A stretch of 64,000 bases of DNA from Octopus vulgaris (lineage: Eukaryota): the NCBI GenBank assembly GCA_951406725.2, contig OX597821.1, forward strand, positions 93,372,001-93,436,000, in the 5' to 3' direction. The stretch's first letter is position 1. Each line of letters begins with the position of its first letter. The notes under the pieces were generated by a model. The model did no database searches and was not told the origin of the DNA. It worked only from the letters and a program-made list of their open reading frames with translations. A program made the position numbers and the translations under genes. This document shows positions 1 through 64,000 of the stretch, piece by piece.

Positions 1-286
1 AAGGGAAGGTGAGCATGAAGTGAATTAAAATTGTTATGCCCAAGAAAATAATCTGAGGAAGTTAAAATGAAGTAATGCTATGGCTTCATACAATAGGAAA
101 AGTTTCACTTCACCTGATGGGAGAACTCACATCTCATGTAAAGGTAGAACTCATGCATTTTCAGGAAGACTTTTCTTGTAGTGTCATCAGCATCCACCAA
201 AAAGTGTGCAATATGTAAGGAATTTGTGGGATGATTTGATACAGAATACACCCATGCTGTGTGTATGTGTTGTGTGTGTGTCTCTC

Positions 287-321
<35 letters not shown>

Positions 322-352
322 GCTTATATGCATGTCCATACGTCTTTATACA

Positions 353-753
353 TTTACTCTTTACTCTTTACTCTTTTACTTGTTTCAGTCATTTGACTGC
401 AGCCATGCTGGAGCACCGCCCCTAGTCGAGCAAATCGACCCCGGGACTTATTCTTTGTAAGCCCAGTACTTATTCTATCGGTCTCTTTTGCCGGGGACGT
501 AAACACACCAGCATCGGTTGTCAAGCAATGCTAGGGGGACAAACACAGACACACAAACACACACACATATACATATATATACATATATATGACAGGCTTC
601 TTTCAGTTTCCGTCTACCAAATCCACTCACAAGGCATTGGTCGGCCCGGGGCTATAGCAGAAGACACTTGCCCAAGATGCCACGCAGTGGGACTGAACCC
701 GGAACCATGTGGTTGGTTAGCAAGCTACTTACCACACAGCCACTCCAGCACCT
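353..753 (-). mobile_element. SINE family A (bipartite tRNA-derived SINE), full length
   Basis: Reverse complement of the AGGCGCAGGAGTGGCTGTGTGGTAAG head with A/B boxes, CCTTGGGCAAGT core, central TA/TG microsatellite and (AGAGTAA)n tail; about 25 full or partial copies in the window. Confidence 0.9.
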
Positions 754-1270
754 ATATTTGTGCTTATATGTAACTGAAAGACGCATTTCCTAACCAGGCA
801 TATAACTTTACATGCTTCAGACAATGTTACATTATGAATCAATGTATAAAAACCTTGCAAGATCTATCCAATCTGTATATATACAACCCGTTCTTCATAT
901 CCTACACCTATATACACATACACACATATACATATAGATGTATACTTGTTTATGCACATATACACATATACACAAATATATATCATAGATACATGCATTA
1001 TATGTGTGTGTATTACATGTATATAGTTATAGATAGGTGTGAGCACACATACACACACAACACACAGGCATACATACACACAGGCATACATACAAACATG
1101 CACATACACATGCATGCAAGCACACATACACACACACACACACATATAAATATATATATTTTTATCACCTCATTACATGCATGTATTACATATACATATA
1201 TCAAAACCAATCTAAGCCATGTTTTGAACTTCTCCACAGTAATGTTGCCTGTCTTTGAAAATATGTCCCC

Positions 1271-1414
<144 letters not shown>

Positions 1415-2087
1415 CTTTCTTTTTCACAAAGTAATGAAATAAACCAGGACATATTATCTATTTGCTCGCAACTGATGCAACAGCCTCAACTTAATACAAG
1501 ACATTAAAACTGCTTTAAATTCCATAGAGAAACCGTTAAACTACATTGCATGAAAATTTTCAATTAACAGAAGGTTTCAAAGTAAAATGGAAAACATTAA
1601 ATACTAATACTAACAAATAAAATACTGAATAAATATAAAATAGATAAGAATCGAAATTTATGTGTGATTGTATTATAGTGATTCTGTTTAAATTTGAAGA
1701 AAACCTGTCGAAGCATAAGTGTATGATATGAGGTATGAGAATGTTGCACTGAAGAAAATATTTGTGTTAAGAAAATTTAGGTAATATGTTAATATTTCAA
1801 AAGTGTTTAGAAGTCTTCAGCTTCTAAAGAACTGTATCCATCTGCAGCTCATTTTTGATAAGGTCTTTTTTTCATCAGCTTCGTAGATTTAAATCAATCC
1901 AACGTTTCAACCTTGAACTCTTTAGCATTCAGGTTATTCTGGAAATGTAATGCTTAAAGATGAGACACGTAGGATAGAGAGTCCCTGATGAGGTCACAGG
2001 CATTAGCGCAAGCTCGAGTGTGTGTCACCTGGGCAGCCCTTCCATTCGCCACCACTGGATCCTATTGCAAACACATATTGCTTAGAG

Positions 2088-2306
2088 CAGTGCTTTTCAA
2101 AATTTTTGCTGGAGCGGAACCCCAAAGAAACATTCCACTGGCTCAAGGAACCCCTGTGCAATAATTTAATAGTTTTATGCACACATATCTGCACAGGAGA
2201 ATTAAAAATTACGGCTGATTTTAGCAGTGTTGTAACTTCTTATGGAACCCCTGGACTGTACTGGCGGAACCCTAAGGTTCCGCGGAACCCTGGTTGAAAA
2301 CCACTG
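2088..2306. mobile_element. hAT-Charlie-like MITE
   Basis: TIRs CAGTGCTTTTCAA / TTGAAAACCACTG; 8-bp TSD GCTTAGAG / GCCTAGAG, close to the Charlie-type NTCTAGAN target; internal GGAACCC repeats. Confidence 0.85.
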
Positions 2307-2331
2307 GCCTAGAGTGATAGCCTACAACAGG

Positions 2332-2410
2332 ATGAAAAGTGCTGCCCGGGACATGAAAAGTGCTGCCCGGGGCATGAAAAGTGCTGCCCAGGGCATGAAA
2401 AGTGCTGCCC
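2332..2410 (+). repeat. 21-bp minisatellite, about 4 units
   Basis: ATGAAAAGTGCTGCCCGGGGC repeated four times. Confidence 0.95.
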
Positions 2411-2529
2411 CTAAAACCCACCCATCCAGCTACGCTAGTGGGTACAGAATGGGATGAAAGAGCTTTGACAAAGAAACGTAAATAATAATAATAAACCTGA
2501 AGTGAAGATCAAATATATAATGCATGTGT

Positions 2530-2978
2530 CGCGTAACTGGCATCCATGCTGGTGGCATGTAAAAAGCACCTTTCGAGCAAGGTGGAAAGACGGCACCACA
2601 TGGAGGCAAGGTGGCCAATGTGGGTAGCATGTGAACAGTACCTTTCAAGTGTTGGGTCTCATGGAGGCAATGATGAATGACTGAGACCTTTGGCAATATG
2701 CTATGCTTGAGAAGAAGACCCATCAAAGCAAGTGAAATTATAGTCTTGGCAGATACTGGTGCCATGCAAATGGCACTTGTGACAGTGGCACGTAAAAGCA
2801 CTCATTACACTCTCAGAGTGGTTGGCATTAGGAAGGGCAACCAGGTGTAGAAACCATGCCAAATCAGACTGGAGTCTGGTGCAGACTTCCAGCATGCCAG
2901 GCCTGGTCAAACTACCCAATCCATGCTAGCATGGACAACTTACATTAAATGATGATGATGATGATGATGATGATGATG
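2530..2978 (+). mobile_element. RTE-like LINE 3' end (diverged)
   Basis: GTGGCACGTAAAAGCAC repeats, GTTGGCATTAGGAAGGGC motif and (GAT)n tail, homologous to 18606-19530. Confidence 0.75.
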
Positions 2979-3079
2979 TGCTTAATTGGCAAAATATGAC
3001 CATCCCTAAGTATAACAATAATTCTTAATTATTCACATTGTTTTGTATTAGCTTTGAGGTTTTGATGATGTGATTAATC

Positions 3080-3300
3080 TTTTATTCTTTTACTTGTTTC
3101 AGTCATTAGACTATGGCTATGCTGGAGCACCACCTTAAAGGGATTTTCAGTAAGAGAAATCGACCGCAGGACTTATTCTTTGTAAGCTTAGTACTTATTC
3201 TATTGATCTCTTTTGCCAAACCATTAACTCACGGGTGACATAAACATACCAGCATCGGTTATCAAGTGATAGTGGTAGGACAAATACAGACATACAAACA
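3080..3300 (-). mobile_element. SINE family A, 3' half
   Basis: TTTTACTTGTTTCAGTCATT...GCTGGAGCACC...CCAGCATCGGTT matches the family A right arm. Confidence 0.8.
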
Positions 3301-3340
3301 CATGCACACACATAAATATATACATACATACATATATATG

Positions 3341-3388
<48 letters not shown>

Positions 3389-3839
3389 CGTTAGGACAAC
3401 AGGTCAATAAGTAAGTAAATAGAATAATAATAATAATAGCAATAACTACAACAACAATAACAACAACAACAACAAGCTGTGGAATGTATACATAAGAAGT
3501 AAAACTGGACAAATAAACAATAAAATGTACTAAGATAACCATTAACTTGAAATAGCAAAGCTTCAGGATGATATTTCTCTGACTGATATTTGAAATATAA
3601 CAATAGGTCTTTGTGTAAAATTTCGATGGGAAATTTTTTATTATTCTCAATTTGAACTCTTTAAAACAAGAGCTTTTTTTTTTATCAAATAACTAATTAC
3701 AAACATCTCAACTAAGTTGATATCAAAATGCTGATGAATGGATAATAGAACTCTACTCAGTGAAGACCTTCAATATAAAATTATCTATTGGGTTGTCCGG
3801 AAAGTTCGTGCAGATTTATAACAGCTTACCTTTCGATTT

Positions 3840-4267
3840 CAAAATCAAAATCAATCAACATCAATGGAAATTGTAGCTGTGATACCAGTGCCGGTGGCAC
3901 ATAAGAGAACCATCCGAACGTGGCTGTTGCCAGCGCTGCTCTCACTGGCTTTTGTGCCGGTGGTACGTAAAAAGCACCATCTGATCATGGCCATTGCCAA
4001 CCTCGCCTGGCCTCCGTGCCGGTGGCACGTAAAAAGCACCATCCGATTGTTGCCCTTTGCCAGCCTCGTCTGGCACCTGTGCCGGTGGCACGTAAAAAGC
4101 ACCCACTACACTCATGGAGTGGTTGGCATTAGGAAGGGCATCCAGTCATAGGAACATTGCCAGATCAGACTGGGCCTGGTGCAGCCTTCTGGCTTCCCAG
4201 ACCCCAGTTGCACCGTCCAACCCATGCCAGCAAGGAAAGCAAATGCTAAACGATGATGATGACGATG
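3840..4267 (+). mobile_element. RTE-like LINE 3' UTR fragment nested in the mariner
   Basis: 3-4 internal ~60-bp units (GTGCCGGTGGCACGTAAAAAGCACCATCCG), conserved 3' end, (GAT)n tail. Confidence 0.85.
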
Positions 4268-4419
4268 GTTGAGTCCATAAAATAAGATTTGACTACACCA
4301 TTTAGAGCGCAGTTTAAGCTATCTTTTCGTGGAAGAAGCTTTATGTTCCTATAACCTGCGTTAATTCTGTAACCCTATAAAATGAAAAATAAGAAAGTTC
4401 ATTTTCGGCTCTTGATGCT

Positions 4420-4689
4420 TTGGGAACCAAACAAAAATTGCTGCAGCTCGGCTGGGATGTGCTACCCCACCCTCCATATTCACCAGATATTGCTCCTTCA
4501 GATTTCCACTTATTCAGATTTCTGCAGAATAGTCTTAATGGTAAGAATTTCAATTCCTTGGATGACATAAAAAGATACCTTGATGAATTCCCTTGCCATG
4601 AAACCACCTCAGTTCTGGGAAGAGAGTATTTTGAAGTTAAAGGAAAGATGGAGATGCATTGTGCAACAAAATGGTTCATATTTGGTTGA
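4420..4689 (+). pseudogene. mariner transposase C-terminal fragment
   Basis: ORF contains HPPYSPDIAPSDFHLFRFLQNSLNGKNF; frame is lost downstream. Confidence 0.85.
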
Positions 4690-5058
4690 TTAAAAATGTA
4701 ATGGCAAATATTTATTGACCTTTTTCTCTGTGTGTATCCTTATGTTGACATCATGTGATGGTTATAAACATGTCTGGCTATTGGGAAATATTGCTTTGCT
4801 TGGAAACAAGCAATGGTTGGCAAGGGGAAGATCATCCAACCATAGAAAATCTGCCTTGATAAATTCCATCTGGCCCATGCAAGTAAGGAGAAGTGGACAT
4901 TTAATGATTATGATGCTGATGATGATGTGTTATCTTTAAATCTAATCATGTTATATTCTACATAAGTACAAGAGCTATCGATGTGCTTCATTCACATTGC
5001 CAGCTCAATGCTCAGTAATATTATGCAATGATAGAAGTGTCAATATTTCAGATAAAAC

Positions 5059-5272
5059 AAGGTGGTGAGCTGGCAGAAACATTAGCATGCTGGACGAAAT
5101 GCTTAGCGGTAATTCATGTCTTTACTTTCTGAGTTCAAATACTGCCGAGGTTGACTTTGCCTTTCATTCTTTTAGGTCAATAAATTAAGTACCAGTTGCA
5201 TACTGGGTCGATCTAATCAACTGGCCCCCTTCCTCCAAATTTCGGTCCTTGTACCTAGCATAGAAAGGAATA
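5059..5272 (+). mobile_element. SINE family C (tRNA-related head, Meta-like central domain)
   Basis: AAGGTGGTGAGCTGGCAGAA head, GAGTTCAAAT B box, GACTTTGCCTTTCAT...AAGTACCAG domain; more than 12 copies in the window. Confidence 0.8.
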
Positions 5273-5286
5273 TTTCAGATAGAACC

Positions 5287-5430
5287 AAGGTGGCAAGTTG
5301 ATAGAATCGTTAGCAATCCAGGGAGAACGATGGCAATTCATCTGTCTTTATGTTCTGAATTCAAATTCCACCATGGTCAACTTTGCCTCTCATCCTTTCA
5401 GGGTCGAGTGCCAAAAATTTGAAACCAATA
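5287..5430 (+). mobile_element. SINE family C, degenerate tandem copy
   Basis: Same head, B box and central domain directly downstream of the previous copy. Confidence 0.7.
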
Positions 5431-5549
5431 TTTCAAACAGAACTCAGTCAATTCATAGTTGTAGGATTGTATTATTGCAAGAGAGCTGAAATTCTATTTT
5501 GAGCATAATAACATTCAAAGCCATCTTTCTATTATAAATGTTTAAACAG

Positions 5550-5697
5550 GATAAGTGGTAAGAAGCTAGATTCCCAACCACATGGTTCTGGGTTCAGTGC
5601 CACTGCATCATACTTTGGGCAAGTGTCTGCTACTGTAGTACAGGACTGGCTAAAGTCATGTGCATGGATATGGAAGACAGAAACTAAAAGAAGACCA
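5550..5697 (+). mobile_element. SINE family A, 5' half (diverged)
   Basis: GTGGTAAGAAGCT...GGTTCAGTGCCACTGC...TTGGGCAAGTGTC. Confidence 0.75.
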
Positions 5698-5698
5698 T

Positions 5699-5948
5699 GG
5701 GCAAATGGCGTAGTGGTTAAGAGTGTAGGCTACTAACTCCAAGATTCCGAGTTCAATTCCAGACAGTGACCTGAATAATGATAATAATGATAATGATGAT
5801 AACATCGAAAAATACCTTAGGAATGAGAACCCAGGATTGACTTTTCCTCAAGACACCTGATGAAGACTGGAGGGTACATCAGCCAAAACGTTCTGTTAAC
5901 AACAAACAAGATGAGGACAAATATCATCAAATGTAAATAATGTAAATA
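5699..5948 (+). mobile_element. tRNA-headed SINE with a hammerhead-like 3' module
   Basis: A box TGGCGTAGTGG, B box GAGTTCAATTCC, (AAT/GAT)n linker, GACAC-CTGATGA-A-GACTG..CAGCC-aAAA-CG-TT, terminal (AATGTAAAT)2. Confidence 0.7.
5852..5897 (+). ncRNA. Degenerate minimal type I hammerhead ribozyme motif
   Basis: CTGATGA core at 5857, stem II GACTG/CAGCC with one mismatch, GAAA read as AAAA, palindromic stem III AACGTT, stem I GACAC/cTGTT. Confidence 0.5.
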
Positions 5949-6059
5949 ACAGTTAAATTTCTATTAGAATACTAATTATAAAAGAAATATTTCGTGTGTA
6001 ACTTCTTCCCAAAAATGGTTAGTGGCATTTATAAAAAAAAACATATATACAGTAACAGA

Positions 6060-7250
6060 TAATAATTTTATTTATCAAAAAATGCTATGAGGAAAAAAAT
6101 AAACCTTCTTTTCTTTAATGTTATTTAATAAAACCGCCTTCAGCTTCAACAACTGCTTCTATATAAGATCTAAATCATCTACATGCTTGAATGAAGTGGT
6201 CTTGGCTCATTTCGGACACCACTCTGAGTATGGTAGCTTTCAAAGAATCTTTGGAATTATAGGCGTGTTCATTGACCTCTCTCTCAACAAGGCTCCACAT
6301 GTAATAGTCCAATGGATTGAGATCTGGGGAATTAGGAGGCCAAATGTTAGGGGTTATGTGATCATGAAATTTTTCAGTCATCCATTCCTGTGTTACTAGA
6401 GCCATGTGTAATAGTGCAGAGTCGTACTGAACACATATGGCCTTCCATTGCATACACTGTCTATCCAGGGCTTAACAATTATTTCCAAGACCTCAATGTA
6501 GGCAGTAGAGTTAACTCGAAGGCCTTGTGGAAAGAAATAATGAGGCTTCACATGTCCTTCATTGCTGACAACTCCTAAAACCATGACAGTTGCATGGAAA
6601 TTTTTTATGCATAACACTTCAGTAGGGTCTGCACATAACCATCTGTCATTTCTTCTATTAAATTTTTGATCTTGGTTGAAGTTTTTCTCGTTTGAGAAAA
6701 AACAAATCAAATCTTCTACTGGAGTTTTCAGTTTATTTAAGAGCCTTTTAGATTTGATGTAGTGATTTTCTTTTGCTCATTCTGACAAATTGACCTTTCC
6801 TCATCATATAAAACTTATATCTGATGTCTTCATGGACAACATTTCTGACTGTTCTTTCTGATACATAGAGATCTTTAGCAATTGACCTCATAGACTTTCT
6901 AGGATTGTAATCAATGGTCTGTTGAACTTTGTGGATAAATTCAGGTTTTCTGATGATTTCAGAGTGTTTAGAATGCGTTTTATGTTTTGATACTGGTGAT
7001 ACATTTCCATCTTTAGTCTTTAGCTCCTTACAAACTTTGTAGATGAAAGATCTGGCAACTTTTAAAAATCGAAATATTTCTAAATCCCTTTGCTCAGCCT
7101 TTATAACCAAAATAACAGCATGCCTCTTCATTTCTTGAGTAAGCTAAGGGTCTGCCATTATTAGTTTCTGAAACAAAGATTATACAGAATTCGCAAAATA
7201 TGCAGCAATGACTCAAAAAAGGTATGTCCTCAAATACCTTACGTACCCTG
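6060..7250 (-). mobile_element. Decayed Tc1/mariner DD37D (maT-like) transposon
   Basis: Frameshifted ORFs: HTH-like N-terminus (6748-7131), FSNEKNF (6396-6710) and YDSA-x-WPPNSPDLNPLD with 37 residues between the last two Asp (6175-6453); terminus ...ACCCTG-TA at 7250; other end uncertain. Confidence 0.85.
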
Positions 7251-7284
7251 TATATAAATATGAGAGAGAGAGAGAGAGTGAATT

Positions 7285-7495
7285 TGGGTCCGTGTTTGTT
7301 CCCCATCTTCATTTGACAATCAGTGCTAGTGTGTTTATATCCCTGTAACTTAGCGGTTTGGCAAAAAGGAGACTGACAGAATAAGTACCAGGCTTAAAAA
7401 ATAAGTATTGAGTTCAATTCGTTCAACTGAATAGCCTGAAGATGCTGCCCCAGCATGGCCACAGTCTGATAACTGAATCAAATAAAAGATAAAAG
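7285..7495 (+). mobile_element. SINE family A, 3' half
   Basis: TTGACAA..GTGTGTTTAT..TAACTTAGCGG..CCAGCATGGCCACAGTC. Confidence 0.8.
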
Positions 7496-7549
7496 ATCCA
7501 ATCTCAACACACACAACACATTAACACACACACACACTCGCACACAAAT

Positions 7550-7581
<32 letters not shown>

Positions 7582-7934
7582 ACACACATACACACACATA
7601 CATAAACGCACAAAATATCTACAACCGTTATTGTTTCTTTCAGCTTCCGGCTCTGAGCAGTTCAAAACAACTGCAGTTAATCTATAAAGGATCAGAACTG
7701 GTTTGCATCTGGTGTGCAGTGATTGACATGTTTTTAAGGAGAGAAGGAATGGATATTTAGGGGATGTCGGAGTTGATTGGAGAAGAAACTGAAAGGATGC
7801 TGTCATTACAGCCAAATATGACAAGGGACAGGAAACTTTGAGTCTAAATGATTAGATATGAGCACAACCGAGAGGAAGGACTTTGACAGTGAGTTTTTGC
7901 GTGCCTCATTCTATGTTATTGTTACTGTTGCTAC

Positions 7935-8520
7935 TGGTGGTGGAGATGGTGGTGGCGGCGGCGGCAGTGGTGGTGGTGGTGGTGGTGGTGGTTATGGTGC
8001 TGCAAACAACAAAAAAAGATTGGCGGGAGGCAGGGGGTAACAGATAGCAGTGGTGATGATTGTGAAGGTGGTTTGGGCAGTGGTAGTGCTCGTGGTGGTG
8101 GTAAAGGTAGTACTGTTGATGGCAATGGTGATGGTGGTGGTGGTGGTGGTGGTGGTGGTGGGTGGGGTGGCAGTGGTGGCAGTAGCAACAGTGATGGTTA
8201 TGATGGCTGTTGTAGTAGTTGTGGTGATGGTTGTGGTTGTAGTGGCGGTGGTAGCAGTGATGGTGGTAGTGGTGGTGGTAGTGGTGGTGATGGTGATGGT
8301 TGTGGTTGTGTTGTTGTTGTTGGTAGTTGTAGCAGTGGTGGTGGTGGTGGTGGTAATGATGGTGGTTGTGGCAGCAGTGGTGGTGGTAGTGGTGGTGGTG
8401 GTGGTGGTGGCAGCGGTGGTTGTGGCAGCCGTGGTGGTGGTGGTGGTGGCGGCGGCGGCGGCAGTGGTTGTGGCAGCAGTGGTGGTGGTGGTGGTAGTCG
8501 TGGCGGCATCGGCAGTGTTG
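7935..8520. repeat. Compound (GGT/GGC/AGT)n trinucleotide microsatellite
   Basis: Open in several frames on both strands (poly-G, V, P), with no unique coding flanks. Confidence 0.9.
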
Positions 8521-8744
8521 GTACTGATATGTAGCTACTATTGATTTTGCCGTAGCTAATCTTGTTGTTGCTGCAAATCTTCACATTTATTAATGGTTTA
8601 GCTCCAGCTGTCACCCTCCTGTTGGAGTTGGTAGCATTTATGGGGGGCTGTGAGTGGTGGCTGTTAAATTAACTGGTGGGGTTTTGATTAAAATTGGGAT
8701 TTATTGCTTTAATTTTCATCCCTTTATTGAATGAAATTGCAAAC

Positions 8745-9050
8745 AATAACAATAGCAATGACAACAACAACAACAATAACAACAACAACAACAGCAACAA
8801 AAACAAGGATGAGGATGCCAACGAGAATGACAGCAATTACTGCAGTGGCAATGACAACTACTACAACAACAACAACAACAATGTGATTTAACCACCATCA
8901 CCATCACAACCAGCGTTACCATCACCAGCAAAGACACCACCAAAAACAACAGCCACAACAACAACACCAACACCACCACAACGACCACCTTCTCCCCCTC
9001 CATTACCACCATCTTCTCCACTACCACCACCACTACTACTACCACCACCA
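8745..9050. repeat. (AAC)n / (ACC)n microsatellite region
   Basis: Degenerate CAA and CCA repeats. Confidence 0.85.
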
Positions 9051-9087
9051 TTAGCTACACTATTACTACTAATATTATAGTGTTAAT

Positions 9088-9510
9088 CAAGGTGGGGATC
9101 AGACAAAATGCTTGCTTTGTGGCACTTCATCCATCTTCAAGGTTCTGAGTTCAAATTCTACCACGGCTGACTTTGCCTTTCATCCTTTCAGTGTCGATAA
9201 AATAAGTACCAGTCGAATACTGGGTTTGATGTTAATACCCTACCCCTCCCTTGAAATTGCTGGTCTTGTGCCAAAATTTGAAATCTTTTATATTCATAGA
9301 AGGCAGCTAGCTGGTAGTCATTAAGCATCCCGGGCAAAATTCTTGCTTAACGGCATTTTGTCCATCTTCAAGGTTCTGAGTTCAAATTCTACCAAAGTTA
9401 ACCTTGACTTTCCTCCTTTCAGGATCAATAAAATAAAACCCTGGGGTTGATAAGTAATCAACTTACCACTTTCCCTGAAATTGCTAGCCTTGTGCCAAAA
9501 TTTGAAATCA
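9088..9510 (+). mobile_element. Two tandem degenerate family C SINEs
   Basis: TCCATCTTCAAGGTTCTGAGTTCAAATTCTACCA occurs at about 9130 and 9361; both copies end in CTTGTGCCAAAATTTGAAATC. Confidence 0.75.
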
Positions 9511-9904
9511 ATATTATAGAATTATCCAACATGGAAACCATTACCAATAACACAGTCATAACAACCACAACCACCATCCAATGGTAAAAATAAGCAGCTT
9601 CATCACCACTGCCATCATCATCGTCATCACCATCATCAACACCAGTAGCATTGACATCATCATCGTTGCTGCTGATTTCATCATCATCATCAATTATATG
9701 ATGATTATTAATGACAGTGCTATGAGGCAATGAGAAAGCCTGTACATGGTCATTAACTCGGCAAGAAATAGCAACCAATTTTCCTCTCAGAAAAAAACAA
9801 CCTTGATGTCTTAAACAATAAGAAGGACACATTGCATAATGTAGCCCTAAATAAACTGTGTCTAAATAACAGTTGGCCTGGTTATAGCTCGGTTAAGACT
9901 TTTG

Positions 9905-10060
9905 GTCATAGGTACACAACTGGTACCTAATTTATCGACCTCGAAAGGATGAAAGGCAGAGTCAACCTCAACAGAATATTAACTCAGAACATAAAAACAG
10001 ACGAAATATCGCTAAGTATTTCATCCAGCGTGCTAACGTTTCTGCCAGCTCACCACCTTT
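9905..10060 (-). mobile_element. SINE family C
   Basis: CTGGTAC..TTATCGACC..AAAGGATGAAAGGC..TCTGCCAGCTCACCACCTT. Confidence 0.8.
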
Positions 10061-10496
10061 ACACTATGTGTAAATTAAGAGATTAAAATTGAACTATACT
10101 GTTGTCAGTCTTCGTATTATCATCAAAGACTTTGTGGGTAAGTGGTCTCCTAATTAATGTATCAATTTCAGAGAATGGTAACATATATATTGGCAATATT
10201 ATTTAGAGCACTGGAAAAAATGCCTTGTGGTCTTTGTCTTGACTCTTTATATACTAAGTTCAAATCCTGCTACGGTCACTCTGCTTTTTTTCATTCCAGG
10301 TCTGTAAAGAAAGTACCAGTCAAATATTGGGGTCAGTTTAATTGACTGGTTGCCTGCCCTAAATTCCTAGCTCTGCACTGATATTACAAATTGTTATTCT
10401 TCATTTTACAGTAACAAAGGTGAGAATCCAGTTTTGAACCATGTATACAGGAATAAAATACCCATTGATGATTAGATATTGAATTTATTGAAAGGT

Positions 10497-10900
10497 AGGC
10501 GCAGGAGTGGCTGTGTGGTAAGTAGCTTGCTAACCAACCACATGGTTCTAGGTTCAGTCCCACTGCGTGGCACCTTGGGCAAGTGTCTTCTACTATAGCC
10601 TCGGGCCGACCAAAGCCTTGTGAGTGGATTTGGTAGACAGAAACTTAAAGAAGCCCGTCGTATATATCTATAAATATGTGTGTGTGTATCTGTCTGTGTT
10701 TGTCCCCCCAACATCACTTGACAACCGATGCTGGTGTGTTTACATCCCCGTAACTTAGCGGTTCGGCAAAATAGACGATAGTTTAAGTACTAGGCTTACA
10801 AAGAATAAGTCCTGGGGTTGATTTGCTCGACTAAAAAAGGCAGTGCTCCAGCATGGCCACAGTCAAATGACTGAAACAAGTAAAAGAGAGTAAAAGAGTA
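10497..10900 (+). mobile_element. SINE family A, full length
   Basis: Complete head, core, microsatellite linker and tail. Confidence 0.92.
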
Positions 10901-11436
10901 TATGGGTGTGTATGTTTTGGAAGGGGAAGAACAAAAGTAACAAAAAGAACACATTGACTCTTGGAAAATTCCAGAAAGTGATGAAATTGAAAGGAAAGTA
11001 AAGCAATAAAAATAAAAAAAGTTAAGTGATTAGATGTAAAAAGGACATCCACCTTAAAATTGCTTGTTTTAGCAGTTTGTCTGAAATGTTCCAATTTATG
11101 TAATTCATTACATCCAATCTTGTGATGAAAATTTCATGAGCAGTTTGTTCAAATTTTAAAAAATACCACTGTAGTCTAAAAGTGTGTAGCAATGCTTAAG
11201 TTTTACCTTTTCAGTTGTTTCGATTTAAATAGTTAAAACTAAATATGGATAGACACATGTTCTAAATTACGTCATATTTGGCATAGCAAAGAGTCTCGTT
11301 AACTTTGTCAATGTGTGTCAAAGCACCTACTACTCTTTTTACATTATAGACTATTAGGGAATTGGGCCTAACTTCTAAGAGAAATGGTAGGTGTAGCATG
11401 AACTGAGGGATATTTGGTTGCTGTTTTTTTGGGCTT

Positions 11437-11610
11437 TTGCTTGACAACCAATGCTGGTGTGTTTACATCCCTGTAACTTAGCGGTTTGGAAAAAGCGACA
11501 GATAGAATAAGTACTAAGCTTACAAAGAATAAGTCCTAGGGTTGATTTGCTCAACTAAAGGTGGTGCTCCAGCATGGCCTCAGTCAAATGTCTGAAACAA
11601 GTAAAAGAGA
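11437..11610 (+). mobile_element. SINE family A, 3' half
   Basis: Right arm and tail only. Confidence 0.85.
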
Positions 11611-11834
11611 ATAAATATATAGATAATTATATATTAACAAAGCAAACTTACACAGAGTACAAAGAGACAGAAAATTAAAGGGGAGAAGGTATAGTGTTAC
11701 AAGTCTGTCTGCCCTTTCTGGAGGCTTGGATTTATTTCATAATGCTTGCAGACGTAGTTCACAAAAATATGCGACCAGTAGTTGCAGCAAATAAACAGTG
11801 GGTAAATCCAGCCTTTGTCTTCAAGGTGGCACGA

Positions 11835-12080
11835 TGTATGTATGTATGTATGTATGTATGTATGTATGTATGTATGTATGTGTATGTATATGTGTGTGTA
11901 TGTATGTATGTAGGTATGTATGCATGCATACATGCATGTATGTATGTATGTATGTATGTATGTATGTATGTATGTATGTATGTATGTATGTATGTATGTA
12001 TGTATGTATGTGTGTATGTATGTATGTATGCATGCATGCATGTATGTATGTATGTATGCATGCATGCATGTATGCATGTA
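11835..12080. repeat. (TATG)n microsatellite
   Basis: Tetranucleotide array. Confidence 0.97.
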
Positions 12081-12096
12081 TTTAGGTAGGTATGTA

Positions 12097-13357
12097 TTGG
12101 GTCATCTGATAAATAATACATTTTTTTATACTTTTATTTTTCAAAATTACAATAAACAAAGTTTGTTTTAATCTAAAATAAACTCTTCTTCATTTTCTAC
12201 ATTCCTCTTCCAACAATCTGGTAGATTTGCAATGCCACTCTTCCAAAATTCACTTACCTGTGATGAAAAATACTCCTCCAGTATTGACTTGACCTTGTCT
12301 ACAGAATTCATATTTTTTCTATCCAAATAATTTTGAAGACTGCAGAATAAATGATAATCAGATGGAGCAATGTCTTCCAAATATGGTGAGTGGGGCAATG
12401 TTTCCCATTCAAATTGCTCCAGCCTTTGGAACGTCATCCTCCTGTATGTGGCTGAACATTATCTTGATGAAAGAACACTTTTCATCAGGAAACCAAAGAT
12501 GGTCATTTTTCTTCTAGTACTGAATTAAGCCACTCAAGCCGTTCACAGTAGGTCTCCTTTGTTATCGTTTGGTTTGGCTTTAAAAGTTCAAAGTGGATTA
12601 AACCTTTCATATCCCATCAAACAGTTAACAACACCTTATGTGAGTGAAAACCTTCTTTAGTCTGGGATGCCGATGCTTCTCCTTTCCCTACCCACTGTCT
12701 TTGATGCTTGGCACTTTTATAGAGAACCCATTTCTCATCACCAATCACTATTCACTTCAAAAAATGTTCATTTGTGACACGTACACTTTCTGCACGCAAT
12801 TAAACTCAGAAAGTTTGTGAGGAACCCATTGATCCAATTTGTTGACTTTTCTGATGGCCCGCAGGTGTCAATTAATGGTTAAATGACCAAATCCAAGCTT
12901 CTCTGCTAGTTCCTCAACATTTACGATGGGATTTTGGTCTACCAGGGTTTGCAGAACATCCTCATCGAACTCTACAGATTTTCCAGGATGAGGCTTGTCT
13001 TCTAACCTGTAGTTTCTGGCTCAGAATTTCTGGAACCACCATTGACACTGGCTTATGCTTATTATCTGTTCCCCATATACTGCATCAGTATTCCTCACAC
13101 TTTTCCGTGTGTTGTTGCCTTTATTGATCTCATAAAGCAAAATATGTCAACTATGTTCCTTTATCACTTCCATCATAGCTTTGAAAAAATAACTGTTAAA
13201 ATCGAACTCCACCCTTCAAAACTTGCACTAAGAATAAGTACAAGGTAAAATTACTACCTGCTTTGCTAGCAAGTTGATGCAGGTAGTTTATCCTGTCCCT
13301 CTCCGACTTTTAGTTCATGCAATTGAAAAAAACTGCATTATTTATGGGATAACCCAA
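12097..13357 (-). mobile_element. Full-length decayed mariner transposon
   Basis: TIRs TTGGGTCATCTGATAAATAAT / ATTATTTATGGGATAACCCAA flanked by TA; 1.26 kb; minus-strand motifs QWVPHK (~12820), GDEKW (~12735) and PYLEDIAPSDYHLF (ORF 12168-12437); multiple disruptions. Confidence 0.92.
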
Positions 13358-14157
13358 TATGTATGTCATTCAGTTTGGGTTTGTCTCTCACTGCTTTTCA
13401 AATAGTCTTTACATTTATGGCTTAGCAATTCAGCAAACAGAGACTAACAGAATAAATATCAAACTTTAAATAAATACTGAGGTTGATTTCATCAACTAAA
13501 CATTTCGAGTCACTGCACCAGCATGGTCGCAGTCTAATGACTGAATTAAATAAAAGCATAAATTTACTGAACAGAAACAATTTAGAATTTAATATTCTTA
13601 CCAAAAATCTGATGCACCACCTGCAGTGGATTTGAACTGGTGGTCTCTGAATACCTCAGCCATTTTATATCTTCTCAGCAGGACTAGACGTATTCAATTT
13701 ATAGACACCTGTTCTATGAAAGGCTACACAGATAACAGCAGGATTTCACCTCAGTTAATAAAAAGTTAATAAGAAAATTTAATGTAACTTTCTGTAAATA
13801 AACACAACAAAATATAATTGAAGATTTGAATTAAATTCAATTAAGTTAATGAGTAAAAAAAAATTTTTTTTTTTTTTAATAAATTTTGAAAATTATTGTT
13901 CAGAAATAGAAAATGTTTTTGTTACATAGGCATGAGGCCAAAATAATAAAAATTTCTTTCATTAAAATTCTCTGATTTATAGAAGATGATGTTCTGATGC
14001 TCATGAATTTCCCATACATAATATTAATCAAGGAAATCAGTTCCATTGAAAGGTCAAACTTAGTTTGCTATTTAAATGTTTTCATTTTATTACAGTCTTA
14101 TGGTATTGTCTTTTTCAAATTATTTAGTTTTATTGTTAGTCAGCTGATATTGTTAGT

Positions 14158-14551
14158 AGGCGCAGGAGTGGCTGTGTGGTAAGTAGCTTGTTTACCAACC
14201 ACATGGTCCCGGGTTCAGTCTCACTGCGTGGCACCTTGGCGTGGCAAGTGTCTTCTACTATAGCCTCGGGCTGACCAAAGCCTTGTGAGTGGATTTGGTA
14301 GACGGAAACTGAAAGAAGCCCGTCATATATATGTATATATATATGCATGTATGTGTTTGTGTGTCTGTGTTTGTCTCCCTAGCATTGCATGACAACCGAT
14401 GCTGGTGTGTTTCTGTCCCTGTTACTTAGCGGTTCGGCAAAAGAGACCGATAGAATAAGTACTGGGCTTACAAAAGAATAAGTCTCGGGGTTGAGTTGCT
14501 CGATTAAAGGTGGTGCTCCAGCATGGCCGCAGTCAAATGACTAAGACTGAA
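14158..14551 (+). mobile_element. SINE family A, near full length
   Basis: Head to the start of the tail. Confidence 0.9.
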
Positions 14552-14639
14552 ATAATATATCGAAGTGGTCACATGATATGAAACAAAAGAAACTCTGGCA
14601 AGAACTAATAATATCTACTGATACATATGCCAGTTCACA

Positions 14640-14850
14640 TAAAAAGTACCCATGCCAGTTCACTTACAAATACCCAGAATCGGTGCTGGTACCACGTAAA
14701 AAGTACCCAGCACACTCTGTAAAATGGTTGGCATTCAGAAGGGCATCCAACCATAGAAACCAAGCTGAATCAGGGTGGAACCTGGTAAAGCTCTACAGCT
14801 TGTCAGCTTTAGTCAAACCAGCCAACTCATGCCAGTATGATAGTGATTTT
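14640..14850 (+). mobile_element. RTE-like LINE 3' end (diverged) leading into a GAT array
   Basis: GGTTGGCATTCAGAAGGGCATCCA motif followed by an expanded (GAT)n tail. Confidence 0.7.
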
Positions 14851-14871
14851 GATGACGACGACGACGACGAC

Positions 14872-14909
<38 letters not shown>

Positions 14910-15128
14910 CGATGATGACGATGATGATGATGATGGATGATGATGATGATGATGACGATGATGACGATGATGATGATGACGATGACGATGATGATAATGA
15001 TGATGATGATGACGATGATGACGATGATGATGACGATGATGATGATGACGATGATGATGATGATGATGACGACGATGATGATGATGATGATGACGATGAT
15101 GATGATGATGATGACGACGACGATGACA
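14850..15128. repeat. (GAT/GAC)n microsatellite
   Basis: Long trinucleotide array; source of the poly-D/M/S ORFs. Confidence 0.97.
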
Positions 15129-15332
15129 TATCTTTGTTTATTAACCCTGGATGAATGAAATGCAAAAGCTGACCACAGAAAAACTTCAACTGTGTATAGT
15201 GAGACACCCAACTCCACCAGTGATGTCTAGCATATGTCCCAGTTATGCCCCACTGATCACTCATATAATAATTCCTTACACAGGAACCCGTCACCGTCCA
15301 ACCCGTGCTAGCGCGGAAAACGGACGTTAAAC

Positions 15333-15370
<38 letters not shown>

Positions 15371-16391
15371 CAGGGAGACACAAGGTCACATATTTTTTTG
15401 GGGGGGAGGGGGCAGGTGTTACAGTCAGTTATATCAACATCAATTCACAGTATTCGTTTTTTGATCCCAGGTGGATGAAAGACAACATTAGCAGCATTTG
15501 AACTCAGGGCATAGAAGGAAGTCACTGAACTTTACAAAGCATTTTGTCCCATATTCTACCATTCTTTCCCTAAAGAAAAGAAAACAAGTAAAATAACATC
15601 ATTTAGGATTGATTACCCAAAAGCTGACATGGGAAGACTGCATTTGTCACAAACACAAGGATTTAGAGATCTTGTGCCACAAGAAAAACATTCTAAAATA
15701 TCTACCATATGATTATTAAAAACCATAAGGAACTAATACAAATAATAACAAATCTTGAAAAATACAAAAGAGGATTTTCTATCTTCAGAAAAGTGAACAT
15801 ATAAGAAAACAGGTGCTTCAGATAACAGACATTTGAGAGGAGGATAAAGAAACAGTAATAGAAACTATTAAACAACACTAAAAATGAAGTTAAAAATGTG
15901 ATTATAGAATGTCATGTTATGACAGTGGCAAGGAAAACCCCAGCACTGCTTTTACTTGGTAATACAGGATTATGTAGAAGTGGATAAAGAAGGAAGTGGG
16001 GTATCTCAGCATTGGCTGAGGAGTCCAAAACATGAAGTTAGGACCAAATGGTTTTCCTTAATATTAGAAGACTAAAGCCTTCCCTGTAGAAAATGCCAAA
16101 AACATATTATTCTGGGGATACATCTAACTGTAGATTCTTGTGAAAATCATCATTGTTTTCATTGTTATCATCCTTGTTTTATTGTTCACGTTTCCATGCT
16201 GGCATGGATCAGATAGAATTCATTGAGGCAGAGTTTCTATGGCTTGATGCCATTTCCATTGTCAAGCCTCTTGGCCAGATATGATTCCATGGAAAATTGG
16301 AAGTGAATGATGCTTGTTTACAACTATCACATTGTGTCAAAACAAGAAAGCACAAACACATGTATATAAACATATATACATATGTACATAT

Positions 16392-16569
16392 ACGACAAGT
16401 TTCTGTCAGCTTCCATCTATTAAATCCACTCATAAGGCTTTCTTCAGCTTAGGGCTATAGTAGAAGACACTTGGCCAAAGTGGCACACACACACACACAA
16501 ACACTGGGTTTGAACCCCAAACCATGTGGTTGGGAAGCAAACTTCTTAACCACTCAGTCATGCCTGCAC
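16392..16569 (-). mobile_element. SINE family A, 5' half (diverged)
   Basis: GGCTATAGTAGAAGACACTTG...AACCATGTGGTTGGGAAGC. Confidence 0.75.
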
Positions 16570-16656
16570 TGAGTATATAAAGATGTTCTAGAGGTGAAGG
16601 TTTCATACACTTGAAATTATGCTAGCATTATGGAATATTTATAGAAGAAAATGCAC

Positions 16657-17070
16657 AGACGCAGGAGTGGCTGTGTGGTAAGTAGCTTGCTAAACAACCA
16701 CATGGTTCCGGGTTCAGTCCCACTGCGTGGCATCTTGGGCAAGTGTCTTCTGCTATAGCCTCGGGCCAACCAATGCCTTGTGAGTGGATTTGGTAGACGG
16801 AAACTGAAAGAAACCTGTCGTATATATGTATATATATATATATATGTATGTGTGTATGTTTCTGTGTCTGTGTTTGTCCCCCTAGCATTGCTTGACAACC
16901 GATGCTGGTGTGTTTACGTCCCTGTCACTTAGTGGTTCAGCAAAAGAGACTGATAGAATAAGTACTGGGCTTACAAAGAATAAGTCCCGGGGTCGATTTG
17001 CTCGACTAAAGGCAGTGCTCCAGCATGGCCGCAGTCAAGTGACTGAAACAAGTAAAAGAGTAAAAAGAGA
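16657..17070 (+). mobile_element. SINE family A, full length
   Basis: Complete copy. Confidence 0.92.
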
Positions 17071-17559
17071 GAGACAGGAAGATTAATGCTAATACCTCAA
17101 ATATTTTGCCAAAGAGAAAAAAGAAAGAAAATACAGAAAAATAATTCGTGTAAAGTCCACCAGGGAAAAGAAACATCTTCTAATTAACATACTGACTCCA
17201 AAAAATGAGGATAAATAGAAGGAATGAAGAAACTATTCAAATATGAAATAGAAATAGAAAGATCCAGGATATATGATGTCTCATGAATAATGGTTTCAAA
17301 TTTTGGAAAAGAAGTTAGCAATTTCAGAGGGAGGTGGATAATCGATAACATTGACCCTGGTGCTTGACTGGTATTTTATTTTATTGAACCCTAAAAAGAG
17401 AAGGTTGACCTCAAAAAGATTTGAATGGGAAAACCTGGAAGAAATGCTACTAAATATTTTGCTTGCATGTTAATCATTCTACCAGCTTACCATCCTGTGC
17501 TTCAGGAATAATGATAAAAGGAAATGCCAGTTGTTACATAAGAAAATGACAGAGCAGTC

Positions 17560-17704
17560 AGGACTTATTCTTTGTAAGTCTAGTACTTATTCTATCACTC
17601 TCTTTTGCCGAACCGCTAAGTTACAGGGACATAAACACACCAGCATCGGTTGTCAAGCGATGTTGGGGGGACAAACACAGACACACAAACATATACACAC
17701 ACAT

Positions 17705-17739
<35 letters not shown>

Positions 17740-17843
17740 CACGACGGGCTTCTTTCAGTTTCCATCTATCAAATCCATTCACAAGGCTTTGGTCGGCCTG
17801 AGGCTATAGTAGAAGACACTTGTCCAAGGTGCCACGCAGTGAT
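17560..17843 (-). mobile_element. SINE family A, truncated at both ends
   Basis: Central part of family A. Confidence 0.85.
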
Positions 17844-18131
17844 ACTGTAGATGCTCTTTGTGAAGTTTATTCTTTTGTAAGTGTTTGGTTAATGTTTCTG
17901 GTTTGAGGATAAGTTTCTCTGTTCTTTCCAACAGTCATGATGGAAAGAAGGATATGGGGAGCTTTTTCCATGGAATCATTAGAAAACAGCTATGGATACT
18001 GACTAAGTCATTAAAAATGCAACAATAACAATATATATCTATCTATATATATATGTAGGTCCCGGGTTGAGTCGGGGTTAACCACAGTAAATAAGGTACT
18101 CAATACATAGCAGAGTAAATTTTATAGAAGG

Positions 18132-18182
18132 AGCTTCTACAGGACTAGAACTGTTTCATTCAAAAGAAATCATCAGGAAGCT
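18132..18182 (-). ncRNA. Type I hammerhead ribozyme motif
   Basis: Exact reverse complement of the motif at 18472-18522. Confidence 0.8.
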
Positions 18183-18471
18183 AGGTGACAAGAATAGTTT
18201 TGGCATTTATACATTTAGGCAGGTTTAAAGGGGTGGTGGTGGGGGACTTTTTGGGGTAGGCATGGCGCAAACTATCATTCTTAGGGGAGTGGTCAAAGGA
18301 ATTAGTGATAAAGTAGATAAAAGAATATTCTTTTATCTACTTTATCACTGACTCCTTTGACCACTCCCCCTAAGAATGATAGTTTGCGCCATGCCTACCC
18401 CAAAAAGTCCCCCACCACCACCCCTTTAAACCTGCCTAAATGTATAAATGCCAAAACTATTCTTATCACCT

Positions 18472-18522
18472 AGCTTCCTGATGATTTCTTTTGAATGAAA
18501 CAGTTCTAGTCCTGTAGAAGCT
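18472..18522 (+). ncRNA. Type I hammerhead ribozyme motif
   Basis: AGCTTC-CTGATGA-T-TTC(TTTT)GAA-T-GAAA-CAG(TTCTAGTC)CTG-TA-GAAGCT: 6-bp stem I, intact core, short stem II, 4-bp stem III, GUA triplet. Confidence 0.82.
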
Positions 18523-18533
18523 CCTTCTATAAA

Positions 18534-18572
<39 letters not shown>

Positions 18573-18605
18573 TAGATAGATATATATATATTGTTATTGT
18601 TGCAT

Positions 18606-19530
18606 ATCATCATCATCATCATTTAGCGTCCGTTTTCCATGCTAGCATGGGTTGGACAGTTCAGCTGGGGTCTGTGAAGCTGGAAGGCTTCATCAGGCCC
18701 AGTCAGATCTGGCAGTGTTTATACAGCTGGATGCCCTTCCTAACGCCAACCACTCCATGCGTGTAGTGGGTGCTTTTTACGTGCCACCCGCACAGGTGCC
18801 AGACAGAGCTGGCAAACGGCCACGAACGGATGGTGCTTTTACGTGTCACCGGCACGGGGGCCAGGCGAGGCTGGCAACGGACACGAACGGATGGTGCTTT
18901 TACGTGCCTCCAACACGGGGGCCAGACAGAGCGGGCAAACGGCCACGAAACAGATGGTGCTTTTACGTGTCACCGGCACGGGGGCCAGGCGAGGCTGGCA
19001 ACGGACACGAACGGATGGTGCTTTTACGTGCCTCCAACACGGGGGCCAGACAGAGCTGGCAAACGGCCACGAAACGGATGGTGCTTTTACGTGTCACCGG
19101 CACGGGGGCCAGGCGAGGCTGGTAACGGACACGAACGGATGGTGCTTTTACGTGCCACTGACACGGGAGCCAGACAGAGCTGGCAAACGGCCACGAACGG
19201 ATGGTGCTTTTATGTGTCACCTGCATGGGGGCCAGGCGAGGCTGGCAACGGACACGAACAGATGGTGCTTTTACATGCCACCAACACGGAGGCTAGACGG
19301 GGCGGCGCCGGCAACGAGCATGATCGGATGGTTCACTTAACCACAGCTGCAATTCCCACTGATGTTGATCGACCTCAATTTGGTTCTGCTTTCTGATATA
19401 TGAATTGATTTGGTTTGATTTTGATTCTCACTGGTCTTGCCGGGTTTTCTCACGCACAGCATACTTCCAAAGGTTTCGGTCTCTGGTCATTTCCTTGGTG
19501 AGACCTAAAGTTCGAAGGTCGTGCTTCACT
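18606..19530 (-). mobile_element. 5'-truncated RTE-like LINE (ORF C-terminus, 3' UTR with expanded tandem array, GAT tail)
   Basis: Minus-strand VKHDLRTLGLTKEMTRDRNLWKYAV resembles the RTE ORF C-terminal DL..LG....DR..W motif; about 9 internal units of 61-63 bp; (CAT)n at the left end. Confidence 0.85.
18770..19335. repeat. CpG-rich minisatellite with alternating 61/63-bp units
   Basis: GATGGTGCTTTTA recurs at 18829, 18890, 18953, 19014, 19077, 19138, 19200 and 19261. Confidence 0.92.
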
Positions 19531-19585
19531 ATATATATATATATATATATGATGATGATGATGATATATATATATATATATATAT

Positions 19586-19891
19586 GGAGGTGCAATGGCC
19601 CAGTGGTTAGGGCAGCGGACTCGCAGTCGTAGGATCGCAGTTTCGATTCCCAGACCAGGCGTTGTGAGTGTTTATTGAGCGAAAACACCTAAAAAGTTCC
19701 ACGAGGCTCCGGCAGGGAGTGGTGATCCCTGCTGTACTCTTTCACCACTCTTTCTCCCACTCTTCCTTCTGTTGGCCTGCTTGCTTAGCCAGCGGGGTGG
19801 CGTCATTCGAAGGCTAAAACGATGCGAACACATTGTGACCAGCGATGTGCAACAACATCTGATGGTCTGGTCGGTCACGTGATCACGTGAT
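19586..19891 (+). mobile_element. SINE family D (tRNA-derived head)
   Basis: TGGCCCAGTGG A box, GTTTCGATTCC B box, cloverleaf-like head, (CACGTGAT)n tail; closely similar copy at 37816. Confidence 0.88.
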
Positions 19892-20327
19892 ATATATATA
19901 TACAGGCAACTTTGTGCTTCAGGTTCAAATCTGATTCAAGTCAACTTTATGCTTTATGTCATGAATACCACAGTGCATTTAGTAAGGAGTTTACAGTTGG
20001 TCGAAAATCTTAGTATAAATTTGTTTTTTTTTAAACTGTTGATGGATCTAACTTAAAAAGAGATAATGCAAGTAGAATTTTAATTTTGAAGAAAACATTA
20101 CCAAAATAGGCAATATGCAATTAAAAAGTCTGCAATCTGCTTCATTTAATTAACTGGTACTTATGTTATCAATTCCAAATGAATGAATGTCACATTTCAC
20201 ATCAGAGAAATATGAACTCAGAACATAAAGAGTTATTACATGATATAATGAGTCATTTAATTGTTTTAATGATACAAAATAATTAAATGAATATGTATAC
20301 ACAGATGTGTATACATATTCATTTAGG

Positions 20328-20746
20328 AGGCGCAGGAGTGGCTGTGTGGTAAGTAGCTTGTTTACCAATCACATGGTTCCAGGTTCAGTCCCACTGCATT
20401 GGCACCTTGGGCAAGTGTCTTCTACTATAGCCTCGGGCTGACCAAAGCCTTGTGAGTGGATTTGGTAGACGGAAACTGAAAGAAGCCCGTCGTATATATG
20501 TATATATATATGCTTGTGTGTGTTTGTGTGTCTGTGTTTGTCCCCCTAGCATTGCTTGACAACCGATGCTGGTGTGTTTATGTCCCCGTTACTTAGCGGT
20601 TTGGCAAAAGAGACCGATAGAATAAGTACTGGGCTTAAAAAGAATAAGTCCCGGGGTCGAGTTGCTCGATTAAAGGTGGTGCTCCAGCATGGCTGCACTC
20701 AAATGACTGAAACAAGTAAAAGAGTAAAAGAGTAAAGAGTAAAGAG
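20328..20746 (+). mobile_element. SINE family A, full length
   Basis: Complete copy. Confidence 0.92.
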
Positions 20747-20790
20747 AGATGTGATTCAAGTAGAGAGCAGTAAATAAAGAGAGCACAGGC

Positions 20791-21013
20791 TTATTCTTTT
20801 ATTCTTTTATTTGTTTCAGTATTTGACTGCGGCCATGCTGCAGCACTGCCTTTAGTCGAACAAATCAACCCCAAGACTTATTTTTTTGTAAGTCTAGTAC
20901 TTATTCTATTGGTCTCTTTTGCTGAATTGCTAGGTTAGAGGGACGTAGACACACCAGCATTGGTTGTCGAGCAATGATGGGGGGGGGACAAACACAAACA
21001 CACAAACATATAA

Positions 21014-21054
<41 letters not shown>

Positions 21055-21095
21055 AAGGGCTTCTTCAGTTTCCGTCTACCAAATCTACTCACAAA
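20791..21095 (-). mobile_element. SINE family A, 5'-truncated
   Basis: Tail-to-tail with the previous copy. Confidence 0.87.
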
Positions 21096-21109
21096 TGCCT
21101 TTCTAAGTA

Positions 21110-21752
21110 GACCTCATACATGGTTCAAGCAAGATGGGGCAACCGCTCATACCACAAGAGAAACAATGCACTTGCTACGCCAATGCTTTGGAGAGAGAAT
21201 AACATCCCACTATGTCAATGTCAACTGGCCTTCACATTCCCCAGACTTGACAAGCCTGGATTTTTTTCTTGTGGGGATAACTGAAAGAGAGGGTTTACGT
21301 CAACAAACTGGAGACCCTGGTGCAACTGATGGAGAACATCATCATCATCGTTTAACATCCGTTTTCCATGCTAGTACGGGTTGGATGGTTCGACTGGGGT
21401 CTGGGAATCCAGGGGCTGCACCAGGCTCCAGTCTGATCTGGCAGTGTTTCTACAGCTGGATGTTCTTCCTAATGCCACAATAGAGAAATTAGAGAAGTGG
21501 GGTCTGAAACTCTTGAGGTTGAGGGTGTTATGATGCAAGTTTTGGAAAGAGCACGGGCATGTGAAACCGAAAATGGTTGCCATTTAAGTGATGTCATTTT
21601 TCATATGTGATGTAGAGATGTTGCAAAACTTGACTTATATACATTAATTTCCCTTATGTCATTTATATTGTATCAAAATTTCATGCATTTGTTTGTAAAG
21701 TTAAGGAAGTTATTAAAAATTGAAACCCATCAGTGACTTTTGGGACACCCTG
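21110..21752 (+). mobile_element. Tc1/mariner DD41D (rosa-like) transposon 3' remnant
   Basis: WFKQDGATAH...WPSHSPDLTSLDFF with 41 residues between the last two Asp; right end TTTTGGGACACCCTG-TA; interrupted by an RTE fragment at about 21337-21477. Confidence 0.82.
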
Positions 21753-22124
21753 TATAACCAATCAACTGCTAAATTTGATCTAATATGTCTATGTAAGAAA
21801 TTATTAACTGCTAAAAAAGCCATTATTTTCCCATGTTCACTGCAAACATCCTGCTCTGTAAATACAATTCTTTCCTTTTATCATGTTGTTGCATTGATGT
21901 TCATTTTTTTTATAAGCGTTGCTTTGATGGTGAGAAATCATCTTAACTTGATTGTAAGCAAAATAAAATTATGTTCAAAAAATATTCAAAACCATACGTC
22001 TATACCTTAAAACTTTTTCAGTATGAGGAGACATTGAATCTACTCTGAGGTTTAGCTCGTGTATGTAATTTAAATCTTTACTAGTTCTTCATTTGCCACA
22101 TGATGGACTGTCAAACTTATACAG

Positions 22125-22581
22125 CAACGTTCCTCAACCATTTTTCCCTTTCGTAATCCTTCAAATAAATTATATGTCTCAAGGAATCCCTGCACCAAAA
22201 AAATGATATACCATAGCTTTCTCGTGATTTTTACACCGTAGTTCATATGGTAAATATCATATATATATATATATATAAATGTTAGTGCGCCGGGCAAAAT
22301 CCCTAGTGGTATTTCGTCTGCCACTACGTTCTGAGTTCAAATTCCACCAAGGTGGACTTTGCCTTTGATCCTTTAAGGGTTGATGAAATAAGTACCAGTT
22401 ACGCACTGGGGTCAATATAATTGACTTAATCCATTTGTCTGTCCTTGTTTGTCCCCTCTATGTTTAGCTCCTTGTGGGCAGTAAAAAAATAATATATATA
22501 TATATAAAGACTAAAAAGTTTTGAATGGTACAACGATGTACTATAATACAAACAATGGGCTATATACCTGTTGTAATTTAG

Positions 22582-22620
<39 letters not shown>

Positions 22621-22765
22621 GTATGTATATGCACATATAATGTGCATGTATAGTAATATTACGATCATGAAATTTGCCTTAGCTTATTTCACTCTTTCTT
22701 GTGCAATCCCTAGGAACCTTTTACAGGATCCTAGGGTTCCAGGGAACCCTGGTTGAGAAACGTTG
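22125..22765. mobile_element. hAT-Charlie-like MITE interrupted by a family C SINE
   Basis: TIRs CAACGTTCCTCAACC / GGTTGAGAAACGTTG; flanks TTATACAG / TTACAGAG match 6/8; 3' part homologous to 2088-2306. Confidence 0.7.
22280..22490 (+). mobile_element. SINE family C
   Basis: GTTCTGAGTTCAAATTCC..GACTTTGCCTTT..AAGTACCAG. Confidence 0.82.
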
Positions 22766-23760
22766 TTACAGAGGGTGGGGCTGGCTCTACTTTGAAAATT
22801 CTGCTCAACTTCTCAAGTTTACTTTCCTTTCAATGTTTTCATTTTCTCTTTCTACTGTCCCTGACCATTTTCGACCCATGTTCATTGTTCCTTACCTACA
22901 AACGAAGAAACACTAACAATTGTGTCAGAAGAAGGGAGACCTTGGTTGTCAGCTTCTGGCTCTAAGGACAAAGAATTTCTTTTAGCACCCTCAGAGGTAA
23001 CAACTATAATAGTACTAGCTGGCCCTGTGCCCTCATGAATGATGGCTAATTGTAGTATTTTATATATAAATATGGATGGTAAATCAAATTAATACACTTG
23101 TGAATGTTATCTAGTGGTTGCCTTTTGAGATGTGACATCAATCACCGTTTGTTACTGAAAGAACGCTGGTTCACACATACAAACATTCACATACTTCCTT
23201 TGTACACGTGCACACATACACACACATATACTCACACAGAGTTGAAACACTGTTAGATTTTTCTTTTCAGTATCCCACTTCCATTGCACATACACGCACA
23301 CACACACACACACACAAACATTCACATGCCTCCCTTTTACATACACACACATATACTTACACAGAGTTCAAATGTTCCCACTACTAGTTTACCATCACCT
23401 CTTCCTTCCTTGTTCATCTATCACTCCTTCCTTTCTCATTCATATGTTGTGACGGAGAAAAACACAAGAGTATTATTATAGTAGATGATTAGAGGTACTC
23501 TGGGGGCAGCAGCTTCTGTATCCCGTTGTTGTTGTTGCTGTTGTGGTTGTTTCTAATGTCATCTGTCTTTTTGGTTTTTCACATTCTTCAAGCAGAAAAT
23601 CCTCAAATAGCCACTACAACCACATGTGTCTTCATTCTTGCACTGCCACTTTCATTGCTCTTCCTTCTGTAGTCTAGGTGGAACACAGCTCTAGAATGCA
23701 TCTGTGATTTGCAAAGGTTATTATGGTATGTATATCCTTTGAGGCCACAAGTATCCACAT

Positions 23761-24185
23761 AGGCACAGGAGTGGCTGTGTGGTAAGTAGCTTGCTAACCA
23801 GCCACATGGTTCCGGGTTCAGTCCCACTGTGTGGCATCTTGGGTAAGTGTCTTCTGCTATAGCCCTGGGCCGACCAATGCCTTTTGAGTGGGTTTGGTAG
23901 ACGGAAACTGAAAGAAGCCTGTTGTATATATGTATATATATATATGTGTGTGTGTGCTTGTGTGTCTGTGTTTGTTCCCCTAGCATTGCTTGACAACTGA
24001 TGCTGGTGTGTTTACGTCCCCGTCATTTAGCGGTTCAGCAAAAAGAGACCGATAGAATAAGTACTGGGCTTACAAAAAGAATAAGTCCCGGGGTCGAGTT
24101 GCTCGACTAAAGGCGGTGCTCCAGCATGGCCGCAGTCAAATGACTGAAACAAGTAAGAGAGTAAAAGAGTAAAGAGTAAAGAGTA
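23761..24185 (+). mobile_element. SINE family A, full length
   Basis: Complete copy. Confidence 0.92.
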
Positions 24186-24457
24186 TGTCATTTCTGGTTA
24201 CGTTGGTTCTCACCACTTTCTCGTACTTTACTACAAAAGTGATGATGGGGCAAAGTGCAATGCTATTGCCATTATGTACTCCATGATATGAGTATTGTGT
24301 CATCACATGCATTGTGAATTGTGATACAAGTGTATAAACAGATACATGTCACACAAACTTGGCTTGGTTCTTTTTTTTTCATCATTTATCTTCAGTTCTG
24401 AAACATAGGTATATGATTCCATAAACCCTCCCTCAATAAATAAAAGAAATATTCATC

Positions 24458-24622
24458 CACACAGGCGTGGCTGTGTGGTAAGAAGCTTGCTTCCCAACTA
24501 CATGGTTCCAGGTTCAGTCTCACAGCATGGCACCTTAGGCAAGTCTCTTTTACTATAGCCACAGGCCAACCAAAGCCTTGTGAGTGGATTTGGTAGACAG
24601 AAACTGAAAGAAGCCTGTCGTG
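24458..24622 (+). mobile_element. SINE family A, 5' half
   Basis: Head to AAGAAGCCTGTCG, then interrupted. Confidence 0.85.
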
Positions 24623-24624
24623 TA

Positions 24625-24964
24625 TCATCATCATCATCATCGTCGTTTAACGTCCGTTCTCCATGCTAGCATGGGTTGGACGGTTCGACCGGGGTTCTGG
24701 GAAGCCAGAAGGCTGCACCAGGCTCCAGTCTAATCTGGCAATGTTTCTACTGCTGGATGCCCTTCCTAACGTGTATATATATATATATATATATCACCCA
24801 CTACACTCACAGACTGGTTGGTGTTAGGAAGGGTATCCAGCTGTAGAAACACTGCCAGACCAGACTGGAGCCTGGTGCAGCCTCCTGGTTTCCCAGACCC
24901 CGGTCGAACCATCCGACCTGTGCTAGCACAGAAAATGGACGTTAAACGATGGTGATGATGATGA
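24625..24964. mobile_element. Head-to-head pair of RTE-like 3' ends
   Basis: Minus copy 24625-24770 and plus copy 24795-24964 separated by (TA)n. Confidence 0.85.
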
Positions 24965-25158
24965 CAATTATAAACAAGGGCAAAAGAAAAAAAAATTTAT
25001 GCCAATATGCTGAGAATAGACTTTAAATCATCAATCACCACATTACGATATACATTGACCATGAATACACATCGTACTGAATCCTTTCAAGGTATTCTAA
25101 TATGCTGCCACTTTGATGAAATTTTTTTTGGAAAAAATTTTATCCTATATTAGAAGTA

Positions 25159-25204
<46 letters not shown>

Positions 25205-25209
<5 letters not shown>

Positions 25210-25422
25210 TTGTGTGTCTGTATTTGTCACCCCCACCATCATTTGACAACCAATGTTGGTGTGTTTATGTCTCCATAACTTAGCGGTTTGGCAAAAGAGA
25301 CCGATAGAGTAAGTACTAGGCTTACAAAGAATAAGTCTTGTGGCCGATTTGTTTGACTAAAGGCAGTGCTCCAGCATGACCATAGTCAAATGACTGAAAC
25401 AAGTAAAAGAATAAAAGAATAA
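25205..25422 (+). mobile_element. SINE family A, 3' half
   Basis: Right arm and tail following (TG)n. Confidence 0.85.
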
Positions 25423-26174
25423 AGGAACATTGACCAGGACTACTTCCAGTTATTCTATTCACTGCAGAGGGAAAACTGTTTTGCTCTTGTCAATGCAGAG
25501 GTATAAAATCTTCCTTCTCTCTAGCTCTCAAATGGAGAGCTCCGACAAAGACACACCTTTCCTAATTACATAATTTTACCAAGCAGTGTTTTTTTTTTTC
25601 CAGTCAGCCAATGCAGGTCCAGCATGTTTTATCACTAGCAACATTAATTTAAGAAAATTTAATTTTTTCTTCAGTTTGTCTTCATTTGTCAAAATGAGGG
25701 TGTGTGTGTGTATGTTGTTGTTAACAATATCGTTGGAACTCTTCCACTTTATTAATTACTTGTCAAAATGTCTTCCTTTTGCAGAGTTGCATGCACACAT
25801 TCTCATGTATATTTAATCTTCTTTATTTTTCTTGTTCTGTTGCACTCCTTTGCACTACTGGTGGATGTTTTTTTTTTTTATTTTCTTTATTTTCAGGTGA
25901 GGAATCACCTTAAATTGAATGAAATCAAAACAAAACAAAATTTTATTTTAGTAAATGTTCAAATCAGACAGACTTTGTGTTTTCTTCGGTTTGAGATATC
26001 TAAAGTGTTCCAGGATACCCTTAAGTAATTTATGAAGAAATTTATTCAAAATGTTTTCCTTTCACTGCATTTGGTAAAAAGCCAAAATTCATGGAGAGAA
26101 CAAAAGTACATCCAATTGGGTAAAAACATCATCATCATCATCATCATTCTTTCTTTCTTTCTTTCTTTCTACTA

Positions 26175-26400
26175 CAAGCACAAGACCTGAAATTTGGCAG
26201 GAGGGAGGATAGTTGATTACATCAACCCCAGTACTTAGCTGGTATTTATTTTATTGACCTCAAAAGGAAGAAAGGATCAATCCTAAAAGGATCAAAGGCA
26301 AAGTTGACCTCTGTAGAATATGAACTTGGAACATAAAATCAGACAAAATGCCACTGAGCATTGTGTCTGGCATGCAAGCAGTTCCACCAGCTCACTTACA
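26175..26400 (-). mobile_element. SINE family C (diverged)
   Basis: CTGGTATTTATTTTATTGACC..AAAGGCAAAGTTGACCTC..CCAGCTCAC. Confidence 0.7.
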
Positions 26401-26759
26401 ATAATAACAACAACAATAATAATAATAATAATAATGATAGGTGGGGGCTCTGAAAGGGGTCTCAGTAAGTTGCGTCTCTGCCTTCCTGAGCTAGTTTTCC
26501 ACCACATTTTTAAAAAATCGTGGTATAGGTCTTGGTCTCAGGACCACTCATGTCTAGAAACTGAGGCTGGGGATAAGCAAGAGCATGCTCCCCATAGAAA
26601 TTCCAGCTCCAAAAAAGCCTCATGATAGCAAAAGAGAATGGGCACCAGCCAGCCCAAAGGTTGGGGTGGGCTGCACCTGCCTACCTCAGTTGCTATGGCA
26701 TTGAGGTAGATCCGGCCACCCCCATTAACAGGGACAAAACCCAGATTTAAAACACACTG

Positions 26760-26795
26760 GATGATGATGATGATGACGATTATGATGACGACGAC

Positions 26796-26851
<56 letters not shown>

Positions 26852-26930
26852 CGATGACGACGACGACGACGACGACGATGATGATGGTAGTGATGATGAT
26901 GATGATGATGACGACGATGATGATGATGAA
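26760..26930. repeat. (GAT)n microsatellite
   Basis: Trinucleotide array. Confidence 0.97.
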
Positions 26931-26999
26931 TGAAGATAACAACAACAACAATAATAATGAAATTGATAATGATGATGCTGGTTTCTTGTCAAAAGGGGA

Positions 27000-27940
27000 T
27001 ATTACAAATACATTACAATTTGTGTGAGTTCACATAAAACTGGGTGAAGAGAAAAATTAAAAAGAAGGAAAATCGAGAGGAAAAGTATACTGGAGTATAC
27101 ATAATATATGAATACAAAGATGATATAGTCCTCCTGATGCAGGAGGACTTCTAACTAGTGTCAGTCAACGAACCCTATACATCCAAGGACCTTGAACACC
27201 AAGGGCATATGCTCTCTCGCAACTGTTGTTTTCCAATCTACAGGTGCACCTTAATCATTTTCCACTTCAGTTTTTGACAAATCAACAAGTGGAGAATCCT
27301 GCCTTCTCTATCCTCTCCTGCCTTTTCAATTGGAACTAGAAGACGTTGATAAAATTTGACCAAAAATAACAGTGCCTGTTCTCAGTTATTCAACCATGTT
27401 CACAATGCAACCTCTTTCGCCGTATCGACTGGAAGAATGAAAACTGTCTGCCCAATAAAAGAGGGTGGACGGTAATCATCGTGATCAACTTAGCAAAAAG
27501 CTGGATCAGCCCTACTAGGGATAAAAGCTGTTTGACAAAACCCACAAGTCAGCAATGCTTGACCACTGCACAAATATATGCAGTAGTTTCATCATTCTGT
27601 ACATATATCAGACAGTTACATCTGATGACACTTTCCATTCTGTAAAATTTATCTCTAATCAGTTGTGCATCCATAGTAGTCCTTGATCTGAAAGTTTTCC
27701 ACAAGAGTCGAGTCAGTTCATCCTTGTTGGCACCTACTATGTTATCATGCTCATTCAGAACTAGTTTTCTGAATATTACTAAACTGGAACTTCTACTGAC
27801 ATGCAGCATGGATATGCTTGTAGATTTTATCCCTCTGGTAATCTGTCAAGCCAAGGATCTTGGAAAATTTTCATAATTCCTAACATGAATGTCTTTCAGA
27901 ACTTTGATCAAGGAATGCAACTTGGTTAAAGAGATGAGCT
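27000..27940 (-). mobile_element. Possible Tx1/L1-like LINE 3' remnant
   Basis: Minus translation LWK...LIRDKFYR...CNCLI...ETTAYIC resembles the zf-RVT C-terminal region; heavily decayed. Confidence 0.35.
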
Positions 27941-27964
27941 AATAATAACTATTCGTCCGAATCA

Positions 27965-28393
27965 GAAGCAGTTTTAAGGGGTAGGAGTAGTCAATGCTGT
28001 TGATTCCAGTACTCAATTAGTACCTTATATCATCAAGTCCAGAAAGATGAAAGGCAAAGTTAACCCTGGTGGGGTTTAAACTCAGAGAGTAAAGAGTCGG
28101 ACCAAATGCCACAAATAATTTTTTATGATGCTTTAACAATTTTGCCAGTTTGCTGCTTTAGACAAACTAATAATAATCCTTTCTGCTGGAAGTACAAGGC
28201 CTCAGATTTAGAGGAAGGGATTAAGTCGATCTCATCGACCCCAGTGCATAACTAGTACTAATTTTAATCGACCCCGAACAAATGAAAGGCAAAGTCGACC
28301 TCGGTGGAATTTGAACTCAGGACGTAACAGCAGACAAAATACTGCGAAGCATTTTGTCTGGCATGCTATCAATTCTGCCAGCTTGCCACCTTA
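27965..28393 (-). mobile_element. Two tandem family C SINEs
   Basis: Two ATGAAAGGCAAAGT..AACTCAG..TGCCAG units. Confidence 0.8.
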
Positions 28394-28917
28394 GGCAAAC
28401 TAATAATAATAAAAAATAGGCACAAAATCAGAAATTTTCTTAGGGAGAAGGACAGTTGACTGGTACTTTAAGTACTCTGAAAGGCTGAACTTAAAGGCCA
28501 GGAAGAAATACTGTAATGCATTTTTTTCCAATGCACTAATAGCTCTGTTAATCCATGACCTATAATTAATAATTATGGATAATTTGGTCACAAGGCCAGC
28601 AATGCTACCATAAATTCTAAAATAAAATTCAGGATTTATGGAGAGTCAAAGTTGGGAACAAGTACAGAACATCACCAAAGTAGAAAACATTTACCTTTTA
28701 TCAAATTGGGTCTCTTTTACTCTAAACTGGTATTAGTAGAGCTTCCATAGAATGACTCAAATATATTACTCTATGGGGTCACTCAATCTGCTATAAATTG
28801 CTGTCAAATCTCCTACCAGTTTAGAAAAGAAGGCTACTATAGGTAATGGTTTTGTTAACTGACCAAGAATGTACTTCTAATTTAGCTGTTGCAAAGATAT
28901 ACATTCATAGAGCGATG

Positions 28918-29072
28918 GTGCTGGGATTGTCTCATGCTCCTGGCTTTACGAAATGTATTAACGATGTAAGAGGAACAGCTCTAAATAGGAATGAAAACCA
29001 ACTCACAGGCATTACTTCTTGAGAACAAATCTGTTGTGTGATTTTCACAAGAACAGTAATAAACAGAACAAT
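28918..29072. repeat. ~150-bp low-copy duplicated segment, copy 1
   Basis: Direct paralog of 38745-38902 with the identical core AAAACCAACTCACAGGCATTACTTCTTGAGAACAAA. Confidence 0.9.
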
Positions 29073-29405
29073 GGTGGTGGTGGTGGTGGTCGTCGTTGTC
29101 GTCGTCATCGTCATCGTCATCATCGTCGTGGTGTTCATGGTGGTCATGATGATGATGATGTTGATAGGGTGAGGGGAGATGATGATGGTGATGATGATGA
29201 TGATGATGATGATGATAATAGCGAGGACAGCAATGATAACTAGGAAGGAGTGAAGTGAGTGGAATTTAAATAAACTGAAATGAAAAGCAAAGGAAAAATA
29301 TTCTGGGAAAAATTCCAAAAATTTGAAAAAGATGATTGAAAATTAGCAATAGAATAATAAATGAAAAAACACTAACAACTAACAAACAAACAAACAAATA
29401 AATAC

Positions 29406-29406
<1 letters not shown>

Positions 29407-29464
<58 letters not shown>

Positions 29465-29490
29465 TAGTAATAATGATAATAATAATAATA
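29407..29490. repeat. (AAT)n microsatellite
   Basis: Trinucleotide array. Confidence 0.95.
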
Positions 29491-29933
29491 GGGGAAACAG
29501 ATAAATTTAATAGAATAGAATAAAATAAAATAGAAGAAATGGAACAGACGAATAAACAAGAAAACATCAGTAGAAGAAAGTGGCATAAATTACTGATGAT
29601 AGTTGTGAAGCACAAAGCAAAAGTTTATAGCAAGATTATTTGAAGGAGTAGGAGAACTGAAAAGTGAGATAGATTAAAGTAATATAAAAGGCAAAGAAAT
29701 AAAATTGGAGGTTAATTTCTCTTAAATGCCAGCATCTTCTGACATCTTCTTTGGTTTTTTTTATTAGTCGGCCATTTTGTCATGGCGTCTGTGTTGTGTT
29801 TGTTTGCTACAGCTTCGATCTTCTTCATTCCACTCATTTCACATCAATAGCTACTGTTTTGGAAATTTGTAGTTGGCACGTGTGTGGGTGTGTTATGGCA
29901 TGCGTGTGTTCAATTATGTGAATGTGTGATTGT

Positions 29934-29982
<49 letters not shown>

Positions 29983-30032
29983 GGTACTGAGAACAAAATG
30001 CATGCATATGCATGTGTTTATGGATGTGTATA

Positions 30033-30274
30033 TACTCTTTTTACTCTTTTTACTCTTTTAGTTGTTTCAGTCAGTTGACTGCGGCCATGCTGGAGCACCG
30101 CCTTTAGTCGAGCATCTCGACCCCGGGACTTATTCTTTGTAAGCCCAGTAATTATTCTATCGGTCTCTTTTGCCGAACCGCTAAGTGATGGGGACATAAA
30201 CACACCAGCATCCATTGTCAAGCAATGCTAGGGGGTCAAAGACAGACACACAAACATACACACACACACACACG

Positions 30275-30314
<40 letters not shown>

Positions 30315-30476
30315 TACGATGGGCTTCTTTCAGTTTCCGTCTACCAAATCCACTCGCAAGGCTTTGGTCGGCCCGAGGCTATAGTAGAAGACACTTGCCC
30401 AAGGTCCCACGCAGCGGGACTGAACCCGGAACCATGTGGTTGGTAAGCAAGCTACTTACCACACAGCCACTCCTGT
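30033..30476 (-). mobile_element. SINE family A, full length
   Basis: Complete copy. Confidence 0.92.
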
Positions 30477-30749
30477 GTGTACCTAAGTGTATTTTCGTTT
30501 GTGTGTGTATGGACATATGACAAATAGAGAGTGCGTGTGACTGTGAGTTAATAGCCGAGTTGATAGAGTTCAGGAGAATCAGCTGCAAGCTTGCCAGCTC
30601 GTATTTTGTTTCTGTCATTACTTAGTATTCCTGGCCAAAACTGCTTGTTCTTGATTGAGTGAACAAGTTCAGTACAAAGAAGGACCCAGTGATTGGAGGT
30701 AAATAGAAGGAGAGTAAAATTAATGAGTACTATAATGAGTAAATTAATG

Positions 30750-31160
30750 AGGCGCAGGAGTGGCTGTGTGGTAAGTAGCTTGCTAACCAACCACATGGTT
30801 CCGGGTTCAGTCCCACTGCGTGGCATCTTGGGCAAGTGTCTTCTGCTATAGCCCCGGGCCGACAAACGCCCTGTGAGTGGATTTGGTAGACGGAAACTGA
30901 AACAAGCCTGTCGTATATATGTATATATGTGTGTGTTTGTGTGTCTGTGTTTGTCCCCCTAGCATTGCTTGACAACCAATGCTGGTGTGTTTACGTCTCC
31001 GTAACTTAGCCGTTCAGCAAAAGAGACCGATAAAATAAGTACTGGGCTTACAAAGAATAAGTCCCGGGGTCGATTTGCTCAACTAACGGCGGTGCTCCAG
31101 CATGGCCGCAGTCAAATGACTGAAACAAGTAAAAGAGTAAAAGAGTAAGAGTAAAGAGTA
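30750..31160 (+). mobile_element. SINE family A, full length
   Basis: Complete copy. Confidence 0.92.
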
Positions 31161-31470
31161 TATCATTAGCTTTCATTACTGAGTAGAAATCCTTCTCTAA
31201 GTGTAGCTTAGGGAGATGAGAACTTCACCCTAGCTACAATACCTTCATATGAAGTCCTTGGAGTTGTCCCAAATTTCTCATTTGGCACACTGCCAACCTA
31301 CTACTATTATTTTACTGTTTACACAGTAAAAAAAATGTTGACCTTTCAGAGCCAACTTAGCTGATAGTAATTTGGTACGACTTTAGCACTGATACTTGTA
31401 TAATTCAGTGGCTTCAGCTCCCACTGTCAGGTCATGTTGCTTAATTTTCTGAGCGAGAACTTATGTATCA

Positions 31471-31681
31471 TACTCTTACTCTCTTTTACTTGTTTCAGTC
31501 ATTTGACTGCGGCCATGCTGGAGCACCGCCTTTAGTCGAGCAAATCGACCCCGGGACTTATTCTTTGTAAGCCCAGTACTTATTCTATCGGTCTCTTTTG
31601 CCAAACCACTAGGTGACAGGGACGTAAATACACCAGCATCGGTTGTCAAGCAATGCTAGGGGGACAAACACAGACACACAA

Positions 31682-31712
<31 letters not shown>

Positions 31713-31882
31713 CATATATACGACAGGTTTCTTTCAGTTTCCGTCTACCAAATCCACTCACAAGGCATTGGTTGGCCCGGGGCTATAGCAGAAGACACTT
31801 GCCCAAGATGCCACGCAGTGGGACTGAACCCGGAACCATGTGGCTGGTTAGCAAGCTACTTACCACACAGCCACTCCTGCGC
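31471..31882 (-). mobile_element. SINE family A, full length
   Basis: Complete copy. Confidence 0.92.
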
Positions 31883-32580
31883 ACGTTCTTTTTTTCTAAG
31901 GATTCAACTGGGGTGACTGCTTGTGTTGGTCAGCCACATGCCACATGATCATGCTGGATGAAGGATTTATCTTGCAGGGATGGGACATTACTCAGAGGGT
32001 TGACCTAAGGAAATACCAGTAAATGGCAAATGCAACAACATACTGCAACAGTGGATGCCCCCACCAACACCATCAATTATAACTGATCAGACCTGCCCTA
32101 GCACTGTGCATCTCTCTTACACTCAACTCTCTTGCATTTCATATCATCTGGACAGCCACCTACCATCTTCTCTAAATGATAAAGCCGTTTTTGTCCTGCT
32201 TTTCTTCCGTCAACCTGTACATAACTGCACCTTCCATTTTTTGTTGTTTTTGTACTGCTTAAAGGCATGTTTCTTTCCTGCCAAGCTTACTGTTTAAACC
32301 ATGTTTGTGTTCTCCCAGTCAACAGCCTTATCATTACTGGTACTTTAAACTTTTCGGTTGCATATTTGTGTAAATAAAATCGTTTTTCTTTGGAGTAGAA
32401 AAAAAGTCTATCTTTATTTCTTCTTTTGCTGGTGTCTCAAATTTAGGTTAAATCAGTGTTTCTCAAAGGGGAGGCCTATGGGACGGTTGGACAAGTTGTT
32501 TTGAGAAAATTTGGCTTAAATGTTTGACAATTCAGCACCGTCCATTGGACGGGGGGGGGGGGCGTTTTGCTCATATATAA

Positions 32581-33150
32581 TATATATACATACATATACA
32601 TATGCACACACGCATACACACTTACACAATTAAAATGAAAAAGGAAAAAAGGAAAAAAATATATAAAAAAAATTTTAAATTAATGGAAGTTAAAACATAA
32701 GGGAAAGTTTGTGCAGGGACATAGTAGAAATGTGGATTCTAGCTGTGATCTTGGGGGGGGCCCAAAACCCTGTTAGGTATTTTGTGACACATGGACATGA
32801 TCCAAAGAGTTCAGTTCTTGAATTTAAACATATAGCGGGGCCTAAGGAACTTTTCCGGATGAGTGTGGTGAACTTTTCCAGATGACCACACTTGCCACTA
32901 TCACTTATATTCAAGAACTGAACTCTTTAGATCATGCCCATATATAACAAAATAACTGTTATGCTTTTGGACGCCGCAAGATCACGGCTAAAATCCACAT
33001 TTCTACTATGTCCCTGCACAAACTTTGCCACATGTTTTAACTTCCATTAATTTTTAATATATAATTTTTTTATTTTTTATATATATTATTTCATTTTTCT
33101 TTTTAATTGTGTGAGTATGTACATGTGTGTGCATATGTATATGTATATAT
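32581..33150. repeat. Long imperfect inverted repeat (fold-back element)
   Basis: ~245-bp arms, e.g. AAAGTTTGTGCAGGGACATAGTAGAAATGTGGATT vs AATCCACATTTCTACTATGTCCCTGCACAAACTTT; ~80-bp spacer. Confidence 0.88.
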
Positions 33151-33512
33151 ATATATATATATATTATATGTATATATGTGTGTGTGTGTATATATGTGTA
33201 TATGTATATGCATGTATATGAGTGTAAGACTGTGTCCAGTGCATATGTGCAGTTTCCATGCACATACCCCCTTCATTTATATGGATATGCATATGTCTGT
33301 GTATGTGCTGGTGTAGATGTGTGATGGGAAGGTGTACATATATATATATATACATACATATATAGGGTATATATATATATGTATATATATAAACATATAT
33401 ATATATACATACATATATATATATATACATGCATATATATACATACATATATACATACATACATATATACATATATACATACATACATACATATATATAT
33501 AGATATATATAC

Positions 33513-33578
<66 letters not shown>

Positions 33579-33679
33579 ATGTATATTTATATGCATAAAT
33601 GTCTATATATATATGTATTATGCTACATGTATGCATATAAGCACCTATGTGTTTATGAGAATTTTGTTGCATACATATA

Positions 33680-33945
33680 TCATCATCATCCTTATTGTTT
33701 AACATCCGTTTTCCATGCTGGCATGGGTCAGACGATTTGACTGAGATCCAGAAAGCCAGCAACTGCACCAGGAGCCACTCTGATCTGGCAAATGCTTCTA
33801 CAGCTGGATACCCTTCCTAACACCAACCACTCTGGGAGTGTAGCAGGTGCTTTTTATGTGCCACTGACACAGGAACCAGCCAGGGGACCCTAGCATCAAT
33901 CATGTTCAGATAGTGCTGTTTACGTTCCACTGGCACAGGAGCCAG
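33680..33945 (-). mobile_element. RTE-like LINE 3' end
   Basis: TTTAACATCCGTTTTCCATGCT..CTACAGCTGGATACCCTTCCTAA. Confidence 0.8.
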
Positions 33946-34466
33946 TATATATATACAGACATACATTCGCATTCCCACATACAGATTGTATGTGCTTGTA
34001 CATACGTATAGATAGGTTTATACTTGCATGTATGTATCTAAGACATATCTATTCACCATTAGACAGTGGTGAAAGGAACATATGTATATATACAACCTTT
34101 GACAGAATAACAGTTATATATACAACTTGAACAGACACACATATCAGTACCTAAACATACATTTACATGTACATACACATATACACACATACACAGACAC
34201 GTCTACACACTTACATATCTAAATATTCACATACATAAGTGCATGATTACATACATACATACATACATGCATGTGTGTACATGCGTATATGAATGCATGT
34301 GCATGTATACATATACATACACACATACACACATACATACATACATACATACATACATTAAAAAATCTGTAAAACTTTCCAGAAGTTTATCATTTAAATA
34401 TATATGAGCATGTCTAGATATGCTACTATATGCATGAGAATACATACATAAAACATACAAATCTGC

Positions 34467-34670
34467 ACATACATACATACATACATACATACATACATAC
34501 ATACATACATACATACATACATACATACATACATACATACATACATGCATACATGCATACATGCATACATACATGCATACATACATACATACATACATAC
34601 ATGCATACATACATACATACATACATACATACATACATACATACATACATACATACATACATACATACAT
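34467..34670. repeat. (CATA)n microsatellite
   Basis: Tetranucleotide array. Confidence 0.97.
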
Positions 34671-35204
34671 ACCCTATTCTTGATGTTGAAATTCCAATGA
34701 AGGAACCCTGGATCTAGGTTAGAAACTGGTTCTTTCTCTATTGGCATTAAATCATGAAATAAACTGTATAATGACTTACATAAACACACACCTATCATGA
34801 ACTAACTGTTACTCTCTCAGATGCAACATGAAGTTTTGTCAGTGAACAGGACGTGGTTTCAAAGCAACAAAAATATTTTGACACAAATAAATTTAAATGT
34901 CGAAGTGAAACTAATGGTTTTTGTGTGTTTTTGAATGGCTTACAAGCATCTTCCATGCTGCAATTGTTTTTGTTTCAGCCCACGATTTCAGATCAAGTGA
35001 TTTGCTATGCAAGTTCATCTTAATTTAATTTAATTTATTTCAATTTATTTTCCCTGTTCTTACAGCATGACTAAATCAGCTTAAAGACAAATGAAATCAG
35101 TAACATCTTTTGATAAAGATGTAAATATATTCTTTCTTTTGTCCATGATAAACTTCTCAAAACATTTTCTTCTTTCATCTTTTAATACACACACACACAC
35201 ACAT

Positions 35205-35561
35205 ATTCTTTTATTCTTTAACTTGAATCACTCATTTGACTGTGGCCATACTGGACCACTGCCTTGAAGAGTTTTTTTTTAGTCAAACAAACCAACCTCA
35301 GGATTTTTTTAAGCATAGTACTTACACTATCAAACTCTTTTACCAAACTGCTAGGCTATGGGGATGTAAACACCTTAACACCGGTTGTCAAGCAGTGACA
35401 AGAAGACAAACACAGACACAAAGACGCACTGGCATTAGGAAGGGCATCCAGCTGTAGAAACACTGCCAGATCAGATTGGAGCCTGGAGCAGATATCTGGT
35501 TTGCCAGTCTTCAATCAAATCGTCCAACCCATGCTAGAATGGAAAGTGGACGTTAAAACGA

Positions 35562-35607
<46 letters not shown>

Positions 35608-35757
35608 CAGGCTTTCAGTTTACATCTACCGTCCACTCGCAAGGCTTCAGTCAGCCCAAGGCTCTAGTAAAAGACACTAACCCAGGATGCCCCACAGTGT
35701 GACTTGATCTTGGAACCATGTGGCTGGTAAGCAAGCTTCTCACCACACAGCCACACC
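35205..35757 (-). mobile_element. SINE family A (diverged) split by an RTE 3' end at 35428-35543
   Basis: 3' half at 35205-35422 and 5' half at 35605-35757, with an RTE tail inserted at the central microsatellite. Confidence 0.8.
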
Positions 35758-35814
35758 TAATATAAATATACCTTTTATGTGATATATTTTAGTGCCTTGA
35801 CATTATGTTATATA

Positions 35815-35989
35815 CCATATTTTAACATGTATAAGGTACCCTTTTTGTCAAAAATTAGGTTAAAAAATATAGGAGTTCTTAAACATGGATAGTATTATAA
35901 TCCTTTACACAACCCTGTTTCCAAATTTCAAGCCCCCAAAATTAGGGGTTCCTTATATACGGGGGTTCCTTATGCATATTAAAATATGG
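35815..35989. mobile_element. Tc2/pogo-like MITE
   Basis: TIRs CCATATTTTAACATGTATAAGG / CCTTATGCATATTAAAATATGG, both flanked by TA. Confidence 0.78.
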
Positions 35990-36470
35990 TACATTCTTTT
36001 TTGCAAAGGAATCTTCACTTCCTTATTAAATGTATATCTTCTCTATGTTGGTACATCAAGTGTTAATATCTTCAGTTAAAATTATTAAAGATCCTTGGAA
36101 CTACCTTTATTAGTTCTCAAGATTATTATGTTGTCACTTCTATATCTTTATTGCTTCCATTATTCTTCAGATTGGTTAATTTTTTTTTCCCTTCTAAATA
36201 TTAATATAATTTCTATTGATCGTGTTTAATTCTAGATTGTTCGTCCTCCTGTGGGCCATGTATGACATGTTTCAGTTTCATATCCTGGCCAGTTGTAATC
36301 CCTGGAGAAAGAGAAGAACTAGACAAATATAAATGGTAAAGTTTTGGGACAGTCTTGAAGTATGTACTGGTATTAATTAGCTATCATTTGACAGTTCTTC
36401 CATCTTCCCTTGAATTCTAAGGAACGACTATATTACCCAAAAGAACATCTATTTATTCAGTATATTATTT

Positions 36471-36800
36471 GTGAAGATGCGTGGCTTAGTGGTTAGGGCC
36501 TTTGGCACATGATCATAAAGTCAGGAGTTCGATTCCCAGTGGTGCAAGAAACTTTATTTCTTGAGCAAGAAACGGTATTTCACATTGCTCCAGTCCACTC
36601 AGCTGTCAAAAATGAGTTGTACCTTTATTTCAAAGCGCAAGTCTTGTTATATTCCATGTCACGCTGAATCTCCCTGAGAACTACATTAAGAGTATGCATG
36701 TCTGTGGAGTGCTCAGCCACATGCATGTTAATTTCATGAGCAGGCTGTTCCATTGACCAGATCAACCGGGACCTCATCATTGTAATTGATGGTATACTAG
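36471..36800 (+). mobile_element. SINE family E (tRNA-derived)
   Basis: TGGCTTAGTGG A box, GAGTTCGATTCC B box, CTTGAGCAAG..TTGCTCCAGTCCACTCAGCTG domain; homologous to 49103 and 53504. Confidence 0.85.
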
Positions 36801-37096
36801 TTTTATATTACTATATTACTAGTATGGATATCTGTCCAGGTGTAAACTTAAGAACATCTGTATGCGTTTGTTTATGTATATGTGTATCTGTTGTATTTGT
36901 GTGTGTCATTTAGCATGTGAATAAGTCTATGTGTTTGTGTGTCTGTATGTATATACATGTGTCAAACATATTCTCTGATCAATAGTTAAAATTTCATTTA
37001 AATTATAAATATCCAATATGAAAGTTGTGAATGTTTGAATCTTCAGAAACTATATCTATATTTAAAAAAAATTTTGAAATATGTAAATATATGTGG

Positions 37097-37151
<55 letters not shown>

Positions 37152-37815
37152 TGAGTGTCTGTGTGTGTGTGATCATGAACATTATCATTTAACATCTACC
37201 TTCCATACTGGCATGGGCTGAATGGTTTGACGGGGGCAGACAAGCCAGAGGACCATGCCAAGCTCAACTGTCTGCTTAAGCATGCTTCCTATAGCTTGAT
37301 GCCCTTCCTAATGCCAACCATTTTACAGAGTGTACTGGGTGCTTTTTTATGTCGCTCCATCAGTAATGAGGTCGCTAATTATCATGCAAAGCAAGGCCCC
37401 TCATCTCAATGGGGAGAAGTACTGAGGGAGATGACTTTATTCCAGGTGATGGGAGGTTAGAGTATGGAAGAGGACAGAAACAACTGTTTTGCTGTAAAGC
37501 AGTTGCATAGCTACAACTCTACTTTCCATGCTTGCAAGGGTCAAACAAGAACATGGAGGGCTAAAGTCATTTATGGTAAATACTCTTACCTGTTTCTAAG
37601 CAAGGTAATAACCCATCTGTCTATCAAACAACAAACAATCCAGACATTGTAAGTGGAGAACTGGAAACAAGAAACAGTTTATGAATGTGTTTTTGTTAAC
37701 AAAAGATCAGGAAACAAATCTAAACACACCATGAAGTCTGGAACAGCTGTCACAATTGACAGCAAGTAAACTACACGGCTTGTATGAACAATATTGAATA
37801 CTATAATGTATACGT

Positions 37816-38112
37816 AGAGGCGCAATGGCCCAGTGGTTAGGGCAGCGGACTCGCAGTCGTAGGATCGCGGTTTCGATTCCCAGACCGGGCGTTGTGAGTG
37901 TTTATTGAGCGAAAACACCCAAAAGCTCCACAAGGCTCCGGCAGGGGGTGGTGATCCCTGCTGTATTCTTTCACCACTCTTTCTCCCTCTCGTTCTTCTG
38001 TTGGCCTGCTCGCTTAGCCAGCTGTGTGGCATCATTCGAAGGCTAAAACAATGCAAACGCATTGTGACCAGCGATGTGCAACTACATCTGATGGACTGGT
38101 CGGTCACGTGAT
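37816..38112 (+). mobile_element. SINE family D
   Basis: Closely similar to 19586-19891. Confidence 0.88.
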
Positions 38113-38744
38113 GATGGTGATGATAATGTATACAAACAACAAATAATACAACTACAGATATATATATATCAGATAATATACATCAGGAATTATCAGTTTT
38201 CTATAACAGAAGTATCCAATTGCTGTTCATGTAAAGAAAAATGATTCTGCCAGTTTCCACCTTATTCTGGTTTCAAAATTTAACACAAGGCCAGCAATTT
38301 TGTGGGTGTGGGATAAGTCAATTACATCGACTCCAGTGCTCAACTGGTACTATTCTATTGACCCCATAAGGATGAAAGGCAAAGTTGACTAATAATTTTG
38401 AACTAATAATTTTGCCAGTGTGCTAATGATTCTGGCTTGTTGCCATATTCTGTACTAGTATTAAACACTCCTGGGGCAATGGTGATAATGATTACATTCC
38501 ACTGTCTCACATAAACAATAAATGTTCCAATAGCTTAGAAGTTTGACATGATATTTGGAATCAAGTATCTTTCTTTAAAACAATTAACAGTTAGAACCAG
38601 GAAGGGCATATAAGCATAAAATATTGCTTCAAGAATTTTGTCTAACCCATGCAAGAACTGAAAAAAATGGACATGGTGATGATGATGATGATGATGATGA
38701 CAATGACAACGATGATGATGACGATGATGATGATGATGATGATG

Positions 38745-38902
38745 ATTGAGACTGTCTCAAGCTCCTGGCTTTATGAAGAGTATTAACAGTGTAAGGGGAA
38801 CAGCTCTAAATAAGAATTAAAACCAACTCACAGGCATTACTTCTTGAGAACAAAGATTTTGCTCTGTGTGTTTTCACAAGAACATTGATAAGCAGGACAA
38901 TG
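38745..38902. repeat. ~150-bp low-copy duplicated segment, copy 2
   Basis: Paralog of 28918-29072. Confidence 0.9.
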
Positions 38903-40464
38903 ATGATGATGATGGTAGTGAGGATGGTGACAACGACGATGGTATTGGTGGTGGTGGTGTTGGTGTTGGTGGTGGTGGCAGTTATAGGTGATGGTTGGGA
39001 AGTATGATGACAACGACGACAACGATGACAACAGCACAAATATAATTTCTTGCAATAGAATGATTCCATTTCTAGATATAAATATTCAAATAGAAATTAA
39101 CAGACACATCACATCCAGTTACACCTAAGGCATAAATAAATGTGTTGTGAATGTCCATTCAAATAGAAAATGCCTGTGGTAACATTCCCATTTAGTCAAG
39201 CATTTAGATTCTCTTCCACAAATGAAATGCTAAATAAAGAAACTACAGAATAAAAAAAAAAGTACTAATCAACAATAGATACTCTAACAAACTAATAGAC
39301 CAAGCTATAGAACAATACAAACACAAATACAACACAATAAATAACTCAGGCATCACACTATAAAAATCCACAATCCACACATAACTTTACATGAATCAAA
39401 TGCATTTTATCAATATAACAGCCAAATACATAATCAAAAATCCTCACTGAACAAAAATTCATCCCACTAAATGATAAAATTAACATTAACGCCATAACGC
39501 AAACATATTAAAATCATCATTTATATCAGAATAGTTGTTGATGTTATCAGGGTTGCTTATGTTGCAATTAATAATCCAGGCAACTGTATTAGCTATCACC
39601 ATTGGAACGTTAGTGCTATTACTAATAATAACAACTCTTATGTAACCTGGATAATACAAGTAATTCTATTGGGTCTAACAATGATCATCACTCTCTGCGA
39701 TCCTCGAATAATACTGAATGTGTATAAATCTCCTAAATTGTGTAAGTATAAAAACATAAATCTCCTAAATTGTGTAAGTGTAAAAACAAACTTCTATGTC
39801 CTCTCAATAATTTATGCCTCACTAAAAAATATTATCACTAGATGTGATGTAATAATTAACCTTACCACATTTACCAACATCAGTTCAACTTCTTGAAAAT
39901 TTATGTAACAATGATTATATTAATCATTGTTATGCTTAATAAATGTAATAAAACCAAGGTTACAAAACTCAGGAAAAAGTTTGGTAATTAAAAGACAAAA
40001 AAATATATTCCAAATTATCTAGAACATAATATAATATGCATTACCTATTCAAATGATAGGCATAGGTGTAGGCTTTGCTGTCCTGGATTATGGGAAATAC
40101 TTAAATGTTGAGGTATTATTTTTAATAAATATAGTTTATTTTGAGTGAAATGCTCGGACTACATAAGGAAAACATTTTCATACTTTAAACTGGTTATCTA
40201 TGTTTCAAATGCCACTTATCTTTAACTTCTTAGTTTCTATTTACCAATACTTTGAAATGGAGTTAAGTATACTCGTCTCATTTAAATATTATCTAACATA
40301 TCATTGGGTCATTGGTCTCCTGGTTATATTTCTTTGCACCCATATATTTGGTTGTTTAGTGCATTATTTTCTAATCCCCTGTCCTTGCTTTATATATACA
40401 TACATACATACATACATATATACATACATACATACATATATACATACATACATACATACATGTG

Positions 40465-40520
<56 letters not shown>

Positions 40521-40734
40521 TGTATATATATATATACATATATATATATACATAATTTTACGTATTTTTGTATTCTTATTCGTTCCCGTCCTTGTTTTGT
40601 ATACATTCGAGGCTTTCTTCCAAGGAATCTAATGTGCTTGGCTTAGATTTTCCTTTGGTGCTGACCAGGTCGGAGCAATCTCAAGATTAATCAGACGAAA
40701 TTGCGAAGATGATCCGGTTCTTGACTGAAGATCG

Positions 40735-41296
40735 AAGGCTTCGAATGTCCCGTCCGTTTTTTTGTATCGTCTTCTAAATGTTTTGCGTTCTTGTCCCAGT
40801 TTGTGTTTTTTTACATTTACCTATATATATACATATATATATATACACACATATTATCATTATATATTTTATCATTATATATTTTATGTGTGTGTTATGT
40901 GTGTGTGCGGGTGTAAGTATATATGTGTGTGTGTGCATATGTATGTGTGTATATATGTATGTTTATATACATATATATATATATATAAGTAGTTGTGTGT
41001 ATGTGGCGTCTGTGTGTGTTTGTGTGTACATATGTATTTTGAATATATCTATGTGTGTGTACATATATGTATGTATATATATTTGTATACATACATATGC
41101 AGGTATTATGTGTAAGTATATATATGTCTGTGTGAGTGTCTGTTTGTGTATATATAGTATATGTATGTGTGTGTGTATGTGTATGTTTGTATATATATAT
41201 ATTATTATTATATGTAGAAAAATACAAACTGGGACAAGAACGTAAAACATTTAGAAGATGATATAAAAACCACGGACGGGACATTCGAAGCCTTCA

Positions 41297-41297
<1 letters not shown>
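40735..41297. repeat. Inverted repeat with ~82-bp arms around a microsatellite spacer
   Basis: GAAGGCTTCGAATGTCCCGTCCGT...TTCTTGTCCCAGTTTGT vs ACAAACTGGGACAAGAAC...ACGGACGGGACATTCGAAGCCTTC. Confidence 0.88.
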
Positions 41298-41337
<40 letters not shown>

Positions 41338-41346
<9 letters not shown>

Positions 41347-41480
41347 AAACAAGTAAAAATAGAAAATGCTAAAATAATTTTATAGTGATATATATTTTGA
41401 GACCTTTCAACTGTATCGTTACAGTTGAAGTATATATATACTATATATTTTAGCATTTTATACTTGTTTTTTCATATATA
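41338..41480. repeat. Short AT-rich fold-back
   Basis: ATGAAAAAACAAGTA..AATGCTAAAATA / TATTTTAGCATT..TACTTGTTTTTTCAT with central hairpin TTCAACTGTA-TCGT-TACAGTTGAA. Confidence 0.8.
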
Positions 41481-41662
41481 TCAACTCGTGTGTTCCTTTT
41501 CACCCTTATACATATATATATATATGTATGTATATTCAATAACGAATAAATAGTAGTGCCAGTAAATCTAGTAGTAGGTAGGAGCAGTCCGTTGGTTATG
41601 ATGACGAGGGTCCCAGCTAATATGATCAACGGAACAGCTTGCTCGTGAAATTAACATTCAAT

Positions 41663-42060
41663 AGGCGCAGGAGTGGCTGTGTAGTAAGTAACTTGCTTAC
41701 CAACCACATGGTTCCGGGTTCAGTCCCACTGCATGACACCTTGGGCAAGTGTCTTCTGCTATAGCCTCAGGCCAACCAAAGCCTTGTGAGTGGATTTGGT
41801 AGACGGAAACTGAAAGAAACCCGTCATATATATATGTGTGTGTATATGTTTGTGTGTCTATGTTTGTCCCCCCAATATCGCTTGACAACTGATGTTGGTG
41901 TGTTTAAGTCCCCGTAACCTAGCATTTTGGCAAAAGAGACCGATAGAATAAGTGCTAGGCTTACAAAGAATAAGTTCTAGGGTTAATTTGCTCAACTAAA
42001 GGCGGTGCTCCAGCATGGCCACAGTCAAATGACTAAAGCAAGTATAAGAGTAAAAGAGTA
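41663..42060 (+). mobile_element. SINE family A, full length
   Basis: Complete copy. Confidence 0.9.
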
Positions 42061-42570
42061 ACGAATTTAAAAGCAGCACTCTAATTTTGTAAACATTATC
42101 GATTGCATGTTTGTACACGTGGGTATATGTGTCTACCTTGGAGTGTGAGTGTGAATATGTGTGTACCTGTTGTACTTAAGTTGGATGAAATAAGACAAAA
42201 AGTTGATGACCATTTTACGGTTTTTGCTGCCCTGGGGTTTGTCAATTTTTATCTCACTTAACTGACAAAATATCTGCTTACTTTTGACGACCTTTAATGT
42301 CAACACAAGTCTACAGCTTTTCTATTATTTTTGTTCATTCTCAACGGCAATATTAGCTATAAACTTTTATTTTATATATTATATTTTTGCAAGGAAATTA
42401 TTTTGTATAACATAAAATAGTCGTTTGATCTCTTTTCTTTTCGCATACCCATTCAAGCTACATATCCTAATTTTCTCATAAATTTAAATATTATTTTTAA
42501 AAGAACCAACGATGTTGGGTTCCTCAAGTTCAATGTTTGAAATGTCACCTGTTTGACATCTTAACTGTTT

Positions 42571-42667
42571 AAATTTTTGCCTGAAGATGGTGGATTATAA
42601 GTTATAATGTAATCTATGAATGTATCAATAAAATTCTACCGAAAAAAATCTGCTGTCGTAAATTTTA
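42571..42667 (+). ncRNA. Degenerate type I hammerhead motif
   Basis: TTTGC-CTGAAGA-T-GGTGGA...TCTACC-GAAA-(decayed stem III)-GTC-GTAAA; stems I and II pair. Confidence 0.55.
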
Positions 42668-44082
42668 AATGCTATTTATATCTACACCATAGCTGGAATC
42701 AGCCATAGAGATGGACCTGCAGTTTAAATTGAATTTGGTACTTACATAGCTACAGTACCCTACTAACACTTGACACCTTCATTGTTGCTTACCTCACTGT
42801 GAATTCTATGCTATTGCACCTAGCCATTTATGGCATCCTACCTATTGATATGCTTAGGTTCTAGTGAATTGTTATAACTAATTTGTGTATGTGTGTGTGT
42901 GTGTGTCAGCAGATGTGTGTGTCTGTGTGGGCATGTGTGTATGCATATACATATATACATTTATATTATATATGAATATATATATAAATATAGAAACTTA
43001 CTTGGAGAAAGGAAAGAAACGAAACAGGGGCAGCTGATGAAGGGGAATATTCCTTGTATTGTTTGACTTGTACTCTGTTTTTTTTTTGTTGTTAAAAAAA
43101 GTCCGTTTCCTAGTTGATTTTATGTTTTCATTTCTCGTTGTGTTCTACGTTTATTTGTGGTGTCCTGTACTCACATATATATATATATATATATGCATGT
43201 ATATATACATGTAGATGTAGGTACGTACATATATGTATGTATGTATGCATATATTTTATTTATTAAATTATTATATATATATATATATCCATATATATAT
43301 GTATATGTATGTATGTATATGAATGCATAAAACATGCTATTACAGCTTCCCTATCACTCTATTGAAATCTGCGGACTCAAACAAGCAATGTGTGTGTATG
43401 TGGGTATGAATGTGTGTATATATGAATACATGCATGTGTGTGTCAATATGTAGCTTGTTAGTTTTGAGCACTCAGATTGCAGAGGACTTGCAAGGTTGCT
43501 GCCATTCCAAGTCTTCTCCATCTGTCATGGCGGCATGCCTGAGCTCAGTTCTCTACTAACGATTTGCTTGTCCATTCCTTGATGTCATCCATCCATCTTA
43601 TTCCTCCTTTTGCCTTCCCTTCTTTCATGTTCTTGTGTGCATTTGCATGTGAACATGGTGCATGCATGTATATATATATATGTGTGTGTACATAAGCATC
43701 AATCTAGCTGTAATTATATATCTATCTACTTTAATACATGTGTGTGTACGTGTGTGTGTACGTCTGTGTATGTACGTCTGTGTGTATGTGTATGTGTGCG
43801 TGTGTGTGTGTGAAAGCATAAAGAAGTCTTGTATCTGACTGTCACTCTTTTATGTAGGAACATGTAGAAACACTTTCTTTATTCAGTCTCAACAAATACA
43901 TGTGGATCTATATTTGCACATATGTACACATGTGCATGTGCATGTGCATGTGTGTGTGTGTATGTGTGTGTGTGTGTGTTTGTGTGTGTGTGTATCCCAC
44001 TCAAATTGACTCTATATATGGAATAGAAAGAAATAAGTCATTTAGCATGTGAAATATAAAAATAAAATTATATCCAGCAAAC

Positions 44083-44132
<50 letters not shown>

Positions 44133-44240
44133 CTATATACACCTATATATATATACATGCATACATACATACACATATATATATATACATATATACATAC
44201 ATACATACATACATACATACATACACCTATATATATATAC

Positions 44241-44290
<50 letters not shown>

Positions 44291-45364
44291 TAGGAAACAA
44301 AGTATGTACAATTTTCCTCTTTGCAGTCCTTTTCTTTCCTTTTTTACTTCTTTTTTTTTTTTTTTTTTTTGCTACCCTAATATCTCTTCAGTCTTTCATA
44401 AGTTCTTTTAAACCATTTTGAGTTTCTCAAACTAACAGCTTGCTGAAGCAATGTTTTATAGATCCTGTCAAGAACAATAAGGGAATTCTAAAAGACTTAT
44501 TTACTAAGCAAGCCAACACATTCAATGCCTTATATTCAAGTCTGTAACATTCTTCATCCCACTTACATCTCAAGAAGAAAAAGAAAGAAGAAAAAGAAGG
44601 AAGGAAGAGACCCAGCCATTCAATGCACCAATAAAGCGGCGTCACATTCTAAATACCTGCAAACTTCTATTTTTACTGAAAATATCTTTATGAACAGCAA
44701 ATCACTTTAAATGGGGAAAAAAATATAACATTTTTTAAAAATGTTTTATACTATTTTTACATTAAATGATAAATAGATAGATGTGTGTGTGTGTGTGTCT
44801 GTGTGTGTGTACATGTGTTTCTGCATGTATGCATGTGTCCATATATATGCATGTTTATGTATAAGTTTGTGTGTATGAATGTGTGTGTATGTGTGTGTGT
44901 GTGTGTGTGATTTTTTTTTTTTTGTGTGATTTTATTTCTTTTAAGTAAAACTGGTGGAAGTTTGGTCACCTGTTTTTAGTATACTGCGTAATACGCATTG
45001 GGAAAGAACAGACCTATCATTCTTTTCTTTATTTTGACTACCGTTTCCTTCTTTCTTTCTTTTTTTTACTTGTTTTCTTTGCTTTTTTTTTACTTTATTT
45101 TGTTTTATTTTATTTTATTTTATTTTCATTTAAATAAGGATGTAAGCTTTCAATAACAACTGCATGGCATGAAATAAATTTCATCTTGTACTGGATGTTT
45201 AAAGAAATATTTCATTGTATTGTATTGTAGTGACATGTATCTGTCATGGAACAAGACAATGGTAGTGTCAAGTGGAATTTTTTTCCTCTATCTCTTGGCA
45301 CAAAAGACAGCTAGAGAGATAAACAGTGAGACTGAGAGAGGAAAAATGGATAGAGATGGAGAGA

Positions 45365-45740
<376 letters not shown>

Positions 45741-45999
45741 CTTACTAAAAACATACATACATAGGCAGATAAGTAGGTACTAACTTATTTAATGTAGTGA
45801 GCTGAAAAAAATTGTGATTAATCAATGAGGATTACTGCTGTAAATAAAGAGGGAAAAAAACCATTTGAATTAAAAATAATGTCTGTCAAAGAAAGCAAAG
45901 ACTATTCCAAAATGTGTGGTGGAAAAATATGCAATGGGAAGCAAGTTTGATCTTTAAACAGACAGATATTTAGCAAGTGATACTTTGAGAAATGATGAC

Positions 46000-46392
46000 C
46001 AGGTGTAACTGTGTTTAGAAAGTTTGCTTCCTGACATATGGTTCCAAGTTCAATTCCACTGCATGGCACCTTTGGCAAGTGTCTTCTGTTATAGCTTCAG
46101 ATTAACCAAATCTTTGTGAGTGCATTTGGTAGATGGAAACTGAAAGGAGCCTATTGCATATGTATATATATATGTATTATATATCTACATGAATCTTTGT
46201 GTTTGTATTTGTTACCCACCACAGCTTGACAACTGGCGTTGATTTGTTTACATCCCTGTAACTTAGCAGTTAGGCAAAAGTGACTGATAGAATAAATACT
46301 AGAGTTTGATTTATTCCACTAAAATCCTTCGAGGTGGTGTCCCAGAATGGTTGCAGTCAAATGACTGAAACATGTAAAGGGTAAAAGATAAA
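46000..46392 (+). mobile_element. SINE family A, old diverged copy
   Basis: All modules recognisable, with many substitutions. Confidence 0.8.
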
Positions 46393-46629
46393 GAAATGTT
46401 AGATGAGAGAGATGACAGATAATCAGTTTTCTTTAAAAAAAAGCAAAGCACACAAGATTGTCCAGTTACATGGGTTGAATATGTTTGGAAATACAGAAAT
46501 GAGAAGTCATCTTCATGTAAAGTTATTTCTGTTTTCTGTATGTCAAGTTTTGTAATTTCCTTATTTCATAAGCAGCGATATAGGAACAAGGATCAAATAG
46601 CCATAAACTGCAAAATTCTATCTTATCAT

Positions 46630-47662
46630 AGGCACAGGAGTGGCTGTGTGGTAAGTAGCTTGCTTACGAACCACATGGTTCAAGGTTCAATCCTACTGTG
46701 TGGCACCTTGGGCAAGTGTCTTCTACTATAGCCTCAGGCCGACCAAAGCCTTGTGAGTGGATTTGGTAGACAGAAACTGAAAGAAGCTTGTCGTATATCA
46801 TCATCATCATCATCATCATCGTTTAACGTCCGTTCTCCATGCTAGCATGGGTTGGACGGTTCGACCGGGGATCTGGGAAGCCAGAAGGCTGCACCAGGCT
46901 CCAGTCTTATCTGGCAATGTTTCTACAGCTGGATGCCCTTCCTAACTCCAACCACTCCGTGAGTGTAGTGGGTGCTTTTTACGTGCCACCTGCACAGGTG
47001 CCAGGCGAGGCTGGCAACGGCCACGATCGGATTGGTGTATTTTATGTGCCACCGGCACGGAAGCCAGTCGAGGCGGCGCTGGCATCGGCCACGAGTCGGA
47101 TAGTGCTTTTTACATACCACCAGACCAGGGATCCTGGCTGGTTCAATTCGATTTCGATTTCGCTTGCCCCAACATGTCTTCGCAAGCAAAGGGGGTTGGC
47201 ATGGGTGCCATATATATATTTCTTCACTATATAAAGGGGACAAATAAGGACAGACAAAGGGACTAAGTCGATTACATTGACCCCAGTGCAAAACTGGTAT
47301 TTTATTTATCGACTCCGAAAGGATGAAAGGCAAAGTCGACCTTGGTGGAATTTGAACTCAGAACGTAACGACAGACAAAATACCGCTAAGCATTTCGCCT
47401 GGCATGCTAACGTTTCTGCCAGCTCGCCTTATATATATATATATATATGTATGTGTGTCTGTGTTTGTCCTCCCCCCCAACATCGCTTGACAACCGATGC
47501 TGGTGTGTTTACGTCCCCGTCACTTAGCAGTTCGGCAAGAGAGACCGATAGAATAAGTACTAGGCTTCCAAAGAATAAGTCCTGGGGTCGATTTGCTCAA
47601 CTAAAGGCAGTGCTCCAACATGGCCGCAGTCAAATGACTGAAACAAATAAAAGAATAAAAGA
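46630..47662 (+). mobile_element. SINE family A split by nested RTE (46798-47210, minus) and family C SINE (47220-47430, minus)
   Basis: 5' half 46630-46797 and 3' half 47450-47662 are collinear with the family consensus. Confidence 0.85.
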
Positions 47663-47781
47663 ATAGTGGAAGCACAACCAATAACAGAATGTATGAGAAG
47701 GGGTAACAACATCAAACACAATCCTGTAGCGATGGAGTCCATTGTGTGTCTCGATTTATTTTAATCACAATGTATATATAT

Positions 47782-48187
47782 ACTCTTTTACTCTTTTACT
47801 TGTTTCAGTCATTTGACTGCAGCCATGCTGGAGCACCGCCTTTAATCAAACAACTCGACCCCGGGACTTATTCTTTTGTAAGCCCAGTACTTATTCTATC
47901 GGTCTCTTTTGCCGAACCGCTAAGTGGCGAGGACGTAAACACACCAGCATCGGTTGTCAAGCAATGCTAGGGGGACAAACACAGACACACAAACACACAC
48001 ACATATATATATATACATATATACGACAGGCTTCTTTCAGTTTCCGTCTACCAAACCCACTCACAAGGCATTGGTCGGCCCGGGGCTATAGCAGAAAACA
48101 CTTGCCCAAGATGCCATGCAGTGGGACTGAACCCGGAACCATGTGGTTGGTTAGCAAGCTACTTACCACACAGCCACTCCTGCGCCT
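47782..48187 (-). mobile_element. SINE family A, full length
   Basis: Complete copy. Confidence 0.92.
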
Positions 48188-49097
48188 ATATATACAAAAA
48201 AAAAAAAAACGGATGAGTCCACTTAAAATTCACACATTATTTAAACAAAAATACACCATTTGTAATATATTCATTAGGATTTCAATACATGACACTGTGT
48301 AACATAACATAAGCAGGCTCAATGTCTGTGTTAACAACAAATAGAAACAACTTTACCATTAGTATTTTTACTTACATTCATTTATCTCTGCTTCTGTCCA
48401 TCACCCACTCTCTTTTGCCATCTTCATCTGTATTACTATCTCATCATGCAGCATATATGTTTTCTATTCAAACTCCTCACCAACAACCAGTATGCAGCTG
48501 CCACTGTTACTTTATTGCACCATCGCCTACCATCCTATTACCTTCTTTTTCCTATCACACTCATACCTACAGTCTCTCTTCTCATCACAATCCTAGTCTT
48601 GTTTCCATTAAAAAAAGTTGTAACAACAAGGAGTAGAGAGGATTTGAGTGCTCTCTAGCACTGGTTTCCCAATCAAAATCTCTCTTCAAAGTGGGTGGTG
48701 ATGATGATGAAGATGAGGATGATTTACCAGAGCTAGCAAAAGAAAGGACTGATGGAAAAGGAGAAGGAAAAAGTAATCAAATAACCTGAAGTTATTTTGT
48801 AAAATAATCCCAATAATTAATTAGTACAGTAATGATTTTAATAAGATTGATAGACTGACTGGGATTATAGATTGCAAAGCTGAATGTTTCAAAGGACTTA
48901 GTGTTATCTCTCTACACTGAACTTGTAAATTTTAATTCAACAAGAATTCAATTCAACCTGGATCTCTTTGGAGTCAAGGCATCGAAAGTATCTTTACCAA
49001 TTAGTTAAGAGAGTAATTAATTGAATTAACAATATATTCTTTCCCAACAAGTTTAAGTTCTTGTGGTAGAAGAATACAGCATCTGTGAGCCACTGTT

Positions 49098-49482
49098 TGT
49101 TAGTGAAAGCATGTGGCTTAGTGGATAGGGTAATTGACTTATGATTGTAAGGTTCAATTGTTAGTGAAAGCATGTGGCTTAGTGGATAGGGTAATTGACT
49201 TATGATTGTAAGTTCAATTCCCAGTGGTGCATTGTGTCCTTGGGCAAGACATTTTATTTCACGTTGCTCCAGTCCACTCAGGTGGAAAAAATGAGTTGTA
49301 CTTGTAATTCAAAGGGCCGTCCTTGTCATATTCTGTGTCATGATGAATTGCCATGAGAACTACATTCATGAGTACATGTGTCTGTGGAGTACTCAGCCAC
49401 TTGCACGTTAATTTCATGAGCAAGCTTTTCCATTGATTGGATCAACTCAAACTCTCATCATCATAACCGATGGAGTGTCAGT
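49098..49482 (+). mobile_element. SINE family E with a 61-bp duplicated head
   Basis: TGTTAGTGAAAGCATGTGGCTTAGTGG...GTTCAAT occurs at 49098 and 49159; body homologous to 36471-36800. Confidence 0.85.
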
Positions 49483-49646
49483 ATCAGTGTTGGTGAATGA
49501 ATATTTTCCAGGTAGCTCAATGGCCTTCTTTTAGATGTGTTGAGGATGTTTGAGTGTGTAGCAACAGAAATGTTGAGCAATAATCCAATTCAAGCTTTAA
49601 TCCTGTTTTTAAATAAACTTCATACTAATCATAATTATCCATTGGG

Positions 49647-49732
49647 TCAGGAGACACGTAAGAGATTAATCTTCTCATAAACAGGATGTGAGTCAAACAC
49701 AGATAATTCTGGAAAGCCTGTTTCCATGCTTC
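49647..49732 (-). other. Candidate exon (strong 3' splice site, short open frame)
   Basis: Minus strand CTAAC branch point, T/C tract and TAG|G at 49733/49732; one frame reads SMETGFPELSVFDSHPVYEKINLLRVS*; no homolog recognised. Confidence 0.25.
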
Positions 49733-51419
49733 CTACATAAAGAAAGAAAAAAAAGTTAGATTACTTCTTAGAAACAACAAAATACAAAGAGCTGACTTGA
49801 AAACCTTATCTAAGGATTTTCAGTTTAAAATATTATCTACTCAATCATTTCATCACTAAACTGAAGACTACTTCAAGTCAATGTGGAAGCCTCTGGCAGA
49901 TTGCTCACTCTGACAGAAATAGCAGTTACATCTCCCTCATATCACACTTTGTTATCTTAAGAAAGGAAGATTATAATGGATAATATAGTTCTAGATTTAT
50001 TATGTCTAAAAAAAATGATTGGCTAGTCAGAGCTGGAATACCATTGATCATAGATCTGTCCATGACTTGGGCTTAAACCACAATGGCAAGACCACCCAGA
50101 CTTACAAGATATCAAATAAGGTCCGGGCTTGTGTGGTCATCAAGATTGGAATTGTAAATCAAAACAAAAATTTATTTCTTTGCATTAGCATGTTAATATT
50201 GGAATTCTTAACTTTTGACTCATTGAAACTATTCCAGGAAGGATAGAAATAAAATGAATCCAAGAATGTTTAAACTTTTTCATTTTTCAAATATTTTGGT
50301 TTTTAAAAATATAAGAATTTGTTTTATACATAAAAAAATGATTTACAAGCATTGATCTTAGAATCCAAATGCATTGAATTTAATTGATTAAAACTATATA
50401 AAAATACATTCAAATTATTTAATTTCCATTTCAAAATATTTCAAGATTATTAAGAATTTATCATAAAGAAATTTAATTTCAAAATTTAATTATGAAAATA
50501 AATATACAAATAAAAAATGGATTTCTTTTGGGAGGGCTAAATATTTCCCCTTTACCAAGTTCTTTCGAAATAATTCCATGGGAAATTCTTGTGTTGTAAC
50601 ATGGCTGTTATGCTTCACATTCTTTTTTCCTTCCTGTTATTTCTATTTTCAAGCAAGAATTAGTCATTTCATGAAATGAGGCTGCAATAAAATAGAACAA
50701 AAACAAAACAAGAATTTTCTGAACAAACAAAATTCTCCTATGTCTAAGATAAGAACCCTCTTTCAATGGAAAGGACATTTTATTTGTCTCTACTCTTAAT
50801 AGATTTCATGGGAAATCACATTCCTTAACAGATTTTACATCTCACTTGGCCCAGGGTTCATTTTTCTTTTTCTTTTTGGAATGACAAATTAAAGCACACA
50901 TAGCCTTCTCTGGTTAATGGCCATTTACAGCAGTTCTATGACTAAGCTCCTAATATTCGGTTGACAGATGAACCTGCCAAAATGCATCAAACCATGTTGC
51001 AGCTGCTATAAGTTATAAGTAGTAAAAATCAAACGATAGATTTGCTTTGATGTAAAATGGTGATTATTCTGGCAACAATTTTATGCCAAAATTCATTACC
51101 AGTGAGATGAAAAAAATTCATATGAAGGGCATGGTTCAGTGAATGATCCTCAAAAGAAAGTGATGACTGGCAGTGAAATGGGTTTGCTGGATCATGCATC
51201 GTCTGACCTCATCTTTCTCATGAGATCCAAAGTCAATGAACTAAAAACTCAGAGTGATTCAGTGAAGTATTGTCAAGAGAATGTATGTTAGTTCCCTGAT
51301 AAAACAGAACGATCTAAGTAAATATGGTAAATGGGTTTCCATATTAAAAGAACCTTCCAAACTATTGGAAACACAAGGCAGAATATGACAATTTTAACTT
51401 TCTTCAATGTTGTGCACAT

Positions 51420-51473
<54 letters not shown>

Positions 51474-52623
51474 GGCATTTTATTATTTTTTTTATTTTTA
51501 TTTTTTTTTTATGTGGAGTGGAAGAAGAGTGTTTCCATTATATCTCTAGGGAAGGAGTCCAGGATTAAAAATCAATTTGAAGAATTAGTCAATTTGTGCT
51601 CTGAAATCTTTAGAATAACATTTGCTGAAAGTCCTGATTTTTCTCATTATCAGAACATTTCATTCCTCCTGGACATGATTTCCTTTTGAAAGTTTGTCTC
51701 TCTCTTCCATGTTGATTTCTGCTAAATGTAATCACGTTAAATTTGTTTGCTTTAGACATTGAAATTTAGGTCAAATGTCTCCATTATTTTAAAAATGAAT
51801 TCTAAAAACAAAAGAAATAATTCCTCATTTAAACAAGAGGAGACACTGACTCATCACTTTCACTGCTACATTTAAATTTCCTTCTTTATTAATTTTTCTA
51901 AAAAACAAAAAGTTACTTCTATGGAATAATGTTTAATTCCTCAACACTTCAAAAATGCTCAGTCGATATTTTGCTTTATTTTGAAAGAAAAGAGAGTCAA
52001 GCTTCTACAAGCATTAATTTCACCCCACCTCAAGTATGCAATATTGTTTTATAAACAGTTTTTCTATGTTTTCTTTCCATTTCTTTTACAGATTTTGCCA
52101 TTTAAATACAAATTGGTTTAAGATAGAAAAAGAAACAGCAATAAAATTGAAGTTAAACATATAAAAAAACACATGCAATACTGTCAAAGGAACATATTTA
52201 GGCATTATTCTAAATAATTTAAACTGAATACATTTCAATATGACTAAACTAAAATGAGTTATTTTCAAAAGACTATTTTCACACAAAAACATATTCAATG
52301 ACTTTTTTTCTTTCACTACATTTTTTTTCTTCTTTTTCGTTCAATGTCCGTTAAAGATGGCAATATTTAAAGTTTTCAAATCTTTCAAGATTTATAATGG
52401 GATTTCAGTAAATATCTGACAGAAAATTATTAGGCAAATTATATTTAACTCATTGACAGGCTAGGTTTGATGTAAACATACTTGCCTATGCAACGACAAG
52501 AAAATGTAATGCATGTCTTTTTTTGTTTTGTTCTTTTTTTTCACCTGTGAGTAATGAGGAAGTTAATAAAATTTCTGTCAGGGAGTGTCATCTAGATATT
52601 ATATATTTTATGTTATTTAATAT

Positions 52624-52667
<44 letters not shown>

Positions 52668-52954
52668 ATATGTATCTATGTGTATCTGAATTAACATTTG
52701 CACAACATGTGGCATGTTGGATAAATGAACACTAAATTATCAATATGTAGAGGTGTGCTGGGTACATGAATATAAAAATAGCATTCCAGAAAAATATAAT
52801 ATAAGATGAATCCAGGAGAAAATCACTGACAGAAGCTGTAATGCATAACAAAAGATAAACTGGGGTTTTCAGAAAATTACCATTTTTAAAATCAAAGATG
52901 CTAGAGTGTAAAAAAATAAGCTAAGATTTAATATCTTCTTACCAATTGATTTAG

Positions 52955-53385
52955 CTCTTTTACTTGTTTCAGTCATTTGACTGTGGCCATGCTGGAGCAC
53001 CGCCTTTAGTCAAGCAAACTGACCCCCCAGGACTTATTCTTTGTAAGCCTAGTACTTATTCTATCAGTCTCTTTTACCGAACCACTAAGTTACGGGGATG
53101 TAAACACACCAGCATCGGTTGTCAAGCGATGCTGGGGGGACAAACACAGACACACAAACACACAAGCACACACAAACACACACACACACATACACACACA
53201 CACATATATATATACATATATACGACGGGCTTTCTTCAGTTTCCATCTACTAAATCCACTCACAAGGTTTGGTCAGCCTGAGGCTATAGTAGAAGACACT
53301 TGCCCAAGTTTCCATGCAATGGGACTGAACCTGGAACCATGTGGTTGGTAAGCAAGCTACATACCACACAGCCACTCCTATGTCT
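52955..53385 (-). mobile_element. SINE family A, full length
   Basis: Complete copy. Confidence 0.9.
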
Positions 53386-53503
53386 ATGAATAATTTACCA
53401 TGATTGTGTGTATCTATCTATCTATCTATCTATCTATTTATCCCCCTACCGCCTCCCTCTCACTGTCCCCTCTCCCACTTTCTACATCTCACTCTTTATG
53501 TAT

Positions 53504-53757
53504 GTGGAGGCATGTGGCTTAGTGGTTAGGGTGTCAACATCATGATCATAAGATCGTGGTTTTGATTCCTGGACAGGGCAATGCATTGTGTTCTTGAGCA
53601 AAACACTTCATTTCACGTTGCTCCAGTCCACTCAGCTGGCAAAAATTAGTAACGCTGTGATGGACTGGCGTCACATCCAGCTGGGGAACACATACGCCAT
53701 AGAAACCTGGAAACCGGGCCCATGAGCCTTGCTAGGCTTTAAAAGGGCACATTTATT
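53504..53757 (+). mobile_element. SINE family E variant with a different 3' tail
   Basis: Same head and central domain as 36471, then an unrelated GATGGACTGGCGTC..GAAACCGGGCCCATGAG tail. Confidence 0.8.
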
Positions 53758-54030
53758 ATTTTTTACTTTCTATGTATCTATCTGTCTATAGATGTGTGTT
53801 GTGTTGTGTTGTGTGTATGTGTGTGTGTGTATGTACATATATCCCCTCAATCAAGGGGTATTGTCTTGTGAGCTACTTGGCAATCTCATTGGTGTTGGTT
53901 ACACTAAAAAAACCACCCAGTATCCTCCACTGGCTAATCATGACACCAGTGCCTTTTCAGAACTGACTTTCTGTATATCACTGATCACTGGTGGGGAGGT
54001 GAATCCCTGCTATCTCTAGCAGTTGAACGT

Positions 54031-54080
54031 TCATCACTGATGAGAACAAGATAGGTTGAAATCATATGATACTGAAGATG
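54031..54080 (+). ncRNA. Type I hammerhead motif, unit 1 (stem I decayed)
   Basis: CTGATGA-G-AAC(..)GTT-GAAA-TCATATGA-TA, with palindromic stem III ATCATATGAT. Confidence 0.6.
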
Positions 54081-54370
54081 GTGTGGATTAATCTCCCCGC
54101 TAGTGATATAAATAATCATGCATTTTGCACCGAAAGCCTATATGAGAGTTTCTCACATGATATCTACTACAGTAAAGTTCATTCTAACAGAACACCCATG
54201 TTTCAGAGGGAATAAATGTTACCTCTCAGTTTTAATACTGCTTCTCTCACTAATATATGTTTTCTGACAAGCTCACTGGTTAATCGTAACTCCAGCACCA
54301 GTTCTGGCACTGATCTTCTATATATCCCTGTCAGGGAGGTGAGTCATTGCTATCTCTAGCAGCCAAGTGT

Positions 54371-54417
54371 CCATCACTGATGAGACCAAGGGAAGTCAAA
54401 ATCACATGATCTGGTGG
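54371..54417 (+). ncRNA. Type I hammerhead motif, unit 2 (G12 replaced by A)
   Basis: CCATCA-CTGATGA-GAC(CAAGGGAA)GTC-aAAA-TCA(CA)TGA-TC-TGGTGG; all three stems pair; AUC triplet. Confidence 0.7.
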
Positions 54418-54757
54418 TCTAGGTGCTGGAGTTGGTAGGGATTTATGTCCCTGCTAGCAATATAAACAAGCATGCATTTTGCTCCAAAAGCCTATGTGAG
54501 AGTTTCTTTCATTGTATCTATCACAGCAAAGTTTGATCTAACGGAACATCCACATTTAAGTGGGAATAAATATCACCATCATGAAGTAGTTGCCAATAGG
54601 AATGGAAACCCATCCATAGAAACTATGCCAAAACAATCACTGGAGTCTGATGTAGTCAGGTCCTGTCAAACCATCCAACTCATGCCAAGATGATGATGAT
54701 GATATTTATTTGTTTAATGAGGGAGACAGAAGATGGAAGATATGAGAATATTTATTG

Positions 54758-54847
54758 ATCACAACAATTGTTTCAACCCTCATGAGTGGGATACTCAACA
54801 ACTGGCTTAGGAGTATCTGTCAGTGTAGATGTGTCTCTTCAGGAGAT
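54758..54847 (-). ncRNA. Type I hammerhead motif with extended stem II
   Basis: Minus strand ATCtC-CTGAAGA-GAC...GTT-GAAA-CAATTG-TT-GTGAT; palindromic stem III ACAATTGT; internal hairpin GATACTC/GAGTATC. Confidence 0.65.
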
Positions 54848-55147
54848 GACAAGATGTGCTTCATTAAAATAATGTCTGTTCCACAGTTTTTCTTCCCAAT
54901 ATGTGTATGCAAAGGCAGAAAATCCTATGAGAGGTTGATGGTGGATGAATGATCCATAAACATTCTTGTATCTTCCATCTTTCAATCTCTCATTAATCAA
55001 ATACCCAACAAACACTGTGAAAGTGAACATGGTTTACCAGTAAGCTACCAGATTTATACTATATGATTTATTATTTAATAATATATATATATAATTGAAA
55101 TAATTTGGTGTCAACAAGAAAGAGCATAGTTGAACATTCATTTTTTA

Positions 55148-55253
55148 ATCACTACAATTGTTTCCATTCAACATAGTTCACCAGGCATGGAGGTACTTGA
55201 TTATACAACTGTTTCCCAGCATTATGAGATCTAGTTGTGATTCCTCAGGTGAT
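55148..55253 (-). ncRNA. Type I hammerhead motif with very long stem II
   Basis: Minus strand ATCAC-CTGAGGA-(~77 nt)-GAAA-CAATTG-TA-GTGAT; perfect 5-bp stem I; GUA triplet; base of stem II decayed. Confidence 0.68.
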
Positions 55254-55362
55254 AATAGTCCTTCAGCAACAATGCACCATGATAAACTCAGTGACTACTA
55301 CTAAATTCCGGCCATAACAGACAGAAAGGATATTCTTGAACTTACGGAGACAATAATTACAT

Positions 55363-55468
55363 ATCACCTGAGGAAACACAACTAGTTCTCATAATACAGG
55401 GAAACAGTTACATAATCAAGTACCTGCACACTTGGAGAACTATGTTGCATCGAAAAAATTGTAGTGAT
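55363..55468 (+). ncRNA. Type I hammerhead motif with very long stem II (stem III C to A)
   Basis: ATCAC-CTGAGGA-(~77 nt)-GAAA-aAATTG-TA-GTGAT. Confidence 0.6.
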
Positions 55469-55800
55469 TAAAAAATAAATATTAAAATCATACCCCTACT
55501 TGTTGACTTCAAATTTTTTCAATTATTTATTCACACAACATGCCAAAACACAACCCTGGAAGTACATATAATACTACTAGTGTCTAGCACAGGGTGGAAT
55601 CTGAAGGTGGGCGAGATTTATGCTGTACTCTACTACAGTCGTAACAGAATATATCATAACTATATATATATATATATATATAAGTATTTTTTTTTTTTAA
55701 ATAGGATAAAATCTTTATAAGAAATTATCAAGTAGTTAGCGTGAAAAACCTCGTAAGAAAAAAATCTGTAAATTTTTTCAACTTTGAAAATACTTATTCA

Positions 55801-56145
55801 TATTATATAGAGGGTACTATTATTCATAGGTACCGCCCGCTAGGAGGGACTTTTGCAGTCAAAACTACTAAAATAAACAAATTGTACCGAATGCAAACTT
55901 CAAAGCGAGTCATTTAAAAACAGAATTTAGTTACATATCACCTGTGATTTCGCAATCAATGCAGAATATGCATTCTATGCTCTTCAGTGCAACGAACTCA
56001 AGACAAGTAAGAAAAAACACATCACATACCCGACAACCAACCATAGAATTTTGCATTCGGTACAATTTGTTTATTTTAGTAGTTTCGACTTAAATGTCCC
56101 TCCTAGCGTGCGGTACCTATGAATAATAGTACCCTCTATATAATA
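55801..56145. mobile_element. Fold-back element with ~100-bp arms and a hammerhead in the spacer
   Basis: TATATAGAGGGTACTATTATTCATAGGTACCGC..TTGTACCGAATGCAAA vs TTTGCATTCGGTACAA..GCGGTACCTATGAATAATAGTACCCTCTATATA. Confidence 0.85.
55930..55993 (-). ncRNA. Type I hammerhead ribozyme motif with intact core
   Basis: Minus strand GTTGCA-CTGAAGA-GCA(..)TGC-GAAA-TCAC(AG)GTGA-TA-TGTAAC: 6-bp stem I, G-C closed stem II, 5-bp stem III, AUA triplet. Confidence 0.85.
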
Positions 56146-56451
56146 TATATATCATCATCGTTTAGTGTCCGATATATATATATATATAATCAAAATAAGC
56201 AACGAGGATATCGAGATATCCTCTGGATATCCTTGTTGTGGTGGTAGTGGTGATGATGGTGATGATGTTGATGGTGGTGATGGTGATGGTGATGGTGATG
56301 ATGATGATGATGATGAGGATGATGACCAGTTATGCATTGGGTCGATATAATCGACTTAATCCATTTGTCTGTCCTTGTTTGTCCCCTCTGTGTGTAGCCT
56401 CTTGTGGGTAGTAAAGCAATAGACATGTTATACTATATTATATCATATATT

Positions 56452-57030
56452 ATCATCATCATCATCATTTAGTGTCCGCTTTCCATGCTAACATGGGTTG
56501 GATGGTTCAACTGGGGTCTGGGAAGCCAGAAGGCTGCACCAGGCCCAGTCTGATCTGACAATGTTTCTTGGGGCTGGATGCCCTTCCTAACGCCAACCAC
56601 TCCGTGAGTGTAGTGGGTGCTTTTTACGTGCCACCGTAACAGGTGCCAGACAAGGCTGGTAAACAGCCACGATCGGATGGTGCTTTTTACGTGCCACCGG
56701 CATGGGGGCCAGGCGAGGTTGGCAATGGCCATGATCGGAGGGTGTTTTTACATGCCACCGGCAGGAGGCCAGTCGGGGCGGCGCTAGCAACGGCCACGTT
56801 CGGATGGTTCTCTTACGTACCACCGGCACTGGTGCAAGTTCCATTGAAGTTGATCGATTTCGAATTTGATTTTCACTTGCCTCAACAGCTCTTCACAAGT
56901 AGAGTTTTGTGTCCGAAGAAGGAAAGGTATGCATAAGTGGACTGGCTACATCCCATGTAGAGGCCACGGGTTATGGTCTCACTTGTCCTGCCGGGTCTTC
57001 TCACGCCCAGCATACTTCCAAAGATTTCAT
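56452..57030 (-). mobile_element. 5'-truncated RTE-like LINE 3' end
   Basis: Includes the ORF-terminal LWKYAGREKTRQDK segment, about 4 internal units and a (CAT)n tail. Confidence 0.85.
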
Positions 57031-57078
57031 ACTATATTATTTAAAATGTCTGGCAGAGATAGAATGAAGACTGTTACT

Positions 57079-57248
57079 CAGTGGTGGACTGACCAGGTTG
57101 TCAGCTTGCCCAATGGCATCAAAGTCCATATATGGGGGCCCATGCTAGTATGTAAAGAGCCCATGAAAATTAAGTGATAACATTGTAGTTGCAATTGGGT
57201 CCCCTTTGTCTCTCGGCAACCAATAATTTTAGACCCAATCCACCTCTG
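57079..57248. mobile_element. hAT-like MITE
   Basis: Imperfect TIRs CAGTGGTGGA / TCCACCTCTG; flanks CTGTTACT / CCGGTACT match 6/8 as an 8-bp TSD. Confidence 0.55.
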
Positions 57249-57351
57249 CCGGTACTGGCTGGTCATACCTTGCAGCAGTAAAGTCATTGGTATGGAAAAA
57301 TAGCACTAAAATGGACGTACAGTTAAGATTAATTAATTAATCTTATTCTAT

Positions 57352-57411
<60 letters not shown>

Positions 57412-58616
57412 GTAGCTGGTGTTAGGAAGGGCATCCAGTTGTAGAAACTCTGCCAGATCAGATTGGAACCTGGTGCAGCCATCTGGCTCACCAGTCCCCA
57501 GTCAAATAGTCCAACCCATGCCAAGACATGTTTCCATGGAAGATTAGCAAAAAAGGGCACTGCTTGTATGACAGTGATGCACACACATACACACACACAC
57601 ACACACACACATTCTGTAACTGGACGTCCTCCCTAATACCAACCACATGGGGGAAATATTCTCTACTGTAATTCTGGGCTGGCCAAAACCTTGTCAATGG
57701 ATTTGGTAACTAGAAACTGAAACAAGCTCGCTGTGCAAACATGGAGAAGACAGAGAAGACCACACTACAGGCTACATGGTTCCAAACCATTCTGGAAATC
57801 CTGAAAACTAACAAGAGATATTGGGGAAACGTGGAAGACCTCACAACTGATTGAGGATACTGGAGAAAGGCTTATACTCAATGTGTAGACAAATGAAGGA
57901 TAGACTGACTTGACTGAGTATGACAATAGGTACAACTCTAGTCATTCACTAGAAATAACTCATCTCAGATGTAGACAGAAAGTACAGATAATAAATAAAT
58001 AAAGTTCTTTGTGTGGATGGCTATTTATCATCAAGCTGATAATGACTTCAAAACAGATGAGAAAAAAACAGTTGCATTTTGTAAATGAGCAAGCACTATA
58101 TCTCTTCATTCTTTGAAGAATCTCATTTCATCTTGTAAGAACAAAAGAACTCCAGTTCTAGAGAATGTAAGATTTTCTATACATACAGGAAATTATATAA
58201 TTAGGCCAATATTGAAGTCAATAAATTTACTTACACTCGAAATGTGGAATCATTATTCATTGATTTCAACAGTAGCTATTTGTGGTGGAGGAGAGCGGAG
58301 ATATTATGTATAGAATTTTTAAAAAAATTAAACGGAAATTACAACTAGAATATACCATAAAAAGAGAAGAAACAAACAAAAGAGAAAGATAATACTGAGA
58401 TTCATGGAACCATTGCTGATTCAGTATCAAATTGATGGTTAATTGGTCTAACCATAACATAAATTGCCTTTCAAAAAATAACCCTAAAAATTATACAGAA
58501 ACATTAATAAACCTCTGCCTCTCTCTTTCTCTTTCTTTCTTACCCACTCTCTCTCTCTCTCTCTCTTTTCCTTATTACTCCCTCTCTTTCTCTCTCTCTC
58601 TTTTCCTTATTACTCC

Positions 58617-58669
<53 letters not shown>

Positions 58670-58881
58670 AAGCAAATCTGTCTTTTTCTTTCATTTTGTC
58701 ATTAATGCATTACTTCATCTCTCAGACTACCTTTTCTTGATAAATTAACTACTTCTTGATAGTGACTTCTGTTTTTCCTTCTCATTAGCTACTACTGTTT
58801 CACATATACTATCTAACTCCTTTGAACCAACTCTCTAACAAACTTCGTCTGTCTTTCTCCAACCACCATCTCTGTCTCACT

Positions 58882-58927
<46 letters not shown>

Positions 58928-59144
58928 TTATCTATCTCTCTATCAAACATACACACACATACACTTTTTCTCTTTCATTGTCACAAACTACTGTCTTCCA
59001 TTCTCAAATGCATACATATAACAACTGACAATGTTTTCATACACTCCTCTTATTGGGGGAAATAAAAAGCAATGAAAGTCATAGCATTTAGCTGAAGAAG
59101 GAAGCAAACTTAACGAGCACACCAAGAAATTCACAAATGTATCA

Positions 59145-59480
<336 letters not shown>

Positions 59481-59879
59481 TTGATACATGCATGAATGAC
59501 TGGTTAACATGTTTGCTTGACAACTCTGATGTCATGGCTTCGATTCCACTGTGCTCCATCTTGGCCAGAGTCTTCACTGTAGCTTTGACTCCTGCCAAGC
59601 TATGTGAATAAATTTTGTTAGACAGAAACCAACTAGAAGCCTTTCAATTGGATTTCACCTTATATGTGTATAAGGTGCCTGTGAATTGAATGCAGTGTTT
59701 ATGCACCTTTTAATCAGTGTCAGTGATGTAACTGAAAGTAGATTTTGAAACAGCTGGAACGATATGGAATTTAAATCTTAGTTGCCTCACACTTCTGGAT
59801 TTTTACTAATTATTATTATACACTATACACTAGTGTTTCCTGGATTTTTAGGTAGATAGGCCTTCTCTTTCTGGCTGTG

Positions 59880-60183
59880 TAAAGGACTCATAGCTGTGAC
59901 ATGTAAAAGTGCCTGTGTGGTGCCACATAAAAACACCCATGCAGAGACACGTAAAAGCACCTGTGTGGCAACATGTAACAGTGCGTGTGTGGTGTCACAT
60001 ACAAGTGCCTGTGCAGTGCCACATAAAAGCATCCAGCACACTCTGTAAAGTAGTTGGCATTAGGAAGGGCAACAAGCTGTAGAAACCATGCCAGTTCAGA
60101 CCAGAGTTTGGTGCAGCCCCTGGCATGCTAGCTCTGTCCAACTCATGCCAGGAATGGACAACAGATGTTGAATGATGATGATG

Positions 60184-60214
<31 letters not shown>

Positions 60215-60240
60215 TGATGATGATGATGATGATGATGATG
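59880..60240 (+). mobile_element. RTE-like LINE 3' end (variant with ~24-bp internal units)
   Basis: Repeated CACGTAAAAGCACCTGTGTGG-like units, GTTGGCATTAGGAAGGGC motif, (GAC/GAT)n tail. Confidence 0.78.
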
Positions 60241-60619
60241 ATAGTCATGTTAAATTGTATCATTTTAAAACATAATATAAGCTAGAATGAGTTCCCTTTA
60301 TTTTCATACATATATACATATTTACTATCCTGTATATTGTATGTAACAACAGAGTGTAAGGACCTTAAGAGAAAATATATGGAAATAAGAAACATCTGAT
60401 GTAGAATAGAGAAGCATCCGATGTATGCTAGAAAAAGATTTAAAAAAGTAAAATGTAAAAGCTTTGTTGTGTTAAGTACTGGTTGTCACAAAATATTACA
60501 ATACATATATACATTCTTTGATAATAATAAGAAGAAAATGTTAAAACAGTTTACAAGGAAAAATCTTGAGAAAATATTAAAAAGTTCATTAAAAATTTTA
60601 GGATTTCATTAAAAATCAT

Positions 60620-60933
60620 CGGATGTTGAGTCTCTCAGAGGTGGTGACAAGTGACCAAAACTTTTAGTGATTTGCTGTGCTTGATAAAACTCAGCAAGCT
60701 AAGTGAAATTATAGTCCTGGCCATTGCCAGTGTCACATAAAAGGCACTCGTGCCAATGACATGTAAAGGGCATGCAGGCTGGTGATATGTAAAAGGCACC
60801 AGGACAATCTATGAAGGAGATGGCTTTTGGAAGGGCATCTAGCTGTAGAAATCAAGCCAAAACAGACTGGAGCCTTACCAGTTCCAGTTAAATCATCTAA
60901 CCCATGCCAGCATGGAACACAGATGCTGAATGA
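60620..60933 (+). mobile_element. RTE-like LINE 3' end (old)
   Basis: GGAAGGGCATCTAGCTGTAGAAA..AACCCATGCCAGCATGGAA. Confidence 0.7.
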
Positions 60934-61145
60934 TCTTGAAAAAAATTCTCCTCCTCCCTTTTGTTATTTGTGTGTGTATGTGTGTGTGTGTGTGTGTGTG
61001 TGTATTATGGATGATCACCAGAAGTTACAGAGTGACTCAAGGACTGAGAGTATCGTGCATGATATCAAATGCACAAAACTCTTGGCCCTTGAGGCACTCT
61101 CCAATTTCTGCTGATCATGAATTAAAAAAAACATTATATATACAT

Positions 61146-61296
<151 letters not shown>

Positions 61297-61339
61297 ATCA
61301 TCATTTGAACATTCACTTGTTCAAACATAGTTAAATAGA

Positions 61340-61680
61340 ACCATAGGAGAAAAGATGAAACAATTTCAATCAGCACCAGCTCCTTGCAAATGGCAAAGGA
61401 AATGGGATTTGAAAAAGCTGGTACAGAAGGTATTCAGGTTCTACTGCATGCTGATAACAAGATGTTCACCTCAGAAGACCTTAAGGAGTTAACAGAATAG
61501 CAAGTCTCTAATACAGTTGATGGAGAAGGTGAAGACAAAACTTCTCCACATCCTGTTTAAACAGGAGAGATCTTATCAAAAAGCTATTCTGAAATAACTT
61601 GTGCCTTAGATTGACTTTCAGAATGCATTTCAAATTTTGAATGAAACCTGAGGTAAAAATATCTGCTATAGAAAACAGTC
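61340..61680 (+). mobile_element. Possible Tigger/pogo transposase C-terminal remnant
   Basis: Translation MAKEMGFEKAGTEGIQVLLHADNKMFTSEDLKEL resembles the Tigger C-terminal region. Confidence 0.4.
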
Positions 61681-61785
61681 AGTGGCTCATAAGATGATGG
61701 TAAGGCTATCAACACATGATGCTTTATAATTAAACTAAGAATCAAAGTGAACCGGTATTCTTATTCTTACCTGTTACATGAATTA

Positions 61786-62006
61786 ACCCTACAGTATTTT
61801 ATCTGGCCATATCAGGCTGACATATTCTACATGTGTTATGTTCACACTAACCAGATCTGACCTCTCACACCTACACTACAATGTCATTCTAAAAATATCA
61901 GTCATATCATTTAAATCTCAAAGCTACAAGATATTGCATGTTTCATCCAAAACAATGTGAATAAATAAATATTACATTTGACAGAATAACCTGAATGCTA
62001 AAAGAC
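61786..62006. mobile_element. piggyBac-like MITE
   Basis: TTAA-CCCT left end and GAATGCTAAAAG right end; a reverse-complement end of the same family lies at about 1915-1953. Confidence 0.55.
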
Positions 62007-62331
62007 GAAAAAATATGTATCTCTCTGGAATGTATTACATATAATTTTCTGAAAAGGATTTTTACAATATACATAGAAACATTGTAGATTAACTGTATTG
62101 CAAATAAAAGTAAGCATAATTAAATCTCAGAATGAGATTGAAACAGTAATCGCTCGATAATGTAAAGTATAGAAGCCATCTTATCATGGCTAACCACATA
62201 GGGGAGGGGGTGTTACTGTAGCTTTATAGCCCCAAGAGATCGTCGTCTCTAGCTGGCTTTAGACACCATATCAGTGCCCTTGAAGTGTTTGCAAAGGGAG
62301 GCCATCCCTTCCTCGCAAGCCTGAGTGATAC

Positions 62332-62372
62332 GCTCGGACTAGTTTCGGGATATTTGTCCCTTGTCAACGGGC
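62332..62372 (-). ncRNA. Decayed minimal type I hammerhead motif
   Basis: Minus strand GCCCG-tTGACaA-GGGA(CAAATA)TCCC-GAAA-CTAG-TC-CGAGC; core differs from CTGACGA by two transitions; palindromic stem III ACTAGT; GUC triplet. Confidence 0.6.
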
Positions 62373-63213
62373 GGTAACCAACAGGATGCGACGAAAGTGA
62401 AGGCTTCCTTGCAAATATATAAGAGTTTTTCTAGAGGCGTTTGCCACTGATTTTGAAATACTAGTATATTTCTAGGAATAATTAAAGGGACCTATCCATT
62501 GAAACTATGTGAAACTATGTTGGTTTACCTACCTTTCGTAAAGATGTTGCTCATGGAAAAAACAAAGCAGAACTTATTAATTTCATTAACCACACACACA
62601 CACACACACACACATACACATATAAAATCAAAGAATGAACAGTGTGTTCCGACACAGTATTCGATTTTTAAAAATTCTTAAATTTCTCATGTTGCTTAAC
62701 ACTCTAAGATTTAAATAACTCTTTTATAAATCCGTTAGATTAACTCTGTTGAGTGACATATAGATGATTGTTATGGTTGGATTTAACTCACCCATACCAA
62801 CCTATATCTTCTTGAAACGGCCGTCAGACTTTGCACCTGCTCAAGATTCCTTTTAAAATCATTTTACACCAACTTTCTCATCTATTTGATTACCCCCCCC
62901 CTATACATTCACCATCCTCATATTTTAATGTCCTCGTTGATTTTAATACAGACATACAACCTCACAAGTACATTTATGTATTTATATATTGATAAATTTT
63001 TATATTATATTTTGCGTATATGAATGTACCTATGTATGCTGTGGACTATTCTGATGCTTTGAAATATATTGAGTGAATATGAACACTGACCTTTGAAATT
63101 TGTTCTTTAATTCTTGGTTTTATTAGAGTCCTAATTAGTTGTGCTGTATAAGGGGATAATTATCCCATTTATTCCTTCATTTTAAACATATATATATATA
63201 TATATATATATAT

Positions 63214-63631
63214 AGGCGCAGGAGTGGCTGTGAGATAAGTAGCTTGCTTACCAACCACATGGTTCCGGGTTCAGTCCCACTGCGTGGCACCTTGGGCAAG
63301 TGTCTTCTACTATAACCTCAATCCGACCAAAGCCTTATGAGTGGATTTGGTGGATGGAAACTGAAAGAAGCCCGTCGTATATATGTATATATATATATAT
63401 ATATATATGCGTGTGTGTGTTTGTGTGTCTGTGTTTGTCCCCCTAGCATTGTTTGACAACCGATGCTGGTGTGTTTATGTCCCCGTTACTTAGCGGTTCA
63501 GCAAAAGACTCTGATAGAATAAGTACTGGGCTTACAAAAGAATAAGTCCCGGGGTCGAGTTGATCGATTAAAGGTGGTGCTCCAGCATGGCTGCAGTCAA
63601 ATGACTGAAACAAGTAAAAGAGTAAAAGAGT
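63214..63631 (+). mobile_element. SINE family A, full length
   Basis: Complete copy. Confidence 0.92.
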
Positions 63632-63640
63632 ATATATAAA

Positions 63641-64000
63641 TACTCTTTACTCTTTTACTTGTTTCAGTCATTTGACTGCGGCCATGCTGGAGTACAACCT
63701 TTAGTTGAGCATATTGACCCCAGAACTTACTATTTGTAAGTACTTATTCTATTGGTCTCTTTTGCTGAACCGCTAGGTTACAGGGCCGTAAACACATCAG
63801 CATTGGTTGTCAAGCGATGTTGGGGGGACAAACACAGACACACAAACACACAAACACACACATATATACATATACATATATACGACAGGCTTCCTTCAGT
63901 TTCCGTCTTCCAACTCTGCTCACAAGGCTTTAGTCAGCCCAAGGCTATAGTAGAAGACACTTGCCCAAGGTATCACAGAATGGGACTGAACACAGAACCA
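63641..64000 (-). mobile_element. SINE family A (runs off the window end)
   Basis: Tail-to-tail with the previous copy, about 10 bp apart. Confidence 0.9.

Follow-up and report, generated by a model that had tools for sequence, protein, structure and literature searches.

Anatomy of the palindromic locus

The window analysed here, a stretch of 64,000 nucleotides from the Octopus vulgaris genome, contains a 417-base palindrome made of two arms, one at 18119-18326, read on the minus strand, and the other at 18327-18535, on the plus strand. The alignment of the arms covers 209 columns with three substitutions (18303/18350, 18301/18352 and 18189/18465) and one 1-nt indel (18366), a divergence of 1.4% with a 95% range of 0.3-4.2%. 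The arms meet between T18326 and A18327 with no loop or spacer, and the near-identical, spacerless arms described in an initial annotation of this DNA are thereby confirmed. With regard to the extent given there, 18118..18535, the palindrome itself stands, but the unit is larger, as it includes a left tail (18055-18118) and a flank that is mirrored as far as 18017 and 18605. The features are as follows.

18017..18054, no strand: left host flank, mirrored at 18565-18605, with 15 non-repetitive bases and then a (TA)n/(TATC)n microsatellite
18055..18118, minus strand: one-sided 3' extension ("tail") of 64 nt, family sequence according to the family contigs
18119..18326, minus strand: left arm, read as the element's 3' end (pseudo-LTR-like), 5'-truncated at 18326/18327, from the arm and family alignment
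18132..18182, minus strand: type I hammerhead motif, C3 at 18176, predicted cut 3' of A18138
18205..18211, minus strand: TATA-like heptamer read from the sequence and mirrored at 18443-18449; it lies 22 nt upstream of stem I
18326..18327, no strand: inversion centre, a self-complementary TA common to both arms; family contigs go on into an A-rich stretch
18327..18539, plus strand: right arm, read as an inverted 5'-truncated copy without tail, from the arm and family alignment
18472..18522, plus strand: type I hammerhead motif, dimer-type, with a CUAG palindrome in loop III and a cut predicted 3' of A18516
18540..18605, no strand: right flank, a (TA)n/(AGAT)n microsatellite and then the mirror of 18017-18038

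The left arm runs on for the 64 nt of the tail, to which the right arm has no counterpart, and (TA)n borders the element at both ends. At the junction of tail and arm, this copy does not have the 8-9 nt present in other family copies. Conversely, the last four bases of the right arm (18536-18539), of which only two can be distinguished from the microsatellite, match the start of a family segment that is missing from the left arm. The left arm has no notable reading frame. Around the TATA-like heptamer, the interval 18200-18231 carries zero listed family variants, and the heptamer might conceivably act as a promoter element, judging from its letters.

Several other repeats are found in the window. 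A GC-rich tandem array at 18769-19298, with a 61-62-nt monomer, a 124-nt higher-order period, 4.3 copies and 93% matches, is part of a dispersed repeat beginning at about 18606. A 42-bp AT-rich palindrome at 20284-20325 lies directly before a dispersed repeat, and short palindromes thus occur without an element. Furthermore, the region 55800-56146 holds a MITE-like inverted repeat that adjoins (TA)n, with 102-bp arms that are 94% identical and a 144-bp spacer, and the window as a whole is rich in short dispersed repeats that form inverted pairs no more than 700 bp apart.

Hammerhead motifs and the folding of transcripts

The two hammerhead motifs are identical and point outwards, one on each strand. 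In the plus-strand motif, a 6-bp stem I (18472-18477 with 18517-18522) encloses the core CUGAUGA (18478-18484), a 3-bp stem II that is flanked by U.U and capped by a 4-nt loop, the GAAA at 18497-18500, and a stem III of ACAG/CUGU with an 8-nt loop, next to the site GUA. The conserved core, the three stems and the NUH site of a type I hammerhead are all present, and the intact, identical motifs claimed earlier, with full core, three stems and GUA site, were found on both strands. The predicted cut in the plus-strand motif falls at the position that had been proposed for it, 3' of A18516, and the distance from the predicted cut to the tail end is 83 nt. The Rfam hammerhead model scan suggested by the initial annotation had another outcome, with 0 matches in the window at the gathering score and no hammerhead among the 31 matches at E<=10, so that the putative assignment is based on the core and stems, without an Rfam family match. 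Matches to Rfam plant and animal miRNA models, all below the gathering score, were set aside, as they reflect the inverted repeat.

A descriptor built from the core, stem I and stem III had three matches in the window, namely the mirror pair and a looser one at 55987 on the minus strand, and the same descriptor had two matches in 100 random windows of equal dinucleotide make-up. Two hammerhead-like strings at 55248 and 55368 failed this descriptor and were rejected. They sit in an old inverted repeat (55087-55530) with an identity of 73%; CUGAGGA and GAAACAG occur in its arms, with no hammerhead stems by the descriptor.

The hammerhead fold of the monomer has a computed energy of -7.3 kcal/mol, against -7.6 kcal/mol for the MFE structure, and a probability of 0.04; compared with shuffled sequences, monomers folded no better in any of four folds (z from -1.1 to 0.1). 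When two copies were co-folded without constraints, stems I and III formed between the molecules (-25.2 kcal/mol), and the complete dimer hammerhead reached -24.6 kcal/mol, against twice -7.3 kcal/mol for the monomers. A natural variant of loop III strengthens the dimer further, to -27.0 kcal/mol. The folding models predict that the hammerhead would work only as a dimer, in RNA that contains tandem copies.

With regard to sequence variation in the family, 4 of the 18 listed variants fall inside the 51-nt motif, all of them at free positions (N7, loop II twice and loop III). None of the 36 core and stem positions carries a listed variant, compared with 4 of the 15 free positions (Fisher p 0.005), while the constraint relative to the rest of the element is weaker (0/36 versus 18/227, two-sided p 0.15). 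No compensatory stem pair was seen in the family contigs, in which the stems carry no listed variant, either compensatory or disruptive. Additionally, one contig in each of three runs, in the region 18119-18161, skips 37-39 bases over stem III and the cut site, which suggests a deleted sub-family without a working hammerhead.

The full hairpin has a computed fold of -378 kcal/mol with 204 pairs. In plus-strand transcripts that start at or before 18119, the probability that the bases of the hammerhead are paired with the other arm is 0.999, and that of stems I and III is 0.000; across 13 start points, the probability of stem I reached its maximum, 0.18, in the shortest transcript. The earlier proposal that a transcript could fold into a hairpin of about 200 bp that sequesters the ribozyme is in agreement with these folds. 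Since the hammerhead would be buried in a hairpin of about 204 bp, read-through RNA is predicted to be double-stranded and to contain no working ribozyme, and since the motifs lie on opposite strands, they could not dimerise in cis. Long double-stranded RNA from read-through is a plausible substrate of ADAR or Dicer. Many other inverted repeat pairs in the window would be equally plausible substrates.

No host exon was recognised in the 64-kb window by a scan that short exons would escape. The Pfam scan covered 300 of the 429 stop-to-stop frames of at least 55 aa, leaving out 103 low-complexity frames and the 26 shortest, and none of the 300 scanned frames was above a curated Pfam cut-off or had a domain of a Penelope-like element (PLE). 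The best coherent match was a broken Tc1/mariner-type transposase remnant at 6178-7143 on the minus strand (DDE_3, E 1.7e-6; HTH_Tnp_Tc3_2, E 0.003; both below the cut-off). A weak DM-domain match at 37710-37901 was inspected and dropped.

The family in public sequence runs

The stretch comprising arm and tail is present in 20 of the 24 listed public runs, which come from 9 studies and bear 4 organism labels. No RNA run is among these listed holders, and run X11, guessed to be RNA, was counted as family sequence only. Family contigs from four runs were placed on 17860-18330, a reference stretch that includes the tail and only one of the arms, with 1968, 873, 1952 and 177 contigs, respectively. 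Their cover extends from about 18052 to the end of this reference stretch, and 17956-18051 is uncovered in all four runs; the high-copy family includes the tail. The family features described here, such as dispersal and variable truncation, are read from contigs and loose ends, not from assembled loci.

Loose ends to the left of 18119 were found in 43, 25, 32 and 4 contigs of the four runs, leading into (TA)n in two of the runs and into the tail in the other two. As these loose ends are of two kinds, family copies end either with or without the tail. Among the 32 pieces listed, three bridge tail and arm with at least 31 letters on each side, and each of them has 8-9 extra letters at this point. 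On the other side of the arm, three contigs of run X11 pass 18327 into A-rich sequence, and two of the pieces listed (24 and 32), from other runs, have 23 unmatched letters beyond 18327. Since both contigs and pieces run past 18327, the inversion centre belongs to this copy. With the last base that matches the family included, the two arms overlap by TA, a self-complementary word.

Another spacerless inversion, centred on a different self-complementary word (AGCT), is seen at a loose end at 18182 in 11 contigs of run X1, the first 13 letters of which are the exact mirror for an AGCT-centred fold-back, with a consensus agreement of only 0.6. Moreover, the summed contig depth drops by a factor of 15-155 between the hammerhead and the centre, which, depth being no copy number, weakly hints at 5' truncation or sub-family divergence. 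No contig of the four runs placed on the one-arm reference spans the junctions of the 18119-18535 locus. Lastly, a 15-letter family motif, searched on either strand, had no match in the Naiad, Chlamys and Hydra supplementary files of PMC8557442 or in the supplement of PMC13282606, in which line breaks could hide one, and the family is to that extent unmatched to a published consensus.

Resemblance to Penelope-like elements and origin of the locus

The locus shares with the insertion units of endonuclease-bearing (EN+) PLEs, as described in PMC8557442, PMC3846280 and PMC2377424, the head-to-head inverted 3' ends with an overlapping palindromic junction, the one-sided tail, the hammerhead near the 3' end and the microsatellite target. 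It differs from these descriptions in that no ORF is left, the tail has 64 nt instead of 30-40 bp and the flank is mirrored, whereas a direct duplication is described for the units. In PMC8557442, an inverted 5'-truncated copy is reported to adjoin the 5' end of such elements, with a tail of 30-40 bp often at one end only and with (TA)n targeting. Overlapping inverted pLTRs with junction palindromes, for which self-priming was proposed, are described in PMC3846280, and in PMC11167929 the tail is shown to be bounded by two start sites of reverse transcription, both target strands are extended, and the hammerhead of an anole element is reported as protein-assisted and dispensable for insertion in vitro.

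Within the PLEs, a matching layout was seen by eye among the Hydra-clade hammerheads listed in PMC8557442 (Files S1 and S2), of which 14 of 26 rows have the core followed by U, a stem II of 3-4 bp, a 4-nt loop and U before GAA, and 4 of 26 have the same ACAG/CUGU-A stem III. Penelope-13_HM, described in the same work, resembles the locus in having one hammerhead per strand together with a truncated copy in inverted orientation; the other named comparators of this clade are Penelope-9_HM, Hydra-1_Amil and Hydra-1_Obim. Hydra-clade PLEs also target (TA)n (PMC8557442), although (TA)n and a canonical hammerhead are shared traits and not diagnostic. Notwithstanding, loop III has 8 nt with an inner palindrome at the locus and 1-3 nt in the Hydra-clade rows, and the listed octopus family, Hydra-1_Obim, differs from the locus in motif and sequence (PMC8557442). 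Because the list in PMC8557442 contains Hydra and Chlamys motifs only, the match to the Hydra layout does not fix the clade; the protein motifs given for the Hydra clade are RWK, DKT and CxCX5C, with no CCHH.

The minimal metazoan PLE hammerheads of PMC4209133 and PMC6765202 have in common with the locus the type I architecture, a palindromic helix III region and a predicted dimer. Metazoan PLE hammerheads are reported to be dimer-type with low activity in vitro (PMC4209133; dimers also in PMC6765202), and dual motifs on opposite strands, 100-700 bp apart, are described in Schistosoma mansoni (PMC4209133). The motifs at the locus depart from those of PMC4209133 in that U.U replaces the G10.1-C11.1 pair, which is called highly conserved there, and in that helix II is short in comparison with 7-8 bp. 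Furthermore, helix III could here also close in a monomer, with 3 bp beyond A15.1-U16.1, unlike in the minimal PLE hammerheads as presented in that work. Another comparison is offered by the animal non-LTR retrozymes (bioRxiv 10.64898/2026.07.22.740005), which are likewise non-coding, PLE-related and equipped with a type I hammerhead; in these, units follow one another head to tail in tandem and the motifs are confined to one strand, whereas the locus has one inverted pair.

Taken together, we consider it probable, at roughly 0.84, that the locus arose when an endonuclease-bearing Penelope-like retroelement inserted once, with heavy 5' truncation, and that two short 3'-end cDNAs were thereby joined head to head inside (TA)n. 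A Penelope-like origin, as initially proposed, is supported by the inverted truncated copy that adjoins head to head, by the tail, present at the left end only and with both end types among the family contigs, by the (TA)n ends and by the hammerhead near the 3' end; a dispersed family with variable 5' truncation is present as well. Both ends lie in (TA)n and the flank is mirrored, with no target-site duplication readable in the microsatellite. Three pattern scans of metagenome and viral contigs gave 0 matches, and no parental frame for an RT or a GIY-YIG endonuclease was found through them or among the 300 frames of the window. The locus would be an insertion product of a known kind and one more copy of a described anatomy.

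The enzymatic steps can be sketched from published work on PLEs (PMC8557442, PMC3846280, PMC11167929). The GIY-YIG endonuclease encoded by the element would nick (TA)n DNA, and reverse transcription would begin at two nearby sites of the RNA, leaving one end with the tail and the other without it. Synthesis would halt after about 210 nt, and the ends would join through the self-complementary TA at 18326-18327, either by annealing of the two cDNAs or by self-priming. The product would be a non-coding stump, immobile by itself, and the hammerhead would be cargo inherited from the 3' end of the parent. The youth that the initial annotation had ascribed to it is plausible with arms 1.4% apart, within the width of the 95% range; by the calibration of PMC13282606 and with gene conversion ignored, this divergence would correspond to about 2 My (0.4-6). 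Octopus PLEs are described as abundant and recently active, with 31 recently active families and 6.83% of the genome (PMC13282606).

The non-autonomous element of the initial annotation, if taken to mean a fixed palindromic unit, is not supported. Such a hairpin element, retrozyme-like or dependent on PLEs, would have the whole palindrome as its copied unit, and this appears improbable: the high copy number and the lack of a coding frame in view would suit it, and animal retrozymes have been proposed as non-autonomous derivatives of PLEs (bioRxiv 10.64898/2026.07.22.740005), yet contigs pass the centre and fold back elsewhere, the ends are asymmetric and the depth is lowest at the centre. In a retrozyme, a minimum of two direct units would follow each other in tandem, each with a hammerhead and all on one strand; the locus has no tandem unit and one motif per strand. 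In a milder and possible form of the same reading, the family itself would be linear, non-coding and dependent on PLEs, and its copy at this locus would have been truncated and inverted. As the family passes the centre, folds back elsewhere and has an optional tail, the palindrome has the appearance of a product made once, at insertion. The asymmetry and variability of the ends and centres speak equally against a MITE or foldback DNA transposon inserted at TA, for which symmetric, fixed termini in the form of long terminal inverted repeats and a direct target duplication would be expected; the inverted arms, the TA-rich target and the Tc1/mariner remnants of the window are points in its favour, but palindromes are not the rule in the family, and near the end sits an intact hammerhead whose layout is that of PLEs, leaving this reading with a very slim chance.

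Scarcely more credible is an artefact of assembly or library fold-back that mirrored one arm. The 98% identity of the arms, the missing spacer, the mirroring of the flank as well and the absence of a spanning contig are what such an event would leave behind, but a mirror would have copied the tail, of which the right side is devoid; moreover, the arms differ at four places, the mirrored microsatellites are unequal in length, the right arm retains bases that fit family sequence and are absent from the left, and similar fold-backs are seen in independent runs. Of all the readings considered, a retained regulatory switch between cleavage and double-strand formation in a host intron, which the initial annotation had envisaged, seems the most remote. 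Both motifs are intact, and a transcript that starts beyond about 18185 would leave the plus-strand motif free of antisense. Nonetheless, a young copy would be expected to have its motifs intact, with about 0.7 changes expected per 51 nt at 1.4%, and the hairpin outweighs the ribozyme fold by -378 to -7 kcal/mol and leaves no ribozyme fold when both arms are transcribed (stem probability 0.000, and at most 0.18 in the shortest transcript). In addition, each strand has only one of the two motifs, and the frames scanned in the window gave no recognisable host exon.

The simple insertion model leaves the mirrored host flank unexplained. Beyond the microsatellites, 18017-18038 and 18584-18605 form an exact inverted match of 22 bases, for which the mean expected by chance is 0.01; the 22-base word has only two matches in the window when up to 3 mismatches are allowed, and among the 58 other (TA)6+ tracts of the window, 0 are flanked by a non-simple inverted match of at least 12 bases. 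The insertion itself may have mirrored the flank, if synthesis ran past the end of the element into host DNA, a suggestion that we put forward as possible but rather doubtful. The mirror could stem from fold-back synthesis in which the tail was skipped or lost, or else from cDNAs that were primed on two copies of one and the same strand and then joined. The alternative to such copying of host DNA is that a dimeric endonuclease chose a pre-existing palindrome centred on (TA)n. A narrow search of the literature found no account of Penelope elements that duplicate target DNA in inverted orientation.

If the insertion made the mirror, short pieces of host DNA would be duplicated in inverted orientation by Penelope-like insertions, and loci with mirrored flanks would discriminate between twin priming and self-priming of inverted pLTRs. 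With regard to the palindrome itself, spacerless palindromes with a hammerhead on each strand are to be expected as a recurrent product wherever PLEs are active, and no regulatory story is needed for them. Self-complementary centres of 2-4 nt, together with the mirrored flank, would be fossils of the step that builds inverted pLTRs, and a young family with a high copy number would allow this step to be tested by counting.

Follow-up and report, generated by a model that had tools for sequence, protein, structure and literature searches.

Hammerhead ribozymes in Penelope-like elements and retrozymes

The closest described systems to the locus analysed here are the Penelope-like elements (PLEs) of the Hydra clade and the non-LTR retrozymes. 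Hydra-clade elements, as described by Craig et al. (PMC8557442), encode an endonuclease that is C-terminal to the RT, with a CxCX5C linker and CxxC and CxH motifs, and they carry a 3' hammerhead with a near-palindromic stem III and an optional tail. They insert into (TA)n, a preference reported for nearly all Hydra families, and many members have a mismatch at 10.1-11.1 of the ribozyme (PMC8557442). One element from the same survey, Penelope-13_HM, has an inverted 5'-truncated copy, with hammerheads on both strands. Tandem copies, inverted truncated copies and tails are, as far as the available literature goes, standard for PLEs.

The hammerheads of metazoan PLEs have been described as minimal type I ribozymes, with a short stem I, a palindromic stem III and an extra base after A9 (PMC4209133). 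The same source describes a U3-A8 core variant, opposite-strand pairs that lie 100-700 bp apart, and a predominance of single truncated copies. A PLE protein has been reported to nick AT-rich DNA and to initiate reverse transcription from two positions on its RNA, which gives rise to a tail, while the hammerhead is protein-assisted and dispensable for insertion in vitro (PMC11167929). Non-LTR retrozymes consist of tandemly arranged non-coding units, each of which carries one type I hammerhead (PMC7229834; bioRxiv 10.64898/2026.07.22.740005).

A cluster of hammerhead motifs in Octopus vulgaris had been put forward in an earlier note as the best candidate for an undescribed system. However, each of its traits already appears in the available parts of Cervera and De la Pena (2014) and Craig et al. 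(2021). The locus is ordinary transposon debris, composed of elements that are new and of kinds that are already known. The cluster very probably represents four independent hammerhead-carrying insertions, likely written serially by Penelope-like RT-endonuclease proteins that cut (TA)n. It serves as a tidy example of TA-targeting Penelope-like elements stacked end to end, and matters little in itself.

Six motifs in four insertions

The window is the whole stretch of 64,000 nucleotides that was analysed (C8:93372001-93436000), and the genome searched comprises 2.8 Gb in 227 contigs. Six hammerhead-like motifs are present at the sites and on the strands that had been noted, with cores at 54037(+), 54377(+), 54842(-), 55248(-), 55368(+) and 55987(-). 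Inspection confirmed that U, A and G all occur at N7 among them. About four families had been claimed, and a genome search with each piece indeed recovered four dispersed repeat families. The description of the locus as a six-motif hotspot needs to be qualified: there are six motifs, but they belong to only four insertions (A-D) and do not represent six events. The tandem dimer structure of A and the inverted self-copy within C double the count and account for the presence of motifs on both strands. A repeat search identified a 340-354 bp direct repeat (motifs 1 and 2) and three sets of inverted arms.

Each family majority was derived from the 30 loci with the best match. Since these include the window's own locus, the majorities lean towards the window's copy. 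Mapped back, they cover 53928-54577 (A), 54708-55002 (B), 55091-55526 (C) and 55699-56151 (D), with no further copies of the four families in the window. Copy candidates are found on many contigs and number 2243, 1732, 1534 and 2268 for A, B, C and D, respectively (the best 40 of each were scored). No host gene was recognisable by eye among stop-to-stop frames of at least 120 aa in the window, a scan that is blind to short exons.

Under a strict type I descriptor, motif 6 is the only one of the six to pass, and also the sole pass in the whole window. In the interval 53900-56100, none of the Rfam hammerhead models matched at E<=10. For the whole window, there was no hammerhead among the 150 of 260 Rfam matches listed, which were only microsatellite-driven miRNA noise. 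The core elements CUGANGA, GAAA and UH, together with stems I-III, are present in motif 6 and in the A, B and D majorities, and are incomplete in motifs 1-5, such that five of the six motifs are damaged or have a non-standard core. For the family majorities, the energy of the hammerhead fold exceeds that of the minimum-energy fold by 0.7-3.2 kcal/mol; for motif 6, with the flanks that were used, the difference is 4.3 kcal/mol.

The retrozyme-like insertions A and D

Insertion A (53928-54577, + strand) is retrozyme-like. It consists of a 354-bp non-coding unit in a tandem dimer that is only partial, and each unit carries a single type I hammerhead. Motif 1 (54031-54069, +; GAAA at 54058) has a palindromic stem III, and in this haplotype has lost its cleavage site and the 3' strand of stem I. 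The contigs of runs X4 and X6 have 14 nt after 54069 that are absent here, a loss that is also seen in run X2. Motif 2 (54371-54417, +) has an AUC triplet and carries A in place of G12 at 54398, a CpG-type change. At the majority level, family A is a proper type I hammerhead of the U3-A8 variant described in PMC4209133, with the U3-A8 core in 19 of 52 rows.

Insertion D (55699-56151, - strand) is a truncated copy of a tandem non-coding unit of about 495 bp, the spacing of units at tandem loci being 492-496 bp. The unit itself spans 55699-56050 (-) and is followed by an inverted arm at 56049-56151 (+), which has TA repeats at its end. Motif 6 (55930-55993, -) is an intact type I hammerhead with a stem I of 6 bp, a stem II of 3 bp plus an extension, a stem III of 4 bp and an AUA triplet. 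It is identical to the family D majority, which is a proper type I hammerhead, and its exact 52-mer occurs 102 times in the genome (control 0). The identity of D to its family majority is 95-96%, against 74-86% for A, 81-89% for B and 86-89% for C. Judged by these identities, D is the youngest of the four insertions. Going by sequence, only D's ribozyme, among the six motifs, would be expected to cleave if transcribed. Family D, being young and intact and having 102 identical copies, offers a direct test case for cephalopod ribozyme cleavage and circular RNA.

Both A and D resemble non-LTR retrozymes in being built of non-coding units in tandem, with a single type I hammerhead in every unit. 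Their units occur as monomers, dimers and trimers, there is no PLE protein match inside them, and the search for a coding partner found none for either A or D. Two consecutive units with complete hammerheads are present at other D loci, and not for A or D at this locus. The copies in the window, a damaged dimer (A) and a truncated monomer (D), fall outside what Li et al. call 'active', as given in the available part of that preprint (bioRxiv 10.64898/2026.07.22.740005). D differs from non-LTR retrozymes in having PLE-type inverted arms and strong TA targeting.

Insertion B and its Penelope-like carrier

Insertion B (54708-55075, - strand) appears to be the 5'-truncated 3' end of a Hydra-clade Penelope-like element. 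Its main part lies at 54708-54923 (-), and an inverted copy of its 3' end, plus a tail, lies at 54950-55075 (+). Motif 3 (54758-54847, -) has a long loop II and a GUU triplet, a departure from the GUA of family B. A 16-nt deletion has removed part of the 3' strand of stem II, and stem I is broken by a mismatch. At the majority level, family B is a proper type I hammerhead. An exact 17-mer of B and C occurs 995 times in the genome, versus 3 times for the control.

Longer copies of B extend upstream into an endonuclease-like frame. A 416-aa open frame at L203:1835-3082 (C1:171786834-171788081) contains both RT and endonuclease motifs, and in five of seven loci the B hammerhead region is found downstream of the RT/endonuclease frame. 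Homology is unbroken from the endonuclease through to the hammerhead in L092, L195-L201 and L204. Translations of L199, L201 and L204, read by eye, have a CxCX5C linker and CxxC/CxH motifs around a conserved E and N, and no CCHH.

A word-index search with the endonuclease fragment returned no match, and a HMMER search returned 1784 relatives at E<=0.001, all unnamed. Pfam yielded nothing meaningful on four octopus fragments, and on a 628-aa relative it gave sub-threshold matches to GIY-YIG (E 0.002) and RVT_1 (E 0.02). Family B is assigned by its motifs to the Hydra clade, as a Penelope-like element with a putative GIY-YIG-type endonuclease. The carriers that had been suggested for the cluster, Penelope-like elements or retrozymes, are thus both represented, B by its Hydra-clade PLE frame upstream and A and D by their retrozyme-like units.

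A genome search with the B endonuclease fragment gave 15,122 candidates, and going by that number, Hydra-clade frames are very abundant genome-wide. Two B-type motifs that lie 3.8 kb apart on C2 resembled a full-length PLE, and were rejected as a segmental duplication instead. This locus, L191 (C2:8943000-8949500), is a 3.8-kb tandem segmental duplication with a truncated B copy inside.

Family B differs from the Hydra-clade elements listed by Craig et al. (PMC8557442) in several respects. Hydra-1_Obim, from Octopus bimaculoides, has a different hammerhead, and a motif search of the available supplement gave no B motifs. Loop 2 of the listed Hydra elements is 3-10 nt, and the longest in the Craig et al. 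table is about 35 nt, versus about 77 nt from core to GAAA in B and C. Large loop II inserts of this kind have no description in the available part of PMC4209133 either. The tails at this locus, those of family B not alone, are also longer, at 70-135 nt versus 30-40 bp in Craig et al. (PMC8557442).

Insertion C

Insertion C (55091-55660, + strand) consists of an inverted arm at 55091-55254 (-), a main copy at 55254-55526 (+) and a tail that extends to 55660. Motif 4 (55148-55253, -), which has a GUA triplet and a weakened stem II, is an inverted duplicate of motif 5 (55363-55468, +), in which about 77 nt separate the core from the GAAA at 55452. Neither has a Watson-Crick pair at 10.1-11.1, which is a family trait, and both have private changes in addition; in motif 5, besides the mismatch at 10.1-11.1, the stem III palindrome is broken. 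The family C majority is a hammerhead in which an A-purine mismatch occupies the base of stem II, comparable to the mismatch of many Hydra-clade members (PMC8557442).

No coding partner was found for C. Hydra-type matches occur near three C loci, by proximity only, and there are none in L205-L211. In these last loci (e.g. C1:160013197-160016397), the C copy is embedded in a larger repeat, 3 kb or more in length, which has itself been multiplied (85-92% identity on both sides), an arrangement of a captured ribozyme element riding another transposon. A 14-nt word is common to C stem I (55356-55369) and the stem III/cleavage site of D (55930-55943), in opposite ribozyme orientation, and is probably due to chance.

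(TA)n joints and the stacking of insertions

TA runs connect insertion B with C and insertion C with D. The tail of B meets the inverted arm of C at a (TA)n run (55081-55093), a joint that is also present in a contig of run X8 (54998-55163), and in the sequence itself (TA)11 at 55661-55682 connects the tail of C with the 3' end of D. Across the genome, runs of (TA)>=3 lie within 25 nt of 24 of 58 copy ends of B (p 1e-10), 27 of 56 of C (p 7e-14) and 48 of 58 of D (p 6e-40), relative to a background of 9.3%. In all three families, TA follows either of two alternative end points. Since TA follows whichever end point is used, it is likely to be the target, and not part of the element. The copy ends of A are not clearly enriched (9 of 58, p 0.09).

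The suggestion that the elements share a target consequently applies to three of the four insertions, with the (TA)n microsatellite as the target of B, C and D, but not to A. The distance from A to B is 130 bp, without a TA joint, across a fragment of another high-copy repeat (54578-54707) that ends in (ATG)n and has no hammerhead. The summed contig depth of this spacer repeat is in the thousands, and its AT-rich tail abuts the 3' end of B. A is likely a chance neighbour of the B-C-D stack.

Seven close pairs of different families were inspected elsewhere in the genome. Three of these lie across one TA run (L023, L003 and L141), as L124 probably does, and three do not. The pairs that span a single (TA)n are at L141:1250-1520, L023:1250-1420 and L003:1230-1530, with a tail-to-tail arrangement in L141 and L023. 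Stacking occurs in a minority of cases, as the flanks of 144 copies show no overall enrichment of other families.

The mechanism that best fits this arrangement would be one in which the endonuclease nicks a TA run and then copies the 3' end of its element, often with an inverted piece. TA left at the ends of a new element would stay a target for later arrivals. B, C and D would have been written into TA runs in turn, with D last, into the terminal TA run of C. A and D might borrow the proteins of a PLE. B, C and D all show 5' truncation, an inverted partial copy and an optional 3' tail.

It has also been suggested that the elements home to each other. The families might do so by sequence, for instance through a shared ribozyme or pseudo-LTR sequence, and not be drawn to TA runs. 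Stem I/III sequence is common to B and C, a B-C pair at L048 abuts without a TA run, and a purified Penelope-like protein is able to nick its own pLTR region (PMC11167929). Yet the flanks of the 144 copies contain 22 other-family insertions in 432 kb versus 31 expected, in counts that exclude the loci of the window itself and the duplicates L046 and L167. The four families alone occur 3 times in 345 kb of flank versus 3 times in 400 kb of arbitrary DNA. At the locus itself, joints are outside the ribozymes, in TA runs, and no element interrupts another. Mutual homing is thus very unlikely to have produced the cluster.

The inverted arms raise another alternative. Long, TA-flanked arms resemble those of Tc1/mariner MITEs, and B, C and D could be DNA transposons of this type, or all four insertions could form one giant multi-ribozyme Terminon-like element. 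However, an inverted piece is present in only 14 of 29 D, 7 of 28 C and 1 of 29 B blocks, arm lengths and break points vary by copy, and B leads to an RT frame. Fixed terminal inverted repeats, as in a MITE, were rejected on the grounds of these varying or missing arms. The A-B-C-D order, expected of a single element, recurs in none of 115 other copies. Either version of this alternative is extremely improbable.

Genome-wide abundance and the role of chance

A background sample of 40 stretches of 10 kb, taken at round coordinates on 28 contigs (400 kb), contained 28 intact-looking motifs. Five of these are mismatched at the stem II base, a form absent from the shuffles, and for the other 23 each of 10 shuffles gave 0-1. 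A homology back-search of the sample gave 40 motifs in 29 insertions from 15 families, using a library that is incomplete and partly seeded from the sampled stretches, and from which the weak single clusters F13 and F17 were dropped. Extrapolation yields 161,000 motifs genome-wide (95% 102,000-242,000, with motifs treated as independent, though tandem copies are not) and 203,000 insertions. The average density is about one insertion per 14-16 kb, and the cluster is locally far above it. One stretch, L121:2250-4570, holds seven identical intact hammerheads on both strands within 2.3 kb, in a 359-bp tandem array that includes an inverted portion, and is both denser and fresher than the locus.

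With uniform placement, four insertions within 2.2 kb would be expected about 7-9 times per genome (122 times if element length is ignored). Because uniform insertion gives only this small number of clusters, the explanation leans on the TA-targeting model. Simulations in which 50-80% of insertions target (TA)>=5 give about 300-2100 four-element clusters per genome, although they are crude, with fixed 400-bp elements and all TA runs treated as equal, and the real cluster is tighter than the simulated 2.2-kb span. The earlier note had asked whether the density exceeds random expectation: it lies beyond uniform chance (about 0.0002 per 64-kb window), but within the (TA)n model (0.7-5% per window). 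Under this model, the cluster would be a tail event that requires TA bias and nothing more.

Pure chance, without any targeting, would suppose that about 200,000 insertions give a few clusters, and that the scan picked one of them. The 7-9 clusters per genome of the uniform model leave room for this, and A needs chance in any case. Against it, nothing but TA runs separates B from C and C from D, with no other host DNA at either joint, and the bias towards TA has been measured. An untargeted origin is accordingly rated as highly improbable, and serial insertion into (TA)n is preferred.

The hammerhead stems are preserved across families that differ in sequence. In total, 21 sequence clusters pass the descriptor, and traits that it does not require are common among them, namely G10.1-C11.1 in 12 of 21 and, in 15 of 21, a stem III that is fully self-complementary (with one example taken per cluster). 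In 11 of the 21 clusters, 28-94 nt lie between the core and GAAA. Intact-looking motifs number about 57 per Mb here versus about 4.5 per Mb in the axolotl, albeit with different descriptors; the axolotl has 126,247 hammerhead motifs (PMC7229834) in a genome of 28.21 Gb (bioRxiv 10.64898/2026.07.22.740005). Per-genome counts in PMC4209133 are in the thousands, versus the approximately 160,000 estimated here from a sample and with a different descriptor. No published octopus hammerhead counts or long-loop variants were found in the literature outside subscription journals and Repbase/Dfam.

A more far-reaching reading can be offered only tentatively, as somewhat more likely to be wrong than right. 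It holds that at least 20 families contribute about 160,000-200,000 hammerhead motifs to the genome, at more than 10 times the density in the axolotl. About half of the families would form an undescribed class with a folded loop II insert of 30-90 nt, still cleaving and missed by standard models, and chains would be built by reusing the TA runs at each other's ends. If the sampled density holds, the hammerhead load of this animal would rank among the largest known, and would include a long-loop variant that escaped Rfam here.

Decay and age of the locus

The ribozymes may have served the parent elements, likely by cutting multimeric transcripts to unit length, as dimers formed via the palindromic stem III, and those at the locus would since have decayed. 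The 14-nt loss in motif 1 is decay, not conservation. Contigs of runs under three other organism labels hold A (X4, X6), the C tail (X4, X6) and the B-C joint (X8), so these components are old. Among the joints listed for contigs of four runs, none skips D or another whole element, and no empty-site allele was seen. Nor did any of the contigs listed for the four runs span the whole stretch or bridge the joints of D.

This age, together with the intact motif 6 and the long hairpins that the inverted arms would form if transcribed, could be taken to mean that the host keeps the cluster as a two-way transcript-cutting or small-RNA locus, as had also been proposed. The state of the motifs argues against such retention: five of the six are damaged or non-standard, and motif 1 has had its cleavage site deleted in this lineage, where relatives keep it. 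Moreover, the sole intact motif lies in the youngest insertion and is identical to 101 other copies, and an arbitrary stretch, L121, has seven intact motifs on both strands. Retention by the host would be a most improbable explanation, and the decay of independently inserted elements the preferred one.

Other hammerheads in the window

About five further motifs had been reported in the remainder of the window. Three were recovered, at 5843-5920(+), 18176(-) and 18478(+); the motif library is incomplete, and five are possible. The first is a damaged copy of hammerhead family F7, in which G12 has changed to A. The other two are identical hammerheads on opposite strands of a fold-back element (18095-18560) that ends in (TA)n. 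They have a U-U at the base of stem II, and another copy of the element is found in L159.
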